A DNA stretch of 64,000 nt, from NCBI GenBank assembly GCA_977030845.1, contig OZ365114.1:16926001-16990000 (forward strand), given 5' to 3'. The notes under the pieces were generated by a model. That model was not told where the DNA came from and did no database searches. It was given only the letters and a program-made list of their open reading frames with translations. Source of the DNA: Fimbriosthenelais zetlandica. Taxonomy: Eukaryota. Numbering within the stretch: the stretch's first letter is position 1; every line of letters begins with the position of its first letter. Both the position numbers and the translations under genes were made by a program. Positions 1 to 64,000 of the stretch are shown here, piece by piece.

Positions 1-235
1 ACAAAATCATCCAATTTCTCAACTAAAGTCATTTCCATCATTTACATTGTAGTCGCAACCCAAACACACGTCCTGAACCAAGAGCAATTTCCTTTCCCCA
101 AATGTACAAATTTCATCATTTTCAGGTTTGTTTCAGATTCTTGCAGATTTTGACAGTTGGGCAGGCCTTGCATACCAAGGAGCTCCTCATATCAGATGTA
201 TTTTAGAAAATGAAAGTCTGATGGCAAAAACCAAC

Positions 236-427
236 CTTGAGGCCCCGCTCGCCTTTTTCTCCAGGTGGCCCCACAGCAGTTTCCCCTTTTCCTCGTACAG
301 AATTGCCTGCCGCTGGGGTTCCAGGTGGCCCGGGGGAACCTGGATCTCCTTGGTCACCTTTTGCCCCAGTGAAACCTAAGCCCATATTACCTTTAGGCCC
401 CGGAGGACCAGCAGGACCTCTTTCTCC
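236..427 (-). CDS. COL4A2: alpha2(IV) 192-nt exon Y (candidate mutually exclusive exon)
   Basis: gcttttag|GGA...AAG|gttggt; encodes [64 protein letters not shown]. Confidence 0.9.
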
Positions 428-3400
428 CTAAAAGCAACAACAACAAAAACAAACAACACGTCAACAACATAAGCAACAACAGGGGTTAGCAACTGCAGCA
501 GCAACAGCAACAACAAAAACAGCAGCAGCGTTCTTGTATGTGTGCAAGGCGGGGTGTTGGTAGTAGCCACGATGTAAAATCTGCTTGGCTATGTATGGAG
601 TTAGACGGATGCGATTCCTACATAGAAGCTTGGCAGACACTGGTATAGAAGGAACCATTTATTATCAAACCAAAAGAAAAGTATTAAGCCTTTGGTAAAT
701 TTTCCCATCCTTGATGAAATGCACAAAGTTTGAGTCATACAAATTGTAGAGCAATTTTTTTTGCTGATAATTTTTGTCACATTTTTCGAAGGCCAATTTG
801 GAAATGTTAATTTTAAAAGTCAATTTGGTCAAATATTAATGTAGGTCAATTTAATCGAAGGTTAATATGCATGCCATATTACTATGGGAGCAGTGGAGCT
901 TCAAAGGGATAGCTCATCAGTAAATCATAAAGGGGTTATTACAACAGACGCATTAGCTTATCTCCCAATGATTAATAATGAATGGTTCCTCATTAGTCAG
1001 CTTATGGTGGTTTTGGTAATTGGGGGTTTCTTTCTTTTTCCCTGGACGGATACAAACCTTCATTCCCTTGTCACCTTTACCTCCAGGTGGACCGACGATG
1101 GTCTCGTTAGGTTTTTTTTGTTCATTAGGATTGCCAGGCGGACCTGGGGGTCCTGGAGGCCCAGGCAGACCTGGTTCACCTGGTGGACCCACTATACCTA
1201 AACCAGGGTTACCACGAGGCCCCTCAGGGCCAGTGGGACCAGGCAGTCCCTATAGGATAGATTGTATGGTAAATGATTCAGAATTTCTTTTTTTAAACTC
1301 ACGAAAGACTTATTCAGAAACTCATACGTTATAGATAGCTTTTCCACAAATAATATTATGTAGCCTGTATAAAAATGAAATTCATCTATCTGAGAAATTC
1401 ATATGACATTTTGTGAGAATACGGATCGTATGTATTTTGAAGGACATAATATTAAAATGTGCGAGTTCATATTGAAAATGAACTTACCTCATCTTAGGCG
1501 TGCATTAAATATAAGTTTTGTTATGAATGATCTCATAATTACATTACTACAAAATTCATTGTATAGATTTCAACAAGTTTATACCACATTATATTATGCT
1601 CGTTCCAAGAGCATTTTAGCTCTCAAGTAAATTATCACTGTTACTTTCGATAGTTTCATTCTATGAGGATTATTTATCATAATATACATGTACATGTAAA
1701 TATTAAATGGTCAGAGTTTGATAATGTACTTACGGGGATACCAGAGCCACCGGGATCGCCTTTCATTCCAAGAGGTCCATCATTTCCAGATGGGCCCTGC
1801 AACGAACAAATTCCCTGATTAGTTAAGTTTTCTAACAACGATCAAACAGTTTTTATCTATAGAGCTTGATTCCCATAAAGTAGGATCATGTAATATTAAA
1901 ATTGATCAAATTTGGAATTGCAAAACTGACAAACTCTTACCGGCAAGCCAGGTGGTCCATCACGTCCTGGTTCTCCCTGAAAAGGACAAAAATGTAAACT
2001 TTAAACAAGTATTTTGACATTTTGTCGAGCACAATAATTATGTTTAAGGAAGATTTGGGGTCAGACTCTATTGATTTTAAATAATATATTGACCTTTCCG
2101 CCCTTAATGCCTTCTCCTCCCGTGGCTGGTTCTCCTTTCTGACCCTTGTATCCCGGCGTTCCTGGTAATCCGGAAGGACCCTCTGGGCCTGATACACCAG
2201 GTGTTCCGGGGCTTCCCTGGCAATGAAGAAGAAAACAAGTTTTAAGCACCAAATACAGAGAAAAGGGGCAAATTAGAGAAAATGTGGGACACAGGATGGA
2301 GGGAGATAGCTGTAGAAAAGGGCGAATTAGTTAGGACTGTGCGAGGTGGATGAGGAGGGTGTGAGATAGAGGAAGGAGGGAGATAGCTGTAGAAAGGGCG
2401 AATCAGAGAGGAGGGTTGGGATAGAGGAGGGAGGGAGATAGCTGTATAGAAAGGTGCGGTGTAACTGGGGGATGTGGGAGAGAGGAGACATGCATGTCTT
2501 AAGGAAACATAGCTGTCATACCTGAGTGCCATTGCAACCATCCAAACCAGGCAAACCTCGGGGTCCTATGGGTCCGGGTAATCCCTAGAAAGTGACAAAA
2601 AGAGAATATGTTAATTACCATCCAGGGATATAACAGTAGACAGGCATACATGTCAGTATATGACAATATAATTATGTAACATTATCAAAAGTACTTGACT
2701 GAAGACTGATGAACATTGACAATTATTGCCAAATTCAAAATCAAATAATTATTGTAAATATACAAAAGAGATGGATACTTACAGGAATGCCGTTGATACC
2801 GGGGAATCCTGGCATTCCCATCTTTCCCTACAAAATGAGTGCATACCAATTAATAATCTATCATTCAAATGTCAGTGGTTGTTTACTGAACTTAGAAGAG
2901 AAAAATAGCTCTCTTACACAAAAGAAGGACTTTTGCCTACGATCTATCTTCTTATGATGTGGCAGAATGACATTTGTCATTAACTCTTCCTTCCATATTA
3001 TTACCAAGCTGGTAGAGAAAGCTATTGAGCCACAATTGATGGGAGTGCCTAGTGTCACATAGAACAACAAGGCCCTGAGAACTGCTCATAGTTGGATGTG
3101 TTTCCTCGTCCATATTTCAGCCTGATTTCAGGCAACAGCTGGCTGAATTCCTCACACACCTTGACATTTTTTACCCCATACCTCGTGTCACCTTCATCTT
3201 CTGAGGGCATAGTTGTGTACTAGATAGACAGGAATCCGTTACAACTACAACCACAGTAGAGACACTCAACTACTACGACTACTACCTGAGCAACTCAGAG
3301 TTGTTCTTCATCATTTTTTTCTTCAACGCAGGCCTGTGTTTGTGGCTTGTACCTACAGATGCTTCTCTCTGGCTTATGAATGAGGGACAACAGATGGGAG

Positions 3401-6400
3401 AGAGGGATGGCAGGAAAAGACCAGCAAAACAGCTTTTTACTTAGAGTACATAGGAAAAAATGTCGCTCTATTTTGACCAGGTGCGAACCAAGTCAGCCTC
3501 TAGATCTGCCTACTCTCACGTAGAGTGGTGTAGGCACAGGAGTCCAGGTGGTGAGAGTGTGTTCCCGCGCCTACTAGAACATATCTAGTAACAAAACCAC
3601 AATTTATTATTGTCAAGGATGGCAAAAAGTGGAGAAAGGGATAAGAAATATCACCAAGGTCTGGCTTGTATTAGGTGTATACTATAAGAAATATAAGAAA
3701 AGTAGAAGAATTAGCTGTCTAACGGCATGGTACAGCCTCAATAGTTGTAGATGAGTCTATACTTCAAATTTACTTTTAAAAATTTAGGGTTGAGGATTTT
3801 AACCCCCTCTTTTAACCTGTAACTCTTTATGATCTTTATGAAGATGTATATCCATCAATCACTCTCTTCTACCCCCAGAGCTCTACCGATCACTTAGATG
3901 CATTTTCCTTCGTATTAATAAGCCGTGTGAACTGCTCCCTTCACCGCGGCAACTTGACATACTTAGAACGTAACATATGGCTCCCCTAGCAGCTCATGTC
4001 AAACCAACGCCATCAATTAGCCCTCCGCCCTCCAGGTGGAGTTGTTGGTGGCGCCCCCTGGGTGAGTAGGAGTGAGGCGCCACCTAGTTCATCGCGCGAG
4101 TTGCTCCCCTGGAGTTTCTGCTTAGAACCATTGCTCTCAGGGGCTCGGCGGGGAGCATTCGCCCCCACCATTCAACACGTTGCCTGACAGGGTTTTTAAA
4201 TGAGGTCAGGGCCCTTATCATTCCCTGGTTTATATCACATCAGATTATTAACTTTTTTCCAGCGTAACAACCAGCAGAAACCTGAGTATTATGGGTATTC
4301 ATTTCCATACGCATGTACTCCTGATGTTGCAATTAGAATGGCAATATAAATAATCTTCTTATTCCTAACAAATTGCCAGATTCCGGTACAAAATTTATTA
4401 TATTTCAGAATGAAGAAAAATGATGACGTGCATTAAATGCAGATAAATCGCTAAACTCGGTTCAGAAATGTAGAGCACTCACTCTGTCTCCCTTGGGTCC
4501 ACGTGGTCCATCAGTACCTCGTTCACCTTTACCTCCTTTTGGTCCTCGTAATCCTTCTGGACCAGGGAAACCTGGGTTACCTTGTTCACCTTCTGGACCG
4601 GTGGGGCCGGGGACACCCTGAAACGACCAAGAAAACAGAGCTAAGTCAGAGAGTCACATACAAGATATTGTATAGGCCAACTATCTGCTAGGCACATAAC
4701 ATAACAGGACCGTCACCATTGATCTGGAAAAGAAATCCTTGTGTAGAACTATGTAAAATTCCTCCTCTGTGACAGCAAACATAAACTGTAACCTGTTTGT
4801 ATAAGTTGTATCAGAAGGTGTAAGTCAGTCATACCTGGTCTTATCTGTAGCATGCTCAGCATGTGTATCTTATGTATATTTTTATTTTCTTTGAGAGTAC
4901 AAAGAAGTCTTGTTCACCTTAGGACTCTCTTGAACCCCCATGAAGCAATCTAGAGCTTCGAAAAAGCAATGCATGTTTTATGCACTTATCATTTCATTTT
5001 ATGGTTATTTTAGTATTAACTCACGAGGTAAATTATGAGAGGCTAAGATTAAAAGGCATAGAAGCAGGGAGCCTGGATAAGGGATCTTGAGGGTTAGTTG
5101 GGCGTCCCTCGTTTGCTATTCTCCTGCTGTCTTTGGCAGCAGGTGCACTGTATGATCTCAACAACACCTTCTATAATTAGAGGACTACTTCCTGGTGAAG
5201 GTATAAACGGGCAGGTTGTGTCTGGTAGATGTGGATAGGTGGTTAACCCATCTTTCTATGTAAAGGGCTCCCAGTTGGTGTTTCAATCAGATACTACATT
5301 CACGGGGAACTTACTACCAGACTGCATAAATGTTGGGACAAGAAAATCCCCGCGTTACTACTGATGTTGACCTTTAAGATTAAAATCTTTGGGCTACACT
5401 ACAGAGTGCCAAATTATATCAACAGTCATAGCCCACATTGAACAGTAACTGTTTTATAATGTAATATTTTTATAAAAGAGAGTTTACCAATTATTCAGCA
5501 TAGGGAACTATGTGCTGCACACACTCTGTCTCTGGATTCTGAAATATTCCTGATGTACTTGGGACAGGGTATAGTGTAAATTGCAGTGGAGTATAGGGAG
5601 TTTATGTTTGTTTTAAGGGGTAAATGGCCTGAAATATATTCCTACTCTTGCAGATAACTGAACGTTTGTAGGTAAAATATACAAACATTCGCCACCAAGA
5701 CATTATCCCCACATTATCTGTTAGATCATTATATAAGAGATAACCTGATGGCTCTAACGTATACACACAGAGACTGGTTGCCCATTCATCATAATCTTAA
5801 GGCACCCAGGGCCACATTTCTCTCATTTCATTTCCTACTTTTCAATGTAAACACTATTGACTCCCCATGTACACCAACTCTCTAGTAACATTTTCCATAG
5901 TGGTTTCCTCTGGGACTTGTAGCCCAAACCAACCTTTGAACAGACAAATCTTGGTCGACGATTTTGGGTGGGAAAAATTCCAACTTGCCCTGTCGATATG
6001 CTCATGGGATTAGTGCATTTATATTGAGGTCCCAAAGGAAATCTTTAATAGGTCTACAAAATTCCCACACGTTTCGGAATGTAAGCTTTCCACATGTTTA
6101 GAACAAACTGAGGCATCTACAGCATCGTTGATACTCTGGTGAAGAACCACATTGCGGGTTAGAGTATAGGGATGGGGTCTGCCACAGTGTTTATCCATTT
6201 CCCATCATCTGATGTGGATTTATTCCCACATAGACACAAGTAGCAATGTGCAAGTTGTTAAGTCACACTGTGGTTAGGCTCTGTTGACGTACATCAGGCA
6301 GACATTTAAGACCATGACATTAAGCCTTTTACTTTTAATATCACCCACACATTTCCAGGTCATATCAATATTGCATCCATTGATATTCAACATAGCCATG

Positions 6401-9400
6401 TTTACCATATTGAACATTAGCCCATTCTAAATGCTGGGCTTTTACTAGAAAGCTTGGGGTAGGGCAAATGAAGAAAAAATGGCTGAAAAATCCTGCAGTA
6501 AGGACCTGTCAGTTGCTCGCATATCCAACATATAACACAACTCCCTCCCAGCCGTATGCAGGTCAAGAGTTGCAGCACAAACAAAAGAAAATCAAAAGTA
6601 GGAGAAGCATTAAAGGCGATGCAGAGAAAAATGACAAAACACATGATGAAAGATGTGCTTCCTGTGCCCCCCACTGGCCCGGCATGCGGCCCCTGCTTTG
6701 ACAAGTGCTAGTCCCTGGTGTTCTATTCATTATAATGTCTGAGTCCCTGACCCGCTGCCAAAAGCGGGTGTGGACATTTTTGTGAAGGTCCCTTATATAA
6801 GAAGCAGGTTTTTGAGTAGAGAATCGTGACAGCAGAGGATCAGAACATGTGTGAGACATATTGGAGAATGAAGACACTGACAACTCTCTTTGGGCCCTTA
6901 CCAGGTTCACGTTTCCAAGCCATTTCTATCTGACATCTTGGACAAATAAATCCAAACAAAACAAGAAAAATCTGCCATGAAGTTCACGGGCCATGCACAG
7001 ACGATATTTTTTATCTTTATACAATGACATACAATGTTGCAATGCATCAGATCAAAGTGATTGTTTGCAAATCGCTTTTATAATATCAGGAATATTCTAG
7101 GCCTACAACCGAAGTTAACATGTCCTAAGGTTCAGTACTGTAATACATTTTTTATATTATAGAGAATTGGAAATGAAAATTAATTGAATAGAATTAAATA
7201 CCTTGACGGTCAATCCGTTAAGTTCAATTAGCAGACTACACAGCAGTCCACAATGTTTGACTCCCTACCCTAGAGTCATTAATAATTACACAAAAAATCA
7301 TGAAATTTCAGTAATAAATTTCTCGCGTGTGAATGGTCTAGCTATGTGGGCTTCGCTTGCTTCAGGTCCTCTAGACATTACAGACTAGGGGTAGTGTACA
7401 AACAATGCCAAGTCTGCCACCCACATCCACATAACTCCAACCAACATAAGGTCTTTGTAACTTTCCTTCACTATTTAATTTGTTAAATCCATGAGGATTA
7501 GAAAGTGATTTGCAAGTTTAAGGGCTAGGCTACATAAGCACGAAGATGACATGTGTGCATGGGTGGGTATTTGTTGGGGGTGGGGGGGGATAGCGGTTGT
7601 GCAGTCATGGAGTGACCACATACTTTTGTCCCGAAATTTAACACTATGAAGTTTTTAAAATGAAGCAGTGTTCAAAAACATCTTCTCGACAGTGATGTCT
7701 CACAAGCATAATAGTTTTGGGTAGTCTCTTTTCCAACAAAGATGCAAAGTATTTACCAATTTTACATTCTGAAGCACTATGGAAACTTTGATTTACTATG
7801 ACAGTCGTCACTCCGCAGCTCGCGATCAGAAATGCCCCGTTATTTCAAGATGGATATTTAAGCTGTATAGGAGGGTTATGGAAATCCATCCATCATTTTG
7901 TATAATTCAAAAAAAATATGAAATTTATCGAAATGAATTCTTCAGTATAGCTCTATGTAAGATATCATATCAGTATATAGAGATCAGTAGTCCTAGTATG
8001 TGTATAATGTGCCAAATGCCCATGGGATCTCACATGAAGGTATCTTAGTATTTTCGGGTGCCAAAATGAATCTTGGCAGTTTGACAGGCAGAAAGTCTGT
8101 GGAGGGTAGGGCCATTTTTTCTACTTAAATCCATCAGGCCTTTTTTAAATCTCATAGACAGCCCACAGCCATATCATTAAACAAATAGATTTAAAAGTTC
8201 GTTTTAAATATTTAATATTCTCGGTGGAATATTAAAAGAAATATAACGTACTTCCTTTGGACGATTTCTGATACATTACGTTATATTTTCTGCCAGATAC
8301 AGTCACATTTCTATCAGGAAACATTTCTACACGGATTAGCACTCAAATAAACTGTTAATCGCAGGCACGTGTCTCTCTCTTATTGTGGTAAACGGAGGAT
8401 GTCTGTCGTCCACACTGCTACCAGGAAATACAAAACTTATCTCTGTAAGTTAGGAGCGAATATCCATATGTCAAAATATATGTCATCCTAATCTAAAACA
8501 TATGGTTTTCTCTTAACGTGTGTGCAGGACTCTGGTCCGTCAGTTGAGAAGATTGTTTCAATACGTTAGCTGCCAAATGCATGCAGTTGCTCCATAAGAT
8601 TTTTTACAAATCTCTTCCAGAACTACACCCTCCTTAACCAACCTCCCGACAGGCAGGCATGAAAAAAAGTAAAAATTAGTCAATTCTTTTTCATCAAAAA
8701 TTCTACATGGATTCCACGTCCCTTACTCCCTCACTGAAAAAAATGCATGTCCACCCATCTTGGTAAACGGTTTGCCGATGTCAATAATAATTAAAAAATA
8801 CATCCTACATACTGTAGGCTACATGTATACTTCAGATTGTAACAGAAAGAGACCATTAAAGTTGCATTACAAAAATGTGTATAAAAAGGGAGACCCCAAC
8901 AAAACTGAATCAACAAATAATAAGAGAGAGAAGTATAAAAAAAAAACACTAAGTACCACAGGAAAGATGGATGCAAGAATAAATAAATAATGTTCAGTCA
9001 GGGGGAGGTTTATGTAGTCTCTTAAAGACTTATAGACTATCACTACAGAGGGGTCCACACCTTCCAAAAGTGAAACAATTAAATTGTTACACTGATATTA
9101 TACATTCAATGGAAAGGGCCATGGCTGATGTAAGGGATAGAGCAATGTGTGGTCACGCCATATTTCGATGTGGCGTGATCACAAATTGCTTTCCTTTATT
9201 GTTATCATTGGCTTGCTTCACTTCCAGTAGGCATGAGGCGTATTTCCTACTTTCCTCAATGATATTCATGCACCCGTAGACAAAATCATTGGTTTGGGCC
9301 TCAAGTTGAAGAGAGAGGGGTCACTACAGATGTTCCTTGACATGAGATTTAATTCACCTCTACTCGATCCTTTACATATCAGTAGAGTTAAGCTGCAATG

Positions 9401-12400
9401 TGGTCAGAACGGAAGTCATGGAAATTATTAACAATAGTTATCAAAATTGGCCTATAATAAAGCTTCATAAGCAAGACCAATGTTTGAGAGTGGGTGTAAA
9501 TTATGGTATACCACCACCGAGTCCTTGGATCCAGCAGTGCGTTTGGTATCTGGCATGAAAGCGATCCGGCAAGGCGGTGGGTGAATTACTTAATGAAACA
9601 TACAAAGATATATCCACAAGGCTGAAGGATAAATAAACACAAGCTAAGGTAACTTTCAGCTTGGCATGGCCAACTCTTGCCTCCTACCCTCACACTTATA
9701 GGGAGGTGTGTGTATTAGAATGTCAGAACCAGGCTAGCTGAATAGCCATTACTTGGCATAAATATTCCGTTATAAAATAATTATGGACTAGATATTAAAT
9801 TATCATAGCATAGGGAAATAATTCTCCATATTGAATTGCTTTGCTAAATCATGTTGCGGCTTTTCTATGTTTATTTTGCAAAATTATATACCCGATATAG
9901 CCCAACAAGGCTATATATAGTCCAACCTGGCTATTTTAATCCAACTAAGTTAGGATTTTTTCAGAGTGTTTTTTTTTCTTTGTAAACCTGCCAGGTGGCA
10001 TTTTCACATACTTTACAGACTAAGGCCCGCTTTGCTTTAAAGACCAAAGGCAAAAGGTCTGGACGGGAACATGGCATGACTGTGTGGTCGGGTTCCACCT
10101 CCTACAGCTAGGGGGCACACTTATCTTCAGAAGGCTAAATTACTCGAGGTGTAAGGTTGGCCTGGCAAGAGTGGCTCAATCTGTGAGTGGCTCAATCACT
10201 GCTTCACTACTCATTATACACAGGCACGCCCAGTGCCAACAGGCCTTCACTTAGCCTCTATGAAGCAGCAGACCACCGTACCTTTAAAAACTACTATAAA
10301 AGTCTAACACAACTATCCCACTTCTCAAAGTAAACATCTTTCAAGTTTAGTTTTTTTTGACAGTCGAGATAAAAGCAGAAAGAACATGGTGAACCTATGT
10401 TTCAGATATTTTTGTTCGAGTGGGGCTTTCAAGGTATACATAAAGGACCCTCTGGGCCTAAATAATTACAATGGATGGACATCGAATAAACATCTGAAAG
10501 TCATTCAAAATGTTTACACTTTTATAATGAAGTTTAGATTCAAGTTTTCACTATTGGCAGAGGCAATACCCTCTCGAAGAGAGGGGAGTAGTCAGACTAT
10601 GAATGAAGTCTAGGAGGGGGTAGAGAGGGGCGGGGAAAGGTGGCATGGCGATTTCCTGGAACTCACTCCGGGAAATACCCTGACCATTAATCTGTCCAGG
10701 TGGGCGGAATACGGTGAGAAACTGTCTGAAAACAAACTTGATGTTTGTATATGGATACCTTGTACAAATGGGGTAGCTCAAAAGCAAAGTAGCCTGAAAC
10801 CCGAAAGTCACAGTCCAAGCCGAGTAGCCTGAGACCCGAAAGTCACAGTCCAAGCCGAGTAGCCTGAGACCCGAAAGTCACAGTCCAAGCTAAGTAGCCT
10901 GAAACCCGAAAGTCACAGTCCAAGCTGAGTAGCCTGAAACCCGTAAGTCACAGTCCAAGCTGAGTAGCCTGAAACCCAGAAGTCACAGTCCAAGCCGAGT
11001 GGCCTGAGACCCCAAAGTCACCGTACGCACAGAGACTACTATAGTCTCCTAGGTAGGCTATAGGCCTTAAGACCAAGCTGCTCTATGGGTTAGGTTCATT
11101 CACATTAGTATGTATAATACACATGAAAGTGCTCAACCTTTCCAACTGCATGCCCGTCCTATAGAGTGATAAAAGATATCACCACTAGACCTCTGCTCTC
11201 CAGACATGGGTTGGCACAGATAGGTTAAAGCACAAAAAACTGCCCACAGACAAAAAAGCCCTGGCTCCATGTCAAGTATTTATCGGTCATATATTCGCAC
11301 ACCTACCTGATTCCCAGCGCCTCAATGACTATAGTCTCTCATAACCATATGTTACCCAGCTCATATATTCTTGCAATATAAACCTGACCACTTCTATACT
11401 CCCGAGAAAAAGATATCCATAGAATAACAAGAACAAAAGCTCAGAAATCACTGTGAGGAAAAGTGAATCAAATGAATGGGTGCACTATCCTCCTTACGCC
11501 ATGTCTAATCAAGCTCAGTGCCAGGTGCAGAAAACTGAATTCGCAGAGTCAGTGGCAGCTTAGGCTTTAAAAGCAGAACACCAGAATAAGGAAGTCCTAT
11601 GTACTGCTTTTCATGATGCACAGTCAATATCCTTACAGAAAGGACTTTTAAACACTTTAGTAATAATAAAACTAAGTTTAATATAATGATAGGGTGTTTC
11701 TATAAGTTTACTGCAAACATCAGGTTGGATTGCCTCGAGGTTCGTTCTAAAATCCACCACAGAACACCAACACAAAAAGCCTCCCATAAAGTCAACTGGG
11801 GGCACCAGGAAAAACTCAACATTGGATCCCTGAGAATCATGATGTAATAGCTCGATATATATCATGAAAACATTGCTGGTGGATCAACAGGATCTCTTTG
11901 CTCTGCAGCCACGAGTATCTATCTCTTACTAGGGGAGACTATAGGGTTAATATACAAATATTATGATAAGGACTAGGCTGAGGGTGGAAGGTAGAAGTTT
12001 GAGTGGTGGGAAGCCCGACTGGAGGCTGGCTTCTCAGGTGCTACTAATCCAGTAATGGGATATATAGGCCAATACTAACACCAAGTCCTAGTCGTCCACC
12101 ATACTTACAGCTACCTCTCCAGCAGTCCCTTTCTATTCTATACTTCTTTAGTTATATGCTTAGTTCCAACTGACGTCTAGCTGCCACCTCCTCTTTTTCG
12201 GTTTCCCCCCATACTCCTTCTCACCTCATAATGTCTGCGGAGATTTGGCACTTTTATAGCAGAGTGTGTTGTCAGTCAGTGAAATATAACGTGTCTCTCT
12301 GATCAAAGCCAGGTTTCATAGCAGGTAACATATTCACATTCCAAGTTACTGCTAAAACATAAGAATGAAACTCCACAAAAAGAGTACCCTCAGCTGTAGA

Positions 12401-15400
12401 AAGACCTAAGCTGATACTATCACCACACAGACAAAAGCATAGAAAACAACCAGAGAACAATCCAACTTTTGTCACTCTCCCCTCAATTCAGCAGCTGGCC
12501 ATATTGTTCTACAACTCAACCATACATGGCCTTTTTGAGATTAGAATAAACAAGACAACAGGGAAGATAAATCTAAGCTTGTGACAGAAGTATTGTTCTC
12601 GCTTCAACCCAACTGTCTTTCCCATTACTGTCTCGCATATGTCTCGAGGCAAATCCAGACCCTCCGTCTTGAACGTGTGGTAGTTTAAGGAGTTGACATT
12701 TTTCTTTAGGGAGGGGAGAGCAAAAGTTCAATCCTCTAGGTCAGTAACGTGTCGGTATGACATCAGTTCAGTACATTAAAAGCCTATATTTTACTGCTTT
12801 GGAATGTAATTTATTCATCCACTGACACATCGATTATATCAAACATGTGTGACAACCGCAGGGAATTCACTCTGGTGTCCTGTTCCATTACATTGCATAT
12901 ATAAAAATGCTTCGGAAGAAGCTATGCTTCACCCAAACCAAGCTGAATAATTATATAAAAGGAGGCTTTGGAAGCAGCTATACTTCCCCCAAATCAGTTG
13001 TGAACCTGTTTGCTGCTACCCAAAAACACAATGTAGGATACAGACCAAAAAGCTTGAGGAGATCAACCCATGCAGGTGATGAGAAGATCACTGACCTCAC
13101 ACAAGATGGTGCTGACATTCCCGCTAGGTGTGCAAACAGTGAATGAGTGGCAAGGCCTGGCTGGTGATGCCTGACCCCCTGACCCCACTGTGGACATGTT
13201 TCCATGGTATACACGAAGTAAAGCCTGATCCTTTCCTTCTTACAAGCATCTCCAGCAATCTGATACCATCATCTGCTAACCAGGAGGCATGATCAGGGCA
13301 ATATTTAGACGAGTATGTTCTGGTAGCAGATACTGCAGGATTCTACATATTCACTGCTCTCCATGAACATTAATTTTTCTGGTGAAAACGTTCCCTAACA
13401 TCATTGAAAACACGGGCCTACTTCTGTTAGACTCTATAACACAAACCAGAGCACCGTGAGAAATTCTTGGTTAGTGATCATACATGAGTCCCGAGCAGAG
13501 GTTCTTAGCTTGCCAGCAAATCTTCCAGAACCCTGACTTCAGACAAGCAAGCCATCAAAGTTCAGACCTAAAAGATAACTCTCGAGACTGGGCCATACAT
13601 ATGCAGTGGATTATTCCTATCAGTCCATGACTGGATAGGAAAACCATCTTTTTAAAAATCAATCTTTCATTGGTTTGAATGTTGTAAACTTATTAGTTCA
13701 ACTGCTGGCTCATCAAAAACAAAATCGACTTGTGATCCTGTAACCGCAGTGTAAAATGAATAAAGATGCAGACTGCCTTACTTAGGAAGATGAGGGATGA
13801 GAAGGGGGCATGAAGGCGCCAAAAGTCCACACTCATCTACATCTCCTCAAAGCCATGACCTGACATTTTTGTTTCATTTGAGGTCACCTGGGGCCAGTAG
13901 TGTCTCCTTTGATGCTTGGATGACTGATGAAGGCCTTGTCCACTCAGCAGAGGCATAAGTGGTATGCCAGTCGGGAATACACTGATCGTATATCTGGACT
14001 TGACCAGAAACCTCAGAGGGAAAACTACGTGGTTTGTTAGTGTTGCCACGTAATAAAACAAGGCTCTGTTGAAAGATGCAATGGTATTAAGGCTGTAAAT
14101 TTATAGTATTTACTGACATGGGTCCTTTAAATCACAAGAACCTTTGGAGCGGGACAGATTTTGGGTTGACTCTGAGCAATTGTATACATGTTCCCTTATG
14201 GAAGGCTGGAAAAGTTCACGAGAGGGTTAAAAATGAATCCAGAAAGTTTGTAAATCTCTAAATATCACAATTGTGATCGATTAGTTTTTTTTTATAAAGC
14301 CACTGTACACTATGTTGATCTTTGCATATTCCGTAACATAATATGGAATTTGCCTCGAGTGAACCTCAGAGGGAAAACTGTTTGGTTAGCCTATGTTGTC
14401 ACCTAATAAAACTGGGCTCCATTGACAGATTCAGTGCGTTTAAACCTGTTAAATTATTATATGTATGGCTGGAAGGGCTATCAAATTGCGACCATTCGTG
14501 GTCCCTGGCCCGGGGAAACTTGGCTAGATGTGGGAATGGCGAGCCCAGCAAGCCAAAGTTAAAAGTAAAAGGGTGGCTTTTTCAGTGGAACATGTCCTGA
14601 CCAGATTTCAAGCTGTGCCCTCTCTTGCCCTGTCTGTCAACTAGAACAAGGCTTTGTCGTGACCCGATCAGCCTTAATCTGCCCCAAGGTCAGTGTGATA
14701 ACGCTCCTGTGTCCCCAGTGGCCTTATCATAAAACTATCACATAGTAAGACAGGCCCTGAAAGATTGAGTTTCGGACTTTCGTTTTGTTTGGAACCGAGT
14801 GCATTGTTAAGAAAGCCTTTGTTTTATTGCACATTTTTATGACCAACTTGGTTTTCAACAACTTCTATATTTTAGCTCCCAAGGGTTATATTATTTGTCA
14901 ACTGGTTCTAGAAAAAACATTTTTCACAATGAATAGTCTGTTTGTGAGGATCTGTTTGTGGCCTGATGTACATCTATTCCTAATAGAAGGATCACAACAC
15001 CTCAGAAGAAGCGCTTAAAATGCAAGACATTTTGCATGTTCTGCCACATAATTCTGAGAGTTGAACTGCAAGAGGGGAAGAAAGACTGGGGCCCACCTAG
15101 AGGGAAGCATTCCACAGACATGCCCAGGGTATTTGCCTTGATCCCTGGCAGGGAGAGCGGACTATGTGGCGTATTAGGTTATGTTCTGGATCCTGGGTGG
15201 CATCCCCATTGTGCGAAACACCCAGGAGAAAAAAGAACAACACCTTGGTTTTTTAAAACAGCAGAAATACCTGCCCTTACACCCATGGTGTCAATTGTTG
15301 CCATCGACAAATCGCTTGCGCTAAAGTTTACTGATTTAATGCGATAAAATATTGGTAAGTGTTGGTACTAGAACGGTACGGGGCTTCCCAGATGTGTTGT

Positions 15401-18400
15401 AGATTAATAGTTTATGCAGTTAGAGCATTCAGGTTTGGTCAGAGCAAGCCATGTATATAGGGGCATCCAAGGTGAGGTCTGACCTTGGCGTAGGTCTATA
15501 GGCTCCCCACCCCCCTTCCACATGTTCAAAGGGTGTGGCAAGCTGGAGACTTCAACAGTCGGATGCGAAACTCACCTCACGCATAATACATCATCCGGTA
15601 TACGAAAATACGGAGGAGCAGCCAACTCCACCTGGGACCTATTATGACATGGTAGGGTTTACACGTTCCATCCAAGACTGCATGTTGAAGGACTTTGTAA
15701 AGAATACATGCACCAGCTGAAAATAGCTACATTATCATTCCACAGTCTGGACCCTAATATCCCAACGTTCACTGACCTAGATCTGAAATTTCGGCATCAG
15801 ACATTTTCGAGTTTGAAAGTTTCTTTTAACGTAAAACAGTAAAAGGTAAAACAAAGATTGCAATGACCCTGTGTGTATAACGTGTTATTAAATAAAAATG
15901 TCAATAAACTTCTTCAGCATTTCTACTTTTTCGCTATATTTTTTTCCTTTTTCTTGTGGGAAGGGGTATTTTCAACAACAGAAAAGCCAAGTGCTTTGAT
16001 GTAATCAGATACACAGCTTATCGGTAGCTGTATTTTTCCTCTCTTACTACATGGTTGGATTGATTTAAATGACTGTGAAGTTGTTCCACGATATCATCAG
16101 AGATAGACCTATTGTGTTGTTCCTCCCCCTCTATCCTAGGGCAATCCAAAGCATGTGTCGAGACAATGAAGTACTTTAAGTGCTCCATTTGTGTTTTTTT
16201 AAATCTTTATTGATTTCCAGGGAAACACAGGGAGATAAAGCGCGGGATAAGATTGTACCTACCACGCAAGTATTTAAAATACGAAATGTAGGAGATGGAT
16301 CAAAATAGGTTTAAGTGGGAAATGCTGTAAAGGATGTTGAACTATATACTTTAACATATGCATAATAACCAAACTTCAAAGGACGATTGAAGCCATTTCA
16401 TCAATAATTTGCCTCAAATAGATATTATTGGTCGAGTTTGAGTGTTTTGTATTTGTCCGTACCTGTCTCGGGCTGAAGTGTGGGTATTAATGCTGCTGTT
16501 AACCTGATTAAATAACCTATTCTGAGGCAGCAGAACACCTCATGTGCTCCATCAATAATCATGCCATTAACCATTGAGCTGATTCTATTTCCAAACTATC
16601 TTTCTATTCAGACATTTCAAGTCAGTTGATCTTATTCTTCTTTTTCACTGAAGTGAGAAGGAATACAGGGCTCCATAAAAGCTAGCACAAAAAGCAATTA
16701 TAATGTTCAAATTTATGTTAGAGAGAAAAAGGATAAGGATTTTTGTATTTAGTCAGTTCGGTTATTTGGATGCATTACAGCACATAACAGGCATTACGGG
16801 CTGATTTCTCTAACATCGTTCACGGGGTCCTGCCCAGCGGACATGACTCACATTCTATATTTAAAAGTCTGACCACAAACCATCACAACCCACCATGTCT
16901 GGCCCAATCTTGCCCAGACGCTGAAACGACAAGGTAAATGGTCCATGCTCCTCACTCGATAGTTGGTTTGGAGCACGAAGCTAGCTTGAAGTCATACACT
17001 ATAATATGAGCTCCAGTATATAACATGGAATGTTCCAGGGGGTTCTAGATATAACATTTCTGCATTGCCAAAGTGTCTGCCAAATTTAGCCTAGACAGCT
17101 CTATAGCCAAAAACAACACTAAGCCCATATATACATTATATTTCTATACCTTGAGACTCCTTGTAGCCATATATATCTGCTCACTCTATCATTCATCTCG
17201 ATCTGTAGCTCTTAAGTCACAATAAAATTTGTTCTGTACCTATGATGCTGAGACATTTGACACTACCCTAACTATCAATGGATATTATAGACTATTTTAT
17301 ATCGTTACTATCTTTCAGAATGTCAAAGTCTGGGACAAGGTCTTGGACAACCCTGACATGTGTCAGGCCTGCATGGGAAGTCATCGCCTCATCAGCTTTA
17401 AATGAGGCAGAATAGTTCCGTTTCATCTCGGAGACAGATCGAGTGAAATGAGCAGTAGAAATTATAAGTGTTGCATAAGCTGCACGTGCTCGGGTGATAT
17501 TAAGCATGGAGACGGAGCATGATATGTCATGGCAAAATGATAAAAGCCTCCACCTGTTTATGGTTTAAACAGGCTGACTCTGACCAACCTTGAGCTGGGG
17601 TCATGGCTACCTGGGGTTAGGGTTAAACCACAGGGGTAATGGTACAGAGTGAAGGCAAGTACTATGGAAGGGGGGTGCACTGGATAACCCTTTGGATGAG
17701 AGAGCAGCAGTAATCTCTCGATATTGTTCTACTTCTCCAAGTTGTATATATACCGAAAGTGATCTGGAACACGCACTAAACATAAGTAGATAAGCCCTAT
17801 ACTTAAATTGAGCCATGGTTTAGGAACCATTCCCAAGGAGATGGTATGAGCCAAAGAAGATGGGGTTAAATTGAAAATTAAAGGTTTTAAAGCATTAAAG
17901 CATGGACACGGACCAAAGGATTAAGATGGAAGTACATAAGTCTCAGGCAATATTATTACTAATGTGTATAGAGGTGAAGGGGGTTAAGGTAAAGCTGTGT
18001 CAAGAGATGGGGACTGAGTGATTGCTCATGTGCCGGACCACTCACAGAGAAGGCAAGAAGCTCCCAGTAAAGGTATATATACCGCCCTTCTTTAATCACG
18101 GCAGTCTGGAAAATTGGAACTCAATGTTGTATACTAAACTTTCCCTCAAATAGGGATCATTCTAAACAATTTTTCCAACAATTTTGCACCCCAAAAGAAG
18201 TTTATTCTTAAATTGGTCCATCCTACAGTCATTTAATCCTTACTTGCTGAGCATCAGAAGCCACAACTGGGACAGTGTTTGAAAGATCCTCGTCCAACAC
18301 ACCTCCTACAGGTCTGGTTTCTGTCAAATCCTCCCTGATTCTTGCAGTAAAAATCTTACTACATAAAACAGAGGCCCACAAGAAGTTGTGTGAATCTTAA

Positions 18401-21400
18401 ACTTGAGCACGGTCAGTATTCAAGTTCAACAGTCTACCTCTGCACGGTTTCGGGTACTAAGGAAAAGGAAAGCGTCTGAGACTCATTTTGAGTTCTAAAC
18501 CTAGTAATCGGACACATTTCCTGTGCTGTTATTACCTACAATATGTCACAGCCATTTCCTGCCAATTATTTCTGATCTACTCTTCGTGCGAGTTATGTTT
18601 TCCAGATGGTTATCTATGGTAGAAGGTTCAAGGATCAAGATCCCTTTTATAAAATACATACAATATGAACTGATCCCCAAGTCCATATATATTTTGCACT
18701 AACAAGGTCTGACAATATGATTTAGTCATATGGCCTATACTTCCGTTTTTCTCTATGCGACCGTTTTTCTCTGAAAATCTAATTTACTCAGTGAAAAACA
18801 TGCATGTTTTAAAAAAAATTGAAATTGAAAGTACTGAATGACAGTCAGATTGAAGAGAGGGTTCTTTCCCCTGAATCGACCAAGATCGCCATACATAATC
18901 TTACAGTTAAAGAGGATTTTAAGTGACTTCTCAATTCAATATGCAGTAAAACCTTGCGTTTTCATATTATCGTTTCTCTCCCTCCAAATGTGACTTTAAG
19001 TCATGATAATCAGCGAGCTCATTAACTCGCGTCAGACAATCATCTGGCCAAATGCAACGGTCTAGTCGGCCTTTTGATCATCATGATAGCTCATAGTCCC
19101 ACAGCAGGTACTAATCTCGGAGTTCAAGGCACAAGGTGACTGAGAAGGCAATGTGCAAGGTTGCGGCTCTGAGGTTTCCTGAACTCTCCCTTACCCCAAG
19201 GTATCGGCCAATTATCAGCAGAAAATTCTCTAGATCAGTTCAGAGGCAATCCAGAGCAGTTCTTGGCAGATGACTACTGTCCAGATCCAGTCCCTCACCT
19301 CCCATTTTTCAACTCCTCGGCCCCCTACACACCAACCATCCATAAGCAGAGGCCCAGTAGACCTGTATCACCACATGGTTCCACAGCAGATGACCAGGTG
19401 TTTAGTCATGTCACCATCTGGTGGCCAGGAAAGGTTAGTACCCCCTGTAGATATTCATGTCCTCTTCACCCCATTCCCAAGCAATACTGACAATTTAAAA
19501 CTTTGGGACTGATAAATGTTTTAAAACTTTACTGTTATGAAAAGGTCAAATCGAGTGAGATTTAATGCTTGAGTATGTAGACCACAAGTCAGATGGAAGG
19601 GGGAGTGGCGCATGGAAGTAGCCAGGCATAAGATACAGTCTGACACTAAACAGCATCCACCACTCTATCCGAAATGGTCATTTTCGCCCCTTTATCTTCC
19701 GTCATTTTCCTGGCCTGGTCAAGTCTTATCTAAAGAGGTCTCGAGGACCACCAACGGTGGTAGAGGTCATGTTGTAAATATAATTCTAAATACTAACAAT
19801 ATAGGTCTCATCAAATCATTTGATTTTTGATTTTCACATAGTTCTTCACACAGGAAAAACCTGTAGTTTAAATCAAAATTACTAGGTTACACCTGTGCCT
19901 GATTTTGAATGCAGCTGGTGTAAAGTTGCATGATCAAAAGAGGTAATGATTTGATCCATGTATACTGGGTGTCAATGAATGGTATACAGGGTGCGACATG
20001 ATCCTGGTTGTATAGGGTTTTCAGTGTAAGCTAGCCTTTCATCCTTCTTCCCCCAGGCTATACACTCTCTGAGCCCCTGTGAACCAGAATGCACCATATC
20101 AGTGACAAAGATAACCTTGTACTCAGTGCTGACAAGGAGGACAGGCAGTCACAGGCATCCAGCAAGGCCTCCCTGAAGGCCAGGTTAATAGATAGACTTT
20201 TAGATAAGAGGATCGCTTACTCCTTCTACAAAGTTTTTACTAACACTGAAACTACTCATTTTAAAACCAAAAATCGGTTGTTTCGTAAATTCTCAGGCAC
20301 CTAATTGCGAAATACTCGGCAGATAAGTAAGAAATAACTGGTTATGGGTTATATTTACAATGATATCACCTGTGTCTGCCATTGAGAGTTCAGACATGAC
20401 AGGTCATCGTGCCAGTCACATCTTGCTCCATCGTTTTGTAATACCATCTAAACTCTGATCATCATTCAAGGAGCTGGGGCGATCTTCTCTCCGCTCAAGA
20501 CAACGATCAGCCCTCTCGAGAGGACTGACCGAATTTTCAGTCATGACAGGAAGGTCAAATACAAATTTAACATTCATGTAGTGTATGCTTATGGTATTAG
20601 CGTAATATAGAAAAAGTGTTGTCACATAATGGGTGACGGTTCATTTAAGAGGAATAAGTTGAAGGCTGTTCTAAATGTGATGATGATACCTTACTTAGGT
20701 TACTAGCAATCAATTCAAGTACTAATCATGTTTGAAAACGCAATTAACCAGCAGCACTTTTCAAAAGCCCTATACTAGATAACACAGCTGAAACACAAAA
20801 TATTTAGATTCAGACTCAAGTCTGCTCTTAGCCATTACCAAGATAATTTCATGTGCATTTGGTGCCGACCCTGACACAGCAGGCCTGAAGTGTTTGCACT
20901 TTAAAGTAGGATTGCTAGACTCCAACATCCAACGCCTACACCATTTGCACCAGGATTGTATTTCCCAACAAGAAAAATACTGTTTCTAAATGGTACTTTT
21001 TCAGAGAGCCATAAAACTAAGGCATGTATATTTTGCAACCCATCCACAGTACGATAAGATTACTTGAAGGTTTTTATACATGGCCCGTACTCTCTGTGAC
21101 ATGGATGCCTCACAGGGTATCACGAGGGGAACCCTGTCCAAGACACTAAAAATTGGTATGAATGTCAAAACAATTGTTCGGCATTTGAGTAACCTAATAT
21201 TAGTCAAAGTTACTGTACCCATATTGATTTTCATGCGGCAGATATTTCCACAGTGTTTGGGGTTGACAACTAGAGAGTTCTGGGATGGACATATTCTAAC
21301 AAGTACAGTATCAATGGTACAACGTATGCGGCAGCTTTCTTGTTTTTTTTGGAGGTGAACTGTAATGCGATAAGGAAGGCAATGTGTTGCTAATAGGTTC

Positions 21401-24400
21401 AGTAAATGTACATGTGCAGCAGATTAACGTGAAGATCTACTGGGTATCCAGATCCTCACGTAAGTCACGCTAAGATTGTGACCAGGAGCCTCCATCATTA
21501 GTCTGAGCCTGCCATCTGGTCTGACATGGATTCATCTATAAGCAGTCCAGGCCCCCACCATCTCTCCCTTCACCACCATATGGAAACAGGCTGGGCTCGC
21601 AGAGCTATAGGCCGGGCAACCTAACCCTGGGGCAATTCTCCTTAATTCTCTTACTTAAAAGTATTGCCTTGTTACCGCTAGACGCCTCTACATGTTGCAA
21701 AACCTAGCAAAACCTCACAACCTGCATAAATATTTGTCTCTATGTCACAAATTTCAGACATTTTTCTCTGAATTTGGGATAATGAGCAGCTGTATAGTGG
21801 GTAATCTGTTCGGGAACTGAAAGCTATAGATTTCAAGCATCTATTGACATTCCTACGCCATGAATAAAAAAACTAGAAACGTTTCTGACTAATTGTACAA
21901 GATGTCTAATGTATATCCCAGCTAACAGAAACGGTATCCAGAAGGCATATGACGCGAATGCTATGTATTTATCTGCAATATCATAACTTCTCGCTTCCAG
22001 AAGACACCTTGGAAGTCCTACACGCCACAAATGCTGAAGCTGATACGATCATTCATACATTGCCGTTGTGGTTTAAGCCAAAGCCACTGAAACCACAACT
22101 TTTTTATGACAAATATAGGAAGTGGAAGTTACGATTCTAGGAGTGATCTACAGTTGTGCCTCAGATCAACAAGAACTGTATTTTCACAACTGCCAGCCAT
22201 CATACAGAGCGCCAAGTTGGCCAAGACATTCCTAGATCTCAATGGTTTCCTACACTCCACCCAAAGGTGAACTAACAAATGTGCATTTTGACGTATAGCC
22301 TGCTGTTATGAACCTAAATACACCTGCAATTGATTGTGAATAGTCTGCAAGATGGCAGGCTATTTATATATAACCAACTAGGTTCCAGCATAATATAGTA
22401 ATATTTGTTTAAATATTCCACTTTCTAAAGCATATGGATAATACAATTGCAAAATACATCTAAGTTTGGCAAAGCCAGCAAATGTATCCATAAATATAAT
22501 AATACTGGAGAAGGGCGTACATATCACAATTTTGTTGCAATTTTGCGAAATGAGAGAAATAAAGAGAAGCAGAGAAGGTTCTATTTTTGTCACAGAATAT
22601 ATATATGTTTGTATCAGGTGTAGAGACCTTGATTGGAAAGCGATCAGATCTATCCCAGGTGACAGAGACATAAATAGACAAGGGCACTTTTTACGCAGGC
22701 TGCACTGAATTAACCGTTACAGTGAGCAGGAAAAAAGTGAAGAGCCAGGCGATGTCGGCACCCCTACGATGGCAGAGGCAACTATAAACCCACGAGCTGC
22801 ATTTTCACGCCCTCCTGGCCAAGGCTGATAAAAATTCCTCCAACACCCAGCCTGGAATTTGTTTCATTGTGAAATGGGATCTAAGCCCTGGTGTCAAAGA
22901 AATATCTCTGGCTTTTCCATGTCGAACGAAAGGTTAAGTGATGTGTAGAAATTGAAATACATGCAGTCATCCAGCATTTACACTCATGTTGTCTGCACGG
23001 CCTTTTATTTAGACATGCAGAATGGGTATGAAAACAATATTAATGTAGTCAAATTACAAGAGGATCTGTTTGGGATATACCAGGTCTGACTTGAGATCAT
23101 TCGGTCGTCAGGGGTGTTGAACGGTAACGGTTTGAAGCTCAAGAGGCTGATACAAGCCAGGTGGCCTGAAAAGCTGGTTCACATTTCTAATAAGAACAAT
23201 GCTGTTCCCATTTTTTATTTGGAGTATAAAACAAGTGAGTGTCTGGCTGGAGTCATAAAGATGAAACCTTCAGTGTTCAGTACAAGGCACCAGGGACCAT
23301 ATAAGTGGTTTTGCAAGGATCTGGAGAAGACTATTCAATTATGGCCAGAGGAAATGAACATCAAAATTCAATTCCAAGTTCTTTTGAAAAGACCCCAAAC
23401 CCCCCTCCTAAAAAAGGAAGGGAAAGGGAGCTATTTCCTTTCATCATTAATGCTTGAGATGATATATGATTGACAAGAGGCTATTATCGTATCTAGTTAT
23501 GCTCTGCTTCACTCGGGATCTTCTCATTACACATGTTCATCCCTTGTAGCAGGTCTATCTTTCTGTCTCTTTACTAATGTCTATAAATCAGTTAGGGTGA
23601 GCCCATGTGCTTCAGCTAAATTACAGCTCTACAGCTCTTTACTATAGTGGGCTCTCTACACTCTGTGTCACCTTATCCGAAGAGTATGACTTCAACATCA
23701 GAGGCCCAGCATGGATAGTATGGGAAGAGCCAATATTGAGCCTACTCCAGGTTGTCGCAGAGTATCTCGGTTCTCGGTTAAGTGGCTGCCCCTTTACACC
23801 GCCGAAGACAAATGGTTTGGAAGATTATCTTTAGTAATGGTACTTGTCACACGATCTAAAGAATGGGGACAAGCTTAAAAACTGTGATGAGTTTTTCTCT
23901 TCTTGTGTGCAAAATGATTCTAGGCAAATCTGTTGCAGAGAGACATAAATCAGTTTTCAGTCCATCAGGCTGAACCAAATGGAATCGCTGGTCTTTTCCG
24001 ATTGCTACCAATGGCTGGCCAATTTAGCGACAACTTCAGTTTGTATGAATTCACGACACATTGCTGAACAGTAGTCTATTTTGCCTAAAATAAAGCCTAA
24101 GCCCCCGGCAAAAATCCGGAGAGCTGGCAGGCCTGCCTTGGTCCTTCTGTTGGTAGCCACCCTTAATTTTCATTTACAGAAAAGACGAGGGGTACGACCT
24201 GTGTCATTCATTTGGGAGCCACAACTTTGTGCCACACTTTGTGCCATTTTTGTCAAGAAGAGAGCACCATGATATACTAAGCATGTACGGGAAGCCTTTG
24301 ATTTGCTATTTGGAAACAAACATGGGGTAAGAGTTCATCCTGGAATGAGGTGGATTTATAGAAGGGGAATAGGAGAAGTAAAAATATGTGATGAATTACA

Positions 24401-27400
24401 AAAACTGTATACTTATGTCATGATTATCTTTGGGACTTAACAAGGTATGGTGATATCAGGTACGGCTGACACACTATTAGAAATCCCTGAATATACGATT
24501 ATTTCGCTCTATTCATCACATTCTCCTGTAATGCGGGTATGTGTCTCCTCTTAAATCTCTTGCTACACAGGAAGAAACTAGCTATAGGGTTATGGGTTGA
24601 GTCTGTGTTCAGCTCACAGATAATAGCTTAGTCCTGTGTAATACAATCGTTAGAGCGATCAAAGCTGGGTTTAGATTAGATAAAGGTTGTCTGTTCCCCT
24701 CTTTTTAACCCTTCACTGAATATGTGGCAGATAGTTCTTGGCTACAATGATTATGTCATGAGCAGACTAAATCTGAATAAGCTCCAGGAAAAATTCTCAA
24801 CCAGCAGACATATAAGCCCAACAGGAGTATATTCTTTTATTCTTTTTTATCTTATGGACTTCGAAATTGCAGGTTAAATTCTCGAGAAAAAATAGTAAGG
24901 ACCAGGTGCCGATTTGGCCAGGATCCCACTGGTGGTCGCGGGGCATCTGTTCCCCTGATAAAATCAGTCCCAGACGCTTCCAGTTAGAATCCCTGCCAAT
25001 AGGTGGCGAGTTGTGGGGTAGGTCTTACCAGAGAGACTACAGTCTACTATAGTCTCTCTGGTCTTACTTGAGGACCCCTGCTGGATGGGCACAAGACCTG
25101 CCCCAACCCACATACCATTTTCTCCCAAGATTCCTATGCATTTCTCCCAGATTTGAAAGAAAGATTATTAGAAATTTTCCAATTAATAATTTCAGCTTCT
25201 TGACAAAAATGAGGATGAAGATTGAATCAAAAGCACTGCATGGTTCTTAAAACAGTGCGAAGTACAGTTGTCATTCAGGTCCATGCATCCATTTATTGTA
25301 CAAACAAGACAGTGATGAATAAAAGGTGCTTTTTATGGGACCGGGGCCAAATTCCTACGTCAAAAGTGGAATAGATCATGGAGGAGTTCTTGGATTTCCT
25401 CCATGTTTACAAGCCCTATGACAAGCTGTTTAAATGGGATAAGAACCTCTGCCTGCACCTCGCCAGTTCCCTTCACCAGCAGTGACACATTGATTGCTTG
25501 CCAGCTGAGGTGGGAATTAGATTTCTGGGTTACACACATTTTCCAGTCTAACCTTTTCTTACAAATCCACCACTGGGTTCTTCAGTGGTGAAAGGTCAGC
25601 CTATGTTGGCATCGTGTACCATTTTAAGGCCAGATGTCAGTTTGGTCAATGTTGTTTATAACATAATTAAAGCAGCAACGACTTTCAGATCTTCCAGAAC
25701 ATGAGCTACTACTAGTGGATTACATATATATAGTGGGTTAGGGCTTGAAATCAGCGCCCATTGGAGTGAGATCCACTTCCACCATGCTGGAATTGAATCT
25801 CTTCTGGAGACAGTAAATTTTGTAACTGTTGCTGACGTATGTCCAAATTTTGAGAGAATGAAAAATAGCATTTCATGAGAACCATTATCCATCACTTATG
25901 CATACCCCGTCCATGCATGCAATGACTTCATAACAGTCTACTTCAAAACTCAACAATGAACATAAGGCAACTGATCCAGCAAAGAGCCAACCCTTCCCCC
26001 AGGGTCCTTGATCTAGTCTCCCCTGTGCAGTGTCATTGACAATGGGCCATTGAAGAGCTGTGCTCACATATGGTCTGGGATGGATCCCAGATCTAAAACC
26101 TCTCCCAACGACCCCCAATCCTCGTCTTCCTCCCCCACCCTCCATTCATCAGCCTTGCCATTGTGGAAGCATAGCCTTGTAATATAGGCTAGTTTTTGTT
26201 GAACTCATAGCCTCTCGTGCTATTCCTGCTATTTTCTCCTTCCAACAATGAACAAGGCCCTGGGTCAAGCGTGGAAAATCCATATGTTGATGGAAATTCA
26301 CAAAGCATTACTTAAGAGAAAAATGAATATCAATTGTAAGAAAAAAAAATTGTAAGTCAAAAATAATGCAGGTGTATGGTTGTTTCAAATCAAGTTAAAT
26401 TTCTGTTTCTAACATTGAAAATCATATGAGAATAGCAAAGACAGTTTATAATAGATTCTATTATAACATTGGGTCCCAGAAGACAAAATGAGCCAGAACC
26501 ACATTTCAGACATCCGCTAGTACATAGTATCTGCTTAGTGCGGGGATTTTCACGTGTTGTGGAGAGTTTCAGCCTCTCAGTCCATTCCAAAACAACCCGC
26601 TACTCAACACTAACACAAGAGTGAGAACATGGGTTCAGCCCAAAACAGATCCCTGGCAAAGACCCATCGACCCTGACTCTAGACAAACGAGGCTATGTTC
26701 ATTTTGATTTCAGGTCAACCCCAAGGTCAATGCCCCCTAGTCTGGCCTGGACTAGACTTCAGAATACAGCCTCCCCCATTGATAAACACAACAATTGCTT
26801 TTAGAGAATCAACTTAGATTATTCAACGATAGAGTAGGCCTAATGATCTGGGAAATCCATGTCGAAACCTGAACAAAGACAGGCAATTTAGAACCCCCCA
26901 AAAAGAGTTCTCAACGACCAACTTCTGATTTGCCAATTCTCTTTATACATAACCTATTCATCTTGTCTGACAGAAACATGTTCCACTACAAGCCTTACAT
27001 ACCCAGTAAAGTAGTATGGGATAAGGTTTGGCATCTGCACTACTTATCAATCAAGGCACTGCCTGTGTTTATACAGTGTTTGATCAACATAATCAATCAA
27101 ATTATCACTCTCCGACCTCTGGCACAGCGGCGACCCAAAGTCCCTCTCAGATACACAGCTAACCAAAGAGGTCAGGGGGCTGTCCAATAGTCACGATCCA
27201 GAAGCATGTCTGTTTAGACATGGAAGTCATGGAAACAGGGCTGGTTACTACACTGGTGTCAAGGCGACCCATCTCTAAGGCAACCGCCTATTTCCACCAG
27301 ACTTTCCACCCCACAACGCCCCCTTCCTATACAACCCACTGAGAGGTAGAGAGGTGAGGATCTCCTTACAATCACCTCCACTTCCCCTAAATCCTCCACA

Positions 27401-30400
27401 TCATATTCATACTAGTGGAAAATGGTGACCTTTAGAGTGAAATGATGACAGTGTCTGGAGTAGGTAATGTGACAATGGTGCACACTGTTTACATTAGCCT
27501 AACCACAGACTGTGAACCCAATCAGTCTGAAAATTACCACTTCAATCCCCACTGTCAGGAATTGCCATGGGTATTTGTAACTGTATATCAGAACCACTTG
27601 TGGGAGATCCTGACAGTTGCCAGTATACTTAAAGAGCATGCCTTTCTTGTTTCCACTCTAAACTTGATCATGGAATTCAGCCTCCGTCTTGAAATGAGGC
27701 TGCTTTGAACAAAGCTCTTTTCAAAGACTTCAGGACGACTTTTCAACTTCCTGTCTGTAAACTTTAAGGTTCGAGGGGAGGGTTTGTGATTCACTTGAGA
27801 GGTATTTTAACTCCATGCACTTCTGAAGTTTTTTGATTCGTTTAGTCTGCAGAATGTTTAGATTTGTTTGTATTGGCCTCAATGTCGACCACAGTCAAGC
27901 ATAGAATTTTCCAACATTACTTCTGGGGCAGATCTCCTCATGTAAGTATTCATATTTAAAGAAAGTTCAATGGGACTATAACCAGGATATTTTTGGAAAC
28001 ATCCAGGAAAATGGTACTCAAAAGTTTAACATTAATGTTCTGAACCAAGACCAGACGTCCATATGTAAGCCTGGCGCACCATGAAGCACTACACATGAAG
28101 AAGTTAGCTCTAGGTCAGACTTAGTGTGAAGTGTTACCATAGCAACAGTCTAATGAAACTTCTCTGGGGCTTGATCCTCCCCCATACTGTAGTCAGGGTT
28201 ACCTGGGTTTGCTATGGTTTTTACCTAAGTTTCCATGGTTGCCATCTGGATTGGCCTCAGGGCTCAATCAGCAACAACCATTTGCAACTTGGGACTCAAC
28301 TCTGTAATATAATTTCAAATATAGTCAGTCTATATATTCCGAAGCCCCTAAGGAGTATTCTGGGACCTCCCACCAACTGATGGGTATATATATTTCCCGT
28401 TCTAACATCTGGTACAGCTTGCAAGCTTTGGTTATGACCTAGCAGCGATGAATAATTGAAATCTGCAGTCTCAAATTTATGATATCTTTGTGTCAGCTCG
28501 TCCGATTGAAGGTACTAGCCATACATCCTGAACAAACTGCAGGGTTTGTATCCACTTGCAGAAGAAACAAGGATTCAGCTGATCTTTGAGATAACAAGTT
28601 AAAATGACAGTCTAGTTCGTGCCCCAGAGTCCAAAGGGGAAAAAGGCAATTTAGCAATATGATAATGTAGCAGGATTAATAGTCTTTGGCAGAATTCTCT
28701 TTGATTTAGCCCCGACACATGTGAATGATACAGCAGCTTGATATAAGGACTGCGCCAATATGATCTCTCCTCATATTGATATTAAACATCTGGCTAGGGT
28801 CTCAGATGTTGGTCTTTATTCCTGCCTTGTCAAATACATCTCGATTCACAGCCCATTATGCATGAACATGGAAACTTCCCTCAACGATCTGACCCGATTT
28901 ATAATGCATCTGTTTTGAAGCAGTAGACACTCTGAACTATTGCAGTCTACTTTCCAATACATCAATCCATACTACTCAGCTATTCCCTATGTGGATGTCT
29001 TAAGACAGGACTGAGGAAGGTAGAACTTGAAATGCCCGTCAGTTTTCCTCTATAGATATCTGAATGTATTACCCTGACCAAAACAAAAGGCCCCCAACAT
29101 AGAAGACAGTAGCTGGTAATTTAGTAAGAAATTGGGTAGTGAACAACTGACGAATTAGTGATGCGTGAGACTTCTAATTCTTGTCTGTCAGTATCAGCTT
29201 TACCTGTCATCCTAACATACATAACATAGCCAGCAGCCTATAGGGCTTTGTGCTATCAGCTGATTCAGCCAGCTTGTCTCAGGCTCTGCCTCTTTTTCTA
29301 TTTTCTTCTAATAACAAACACAACACGACACCTGCCTAAGCAATAACGACACGTCCACAGCCAAGAAAACACTGTTAAAAAGACATATTTTTCTTCTGAT
29401 GCGGCCATTCCCATTATTTTATCCTAGACTTTCTTCTGTAGTCTGGATAGACTTTCACAAACAATATTTTGTAGAACCAAAATTCTGCATCACGAATCAT
29501 CGTCAATTTTGGCAAACTGTTTTTCGAAAATATTTCCTTCTACTAATCATTCCAAGGGTTATCTATACAAAAGAACTGTAGCAGTTACCTTTGCTCGGAC
29601 CATATAGACGAGCCTCTGTCTTTCATCAACTAGTTTTTGCTCCGGGCACCTGCGTCTAAATATTTATACTACAATACCGTGGAAACAGTTGTCGATCCGT
29701 ATGTTTTATAGATTTTAATCTTTTTTGACCTGAAAGGAAGAATCATTTTAAGAACTAATATTGTGAATTGCTGCTTACTCTAAAAAAAACTCTTACAGCA
29801 CCCCCTGGGACATTGCAAGTTGGGTCTGCATGGGCATGTTTCCTTCTGAGTTGGACAGGTGTTTTTGCACCTCAAGTGCGGGTAGTTTTTCACTTGGCAT
29901 CGCTGGTATTTATTCTTTAGTGGATACTTTATTTACTGTATGAAACTAGCGGTGTTTAGTGTATTTCTTGTATAAAGATATCTTCACACATGTGGAAAAA
30001 GCTATGTAAGGGACGAGGGAATGGATGAGACCAACGAGTATCATTCGTTACTGAGAACCGTTCATGTACGAAACCGAAATCTCTTTTTTTTAACAGGAAA
30101 CAACTTTGAATTGACATACTACCATGTAATTGGATTAAAAGGAAAGTGAAAGTATAAAAACTCACTTACCTGCTCACAATACTTTTCTATTTATATTGTA
30201 ACATACATTATATATTTGTATTGTTAGAGACTAGCCTGAAGTAGTCTATAGTCTGAACCAGACAATCAAGTAATTTAATTTGTTCAAAATAGTTGTGGTG
30301 AATGTGGCTATAGTGGTTGGCAGAATGTTTATGTATTTTGTGGTTAGGATTGGGGTATAAAAGGTGCAGACATAGGGATTATGTTTTTCCTCGGAGCTTC

Positions 30401-33400
30401 CTTTAGTCAGCGTGGCCGTCGTATCAAGTTACAGCAACACACAGAGACAGACACATGCACATAATGCCTCCATACTTCAACGGAGGCAAAAAATGGGTGC
30501 TTTCTGAAATATCAATCCCATTCGTGTGTTGATACATTTGTGTGTATATCCCTGTGAATAGCCACTCAAAAATAAGTGTCCTGGCCGATATCAAATTAGA
30601 TTATGGTCCAGTTATGATTATGTTATTTGGGAAGGAAATATGAATTTTGTTCTGTGGGATGTAGATTTAGAAATAAATCAACGGAAGTAATCCAACAAAA
30701 TATACAGACGCCAAAAAATATCAACACGTGGAGGCCAAATGAGAGTGTGAAAAGAAATGTCCATAAAATATCTTTCCGGCGTCTGTCTGGTATTTCTATA
30801 TACACCAGGACCCATAACCAAACATGTTCCAGCTCCGTACAAGTACATGCAGCCCCCAAAAAGTAGTCTCCGTCTCAAATCAACAAATCCACTCCCTCAC
30901 ATATATGTAAAAGCTATAAAATCATTTTTTCCGTCATTTCATCCTATGTAAAAAGATTTTCAATCTGACTTTCCGTATCTTGGAGATGATTAGTTAGAAA
31001 CACAAAAAGGGTGAACAAGTGAACGCCTGTGCACTAAAGTGACGTCACGACAACACGTGTAGGTGATGAGTTGATCACGACACAACTTAAATCATCCCTT
31101 TTTCTCCTTAATAATATTGGTGATGGGCTGTCAATGGTATAGGTAATTTCAAGCACTACCGTCAGGGAATATAATTATTATTAGTTTGAAACAACCCTCG
31201 ATTAATTAATACATAAATAAATATGCTTTAAGCCTAATTTTCAATGTTACATCTGAACGGTTCTGCAAAAAGAATACAGCTTTAAAATCGCTTTAGAATG
31301 TTTGAAGACTCACCCTGCTGCCTTTTTCTCCTATACATTTACAGCCCCCGTTCTGCGTGCAGCCGCCACATTGAGGAATCCTACTGTCAATCTCCGAGTT
31401 AATTCGATCAGCTTCAAACCGATTATCATAAGAACCAAATTGCTGAAAAAGAAAAGAACACATGGAGTAAAAATGTGTAGCTAGAAATATCACAGAAAAG
31501 ATTTTGAATGTACATGTATATTAGATAAGATGTTTAAATATGACTGGCACCCTTGAATGCAGTATGGCATCCAAGTTGCAATGCTGAAATTCTGTAGACA
31601 TGGAAACATTTAAAACATTCGGTGGGGATGTGGGGAGGAGTGTGTTTTCCGACGATGATATATATGGATTAAATAGGCTGACAATGGCTGAAGACATATT
31701 TAAACCCCGTAATATATCATTCTGAAGGAATCTGGATCAAGATGGCATATTTAGGCTATACACCAAGTACAAAAGGTGCCCATACATGCAGTATCCCAAG
31801 AGAAGAAAACCACTGCCATAAACCTTTAATTGGTGGCCGCCATGTTTAAAAATAATCGCACCAGGAAGTGACGTGTTCTGTGCAGCTGATCCACTGTGAC
31901 CAATCAGGTGTCACCAATCGATTCTTGCTAGTTCTGCTAGTTCTGAAAGTGACCTCTAGTGGAATGGACCGGAACTATGTATACCCTTCATTCTGACTGG
32001 CTAATCAACTATCTAAGGTCAGGAAAATAATTGTATACCTACTTTTCTGCTTTCAGAATTCTGACATTCAAATAAGCCCGGAACCCCCTGATATACTTCC
32101 AGCTCAAACCTTATAAATCCAACTCCACAGGGCCCCGCGCTGCTTGGTGGGTGGTACATGACACAGGAGCAGTTCACCTCTCCTAATTTATCCCCTTGAG
32201 ATCAAATCTAAACATATAGGCTGGTTTTATATTTTTAAAGGCTGAAGTCACAATAAGGATTAACACAGGCATTTTGTTAACATTTTGTTAAACTGGACCT
32301 AGGGATGGTCCTATAGAAGGGCACGTAGCCCATGTTATGTGAAACGGTTAATTATGATTTCAGGCCTTTACTGATAAATTTATGTACACATGGCTTGGCT
32401 AGAAGATAAGAAGAGAAGACTTTAACAAGAGGCTCAACAAGAGACTCATAGATCTCTATAGCAGTGTCTGTTAGCAGGAGAGTAGAGCCCACTGATAAGG
32501 AGATCCAGCACTCGCCTATCTTTACTCTACACACTGCAGCAGCACACTCTTAAAATGACAAGGATGGGCCTGCTTATCAACCTTTTACAAGAGTGGCTGG
32601 ATAAGAAAAGTGTCTAGGACCAACAGTCAACATGAGTTAAATGTTATTATTTATGTAACAAGAAGTGTGCTTCATTTAGTCCAGGCCAAGGCAAATCAAT
32701 TCAGGATCCAGCAGTCTGTAAAAGGCGCCCTGTTTTATCCCGTAAATGTGGGGTTATTGCCGAAAACAACATGACTAGAAAATACAGGATTCTAACTGAC
32801 TTTGAATGACATTGCGTAACAGCTGTCACTCCACCCAATTAGCAATATTGCCTGCATGTAAAGATATCTTATCAATCTTCAAATAAATATCTGAAACGCG
32901 AGGAGATAAAAAGTTATCCTGAGTGCTCGGCCATCTTTGATAAAGCCGCCCCATGCTTTAAGCACCGTAACATGAGTATAATCACTCCAAGACAATTGTG
33001 TGCCACCATTTGCTATGCATTTCCGGCTCGAGACAGAGGGAGAAAAAATAACACTTAACTTGTTGGGAGAGCACCCATTATAGTGGGGTGGTTTGTATTG
33101 GGTTACTATAGTGAGGGCCGTACGAAATGCCAATCAAAGTCCCTATCTACAGCTGGATCTAACCCTTAAAGGGTCATGTTGCCCTGTTATTTTTCTTTTT
33201 CCCCTTTTTCCTTACTATATAAAGCTGACACTTCCATATATAAACTAAAGGCTGTACCTTTCAATATCAAAATTAAAAGTGATATCAGGGGCTTTGACAA
33301 AATTGTGAATATCATACACATCAAGAGGTCTAATTCTGAAATATTTATGATATCATGGAATCGTGATATTTTACTCTATTTCCAATTCGATTCCCATCTG

Positions 33401-36400
33401 TCCTTGTGATACATTCAATTTGATATGTCTCAATAGATTATTTGTAAATTCGATTTTGAAATTTTGGTTAAGGAGAAAATGTGCGAAAAATGTGTATTGA
33501 TCAACGTCCCAGACAGCGACCCCATCGTGTCTGGAGGCATGAAGTGAACCATGTATTAGTAGCCAGTTACAGGTCACACGCCTGAATTAACAAAACAGGA
33601 ATGTGCATTTATGTCCTACATTAATCTCTGGATATAGATCATGCCACCAGGGTATAGGAAAGCCACCCGGGATGTAGAACCTGTAAGCATCATGTCCTCT
33701 GGTATGTACAGTTGGGGGCAGTTGGTGCACCCCACGGGTAGGCATTGACCCCCGCCAGTTTGGACTTCATACCCCCGGATCGATCGAGGGTCTGTTTCAC
33801 AAAAAGTGTCCCAAGTTAAAAACAAATCAGGCGAAATTAGCTCAAATCAAGACGATCCGTTATCAGTGGTTGAATGAAATATAGACCGACAATGTTATTT
33901 TCGATTACAAAATATGTATCCCAGAACTAAGACAGTAGGCTATATGCCGATATACATGAAACAACCCCCCTGCATTCATGGGGTGAGTACAGGGAGGGCT
34001 GAAGTCCAAGAAGAAGGCAGTCTGGTGCAATCTGAAAGCATCCAGACGCTCAATAAAAACACCCTTCATTCTTGGACCAGTTTGGATTAATCTTCTCTAA
34101 GTGGGTTCCATGTGGTAGAGGTATGGCCATACATTTATACTCCCTCAGTCTCGTGTCATAAATATTTGGTGGTCTTTAAGACTAAAGGAGATTCAGGTTT
34201 TGGGGAGAAAAATCAGAAATAAGTTATTGATCAATATTTTGTATCTGGTCTAACCTTATCATGATTCTCATATTATATTATCAGGTGGTACTCAGATCTT
34301 TTTGGATGCAATCTCCGGAAGATATAGATTAGATATGCAATACTAGGATTTAGGATATTATGTTAGATGTTCCAGACCATAGGGTAACACTCTCAAAACT
34401 TCATTTCCAATCTAAAATATTGGATCTCACAAGTTTTCCTTTGAAAGATCTAAGCCCTGTGCCAATGCAGAACTTGAAACTAATGAAGGGAAGGCATGCA
34501 GAGCTGATGGGAGTTTAAGTTGAAGTGTCCCAGAGTATAGAAGCGAACCTGACCATGCAGATAGGCCTTGAGGTCAGCCTGGGGTCTGAGATCAGGCTAA
34601 AGGTGGAGTTAAAGTGCATAAGGTTGTGTAAATGAGCCCCACACTGGCCGGGCATGTTTAAGATCAGATGTAAAGGTGAGCTGGCCTACATTTCTGAGGG
34701 TGAAAATAGCAGAGAATCCAAAGTATGAATGTTGTTGTGGGTTCCTTGAGCTTATCAGCTTGGACTAGTGGCTTTCAGAACATACACTCTACAATTACAC
34801 GTCTGTTTTCTCAAGTTAGGTTACTTCATTTAATAGAAGCCTTTTTCATATTTCTGATCTGGCTAAAGTCAAAAAGAAAAGTTTCCCCTTGGTAAGCTAG
34901 TCGGAAATATAAATCTGGATATAAGGGGAATGTAATCAGAGACCTGGTATGGAATTATAATGTAAACTGGGCCTCGCAGACCAGACAATTCTTAGGTTAC
35001 GGTTGACATAGAAATGAGCTTCAGGTCAGTTTTGAGGTGAGGACATGGTTAAGTGAGGGATTCCCCAAGTAGTCACCATGGTGATGACACTGCTAGAACA
35101 GTGACACCACCTGGCGGTACCGCCTTTCATCTGGCTGAAGTCAGGGAAGCTAAGATCTAAGAAAAAAGCTCCCTCTGGGGCGTTTCCCTTTCGCATTTAA
35201 TTGGCTAAATGTTGAATGTGACATGAAACTGGCTTAGTGAGTGTTATTTGATCGGCATCAGATGCACATGTCGATGACCTTGACCTCTGACATGGACACC
35301 ATTGATAACCTTTGACCTCGAAGACTGTGCGAGAATCAGCGAGATGTGTGTCACAAGTCATCCAATGGCGGACAGGCAGGCAAGTAGGCAGTGCAAACTG
35401 TCAGTCTATAAAGTTAGTTGTGTTGTCAGGAGCATCTGTTTTGTTTCAAGTCATAATGGGGATGAAATTGGAATAGGCATGTTCTAAAAAGGGGAAAGTA
35501 TATGGAGATACATTGTTAGTGTTTTCCTTTCTTTTTTAGAGGAATGGGAGGAGGTAGAAGGAGGCAATTCGTGTAGGCATATTTTAGACCAAGAGAGCCA
35601 AAATCTTCTAAATTTGCTCGTCCGTATAGGTTGTGCTGAATACATAGTGTACGCAATCGCCTCTGCAGCTCCCATGACCTCTTTGTATTAAAGCATTTAA
35701 GAACTGGCCAGAGGGAGCAATGTCTGAAATGCTGTGAACATTCGGCAAAGAAGCCTCAGGGAAGTCACTATATGATATCATACACTACAGATTTGATCAG
35801 GTTTTCCTCTCGCTCCTCAGCATCAACTCATGAAATCTGGCAGACAGCAACCCCTTATATCTGTCCAAGAACCAGGTCAAGGGCGCGCGAATCTCCATGT
35901 CACATGACCTGAACGAGTTCTTACGAGATGGATCGACCAGGAGGAGTGAAGTGATGACTTGACATTTTGGCCTTGGATCATCTGGTTGTAGACTCTTATC
36001 AGGTTACCTATACAACTGTCTTCAAGGAACACGAGTGGCTGAGTAAATCTACATAGCATATAGCCTTAAACCATGTCAAATATGAATGGATTTCAATAGA
36101 TGTGCCTTTGAAACGTCAAGGTTCTTGGCCCTGGGCAATAACAGTCCATTTTCCAAAACCTGGACGCTAAAGAGCTTTCAGATGATAATATCAAAAGAAT
36201 CAGACGACCCCTCGATTATATACCTTTGAAAGAAACAAGTTAAAACTTGAGATGCAGGGACCTAACATGTAAATCGAATTAAGAAGAAACCATGCAGAAG
36301 AATGTGCTCATTCCTGCCAAGCCCTGACCTTATTTCGCCTTTCAGTGACCTCTATGTAAACCCTCACCCTCGTGTCCACCATTAATAATCATATTTTTAG

Positions 36401-39400
36401 AACCACCCGTGTTTACACTGTCATGACTAAGCCTGTCTGCTTGAAAAAGTAGATACAGTTTTCTGAGTTCCCTCGGGTTCAAAAATCGCTATATTCTTTT
36501 ACATCCTTGCCCAGCTATTCATATTACATTGTTCTATAACTTATATGAATTCTGTAGCCTATATGTATAGATATAAGTTGTAACAGACCCCATATGGGAA
36601 GATTATACATACTGGTCAATGTCAAAAACAGATGACAGGAACCAGGGTGATGTCGACAGCGTGTCAATCAAGCCTTGGTCTACACCCAGTGAATTATGTG
36701 GGAAGATCATTTCAGGGTGAGCAGGCAAATCGGTCTACTTTAACCTAAGATAGCCTACCAATACCAAATCAATCATGATCCTATACAAGGAGATGAATGG
36801 ATCATAAGAAATCATGAAGTTCATGTAAAGATTAATGCCAGCTGTAAACTTCTTATTGCTGTGTGGAGCAGATAGAAAGGAATTCTCACCACAAATATAC
36901 ATCCCCAAGCGGTCAAGATCATGACTGCATTTTACACATCTCTGAACCGGGAACAGCCTAGGCGAATACCTGAAATTTCATAAGACCAGGGTATCTAACT
37001 CACTGGTAAGAAGTAACCTGACAAAAATAATAGGAAAAAGGCGTTACCGTATATATACTGAGTCAATGATGGGCTGAACTGAATTTGGAGTGGCTCAGAA
37101 TATACTGTTCAAAGTCTGTGTCGTGAGGGGTGAGGTCCATCTGGAAGGTTCCTGTCATGTTATTCATTAGAAAGGTGTTACCCGGGGTGGGAGGCCTGAC
37201 CCCAGTGGACTGTGGATTCCCACATATGTTAGCTTGATTGGTACTGTATTGATACATGCATAGAGTCAGATATGCAGGAATTCTGTACATGCAACCCCTG
37301 CATGCAACATAGGGCCATTCAATAGCATCCAATAGTTAATGAGTCCATCCTTCCCTGGTATATTTCAAACAATTTCAATTGCCTAATCTTGTGTTTCTAT
37401 ACATTTTATGGCCATTGCAGCAACTCATCCTATATGCTTAGAGTCAGCGGTTTCAACACCAGTGAAAATTGTGATAGCGAACAACAGAAGGCGGGCAGCC
37501 TGTGGAGGCGATATCTCCAACCTGTCCCTTGATTACTACCATCTGATAGAGACAGAGGCTCATAATTAGAGAGCCCTATATGTTGTCCATGTACTGATTA
37601 GCATTAACACTCCAGTTAGTGCTCCCTCATGACATGTCTCTCTGTGATGGAAAGATTAGCATATATGATAGAACCTATATTTTCCTGAACGTTGCTTCAC
37701 TTATAAATAGTGAAACAAAGTTCCACCCATGTGAAATTACATGTATGTGATTTAAAATACTACTTTTAATCTGAAGGTTTAATTGATAGAGGCTGAAAGG
37801 TCATAGGAATATTTATGGCGGCGGGCTTTAGAATGGTTCGCATCTGGAATGATTTCACGAATGCAAGATAAGCAAGAGCATTGGATGATTGACTCATCGC
37901 GTAAATGGTGATAGAAAATATCACTTGTGAAAGATGAGAAGACTAGCAGACAAGCTATCCTCCATTAAACTTATCATTAGGACACGAGCCTAACTGCATT
38001 TTATCATTAGCCAGCTGTTCAAAATATCTTTAAACAATTCTATGAATATTTTAAAGAATCAGTAACTGGAGAAAGCTGCAACATTGTGAGTGTGGGAAGA
38101 ACCCTGGAGGGGAGCTGGAGGGCGTTTTTCATGACGGAGGCCAAATTTCGTTTTTATCACTCTAGAGGATAAACTCTACAGTCCAGCTTAGGCACCAAAA
38201 CGGCCATAAATGTCAGCTTTTGAAGGGGGATCCCATATATAATTTCCCCTTGAAAGATTTATATTCATACGGTGAAATTCGATCACTATTATGAACATAA
38301 CTGTAGTGACTTAGTTGAAGGACCAATTATCCCCTTTCAATAACTAATAAATCTTAAAATTCCAAAACCAAGATTCCAATAACTACATGTTCTACATTCA
38401 TGAACATGATCGTTAACTTATGACAGAGAACTAATGCAATATGCAAGAGATACAAACACACGACAGCATCCCAAAACAGAAATATACCACTGCCTGAGGA
38501 AATATGAGGAAAAAACCTGGCACTCCCCGTTTCCTCTCTCAATCACGAAAGCTCTACCTACACACATACAGTTTAGATTGATTTCTTTAAGGTTAACACC
38601 CCCGTATTTACATTCGTTTGTCAAGCAGGGGCAATTTCCTAGCCCCCTGTTAACTTTCATATCATAACACCCCTCCCCACCCCCACCACCCACCCCACTC
38701 CATCCCCACATCTTGCCATCTGACTAATTCTTTTCGGCTCGTGATGCTTTACCGCGGTATATACTCCATTCCATCACGATTTTGGTATCCAAGAAGTTCT
38801 TTACATCCCAAAATACTTCGCCTTTCGTCAGGATTAGTGTTTGACTTGAAAAGCTGTGTCACATAAATGACTTTCTGGCAGAATAAAGAAGGTCTAAAAC
38901 GGGCATTTCATAATAATTATTGATACACGCCAATGTTTAATAATATCACTTTAGATGACAGCTGAGCCCGCCCCTCAGACCGCCTTAACCGGAAGTGGCT
39001 CAGCCCGCTGCTGCCCGGCCTCAATATGTCGGCCATCAGCCTCGCATAATTAGGATAATGAAAGGTTTATGGGAGTTTGGACACCAGCTGGCGCTCGGTA
39101 AACATTTAGAGATTATGGAATTTCTCTTTGATTCTAAAGATGGCCATGTGTATGAGGGTGTTGGCATTGGAAAGTACCGACACGTGCCTAAATCACATGC
39201 CTTGCAGGAGCAGCCTGGGAAATATTCAACAACTATGTATTGGTATTACCAGAAAGGAACTGAATTCCCAAGATGAGTTATTTGTTCGTAAAATTTATAG
39301 AAAATGATCGATTTTTAAAATATAGGCGGTTACCTCTCTGCAATTAACAGTGTCATTTAACAAAATTTGAATTTGGTCGGTTAGGGGGCAATCACCCTCT

Positions 39401-42400
39401 CCAACATTATATTCCAATGCATGCATCGAGGATGGCAGTTGAGATGTATCAGAAGCTACTTGTACAATGTACACATGGAAAGGCGCGCCGAGATTCAAGC
39501 ACATAAGATGCAGTTTTCCATGCTGTCTAAACCAGGAGGGAGATGATAGACAGCAGGCTGAGTGGTTGATCACCAGCATGTCACTGGTAATCTCACCTCG
39601 GGGCAGGTGTTGCTGATTGGCCTGTAGCTGGTCCGAGATAAAAGATAAGACTATAGGACACCCCGCCACCAGTAGAGGCAGTAATGGGTGTAAAATTAGA
39701 CTGGTCTATCAGCTTGTCATCATTCTTACTATATAGCTTCCATCTAGATTATACCCCATATTCTCAAAATAATCTACAGATCTGCTTGAGAAAATCAGGA
39801 CACTGCAACCAGAATCCATTTTAACATAATGCGCATGGATCTTGGCAGCAATTTGTTTTCAAATATATTAAGGAATGCATCCAGATTTGTACAACTTTTC
39901 CATTATTCTGGGATCCCAAAGATCTCCAAGATTCCAAGCATGGAGTTGTAGTTATGATCAAACCTAACCAATATAACCAGCCCTTACTCCATACTGTCCT
40001 GGCTAGAGATGGATATTCCGTCTAGATCAATTAAACCAAGTCATGTATGTAGATACATCTGAGTATAATGGAATTGACCGTTGACCATGCCAATGTACAC
40101 AAACAGTTGTGAGCGAGCAACAAGTGTGACCTATCCCTTGGGGTTAATACATGAAGGCATAGGGTATCAAAACACTAAATACTTCAAGAAAGACTTCAAG
40201 CAAGCACCCATTTACATTGATTTATAGTTCCAAGGTGTCTTAAACCCAATAGCCTCTATACATGTTGTTAGCCATGGCGGGTAGCCAGGAGAGGAATGTG
40301 ATACAGGGCAGTAACCTAGGGTAATATCAATCTATGAAATTGGCCGCTGGCTTCACATGCAGTTTTACATTCTGCTTTGAGCCATCTTGGGTTAAAGATG
40401 AAAGTAGACTATACTATTAAACACATTCCAATGGACAGGGGGAGGCCAATTCCGGCATACTGTGATTCTACAGGGAGGATGGACACACCTCTTCTTATGT
40501 TTGAGGCAATTTTTAATTTTTTCCCTGTCCTCTGGGTTATTTGCTATATCTAGAATTTAGAATATGATCCGGGCAGTCAGTCCATCTGGTGGATTGTGGG
40601 TACTCAGTGTCTGTGCCGCTCACTATTAGGGTTTGGAATTTAGAAAGCCTTTGAAGTCATGTATGCTATACTTTAGTCCACATGTGAATCTGGGTACCGT
40701 ATACCGCCCTTGTGGCTTCAGCAAGCCCACCTTAAATTCAGATGCTGTGGCTTCAGAATCTCATGAGGGTAGTGGGTTCGTTAACCCCTTTGAGGTATAT
40801 GCACAATTTTTATGACAACATATCTATAAATTCTGTAACCAAAAGTCAACCAGAGTAAAATGTTCAGGACCTACCAGACCTCAGAAAACTATTTTCTCGC
40901 CCCATTATCTGTCTAAGTGATTACGTTGGCATGCATCAGCATTGGTTTGGATAAATATGCATGGATTGTTGGTAGACGGCCATTATCCCTCTACATGCAA
41001 GGTATTTAGGGTTGGTTGTAAGTAGGGGTTGTTAAGCAGATGGGCAGTAGATCAGAAGATGTGAGTTTACCATCAGCCTTGTACTGGATCCCACCAACAA
41101 GCCCCAAAACATCCCCTTCCATTACTTCTGACCTTTCTCCCTCAGGGGAAGGTGTTGGGTTTGGAGGATAAAGGTTTCGGCTGGGGATGGGGCAAAGCAA
41201 GCTATAGCTATGTCAGTCAGTCAGCTGTCATAACTCGCCCCAATTCTTCTCCTCTCCTCCAGTGCACTGCAGCTTTTTGAGAAGGTTTGAGAGAGAAGTA
41301 TGAGGAGAGAGCGGGAGGAGGGGACTATTTTGGAGGTCATTCATCTATCACAATAAGCTTTGACGTGGGTTTATCAATGCGCAGCCTTGCCATATGTTCA
41401 AGGCGAGTGCATCTGTATACAAACGGTGTTATATGGAGAGTATGATGAATGACTCCATGTCATAAAAGCTGAGAGGTTTTAAATGAACTCCCTCTGTCTC
41501 AATCTACATCCCAAAGGCAATCGATGCCAAAAACCGAAAAATGTTGACCACAATGTTGGCACTTCCAGGCGTGCCGTTCATATTTTTTCTATGGACTGCA
41601 TGTAAACCTATGTAGAAAATCCTTGGTTTAAACATAGAAGTATGAGTGATGTTTTGGAAGGTTCCCAGCGGGGAGAGATGCTGTGTTGATGGGTACTAAA
41701 CATCATTTATGAATGGATGGGCGGATGAGCAACTCAAATCTGATATTACAGTTTTGGGAACAGTAGGGGTGAAGAGTAAAGTTCTAATTGAAGCTTTAAA
41801 ACTATTAGGATTCTTCTCAGTCGAGGCATGATTTTTTAAACAGGTACTGCACTGCCAGGACAAAGTTTACCAACACTGCAATAAGGATGATTTTGGTCTG
41901 CAGTTCTAGGATATCCAACACCGATATCTTGCCCATCATTTTGGCTGAGTAAGCTGAACACCATCGCCTCTACATCATCCGTGCTCCCCCTTCCCTAGCT
42001 AAACTCATAAATAAACACCTCTTACTCATAAACTATATCAGGCGCATATTCCTAGAAGTTTTGTACCGAATGTAGGCCATAACCTGTTGCCTTCTAAAAT
42101 TTCATTTTGGACCTGTGACTCGGGTACAAGAGGCCCCACTGTGTATACCTCAAGATCAGCAGTCTCAGCACACCATGGATAAACACTGGGAGCCCAGCAC
42201 ACCAGCGCCAGCCTCCGACTCCCTCACCCATCTTAACTCCAGTCTCAGAATCCTCCACCACTCCCACCACTATACCCTCACTCGGTGCACTTTTGTGACG
42301 GCCCCCAGGCTTCTCGCCATTTTGAACGCCCCATCCTAGCAGACAGACACCGTGTGCTTTCATGCTTTTTAAACATGGTTTCAGAGGATTACACGGGCTG

Positions 42401-42701
42401 ATATTTTTCATGATAGTAGACAAGATATGCATGCATTCCCTGAGATAAGATAATGAGTGAGAAATAGATTACTTACAGCGTTAACCGTTGTTATGCAGAT
42501 TATTGCTAGAGCTAGCCTGAAAAGAGAACCATAGAGAAGATGGAGAGGTGACCCTACATTCATTCAACACAGGGTTCAATACATACAGAGATTATTGATA
42601 TAAAATAATACAGATGGCTTAAGATAAATCTGGGGATGTGTGCCTACTTACCATAATGTTTTATCCCTAGAAAAAGGGTTTGTTATGAGTGGTTCGTCCA
42701 T
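236..42701 (-). CDS. COL4A2: Collagen type IV alpha2-like chain, 5' portion (3' part lies outside the window)
   Basis: complement exons 42652..42701, 42477..42516, 31314..31442, 4483..4617, 2783..2827, 2522..2584, 2094..2216, 1941..1976, 1734..1796, 1058..1249 and/or 236..427. All are GT-AG and in frame: [30 protein letters not shown]|[24 protein letters not shown]|[29 protein letters not shown]|[15 protein letters not shown]|..GLDGCNGTQ|... The motifs CxxC..GCxCxxEKG, [13 protein letters not shown] and GLGF match the alpha2 class (let-2, human COL4A2; from memory). Confidence 0.88.
430..530. repeat. Imperfect (CAA/CAG)n microsatellite, read as UUG/CUG in the alpha2 pre-mRNA, directly upstream of the exon Y acceptor
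   Basis: aaagcaacaacaacaaaaacaaacaac...gcagcagcaacagcaacaacaaaaacagcagcagcg. Confidence 0.85.
1058..1249 (-). CDS. COL4A2: alpha2(IV) 192-nt exon X (candidate mutually exclusive exon)
   Basis: cctatag|GGA...AAG|gtttgt; encodes [64 protein letters not shown]. Confidence 0.9.
2255..2470. repeat. Degenerate purine-rich minisatellite in alpha2 intron 6
   Basis: Core GGAGGGAGATAGCTGTAGAAA(A)GGGCGAAT at 2298 and 2375, a truncated copy at 2430, and a partial copy near 2257. Confidence 0.75.
10789..11021. repeat. 35-bp minisatellite, about 6.7 copies
   Basis: Unit GTAGCCTGA(A/G)ACCCGAAAGTCACAGTCCAAGC(C/T)GA starts at 10789, 10824, 10859, 10894, 10929, 10964 and 10999, head-to-tail with no spacers. 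Confidence 0.97.
14009..14470. repeat. Diverged direct duplication of about 110 bp (period 353)
   Basis: AACCTCAGAGGGAAAACT is identical at 14009 and 14362. Similarity continues (tgttgccacgtaataaaacaaggctc vs tgttgtcacctaataaaactgggctc). Confidence 0.75.
16195..16700 (-). mobile_element. Possible decayed non-LTR retrotransposon (CR1/L2-like) 3' end
   Basis: The minus strand ends in TCAATAAAGATTTAAAAAA. Upstream broken frames (LQ*KRRIR ... [10 protein letters not shown]) loosely resemble LINE ORF2 C-termini. There are many stops and no RT core motif is visible. Confidence 0.3.
25021..25067. repeat. 13-bp perfect inverted repeat with overlapping 8-bp direct repeats (AGACTA/TAGTCT motif family)
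   Basis: ACCAGAGAGACTA (25027-25039), a 10-nt loop, then TAGTCTCTCTGGT (25050-25062). GGTCTTAC occurs at 25021 and 25060. Confidence 0.8.
31314..31442 (-). CDS. COL4A2: alpha2(IV) 7S cysteine exon, isolated between 11-kb and 26.7-kb introns
   Basis: ttttctttttcag|CAATTT...GGCAGCAGG|gtgagt; 129 nt, phase 0-0; encodes [43 protein letters not shown]. Confidence 0.92.
31836..31975. promoter_or_regulatory. Promoter-like motif cluster in alpha2 intron 2
   Basis: GCCGCCATGTT (YY1-like, 31836), CAGGAAGTGACGT (ETS plus CRE half-site, 31862), GACCAATCAG and CACCAATCG (CCAAT at 31900 and 31914), ACCGGAAC (about 31968). Confidence 0.4.
35073..35319. promoter_or_regulatory. Candidate intronic enhancer with two 12-bp palindromes and two DR1 nuclear-receptor elements
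   Basis: TCACCATGGTGA (35073), GGCGGTACCGCC (35113), TGACCTTTGACCT (35275-35287), TAACCTTTGACCT (35307-35319). Confidence 0.4.
42477..42701 (-). CDS. COL4A2: alpha2(IV) signal peptide split over two exons by a phase-2 intron (42652-42701 and 42477-42516)
   Basis: ATG at 42701; TTA TG|gtaagt ... ttttcag|G CTA GCT CTA gives ..[17 protein letters not shown], ending GCT|gtaagt at the predicted cleavage site. Confidence 0.85.
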
Positions 42702-43750
42702 GCTAGAGATGCTCCACTCTGTACCCCTACTCAACGGTGTATGGGGTGCCTATCTCATATGGACGAAATAACCTATAGTCTTCTCTCTCACACACCTGTG
42801 TTTAGAGCACACAGTGACCGCTCGAAGCGGTCAAAATGTCCACGTCCAGCTAATGCAACACTCTGTCCTGCCCTCCGTCGTGGTAGAGTATTCTCCAGTG
42901 GCTGTGTGGACTAAAAGTCCAATAATCCAGCTATGGAGACAGACTTCACACGACCTCACAGACAGAATCTTAGCCTGACTGTACCTCAGAGCATGTGTGT
43001 GTTTGGGGAAGTGGGAGGGGCTAAATCCCCCTCAGCCTCCTCCAAGATACAGCCTGGTTGGGAGAATTTGAGATGCTGCCAAGGCCGGCTTCTTATCAGG
43101 GATTAACTGGGGTTAAAAGTCCAGTGTGGCTATGTTCTGTCAGATTAATATTCACTGACTGAATGGCAAGGATGCATCTAGTTGTGCATGGGTAGTTTTG
43201 GATTGGCTTCTTTTCTATGAAGTGTGGTTTCTTTGAATGTATGGATTGACTAGAAGCCCCGATAAGGGCAGGGCTGGCTTTGATTGACAGACGGATTAAC
43301 TCAGCTCCAGTAGACCACCAGCATCAAAGACACTGGAGGAGCGCAGGAATATCATAGGCCTGCGCCTGGAAACATAATCCTCATTTCAAACATTAGTTTC
43401 TTCCTTCATTGTGGTTTGACCAGGACATACACTACATAATGTGAATAGAACTACCATTAAGTTCATATACCAGGAACATGGAGGAAAAGTACAAGGAGCA
43501 ATTCAGTTGCATGTGAAAGGGTACATAAGAAAATAGTCCTCAGTGGGTTGTGCTCGTAGCTCCGAGCGTCTGCTTTTGCATGTGAGTCTCCAACTCCAAG
43601 ATGGTGGAAACGTAAGCACAAGCCCTAGGAGTTAGAGAGGCTCGGAAAACGTGTGCATCCCTCGCTTTGGCAGGGAGTATGAGTCTAGTTTTATTCTAAG
43701 TAGAAAGCTTAGTGGATTGGAGAGAGACTTAGTGTCTCTGCTGCTTTAGA
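42702..43750. promoter_or_regulatory. Bidirectional promoter and 5' UTR region shared by the divergent collagen IV genes
   Basis: 1049 bp between divergent ATGs. Contains GGGAGGG (43013-43019), an inverted CCAAT box (43202-43206), TGATTGACAG (43281-43290) and four GGATTA/TAATCC sites. Transcription start sites are not determinable. Confidence 0.75.
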
Positions 43751-43837
43751 ATGGCAGCCAGTGGCTTCATATTTAGCTGGACATTACTAGCAGTAAGCCT
43801 ATTATTGACAGAATGGATCCGACCCTCCAATGCCGCG
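43751..43837 (+). CDS. COL4A1: alpha1(IV) signal-peptide exon [29 protein letters not shown]
   Basis: ATG at 43751, hydrophobic core, ends in A-x-A at a GCG|gtaagt phase-0 donor that joins in frame to [10 protein letters not shown]. Confidence 0.88.
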
Positions 43838-46800
43838 GTAAGTACCTATTTCATATACCTTTAAGTAAAGATTTAAATCGTGATAGATCGAATGTATTAT
43901 CAGAAAATATCTATTTACTTATAGGGGTCAGATTAGTAGTTTGGGAACATCGGGTGTCTTCTGATATGAGTGATAAAATATAATGTAAAAGGCTAGGGAT
44001 CGCCAAAAGTCCAGGGCCAGGTGTTCGGGTGGGTTTTGCTGGGGGCCGTCTCAAAAGTCACCGCGTCGGGATAAACAGGGGGCGCCACTGTGCTAGGGTG
44101 AGCACATCTGAGCAGTTCACGGCCGCTTTTGCTCGCGCTCCTCCTCCCATCCACCCACTTCTTTCTCAGAGGAACCTGACGTCATGTTTTGGGGTTCCAT
44201 CGATAGGGACCTTCATGATCCTTTAATATATCACCTGGAAGCATGTCGTAGCCTATATCATTTATCGTATTTTTAAAAGAAGTGAAAATAGCAAGGGGCA
44301 ATGTTCACTGTAAGAATATTAATAATATTTATGTGAAGCTCTAGCATGTAGTACTTTTAAATGGTAAGGTTCCAAGCGTTAGTGTCTGTATTTTGGATCT
44401 CTAAAGGGGACCTGGGTGGGCGAGACTCACAGCCCACTTCGTAGAATATAGCAAGGCATCTGTGGTGGAGGTAGGAGGGGTGGGCGGGGCACATGATATG
44501 AAATGCCTGAGGACCATTCATGTGTATTGAGTATTATATATCCCTTCTCTTTTATCAGATATCAGATATAGCTTACTATTTCTGATTGCTGGAGAAATGC
44601 TGTTGATATGGCATATAGTTCACTTTAGTTAGGCCTGAATAAGTTATTTTGATGATTGATATCCATAATATTATATAGTGGCCTGGGCACAAATCTCTTT
44701 CAACTCAGTTTCAAAAGGGATCCATATGGATAATCCTATCCAATATAGAGGAAAGAGCTGGATTCATTCTACGTAGATTTCTATATGTCTGACTACATGA
44801 CTGATTTAGAAGAAGTTAGAATCGGAAATTTTAAAAAGAAAACCAACTTAACATTGTTGGAAAACGTTTGTTTAACTCCGATCTTCGATGCTAAAAGTTT
44901 TAAAATTACATCAGTGAAAGAATGGGTGCGATATGAACCATTATTTATTATTATTTATCCTAAGACATTCCACAAATGTTTAGGCAGAAGGAGCCCATAG
45001 CTGAAGCTGCCTCCACTCTTTGAAGTTTGTGGTTTAGTCGCTTGACCCGTATTACAACACTTCCCAATGAATGTGTGTGGCATACAATTTGTTTCAAGCG
45101 CTTTTAAGAGTGCGGTTAGCTCAGGTTATCATTGACAGGACTGGCCTGGAGATCGGGGTGGGCCATGCTAACTCTCTCACACTTACAACAGTTTATAAGT
45201 TTCACAAATTGTAGCATGTAGCACTAGGGCTCGGGAAGATAAGCAATCTACTGTCAGGTTTTACCAGCTCTCAGAAGCTGCCGCCCTGGGACTCGCTACA
45301 GACGTGAGTTGTACGTGGCTATCGCCTGATAACCTCCCATGGCGGTCTCCTACAAAGGGAACAAGCGGGTCGGGGAGGTGAAACATTGAGGAATTTATAT
45401 TAAACAATCTCTCCATTTGGCACTCGATCCCTAAGCAATTGTCTTTTAAACCGGGTTTACTATGGACTGAAGGTGTTATTAAAGCTAAATTGAGGACCAG
45501 TCCCGGCCAGATGGCCAACTGATCCCCCCATAGAAAACCATCTTCCTGTACACACACCCGTAATCTTTCCAAATATACACAACCCTAGTGTAGAGATAAA
45601 TATCATGAAGGCAGAAAAATAAACAAAAACATAATCCACAACATATGCTCTGTCATAGATACTGATCCTAACATAAATTTCATGAATTACATATTCCATT
45701 CTCTCTGAGCCCACTTTCTAGACTGGCTTTCTACATTTGTTTTAACCCAGTCTTTTCCTAAAATAACAATCCACCCCAAAGAAGAAAATTATTGGGAAAA
45801 ACTTTCCTCTAGCCACACAGCAGTAGAAAAAGGTGGAGGTTGCAAAGCGGGGTTTGTATATTCGCACCTTGCAGTCACAACAAAGCCAACCTAGCCACAA
45901 CAGCCCCTGCGCCACCTAGATGTAGATCTCTTTAATATTCCCTCTAAGCCATACCCTTTTGTCTCCCAGCCATTGTCTTATACATAAAGACAGGTCAGCG
46001 AAAAAATGGGAGTGGGTTCTACCTAGATGCACTTAAAAACGTAGCAGGTAAAATTATCCGTAAAGAAAGCTGGAGAGTATGTACTTGTTATAATGAATAA
46101 TGTGACTCTTTCTAATGTCAATTAAAAGAGTTGGCAGCAAGATTAATGAAAGCAAAACAATGCATCAGTACCATATTAGTAACCAATTATTACTAATTAT
46201 GGATACACGAGATTGTCTATTTATGACTACATTTTGTGTAGCACGTTCTCCATATTGGAGATGTCCATGTATGTCTGATACGGGAGCAGAATCAGAGACT
46301 GTGATGGTGTATTCGCGTGTTTAGTGCCTTGGTCGTTTGTGTGGCGAGCACCCTCCTTCACCATTTACAATGATATCAAATGCATGTTTGGGAGGGAAGT
46401 ATAGGGTATTATGTTAACCACAGATTGTGGATTAACCACAATATTAGCAGCAAGTGGACACGCCTGATCAATAAAAAAAAACCTAGTGGATACATCCTGA
46501 ATTAATATCATTAAAATGTGTTGTAAATATATATTGTCATCAATTTCTAATTTAATACGTTCAATATTTTTATTTTTCAGTCCATCCCAGGAGCCGCATG
46601 TCAGGGGTGTAGAACATGTATTTGTAGAGGACTTCCCGGGCCACCTGTAAGTTTAATATTCTATTCTATATGACATTGTACTGAAATGCTGTATGTTCTA
46701 ATGCATGTCAGTCATAATTCAGTGAATATGGCATCAAGTTGAATGTGGACTGATAGACGGGTGGGAATGGGAATAAGAATTGGCTGGGTGGGCAATGGCA

Positions 46801-49800
46801 CTTTTCATGCCCCTTCGACCCTGGAGTGTCTCAGTATATTCAGTAAATACTCTTCACCAACTGTTTTACATAGAAGCTCATAGTCCCATTACGGTAAAGC
46901 TGTAATATGCTGAACTCATCAATCTGGCGTGGAGTATAAAGATACTGATGATGTCTCGGTCACGACCCAGTCCCCCGACTCATGATTGAGCATCACGAGG
47001 GAGGAAATGGCCAGTTGGTGAAAAACAAATTAAAAAAAACTCCAGACTTACATGTTTATGCTGACTGACACGTCTAGAAGGCCAAGGCAAATGAAGGGAA
47101 AAAATGTTTATCGCGCCTTGGAGTGGGGGGTGATAGATGGAAGTCGGGGGTGGAGCGTATATGAAAGGATGAGTTTGTTTACGTTCAGTGCCTAGTCATG
47201 ATTTCTAACAAGCATAAGGAAATTGATGATATAGATCTGACATGAAACAACCCTTGCAAATAACTTTACGCGATGTTCAATCTGTTTCTGAAGGACATTA
47301 GAATAATGTATTTCTGATTGATTAGTAAGTGATTTTTTTTGTGATTGATTATTTTCAGGGTATCTCTGGCCTGCCAGGCCTGCAGGGGCCACCGGGTCCA
47401 CCGGGCCCGCATGGCCCTGAAGGGCCGTCAGGTTCCCAGGGTATATTAGGTGTCCGCGGAGAGCCAGGAGATGTAGGCCCCAAAGGTTACAGAGTAAGTA
47501 GCTATCATAAAGAGATAAATCAATGGTTTCAATTGAATTTGAAATAAAATATATTGGAACGTATTACATGATGTCTTATGTTATTTTCAGGGAGATGACG
47601 GTCTTCCTGGATTCACTGGAGTACCTGGTATTCCGGTAAGTCTATGTACTCATTTATCTGGAATGGACGGGCCAAAATATCGTAATTCATTTAATTGATA
47701 GAATACTTTTCATATTGCTTCCGAAATATCAGAATAGCAATTTGCAGTGAAGCTTTGTAGGCTTTCAAATATACGACTATTCATTGTGAAGTCAATGGAA
47801 AGACCGGAAGGGACAAAACCAAAATGAGGTCAGGCAACGATGACGTAGCTTCCGCTGAGCCACGTGACCCGTGTGTCTGGCTGTCCAGCGGGCCATAATA
47901 GAGGTCAGGGAAGTGGCACATTAAGAATGACCTTAAGAATGATATTGAAGACACATGGGTCAAAGGCTGAGGTTGATATGTATAATGGCATGGCTTGCCA
48001 TTTAGTCGTCATGCTATTTACCCCCTAAATGGCACAAGCTTGTGACTTTTGAACTTGATACACAAACACAGACCATCCTTCAAAATTTTAGTATGAAAGA
48101 GTTTTCTTCAGTGATATCTTATTGCTTCTTCGGTTAAAGAAAGATAATTCTCTAAAACATTTATCATGACCTCCCGATGTATGGGCATTTTTGGGGTCTT
48201 GCAGTTTTTTATGACCTTTACTTAGGGGTCTATTATATTCACAAATAAATGCCATTCCTCCCACTATGTTCCTGTGAGATGGCGGATGGACAGATGGGCG
48301 TGGAGCTGGGAGGATATAGAGGTGGTGTATGGTCGTGATAGGGAGTGACATTAATGGTCGTCTAGGTGTATTTGCACGATGCCATGGCCATGTTAAATGA
48401 CTGTTTTATCACCCTCCTCCTTACTCCTTAAGCGTCAGCTTCTGGTCCTAGGGTGAACCTAAGCCAAAGTTTATTTTTTATTCGATTTTAAAGTGGGTCT
48501 CTGCTTGCCTTGCTTTACAATATTAAGGGGAATAGATATACTCAATTCGGTCAAATGTACGTTCAATAATCAGGATTTTGCTCGGTTCTTCCTCTAAATG
48601 ACCATGATGCCAATCATCAATGAGAATGGCACTTCTGATGGATTATGATTCAGATTTATCATGTCCGATATTATCTGGATTATCTAAGCAACTTTAGGGA
48701 AGAGAAGAAACGGCATTCAGTCTGAAGTTTTGACAGGTCTTTGCCTGTCAAACTACGACTCTTCCATGGAAGCCATGGGCCTGTTGAAGGAGAGAGCAAT
48801 AAACAAAGGCCCACCATTGCCTCACGTTTGTTTGTGCCTGTTTACCACCAGTGGCAGTGGAAGACAACACGAGGCAAGGCCCAACACCCACCAACACGGC
48901 ATGTTAGATCATACAATATACAGCTTCCACCAAGTTAACCCACTAAAGACCCACCAATAGACCCGACTACCTCAACAGGCGTCTCTCACTATCTATGTAT
49001 ATCAATGTGGATGCTGCCATTTCCTCTTCATGTCTATTATGAATCAACTTTAGAGGCAGTACGCTGGGCAATAAATATGGAATGGGGAAGAGATATACAC
49101 GACTCGGTTGCATGCTGCTGCGAAACAGCTTCGAAAACATTTCCATTTTTTGTTTAAAAGAAATGGCTTACACAACATTTTATCAAACGTGTTTTCGCAT
49201 GACATCAGTTACCCCATGACAGACGTTTTTATGGCAACCACCTCGAATTTCAAAAAAATCAAAGTGGATAACAATAGCTGAGCTCATAAGCTCATCGAAA
49301 GTCGTTCTCGTCTCTCAGTGTATGGGTCACGACACGTCGTGACGCCACCTACCGGAGGTAAATTCATGCGCCCTCTTGTATCAGTCTTTTCTCTGACCTT
49401 CAAGCGTCCAAGGTCATGTCCCCCTCGAAATGAGCGGGAGATATTTTGACATCACGCTCCTGGACCTGTCAGCATCCAACGGCGAGACTTGGATGGGAAG
49501 TGACAATGTGACAAACGTAATATGGTTTTTGATACACTCAGAGGTGGCATGAAATATTCTGATAATGGCCCTATTTATCACCCAATACGAAAAACCCATC
49601 GATCTTTATGCGTTGATTGACAGGAATTCCAATTGTTCTGTTGCAAATGTGGATGGAAAGGGAAAGCTGATATATTCAAAATATTATAGTTTCATATCCT
49701 GTGAACGGATCCGACGAAGCATGGGCAAATTTACAATGAAGCATGAACCAAAACTTGCCATTTGGGGCCATATTCATAATAAATAATGTACTACCATTCA

Positions 49801-52800
49801 AGTCTTCACATATTTTCAATGTGGAGAAATATATAGCAGCTAACTCCTGCATGGGAGTCAGCTTGGCATCGTAGATCATTGTAGGGATGTCATACAGGTT
49901 GGCCACATGGTTGCTGACCTTCCTTGACCTTGGAACCCTTCCAGCCATATTCCCCACCAGTCTGCACCCCTATAGCTTGGGACCGTTCAACAATGAAAGC
50001 ATTGGAGGGACCGGGTTACGAGAAATTAACACACTACATTTTCTGAATTCTCATGAACCTCCATTATCACATGTCTGGAGCTGTGACTTGTCATGATTCC
50101 CAGACATTATAAAGGAATTGGGATATTAACTAGAAATGTACTGCCCAAATGAGGCTCTGGTGGGCTTTTAGCCATTAATAATGTCCGACCCTCTATAGCC
50201 CTCCAGCCACCCAGTGAAGTACCCTTGGCTAATATTCTGGGCGTGGTCGTGACGTTGGAGGTCAATAGGTAAAGATCCTAGAACTGCTCCAACTGTTCTG
50301 TCGAGTACTCCCATTCACCCTGACTTGTATCGTAAAGTGAGATTAAAATGACAAGGAGGGTGATAATGACTTCGTTAGGAGGCCTGGCAGATCTGTCGTA
50401 AAACCAGACAGAAGCCATCTCTGTTCTGTCAGATAGAGCTCCTCGAGGGGCCTATATTTTCACAGATATTGAGCGAATCTGAATTCAGTGCCAATATATT
50501 AAAGGCCTATAACAGGTTCATCCTTTATGTTTTCCGCATGCTGATTTGACATATATCAGCATATATGGCATTATGATTATAATATCACAATTCGAGTGCC
50601 CTGGTATGTGAAATTAAATTAAATTCTATCAAATCCTTTTAGCAGACGTACCTAGTTGTGTTCATGTATGTCAGGAAGAAGTAGGCCTATATATTTAGAT
50701 ATCTATTTAAGTATGCGAGTCAAATGATTATACAATTAATTTACAAGATTTAAATAGTAACTTACCAGTCAATAGATTTCTTTGATTGCTTCAGACAGTT
50801 AATATACAGTTTGAGGAATGAGTTGGAAGAATCGTTTGGGAAACACGAATCCTGGTAAATGGCAAGTTCTGAAAATATAGAGTAAAAACAAGATTTATTA
50901 TTGTATCGAATCATGAAAGTTCATAGTACTCTGCAGAAACCAGACATTGTTTTTTGTCTGCAGTAAATGTAGAGGCCAGGAGACGGATGTGTGCGAACTG
51001 ATTTCCTTGTATTCTGGAGGTATTTTGATAAAGGTGTAAGCTCGCGGTGAAAATTCTAAGAATCGTGACATGTACTGCAGCTGTATTCCCTAACTGGGTT
51101 CCCTAAACATTCTGAGATAACAGCCATGGATATATACGGTACCTGCTCAGGTAACTTATCCAAGGATCTGTTGAATTCTTCCTATTAAGGTACTATTTTT
51201 AGATAAATTAAACATTCTGAAAGATGCTGCTAGCTGGTAGAAAAAACATTAAAATGAACGTACAAGTTGAAGTAGCAGTTTTTGCAGGGGACGGAGCAAG
51301 ATGAATCGGGAGTAGAGAGGAGGTTTAGAGAAGGAGGAGTAATGTTAGGGACAGATGATGAACACCAGACGTGTCTGAGATTGGATCCATGTCTAAACCC
51401 TAAGTTACATAAGTGGTCACGGTGGCATCTTCTTAGCGCTGCAGGTTCATGCCTTGTTTCTAATGTAAACCAACCTTGTTCCACCTCTCCTTGAGGATGG
51501 GAGAGATAGGCTGCCCTGGAATGTCAGGATCAAAATAGGTCTCAGATAAGTTTATACTTGGGACTGGTACAATTCTCTTGTTTCTTGTAAACCCTTTTTT
51601 CAGCTTCCTTATACTATACATGTACATTTTTAGTTCAATGCCCGTGTAAATTAATGTAACAAATTTCCTTATGGCTTGAACAGACCAGAGCGTTTTTGTG
51701 GTCGCGCTCTTGGCACAGGCGAATTTTTATAACAGACCCACCTTAGTCGAGAGAGTGCACGCCCAAATCAAACCAATGCATAGCCTCTTCGACTGAATTA
51801 GAAAATTATACCAGTGCACTCAATTGCTGGCATTTTTTTCTGAAGTCGGATGACAAGGAAAACGCAACTTCGCAAGCAACCAGAGGCGTTTACAGTTTGT
51901 TCCAGGCATTAAAATATTCTACTTGGACACCTGTTTAGCTATAACATCTGTTCACGGAAAGATTCATAGACCCACAAGGGCAGATAATGTCACATTCAGC
52001 TTCAGTGGATAGCTTGGCATGTCCAGTCTTGACCAGAGGTAAAACATGGTGGGAACTGCTCGTTTCATGAAACATTGAGCATGTTATTACTGGAAAAATG
52101 ACCTCCTCGCCTTGACCCTGCTCAAAGGGTGCTGTGAGAAAGCGCCCGGGGCAGGGGGGCGACAGCACATACCAAAGCCAATATACCACACTGAGCCTAA
52201 TGAAAGGGACACAACCACATGTGGTCACTACAAATATGGGTCAATTCATGGTGTGAACAAGATGAAGAGACAACTTGAAAATGACCTCGCTCTTTGTGCA
52301 GGGTCATTCAAAATATTAAAATATTTTTTTCAGTATAATTGAAACACCACTGGATACGACACTGATATGGTTGCCGGAAGCCTCTTCCTGAAAATTGGTC
52401 ATTTTCTGGTGATAAAATGTATAATTTCACTCGATTTTTGTGATCATGTTAGAATATGTTGGACTAAATGGATTTTCTCATTCTAGGGCCTGTCAGGCGA
52501 GTCTGGGTCTCGTGGTCCCCAAGGATTCCAAGGATGTAACGGAACAAAGGTACACCAAATTACTTTAAGTCGAATTTAGCTCCGTTATTAAATTGCGATA
52601 GTCAATGAAAATATTAAATCAATAAGATTGTGGCAAATACAATTGCCCTTCATATACGAGTGGTTAAAAAAGAAATACCAGACAATGCCATTGCAGTATT
52701 AAGCCCCATTGATGGATAGTGTCCATTGTTTCTTAACATAATCTTAATGGCTATATGATGACAGGTCCTACCCTGTCATCTTCTTTATTCACAACATGTG

Positions 52801-55800
52801 GTGAGGGCCTTTCTTTTATAAAAATTAATAAAGAAAACAATAGGTTGCAATGTATTCCTAACATATCGCTATCCTTTGATCCATCAAAAATTAGAAGATC
52901 CTTAAACCTCTTAAGCTAAAGTTGAAGCATCTTAGCAATGTCTTTCACTTTCATGTGGACGTGACAGTGCCGAATGGATTTAGCTTGACAATAATTTTTG
53001 ATATCCCATTATATGTACTTCTTTTTAAGAGGTCTACCATGAACCATCAGAACTCTCTACCATCACAGAGACAGATATTGTAAAGTCATGAATTTGTTTC
53101 TCTGATTTTCTGCCCCTGTAGGGATTATCTGGACTGCGTGGTTTGCCTGGTTTACCAGGTCATCGTGGACGTGATGGAGGACTCGGTTATAATGGCGTTA
53201 AGGTCGGTCTCGAATTATTTTATTTTTCAGTTGATATTTAATGTACCATTTGTAAACACCTATTATTTATTCCCTGAGTAATACATTACTGGCCTCAGTA
53301 GTTATACATCACTGGCATTATCTAAACTTTTCTAACCTTCCAACAGGGAGAACCAGGAGATTATGGTTCCACTACTGTTGGCCTCAGAGGAGAATCTGGA
53401 GACTATGGCCAAGCAGGAAACCCGGTAAGATATGAACTAACTTTACCATTTTGTACAATATTACCAGGTACTAAATTTGTCGTACTATCATTGTCTGTTC
53501 GAGCATATAGCAGTAATGCATAGTATCCCTCCTATTGTTGATAATATATCGTTTATATAAAATTATCTTTATGTTTAGGGAGCTGCTGGATACCCAGGAT
53601 TTTCTGGGGAGAAGGGCCCCCAGGGAGAACCGGGACCACAAGGGTGGTTTGGAACACGAGGTCCTCAGGGACCTAAAGGCGCCATGGGCCCTGATGCTTA
53701 TGGTCCAAAGGGCAGGAAGGTGAGTAGATTTCTTTTAAAGTATATATCACTTCACGAAGGATAGATTTTGTGTATTCAGATTAAGTTCATAGAAATGAAT
53801 ATAAATGGGTGAATATAATACAAGTCACCCAGCATATTATATTGCGGAAAGTTTATATAATGTTAAGCCTAATGAATGTAGTGAATAATTTCTTTTTTAT
53901 ACATTAGAGCTGTTCTTTTCTAATGGTAGTTCCAAGCAATAACCATGATTTTCTTTCAGAAAGATACTCTGTGATTATAATTTGGCTTGCTTCTAACTTT
54001 CTAGCAATTTTTAAATTGCTTCGAAGATCATTTGTCTGTTAAAATCCATGCAGCTTATACAACTTAATAGCCTAATGCCTTACACCATAAATCCCCATTG
54101 ATATTACATTACCAAAGGCATGGATGGGGAGAAGTAGAAGTATTTGTAAGGGGATATTGAATAATTCTTAGGTTCATGTTACTTTGGTAGCCCCGTCTTC
54201 TATCTGCCTGCAGCAGATCAAAAGATATAAATTTTATTTTACTTGAATCAAGCGATAAGTAGAATTGCTCATGCTTTCTTGCATGCTTTACCAAAGGCAT
54301 ATATATCGTTTTTCCACATGGTAATAGTGGATACGAGTAGGCAAAATAGGCAAGCCTACTTAACTATATTTTTCGCTTTTCTTTAACCCACAAATTGAAA
54401 TCATTATTGACCATTTTGTCAATTAGGCCTAATGATGGAGACCTTTCTCTCAGACCAACCAAAAAGTTCAGATAAGGGCATACCGTGTGAACATTTTCGT
54501 ACAATAATATTATACCTCATTTTTAAATACTACTTTGTATACCAGGTACCTTGTAAATAAGATGATGACGACACAGTATGGCCCTTTTGTTGTAATTGAT
54601 TAAAATTTTAACTGGTGGACAAATGTACTGGTAAAAGCTACCACCAAGAATCAAATGATTGATGAAAGCACTCTGTTTATACTAGGGTGAGACAGGTTTA
54701 CCAGGATCTCCTGGTCTGCCTGGGTCTTCGGAAGTGACCACCCTCCCAACCCAGGAGATCAAGGAGGGCAGGAAGGGCATGGGTGGCGGCAAGGGTATTC
54801 CTGGCGACCCTGGAAGAATGGGACTACATGGATACGACGGTGAAGACGTAAGTCAGTTGTTAATATACTGTTAGTGATTAATTGAAAAGTAAAGTCAATT
54901 TTAATCGTGGTCAATTGTTTGAGAGACTAAGTCAAGATTTCAATTGTTTTACAGGGACCAACAGGCCCAAAGGGTCCAAATGGCATGCCCGGTCAGCAAG
55001 GTCCGGAGGGACGGAGGGTGAGTCATTCCTATATCATAGTGATTACCTTATAGTAAAAATTCTAGTATATTCACTAAACTCTGGAACCAAATTTTAAACG
55101 ACATATTATAATTTTACACACAGGGTAAACGTGGTAAGGATGGTCCTCCGGGCCCCTACGGACCTAAGGGCATACGTGGTGACGATGGGAGTGATGGACT
55201 GCCAGGGTTGAACGGACTGCATGGCCAAAAGGGAGAGGGCGGATATGACGGCGCCCGTGGCCCACCAGGACCGCCCGGACCCGGCAGCCCTGTGCAACCC
55301 CCACGGTTTGGACCCAAGGGTGATAAAGGAGAACCAGGAGATTCTGGAGGAATTGGTGAGAATTTTAGGCATTATCAAAGGTTATATTTGCGGGGAGTGA
55401 ATAGGTCATCTAAAAGAACTATGTTCTTTAGAACTTTCAATTAATTTCATTTCTGTTGTTTGCAGGTCGTGACGGAGATCCTGGTGTAGATGGTTACCCC
55501 GGAGGGCCTGGAGTGCCTGGCCCAGATGGGCCTCCAGGTCAGCCTGGACCGTGGGGCATGTCATTTAAGGGAGATCCAGGAGAGAACGGTAAGCATGAAT
55601 AACCGGGCATGACTAGCACTCAAAGTAGACGTGCACGCCATATTTTAAACTCTATACTGTGGGTCTTGCATTTTGCTTTATTCAAAAATAACCTTAAGGT
55701 TATTTGGACTATACATTTGCAAGTATTTTTACGCATGAAATTTAGTCTGAATAGTGCTTTTGATGGCTGTTTCTCTGATCTTCTCTCTCTTCTCTGAGCT

Positions 55801-58800
55801 ATACTGCTGACCAGACATGCAGCGAATGGGACAACTGCATATATCAAGAATTGACCATATTCATCCTATATGGAATCGGTCTTCAGATATGAGTGGCACA
55901 ACCAGCACTTTCTGTCAGATAGATTCTACTGAATAATTGTCAAAATATAGAACTTTAGTTGGGAAATGGAAATGAAACTTTCCTCTTCATAAGCTATCAT
56001 CACTACCTGCATGAGTTTTTGATACCTGTGAAAGAATGTAATGAAATAAAATTCAACGTTGTGGTCTACTCGCAATGCAGATTTTCTTTGTGCTTTATAC
56101 AGGTTTGCCTGGTCTCCCGGGAACACCAGGAAATCAGGGCCCACACGGGCTTCAGGGAATGGGAGGAGGTGGTGGTGAACCAGGCATCACTGTGTATGGT
56201 CCTCCAGGACCTACAGGTCACCCGGGAAGGGACGGTGTGCCTGGTCTAAACGGGGAGAGAGGACAGAATGGAGACATCGGCAACCCAGGTCCACCAGGCC
56301 GCTGGCAGGCCAGCAAGGGTGATCGTGGTGAGCATGGCATGGAGGGTATGCCAGGTGTACCTGGTAAATCAGGCTTAGACGGACTCCCTGGCCTCAATGG
56401 ACGTAAAGGTATGCTTAAAGATGTATTATCTGCCTTGTCTATAATCACTCTCAACTCTAGTCACCTATACGATTAAAATACTATCAGATATACATTTTAG
56501 TCTTACTCACTCTGCTGTAGTGCATCCAGTAAAGCCATTCTGCATTTTCAGGTGAAAAGGGCGAGGATTGTGGTTATTGTCCTCCTGCCAGGGATGGACT
56601 TAAGGGCGACGCAGGTGACAGTGGTCTTCCAGGCTACCCTGGACCTGAAGGCCTACCAGGTGTCCCAGGTCTCCCTGGTCCAAAGGGTCGTCCTGGCCTC
56701 ACTGGATTGGATGGACTTCCAGGAGCACCTGTAAGATACATTTCATCATAAGAATAAATACATTATAAGAGCACATCTGAATATGTATAATAGGAAAAAT
56801 AATTTTACTAACAGATTAAGACATTTATAAATCTATCTTCACTTTTCAGGGTAACCCTGGCCGTGATGGCCTACCAGGTTTACCAGGACAGAAAGGTAGC
56901 CCAGGCGAAGAGATCATCCCACCTTCTGTTCGTGGACCAAAGGGAGAAAGGGGTCAACCTGGGTTACCGGGTGCTCAAGGAATTGCGGGTCCCAGAGGTG
57001 CCCCAGGACCTCGTGGGCCCTCAGGTCCATATGGTCCTGGAGGTGAAAAGGTGCGTATATTTCAAACTGTGAAATAAATTCACAAGTCTGCCGATTTATT
57101 TTATGGTTTTGATTATAATCATAATATTCTTAGGTTCTATAATTATTCAACACATGATTTTTATAATAAATATTGACATAAATGTGTAACCTTTCAAGGG
57201 TGACATTGGTAGACCTGGTATTGATGGTTTGGATGGCCTTGGAGGTTCCCCGGGTATCCCAGGTCGGAAAGGTGAGCCTGGAGATAGCAGTCCAGGTTTT
57301 AAGGGTGCTAGTGGAGAGCCTGGTTTACCTGGTCTCATTGGTCTTGACGGAGAACCTGGCATAACTGGTAAGTCGTGACTAATATCCTTACATTCCTACA
57401 AGGCATTTTATACAAAAACTACCAAAAAGGCTACCCTTGGAATTACAAACGCTTTCACATGTTACTTATATTCTCAAGCAATGCTCAGTAAAATGAAGTG
57501 TTCCCTGTGACTCCCACTTCTAGGTCAGAAAGGTGATCCTTTCGAAGGCTTTAATATGGAACGGTACCGTGGAGGCAAGGGTGTCCCCGGACGCCGAGGA
57601 GACATTGGCATTCCTGGCTTTCCAGGAGTCCCTGGTAAGTTTGACGCCTAATTAATTTTGCTAATAATTATATTCATATAATTGGGAGTGGCTAGAAATA
57701 TGCTCTTGTCTCATTGTTCAGGTGATCTGGGACAGCCTGGTCTGCCAGGACTGGAAGGTTTACCTGGACTGTCTGGAGCTCGTGGAGAGCAAGGTATCTC
57801 ACGACCGGGTAACAGAGGACCTCCTGGAGCTAAAGGTTACCCAGGTCAGACTGGTGACAGGGGTCTCCCAGGACTTGATGGCCTCAGAGGGAGTGATGGT
57901 AAACCTGGTGTGGATGGCCTATCTGGCCGAAAGGTAACCGACTTAATTTATATCAATCATTTTTTCTCAAAACATTTTAAGGATTGTCGCGATCACGAAG
58001 GTCTACATTGTAATTCCAAAGGTCTGAATGGTGTGCATATTATTTTTATATCGCTTCTATTAAAAGAATTCTGAAGCCCAGGTTCAATTATAATTGTTTT
58101 TTTGAACGTACTAGGGTGAACGTGGGTCAGCCTGTGACACTTGCCTAAGGCAAGGACCTAAAGGTGATATTGGACCAATTGGAGATAATGGATTACCAGG
58201 AAACCCAGGACTCCAAGGTTCAAGAGGAGCTCCAGGACAAGACGGCTACCCAGGTTAGTGTCCAGTATAATTATTGGAAGACCAAGAGCTTTAGATTTTG
58301 AAATTTCATTCCAGGATTTCATAACAATAACCCAGTACGTCATTCAGTATGGTTAAAAAGGTATTCGGGACCCAAAATAATTCACTTATCTTGCTTGTTT
58401 TCATAATTGCAGGTGATGCTGGACTTGATGGACAATTTGGAAGGAAAGGACAGAGGGGAGAACCAGGTGTCGCTGGACTGCGTTATAAAGGAGAGGCTGG
58501 TGAACCAGGATTTAATGGTCTCCCAGGTAAGTCAAATTGTGTGAACTGTATACAGACTACATGTGAGCATAATCAACTCTACAAATAAGAATTTGATTTA
58601 ATCAGTAAAGGTGCATGAGAATAGGAAATAATGTTTGATCCCTAAGGCTTTAGTTACAGTTGACCAGTATGTACCAATTATTTATAATTACCTACTGACC
58701 ATAATATATAATTGTATAATTACAGGTAACCCAGGAAGAAAGGGACAACCGGGAGATCGGGGACTCTCAGGGCGGCCTGGTAATTCTGGGAATAAGGGTT

Positions 58801-61800
58801 ACCCTGGACTCCCTGGAAGAGATGGTCTCCCGGGCTCAGCCGGCCGGCGAGGTGAACCAGGGCAGGCAGGATTACCTGGACTCAGTGGCCTTCCAGGTAA
58901 AGACAATTTCATAAAGCTTTTCAAGAACTGATTTCCTTCCGAGAAAACCAGTCAATATATATATATTCTACCATTACATATTATTCTGGTTTTTAGGTCT
59001 GAAAGGTCGGCCTGGTGAATCTGGACCAGGAGGAAAAGGAGGTCGACCTGGTACTCCCGGCGGTGATGGTTTCCCTGGACAAAAAGGTTGGTCTCAGATC
59101 TATGGAAAAGTAATGCGATAAAGTATCGAACATTCACTGTTCAAAGAGTTACCTCCTGTAACTGGTGCTGATGCATGCATTATGTACCTTCAGGATTGCC
59201 AGGAGATGCTGGACGTCTGGGTCTGCCTGGCTTCCCAGGTAGACAGGGACGTAGAGGAGACAGAGGAAAAGATGGACTTCCTGGTTTAGACGGACCACGT
59301 GGAGATGATGCAGCTCGTGGATTCCCAGGTCTCCCTGGTGATCGTGGATTCCCAGGTGTGTATCTAGAGTATTCTACCCTCTAGCAAGTATATCAGGTTC
59401 TCTTTGAGTATAACAGTTTAGTTACATATACCTTAAAATCTTTCGTCTAGGTTTGGATGGACTTCCTGGTGCTCCTGGACAAAATGGTTACCCTGGACTG
59501 AAGGGTCAGAGGGGAAAGCCTGGAATTGGAGTTCCTGGACTCCAAGGTATGTTTGGACTATGAATCCTAACGGTTTGTGTGTTCTAATATGGGTTATGTT
59601 GCCACGATACAATAATATTACAAAGATCCTCATTGCAAGCGATGAATTTATTGAGAATTCTCAATGTTACAGGTTCCAAAGGCTTCCCAGGGCGCCCTGG
59701 AGTACCTGGTCGACGTGGACTTGATGGTCAGAAAGGAATGTCTGGAATGATGGGTCTGCCTGGTAAGAATAGATTTTGTATAATAATTTGAAATCGGTTT
59801 TTATAACATACGACTGTAGAGCAATAAACAATGTCTGTTATTTTCAGGTCTCGGAGGACTGAAGGGAGGGAATGGTCTCCCTGGACGTCCTGGAAATGAT
59901 GGACTGGGTGCTCGGCCAGGCCAGAAAGGAGATCAGGGAGGCCCAGGTCTCCCAGGTCTCAGAGGACTTCCTGGTGCTGCTGTAAGTTTCACATTGTCTG
60001 AGCATGCCTGCATGAAATCTTCACAATTAATTATTTCAAACTGAAGTTCACTTTGAGAGTAATTTTGGAACAAAGTCTCAAATATAACTCCACATTTTAA
60101 TGCAGGGAGACCCAGGTTTTAGAGGAAATCCCGGTGGACCTGGTATCAGGGGGATGGATGGTGCCAACGGCATAGATGGGTTACCTGGGTTACCCGGACA
60201 GAAGGGAACTCCCGGTCAGCCTGGTTTAGAGGGTCTGGATGGACTGCCTGGACTGGATGGTGACTCTGGACTCCCTGGGCTGGACGGATACCCAGGTAAC
60301 CTTGGAGAACCTGGATCACCTGGTGGTCCAGGCGTAGATGGCAATACAGGACCAGATGGCTTGCCTGGAACTCCTGGCCCTGACGGCAGGAATGGCTTGC
60401 CTGGACTTAAAGGTAATTATCCACCTACAAAAGTCTTTTCACAACTTTGTCCATGACCAAATGAAATTTGATCAGCCCAATCAATTCATGACTACTCGGA
60501 TAGGCTAATCTTTTTGCCTTCTATTTCGCCACTTATGATTGAAACACGTTACATTTTTCTGCATTGATAGGACAACTCGGTGACCCTGGACCAGATGGGC
60601 GTCCTGGAAGTCCTGGTGACAAAAGTATGACCGGGTTTTCTTTGTTTGCAGTGCCCTACTTATAAATTGACAGTACACGTTCCATTTGACCTTTTTGTTA
60701 TGAAATTGTAAGTATCAAACTCATCTTTCTATTATTTTCTTTCCAGACATACCTGGCTTGAAAGGCTGGCCTGGCCGTCCAGGTCGTGGCGGCGCACCCG
60801 GTGGGAAGGGTGATAGGGGTGACCCCGGTGTGCCTGGTTTGCCTGGTCTACAAGGTCCGGAGGGTGAACCTGCACCTGGATTTAGGGGCCGAAAGGGAGA
60901 TGGAGGCTCACCAGGAGTTGATGGTCTGCCAGGTAAAATACCTTTGATCCAAGTAAAATGAAAGATAATTCTGGCAAACTGAGCTCATATCTCTCATAAC
61001 ACATGATGTCTCCTTACATTTCAAGTAACTTAAATTTGAAGTAAGACTTGAATCATATATGTGATTATAATGATGGCGTTTTGGGTTTTTCACAGGCCTG
61101 GAAGGTCGGCCAGGTGAGGCTGGTCTCCCCGGGTTCCCTGGACCTCAGGGCATCAAGGGTGATGTGGGACAACGTGGTCAACCCGGAAACCCAGGAGCAA
61201 GGGGAGATGGTGGCACTGATGGGGAAAACGTAAGCCTCCTGATTTTCCCCCCTTTTGAGTTGAAAACATTCTAATATTTTAACTTTGGTTATCTCGGTAC
61301 AAGGTACATTTATTGTATTATAATTTATATTATAATCATCACTAGGGGCCTCGTGGTCTACCTGGTGATAACGGATTACCTGGTTACCCTGCTATTGATG
61401 GAAGGAAGGGAGAAAGAGGAACACCAGGTCTCCCAGGTCTCCGTGGACTTGATGGCCAGCCAGGCATCAGAGGTATGTTCCGTATTCAATCATTGGAATT
61501 GTGATACCGTAATCTGATAATCAAGCGGATGTGCAACACATGTCAACTGGTGACAGGCAGGGCCTTATGTGCATAATTCACTCAAAACCACCCACAACCA
61601 TCGAAGTTTGAATGAGTCTGGCTCAGTAATATGCATTTGATTTAAGGTGCACCGGGACCAAAGGGAGATGTTGGCTTTGCTCAGAGGCCACGCAACGTCC
61701 CACCTGGAGAACATGGCCAACCAGGAATCGATGGTCTTGATGGTCTCGAGGGACGTCCAGGAGCTCAAGGCCAATCAGGTTAGTCAATCATATCCAATGC

Positions 61801-63419
61801 ATGGTTGTTATCCTATAGGTGCAGCATTCAGAGACATTTACTCACTGTTATCACCATCTTTTAGGTCGTGATGGATTGCCTGGGGAATCTGGTAATAAAG
61901 GGCCCGACGGTCTGCCAGGTCGACCTGGATCTCGTGGTCGTCCAGGACTCCCAGGTTCTGGTGGATTCCCTGGTGCTGAAGGTCGTGCCGGAGCACCAGG
62001 ACCTCCTGGTCCTTCTGGTTCTGATGGCTTACCGGGTGACCAGGCTGCTACTGCAGGGTTCTACTTCACAAGGTCAGTCTACAATGAGCTTCGAAGTTTC
62101 TCTAAGTTTCGGGACATTTTAAGATACTACAAGGGACACAAGCCGTGTGGTATATGTAATCAAAGTGCATGAAGTAACGTTTGTTGATGTATTCCGAGTT
62201 AAAGATGTTATTTTATCTTGGATGTACAGCTGCTGCTTATTGCCATCCATGTATTATTTCCTCACAGACACAGCCAGAACACTCACACTCCACAATGTCC
62301 GCCAGAAACCACTAAGATGTGGGATGGGTACTCTCTATTGTTTGTCCAGGGTAATGAGAGAGCTCACGGACAGGATTTGGGTATGATTTATATTATATCT
62401 TTCCTGTCAAATTAAAAAATTACACTCCTACCAATGCAGGAAGGTTACAGACAGTAGAGTTCCTCCATATGGTTCACATCAATAGGTCCTAGATTATTGA
62501 TACCAGGTCATGATATTGAAACCTTTTCTCCATTTCTCCCACACACATAGGTTCTGCTGGCTCCTGTATGCCACGTTTCAGCACAATGCCTTTCATGTTC
62601 TGTAATTTGAACAACCGTTGTACAGTGGCCTCAAGGAGTGACTACAGTTACTGGCTGTCCACACCACAGCCTATGACACCCATGATGAACCCTGTCACCG
62701 GCCCAGCCATTAGACCGTACATTTCACGCTGCTCTGTCTGTGAGGCACCATCTCATGTAAGTGATAAATCTTTCCCAGAAACACCATAGATTTTCATTAA
62801 ATGCCGTTTGTAAGTACATCAAGAACCACTGGAAATATTGGAGATAACTCCAGGTAAAGGTTTGAAATGCAGCTATAGAATATTCTTCTTTTATAGCATA
62901 ATTTAATTTCATTTACAGGTTATGGCAGTCCATAGCCAAAGTGTACAGGTTCCAGATTGCCCCCAAGGATGGAAGGGACTATGGATAGGCTACAGCTTTG
63001 CCCTGGTGAGTAGTATTCTTTTGTTGGGTACAGATTAAAAGCGATATCCAATCAGATTGCCCATTACACCTATTTTTTGGCAGAAAATGACCACCTCCTA
63101 TTATTTTCTTCTCCAGCACACGGGAGCAGGAGCAGATGGTACAGGCCAGTCTCTACAGTCGCCTGGCTCCTGCCTGCAGGACTTCAGGTCCTCACCCTTC
63201 GTGGAATGCCATGGCACTGGCAACTGTAACTACTATGCCACAACACTCAGTTTCTGGCTCGCCACAATAGAAAGATATGAGCAATTCTCCAAACCCCTAC
63301 CACAAACACTAAAAGCAGGCAACCTTATCCCTCATATTTCCCGATGCCAAGTCTGCATGCGTTCATCTAATAACACAAATGTTTTCCGTTCCAATTACCG
63401 CCGTTTCAATGGCTCATGA
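43751..63419 (+). CDS. COL4A1: Collagen type IV alpha1-like chain, complete, 37 coding exons, about 1768 aa
   Basis: join(43751..43837,46581..46646,47359..47493,47591..47635,52487..52549,53122..53202,53347..53424,53579..53719,54686..54847,54955..55017,55124..55355,55466..55588,56103..56408,56552..56730,56850..57050,57199..57367,57524..57634,57722..57933,58115..58253,58413..58526,58726..58896,58997..59086,59194..59355,59451..59546,59673..59762,59848..59981,60106..60412,60571..60624,60747..60932,61096..61229,61346..61472,61647..61778,61865..62072,62268..62380,62551..62756,62919..63005,63117..63419). All introns are GT-AG and phases are compatible; the sum is 5307 nt including TGA. Signal peptide, 7S Cys, GCNGTK, interrupted Gly-X-Y and NC1 are present. 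NC1 motifs [22 protein letters not shown] and TLKAG resemble human alpha1 and C. elegans emb-9 (from memory). Confidence 0.93.
44030..44490. promoter_or_regulatory. GC-rich patch in alpha1 intron 1 with CRE and GC box
   Basis: CpG-rich 44030-44190; TGACGTCA at 44177-44184; GGGCGGGGC at 44482; CTCF-like AAACAGGGGGCGCCA at 44073. Confidence 0.4.
46581..46646 (+). CDS. COL4A1: alpha1(IV) 7S cysteine exon [22 protein letters not shown]
   Basis: Flanked by ttttatttttcag| and |gtaagt; 66 nt; four Cys in the CxxC..CxC pattern typical of the collagen IV N-terminus. Confidence 0.92.
62044..63419 (+). CDS. COL4A1: alpha1(IV) NC1 domain (end of exon 33 through exon 37)
   Basis: [97 protein letters not shown]. 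All 12 NC1 cysteines are present. Equivalents of Met93 and Lys211 (sulfilimine crosslink) are retained. Confidence 0.97.
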
Positions 63420-64000
63420 GCAGTGAATGCTTTTTCCATCTAGATAAATGATATAGACAATATATCCAGCTTGTCCTCAGTGTTATTCATCAAGCTTATA
63501 AATGCCTTAGCCTTAGTCCATTTCAAAATGACGGCTGTCCATTATTTGACTGCTCATTTTTCTGCATCCTCATAGCAAAGCTATCAAAATCCCTGATACT
63601 TGTACATCGTTAATTGGTCCCACATGGCCATGATGTTGGCTTTCTGTGATAATATGCTGACCAAATACAGAAACTAGAAGGACATGAATATTATGGGTTT
63701 TCATCCAGTCCAGCATAAGTCTGTTTCCTAATGATGTACATCAATTTGGGTTGTTGCATGTCCCCAATAGACCATAGCCAACCCAATGGAATATACTAAG
63801 GACAAGCTGGGAGTCTCCTTATAATATTATAATTCATTTTTACGTCTTTACATTAATAATGATATTGGTGCTAGGAAATATCGAGTATGATAATTTGACG
63901 CATTATGTATTATATTTGTCTTTCATGACATGATCAATAAGAAAATTGATATTTTTGATGTACTCCTATTTTCATCTCGTGGAAATTATTGAGACATCTA

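What the first reader, a model, noticed from the sequence alone, without database searches (positions are those of the whole stretch)
236..1249. Tandem 192-nt paralogous exons: candidate mutually exclusive splicing of alpha2(IV), at the position of nematode let-2 exons 9/10
Seen in sequence: exons X (1058-1249) and Y (236-427) are both 192 nt and phase 0-0, and they align without gaps. Both have five triplets plus GLG followed by a 2-residue interruption (IV vs FT), a second interruption ending ETIV vs ETAV, and a GPPGxKGxxGxK end. Both have the unusual donor AAG|GTT(T/G)GT, and X has a poor pyrimidine tract. Established: C. elegans let-2 alpha2(IV) uses mutually exclusive, developmentally switched exons 9/10, and from memory they cover the homologous GPPGPPG-interruption-IVGP..GEKGDK segment; vertebrate COL4A2 has one such unit. 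Inference: this animal has a basement-membrane isoform switch at the same site, either ancestral or convergent. The exons here are longer and the intervening intron is 630 nt, so exclusion cannot be steric. I cannot confirm whether this has been reported outside nematodes.
Basis: partly seen in the sequence, partly recalled or inferred. Interest (0 to 1): 0.85.

Follow-up and report, generated by a model that had tools for sequence, protein, structure and literature searches.

The report
Twin alternative exons in collagen IV
A basement-membrane collagen IV gene of a marine invertebrate (probably an annelid) carries two side-by-side versions of one 64-residue exon, both kept by selection in many related species; it very probably uses one per mRNA, a switch so far described only in nematodes, but no RNA data could be found to prove it.

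Summary
Minus-strand exons X (1058-1249) and Y (236-427) are both 192 nt and phase 0-0 with AG/GT borders. They are 55% identical without gaps, and their triple-helix breaks fall at matching places.

The gene is one of a head-to-head collagen IV pair. Twenty other contigs hold the same exon in tandem, as pairs or, once, as three copies. Both copies are under purifying selection: dN/dS is 0.13 (X) and 0.22 (Y) against the closest relative.

The intron flanks of Y are as conserved as the exons, while the middle of the intron is not alignable.

The strongest argument for one-at-a-time use is register. Counted from the 7S GCNGT site, a chain with X alone or Y alone has breaks at +92 and +112/115. 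The partner gene in this window and three environmental collagen IV cDNAs have the same map. X+Y together would add breaks at +156 and +176 and shift everything after them by 64 residues.

No RNA run was listed, so splicing is inferred, not shown. The alpha2 label and the equivalence with let-2 exons 9/10 remain unverified. Exclusion here cannot be steric, unlike let-2, whose intervening intron is 30 nt.

I found no report outside nematodes. The scan had noted this same stretch once before (s1-188516).

The parts
1058..1249 (-). Exon X: 192 nt, phase 0-0, 64 residues. It has a 2-residue break (IV) and an 11-residue break carrying an N-E-T glycosylation sequon. Donor AAG|GTTTGT.
   Evidence: Ortholog in L001:1508-1699 with dN/dS 0.13. 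The donor GTTTGT is conserved in most related loci.
236..427 (-). Exon Y: 192 nt, phase 0-0, 64 residues. It has a 2-residue break (FT) and a 14-residue break without a sequon (G-E-T). Donor AAG|GTTGGT.
   Evidence: Ortholog in L001:2242-2433 with dN/dS 0.22. The donor GTTGGT is conserved.
428..1057 (-). Intervening intron of 630 nt, long enough to be spliced. Its middle part (660-997) is not alignable with the relative (49% identity).
545..642 (-). Conserved intronic core upstream of Y. It is 84% identical overall to L001, and its central part is nearly invariant in the alignment. It contains UCUAAC (604-600) in the loop of a candidate hairpin (584-630). It is not repeated elsewhere in the window and has no Rfam match.
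   Evidence: (hairpin z = -1.97, 9 of 200 shuffles as good)
428..493 (-). U/G-rich tract leading into the Y acceptor, with a second conserved CUAAC (489-485, 62 nt upstream of the AG) as a candidate distal branch point. The last 42 nt are 95% identical to L001.
206..235 (-). First 30 nt of the intron downstream of Y, 90% identical to L001. The next exon lies beyond the window's edge.
870..874 (-). Single GCAUG (Rbfox-type core) 184 nt downstream of X. It is not conserved in L001, but two UGCAUG/GCAUG elements at comparable places are near-invariant in the 12-contig worm group.
1734..1796 (-). Upstream exon (21 residues) that must splice to X or to Y.
   Evidence: Homologs in L001, L003 and L043.
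1941..2216 (-). Two upstream exons (1941-1976, 12 residues; 2094-2216, 41 residues with the 2-residue break AT).
2522..2584 (-). 7S-domain exon ending GCNGTQ. This is the anchor used for the interruption map.
53579..54847 (+). The single homologous unit of the head-to-head partner collagen IV gene. It is split over two exons (53579-53719 and 54686-54847), with breaks at +92 (AY) and +115 (12 residues) from its GCNGTK.

Best explanation
X and Y are a tandem-duplicated pair of alternative exons of a type IV collagen gene. Each mature mRNA most likely carries exactly one of them.

The two protein forms have the same length. They differ in the first long break of the triple helix after the 7S domain, about 112-126 residues after the GCNGT site. 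The X form has an 11-residue break with an N-E-T glycosylation sequon. The Y form has a 14-residue break without one.

Shown:
- The exon pair and its homology.
- Its conservation under purifying selection.
- The conserved intron flanks of Y.
- The fit of a single unit to the break map of the partner chain.

Inferred:
- The choice is made by regulated splicing, acting through the conserved elements around Y: a core with UCUAAC, a U/G-rich tract with a distal CUAAC, and the first 30 nt downstream. It is not made by a steric block or by frame-dependent decay.
- The choice changes glycosylation and flexibility of that break in basement-membrane collagen.

Which factor acts, and when or where each form is used, is unknown.
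For: 1. Homology is well above collagen background.

2. Both exons are intact with AG/GT borders in the closest relative. There dN/dS is 0.13 (X) and 0.22 (Y), at dS 0.67 and 0.44.

3. Tandem copies of this exon occur in 20 further distinct contigs in six further groups: L001; 12 contigs of one group; L016; L017/L032/L042; L019; L038; and L043 with three copies. All are open and all lengths are multiples of 3. Within the 12-contig group the median dN/dS is 0.375 for both copies. An extra third copy in L034 has decayed.

4. Interruption map from GCNGT:
   - X-only: 30/92/115
   - Y-only: 30/92/112
   - Partner gene in this window: 36/92/115/229
   - cDNA L015: 33/92/115/227
   - cDNA L039: 36/92/115/228 (plus a 3-residue break at +6)
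   - cDNA L035: 30/90/113/228
   - X+Y would add breaks at 156 and 176 and displace the next break by 64 residues.

5. All four spliced environmental collagen IV cDNAs hold one unit and never two.

6. L043 has the same upstream architecture (CNGTQ exon, then 53 + 21 residues) and then three units. Copy number therefore varies while the map is fixed.

7. Identity to L001 is 84% in the core upstream of Y, 95% in the acceptor tract and 90% in the first 30 nt downstream. It is 49% in the middle of the intron and 82-84% in the exons. This is the usual signature of a regulated alternative exon. The same kind of conserved intronic elements in let-2 was shown to matter (PMC1500816).

8. The first copy carries an N-x-S/T sequon in 17 of 19 loci. 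The second copy carries one in 1 of 20, and at a different place.
Against: - There is no transcript evidence for this species or for any species shown to have the pair. No RNA run was listed, and the only holders were plankton metagenome runs with genomic pieces.
- Both exons are 3n and the intron is spliceable. Double inclusion or double skipping would stay in frame, and nothing found here forbids them.
- The register argument assumes that the partner gene's chain pairs with this one and that breaks must coincide. Its downstream half rests on cDNAs of other, unidentified organisms, because the window ends 235 nt after Y.
- The cDNA contigs cannot be tied to a genome with a pair (no nucleotide match).
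- No RNA structure with covariation support was found.
- Donor weakness is not specific to the duplicated state.
Confidence: 0.72

Rival explanations
1. Constitutive tandem duplication: both exons are always included, so this chain is simply 64 residues longer, with two extra breaks.
For: Both exons are in frame (3n, phase 0-0) and have usable splice sites. The 630-nt intron can be removed. No frame or decay penalty exists. Selection on both copies is equally expected under this reading.
Against: The extra breaks at +156 and +176 would face about 100 uninterrupted residues in the partner chain, and all later breaks would be shifted by 64 residues. Copy number is 1, 2 or 3 in genes with otherwise identical upstream spacing. 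All four spliced cDNAs have one unit. The conserved intron flanks of Y are not expected for a constitutive exon.
Confidence: 0.1
2. Non-exclusive alternative use: one exon (probably X) is the standard one, and the other is a cassette exon added or swapped in only rarely or in special tissues. Some double-inclusion or double-skip products would then occur.
For: Only Y has strongly conserved intron flanks; X's flanks are 65-71% identical. Nothing enforces exclusivity: the intron is 630 nt and both exons are 3n.
Against: Both copies show similar constraint in two independent comparisons. A form with neither or both units breaks the conserved break map.
Confidence: 0.13
3. One of the two copies is an unused relic of a duplication.
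For: Decay of an extra copy does happen. L034 carries a third, broken copy between its X-type and Y-type exons.
Against: X and Y are open, keep their splice sites and have dN/dS well under 1 in the closest relative. The same holds for their counterparts in 12 contigs of another group.
Confidence: 0.03

Closest known systems
C. elegans let-2 (alpha2 type IV collagen) exons 9/10, also present in Ascaris suum
   Same: Both are tandem homologous exons of a type IV collagen gene. In both, the exons are 3n and about 55-57% identical in protein (let-2 56.8%; here 55%). In both, the products have the same or nearly the same length and differ mainly in a roughly 10-residue break of the Gly-X-Y repeat (abstract of PMC2119826; PMC2136211; PMC4165533 Table 1). 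The published exon-9 peptide REFTGSGSIVGPR has the same form as the end of the long break here (...ETIV|GPP, ...ETAV|GPP). Conserved intronic elements are present in both (PMC1500816).
   Different: let-2 exons are 108 and 111 nt, separated by a 30-nt intron that is never excised (steric exclusion; PMC4165533). Here the exons are 192 nt and the intron is 630 nt. let-2 regulation acts through the intron downstream of the second exon (ASD-2; PMC4165533). Here the conserved elements lie mostly upstream of the second exon. Nematode collagen IV genes are unlinked (PMC2136211), whereas here the two genes are head to head. Positional identity and common origin are not established.
Regulated mutually exclusive pairs with long intervening introns (C. 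elegans egl-15 5B/5A and unc-32 7a/7b; RBFOX, SUP-12 and CELF/UNC-75 acting on flanking or intervening introns)
   Same: Exclusivity would have to come from regulators bound to conserved intronic elements. The 12-contig group has near-invariant UGCAUG/GCAUG elements about 80-140 nt downstream of the first exon in most contigs. The window has a U/G-rich tract upstream of Y.
   Different: No factor binding has been tested. The GCAUG in the window is not conserved in the closest relative. As summarised in PMC4165533, exclusivity in those worm genes also relies on very short introns or on NMD in many cases, and neither applies here.
Competing-RNA-structure clusters (Dscam exon 6 type docking/selector pairing; from my own knowledge)
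   Same: Both are tandem arrays of 2-3 homologous alternative exons with conserved intronic sequence next to a variant exon.
   Different: No supported long-range pairing was found. The conserved block folds no better than shuffles (z = +1.48), and the alignment folds have no covariation support.

Membership tests
Cluster of homologous mutually exclusive exons (tandem exon duplication type) | Neighbouring exons of one gene, on the same strand, with no other exon between them | tested here: met
   no other Gly-X-Y frame lies between 427 and 1058.
Cluster of homologous mutually exclusive exons (tandem exon duplication type) | Same or nearly the same length, and the same phase at both ends | tested here: met
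   192 and 192 nt, phase 0-0. In relatives the lengths are 177-198 nt and always 3n.
Cluster of homologous mutually exclusive exons (tandem exon duplication type) | Sequence homology between the copies beyond the background of the protein | tested here: met
   55% gapless identity with breaks at matching places. The 99.9th percentile of collagen IV windows is 34-39%.
Cluster of homologous mutually exclusive exons (tandem exon duplication type) | All copies maintained by selection with intact splice sites in other species | tested here: met
   dN/dS 0.13 and 0.22 against L001. Median 0.375 for both copies in 12 contigs. AG/GT borders are kept.
Cluster of homologous mutually exclusive exons (tandem exon duplication type) | Transcripts contain exactly one copy | not testable with these tools
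   No RNA run was listed, and the metagenome runs gave only genomic pieces. Indirect support comes from the break map and the single-unit cDNAs.
Cluster of homologous mutually exclusive exons (tandem exon duplication type) | A mechanism that prevents double inclusion (short intron, frame shift plus NMD, incompatible splice sites, or competing RNA structure) | tested here: inconclusive
   A short intron is not met (630 nt). NMD is not met (both exons 3n). All introns are GT-AG. RNA pairing has no covariation support. Only regulator-based exclusion remains, and it is untested.
let-2-type exon 9/10 switch of nematode alpha2(IV) collagen | The gene is the alpha2-like chain | tested here: inconclusive
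   The NC1 domain is outside the window. The NC1 of the architecturally closest cDNA, L015, scores 372 bits against mammalian alpha2 and 355 against alpha1, but 337 against fly alpha1 and 244 against Viking. L039 behaves likewise.
let-2-type exon 9/10 switch of nematode alpha2(IV) collagen | The alternative exons cover the same break of the triple helix | tested here: inconclusive
   The exon-9 peptide from PMC2136211 aligns best to residues 44-55 of the unit, the end of the long break, but a 13-mer is not discriminating. The LET-2 sequence could not be obtained.
let-2-type exon 9/10 switch of nematode alpha2(IV) collagen | Intervening intron too short to be excised (30 nt) | tested here: not met
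   630 nt here, and 118-1038 nt in related loci. The let-2 value is from PMC4165533.
let-2-type exon 9/10 switch of nematode alpha2(IV) collagen | Developmental switch driven by an element in the intron downstream of the second exon | not testable with these tools
   Only 235 nt downstream of Y are in the window. The first 30 nt are conserved, and there is no CUAAC there. No expression data are available.
Type IV collagen gene | 7S-domain GCNGT motif, Gly-X-Y repeats with breaks, and a head-to-head partner gene | tested here: met
   GCNGTQ at 2522-2584 (-) and GCNGTK at 52487-52549 (+). The genes are on opposite strands. The head-to-head arrangement is typical of COL4 pairs (PMC12141075).
Type IV collagen gene | C-terminal NC1 domain | not tested
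   It lies outside the window for the minus-strand gene.

The most novel reading that the evidence does not exclude
The exon cluster seen here and the nematode let-2 exon 9/10 pair descend from one ancient duplication. On this reading, a switch between two versions of the first long triple-helix break of collagen IV (one N-glycosylated, one not) is an old protostome feature of basement membranes that has been overlooked outside nematodes. It would since have expanded to three copies in some lineages and shrunk to 108/111-nt exons with a 30-nt intron in nematodes.
Probability: 0.25. Interest if true: 0.75.

Novelty: new member of a known kind. Interest (0 to 1): 0.6.

Why it matters
Collagen IV is the scaffold of all basement membranes. 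The only documented case of an animal switching between two versions of a chain by exon choice is the embryo-to-adult switch of let-2 in nematodes, and its purpose is still unknown.

Finding the same kind of exon cluster in a second, distant group of animals suggests that tuning this particular break of the helix is functionally important. The cluster here is conserved over many species, varies between two and three copies, and shows a consistent difference in a glycosylation sequon.

It also offers a test of whether the switch is ancient or arose repeatedly. And it gives a case in which exclusivity cannot be explained by a short intron or by mRNA decay.

Tried and rejected
- **RNA evidence.** The look-up of sequencing runs with kind rna listed nothing. 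Kind any listed two plankton metagenome runs. Laying them gave two identical genomic pieces (1987-2174 and 1078-1228) plus noise on the CAA/CAG-like tract at about 488-529.
- **Short-protein search with X.** It found nothing because of the length filter.
- **Search with the unit region of cDNA L015.** It was swamped by collagen VII.
- **Search with the NC1 of L015.** It returned only 20 proteins with poor gene models, none usable for the unit.
- **Tree of 56 units (64 columns).** It is unresolved. AU tests reject neither lineage-specific duplications nor a shared origin (p 0.27-0.37).
- **tblastn/blastn of the cDNAs against the genomic loci.** Only repetitive collagen matches appeared, and no nucleotide-level match, so no cDNA can be tied to a genome with a pair.
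- **RNA structure.** The 223-nt conserved region folds no better than shuffles (z = +1.48). A local hairpin at 584-630 is marginal (z = -1.97) and invariant, so it cannot show covariation. The 10-sequence alignment fold has a positive covariation term. A GC-rich pairing I suspected between the two ends of the intron in the worm group is not kept across sequences, on inspection.
- **Rfam.** No match.
- **Weak donors as a mark of the duplicated state.** I dropped this idea: single-copy genes have GTCGGT, GTACGT, GTATGT or GTCAGT at the same exon.
- **Full text of Sibley et al. 1993 and Ohno et al. 2008.** Neither could be read.
Full report
**What is there**

On the minus strand the window holds the 5' part of a type IV collagen gene. 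All of its exons are phase 0:
- 4483-4617
- 2783-2827
- 2522-2584, which ends GCNGTQ, the 7S-domain motif
- 2094-2216
- 1941-1976
- 1734-1796
- X, 1058-1249
- Y, 236-427

The next exon lies beyond the window's edge. A second collagen IV gene runs on the plus strand from 47359, with GCNGTK at 52487-52549. The two genes are therefore head to head, as COL4 pairs usually are (PMC12141075).

X and Y are each 192 nt with AG/GT borders and no stops. They translate to 64 residues that align without gaps at 55% identity. Both have a 2-residue break after six triplets. Both have a long break (11 residues in X, 14 in Y) ending ETIV or ETAV before GPPG. This similarity is well above collagen background: the 99.9th percentile of gapless 64-residue windows in two full-length collagen IV chains is 34-39%.

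**Relatives**

An exhaustive profile search returned many short ORFs that are this same exon read through into its introns. They show the same borders...Q|G at the start and K|V at the end. The exon is thus a conserved module of collagen IV genes.

The closest X-like and Y-like ORFs lie on one Logan contig, L001 (X at 1508-1699, Y at 2242-2433), so the pair exists in a related species. There dN/dS is 0.13 for X and 0.22 for Y, at dS 0.67 and 0.44, and both keep their splice sites.

A scan of metagenome contigs and further look-ups gave more tandem arrangements:
- Twelve distinct contigs of one related group (first copy 177-183 nt, second copy 192 nt).
- L016, L017/L032/L042, L019 and L038.
- L043, which has three copies (5094-5288, 5567-5755, 5959-6150). 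These follow a CNGTQ exon, a 53-residue exon and a 21-residue exon, the same spacing as in the window.

Within the 12-contig group both copies have a median dN/dS of 0.375 and no stops. An extra third copy in L034 is broken. Other contigs, some from the same samples, carry a collagen IV gene with a single unit (L033, L036).

The organisms are not named by the tools. Earlier notes of this scan call the window's genome probably annelid, which I did not test. The head-to-head gene pair and the long introns argue against a nematode like C. elegans, whose two genes are unlinked (PMC2136211).

**One unit or two per chain?**

No RNA run was listed, so this is inferred. The most telling test is the map of triple-helix breaks counted from the residue after GCNGTx:

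| Chain | Breaks at |
|---|---|
| Window gene, X alone | +30, +92, +115 |
| Window gene, Y alone | +30, +92, +112 |
| Partner gene in the same window | +36, +92, +115, +229 |
| cDNA L015 | +33, +92, +115, +227 |
| cDNA L039 | +6, +36, +92, +115, +228 |
| cDNA L035 | +30, +90, +113, +228 |

The three cDNAs are spliced collagen IV cDNAs from environmental transcript assemblies. Every reference chain therefore has about 100 uninterrupted residues after the long break. A chain with X and Y together would place two more breaks there (+156, +176) and push all later breaks 64 residues out of step.

A fourth cDNA (L040) also has one unit, and none has two. The copy number of 1, 2 or 3 behind an identical upstream spacing points the same way. 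The copies are alternatives, not additions.

There are limits to this argument:
- The part of the map after the unit comes from the partner gene and from other organisms.
- None of the cDNAs could be tied to a genome that has the pair.
- Both exons are 3n, so double inclusion or double skipping would stay in frame.

**Signs of regulation**

Against L001, identity by region is as follows:

| Region | Identity |
|---|---|
| Exons X and Y | 82-84% |
| Middle of the X-Y intron | 49% (unalignable) |
| Core at 545-642 | 84% (central part nearly invariant) |
| Last 42 nt before Y | 95% |
| First 30 nt after Y | 90% |
| Flanks of X | 65-71% |

The core holds UCUAAC (604-600) in the loop of a marginal hairpin. 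A second conserved CUAAC lies at 489-485, 62 nt from the acceptor, behind a U/G-rich tract. This agrees with the earlier first-stage note on this intron (s1-188516).

In the 12-contig group the intron has four conserved blocks. They include two near-invariant GCAUG/UGCAUG elements, about 80-140 nt downstream of the first exon in most contigs. The single GCAUG in the window is not conserved in L001.

I found no RNA pairing with covariation support and no Rfam family. The donors GTTTGT (X type) and GTTGGT (Y type) are conserved across groups. They are only moderately weak, and single-copy genes have similar donors, so they prove nothing.

Exclusion cannot be steric (630 nt) and cannot rest on decay of frame-shifted products. 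If the exons are exclusive, regulators or the order of intron removal must do the work. This step is inferred.

**What differs between the forms**

The first copy carries an N-x-S/T sequon inside the long break in 17 of 19 loci. The second copy carries one in 1 of 20, at another place. Many of these loci belong to one group, so they are not independent. The pattern still holds in five groups, but not in L038 or L043, where the order differs. In the window X has N-E-T and Y has G-E-T. A plausible consequence is a glycosylated versus an unglycosylated, slightly longer break. This is inference.

**Comparison with let-2**

The literature gives the following for let-2:
- Exons 9 and 10 are 108 and 111 nt, 56.8% identical in protein.
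- They are separated by a 30-nt intron that is never excised.
- ASD-2 acts on the downstream intron (PMC4165533).
- The products differ mainly in a 9-10-residue break (abstract of PMC2119826).
- The switch is conserved in Ascaris (PMC1500816, PMC2136211).
- An exon-9 peptide is REFTGSGSIVGPR (PMC2136211).

That peptide aligns best to the end of the long break of the unit. This is compatible with the same position but proves nothing. I could not obtain the LET-2 sequence.

The alpha2 label is likewise open. The tree of 56 units is unresolved, and AU tests reject neither shared nor separate origins.

**Novelty**

Five full-text searches found mutually exclusive collagen IV exons only in nematode papers. 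A 2025 survey of COL4 genes across animals does not mention alternative splicing.

**Verdict**

This is a real, selectively maintained tandem exon cluster in a collagen IV gene, and very probably a mutually exclusive pair (0.72). It is a new member of a kind known from nematodes, with a different and still unknown way of enforcing the choice.

Noticed in passing
L043:5094-6150 (same contig as L044; ENA ERZ25069853 ctg29841l): There are three tandem copies of the unit (195, 189 and 192 nt) behind the same upstream exon spacing as in the window. The copy without a glycosylation sequon comes first here, not last.
   Followed up: partly
L034:1197-1385: A third, decayed copy of the unit lies between the intact first and second copies. 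It has lost a Gly position and carries a roughly 20-residue non-collagen insert.
   Followed up: partly
window 650-668 and 972-990: A 19-nt inverted repeat (89% complementary) lies inside the X-Y intron and would loop out 303 nt. By eye, the corresponding L001 arms keep a shorter GGACC/GGUCC pairing. It was not tested further.
   Followed up: no
window 470-545: The imperfect (GTT/GCT)n tract upstream of Y, read as CAA/CAG on the + strand, attracts hundreds of unrelated metagenome contigs. Its sequence is not conserved in L001 (51% identity), although a tract of this kind is present there too.
   Followed up: partly
window 4618-47358: About 43 kb separate the first collagenous exons of the two head-to-head collagen IV genes. 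The signal-peptide exons and the presumed shared promoter must lie in this stretch, but I did not look for them.
   Followed up: no
window 53579-54847 (+): In the partner gene the homologous unit is split by a 966-nt intron right after the 2-residue break (…[11 protein letters not shown] | GETG…). The exon structure of this module therefore differs between the two paralogous genes.
   Followed up: partly
L015:71-5563 and L039:174-5471: These are two complete collagen IV cDNAs (1831- and 1766-residue open frames) from JGI environmental assemblies. L015 has GLNGT instead of GCNGT at the 7S site.
   Followed up: partly
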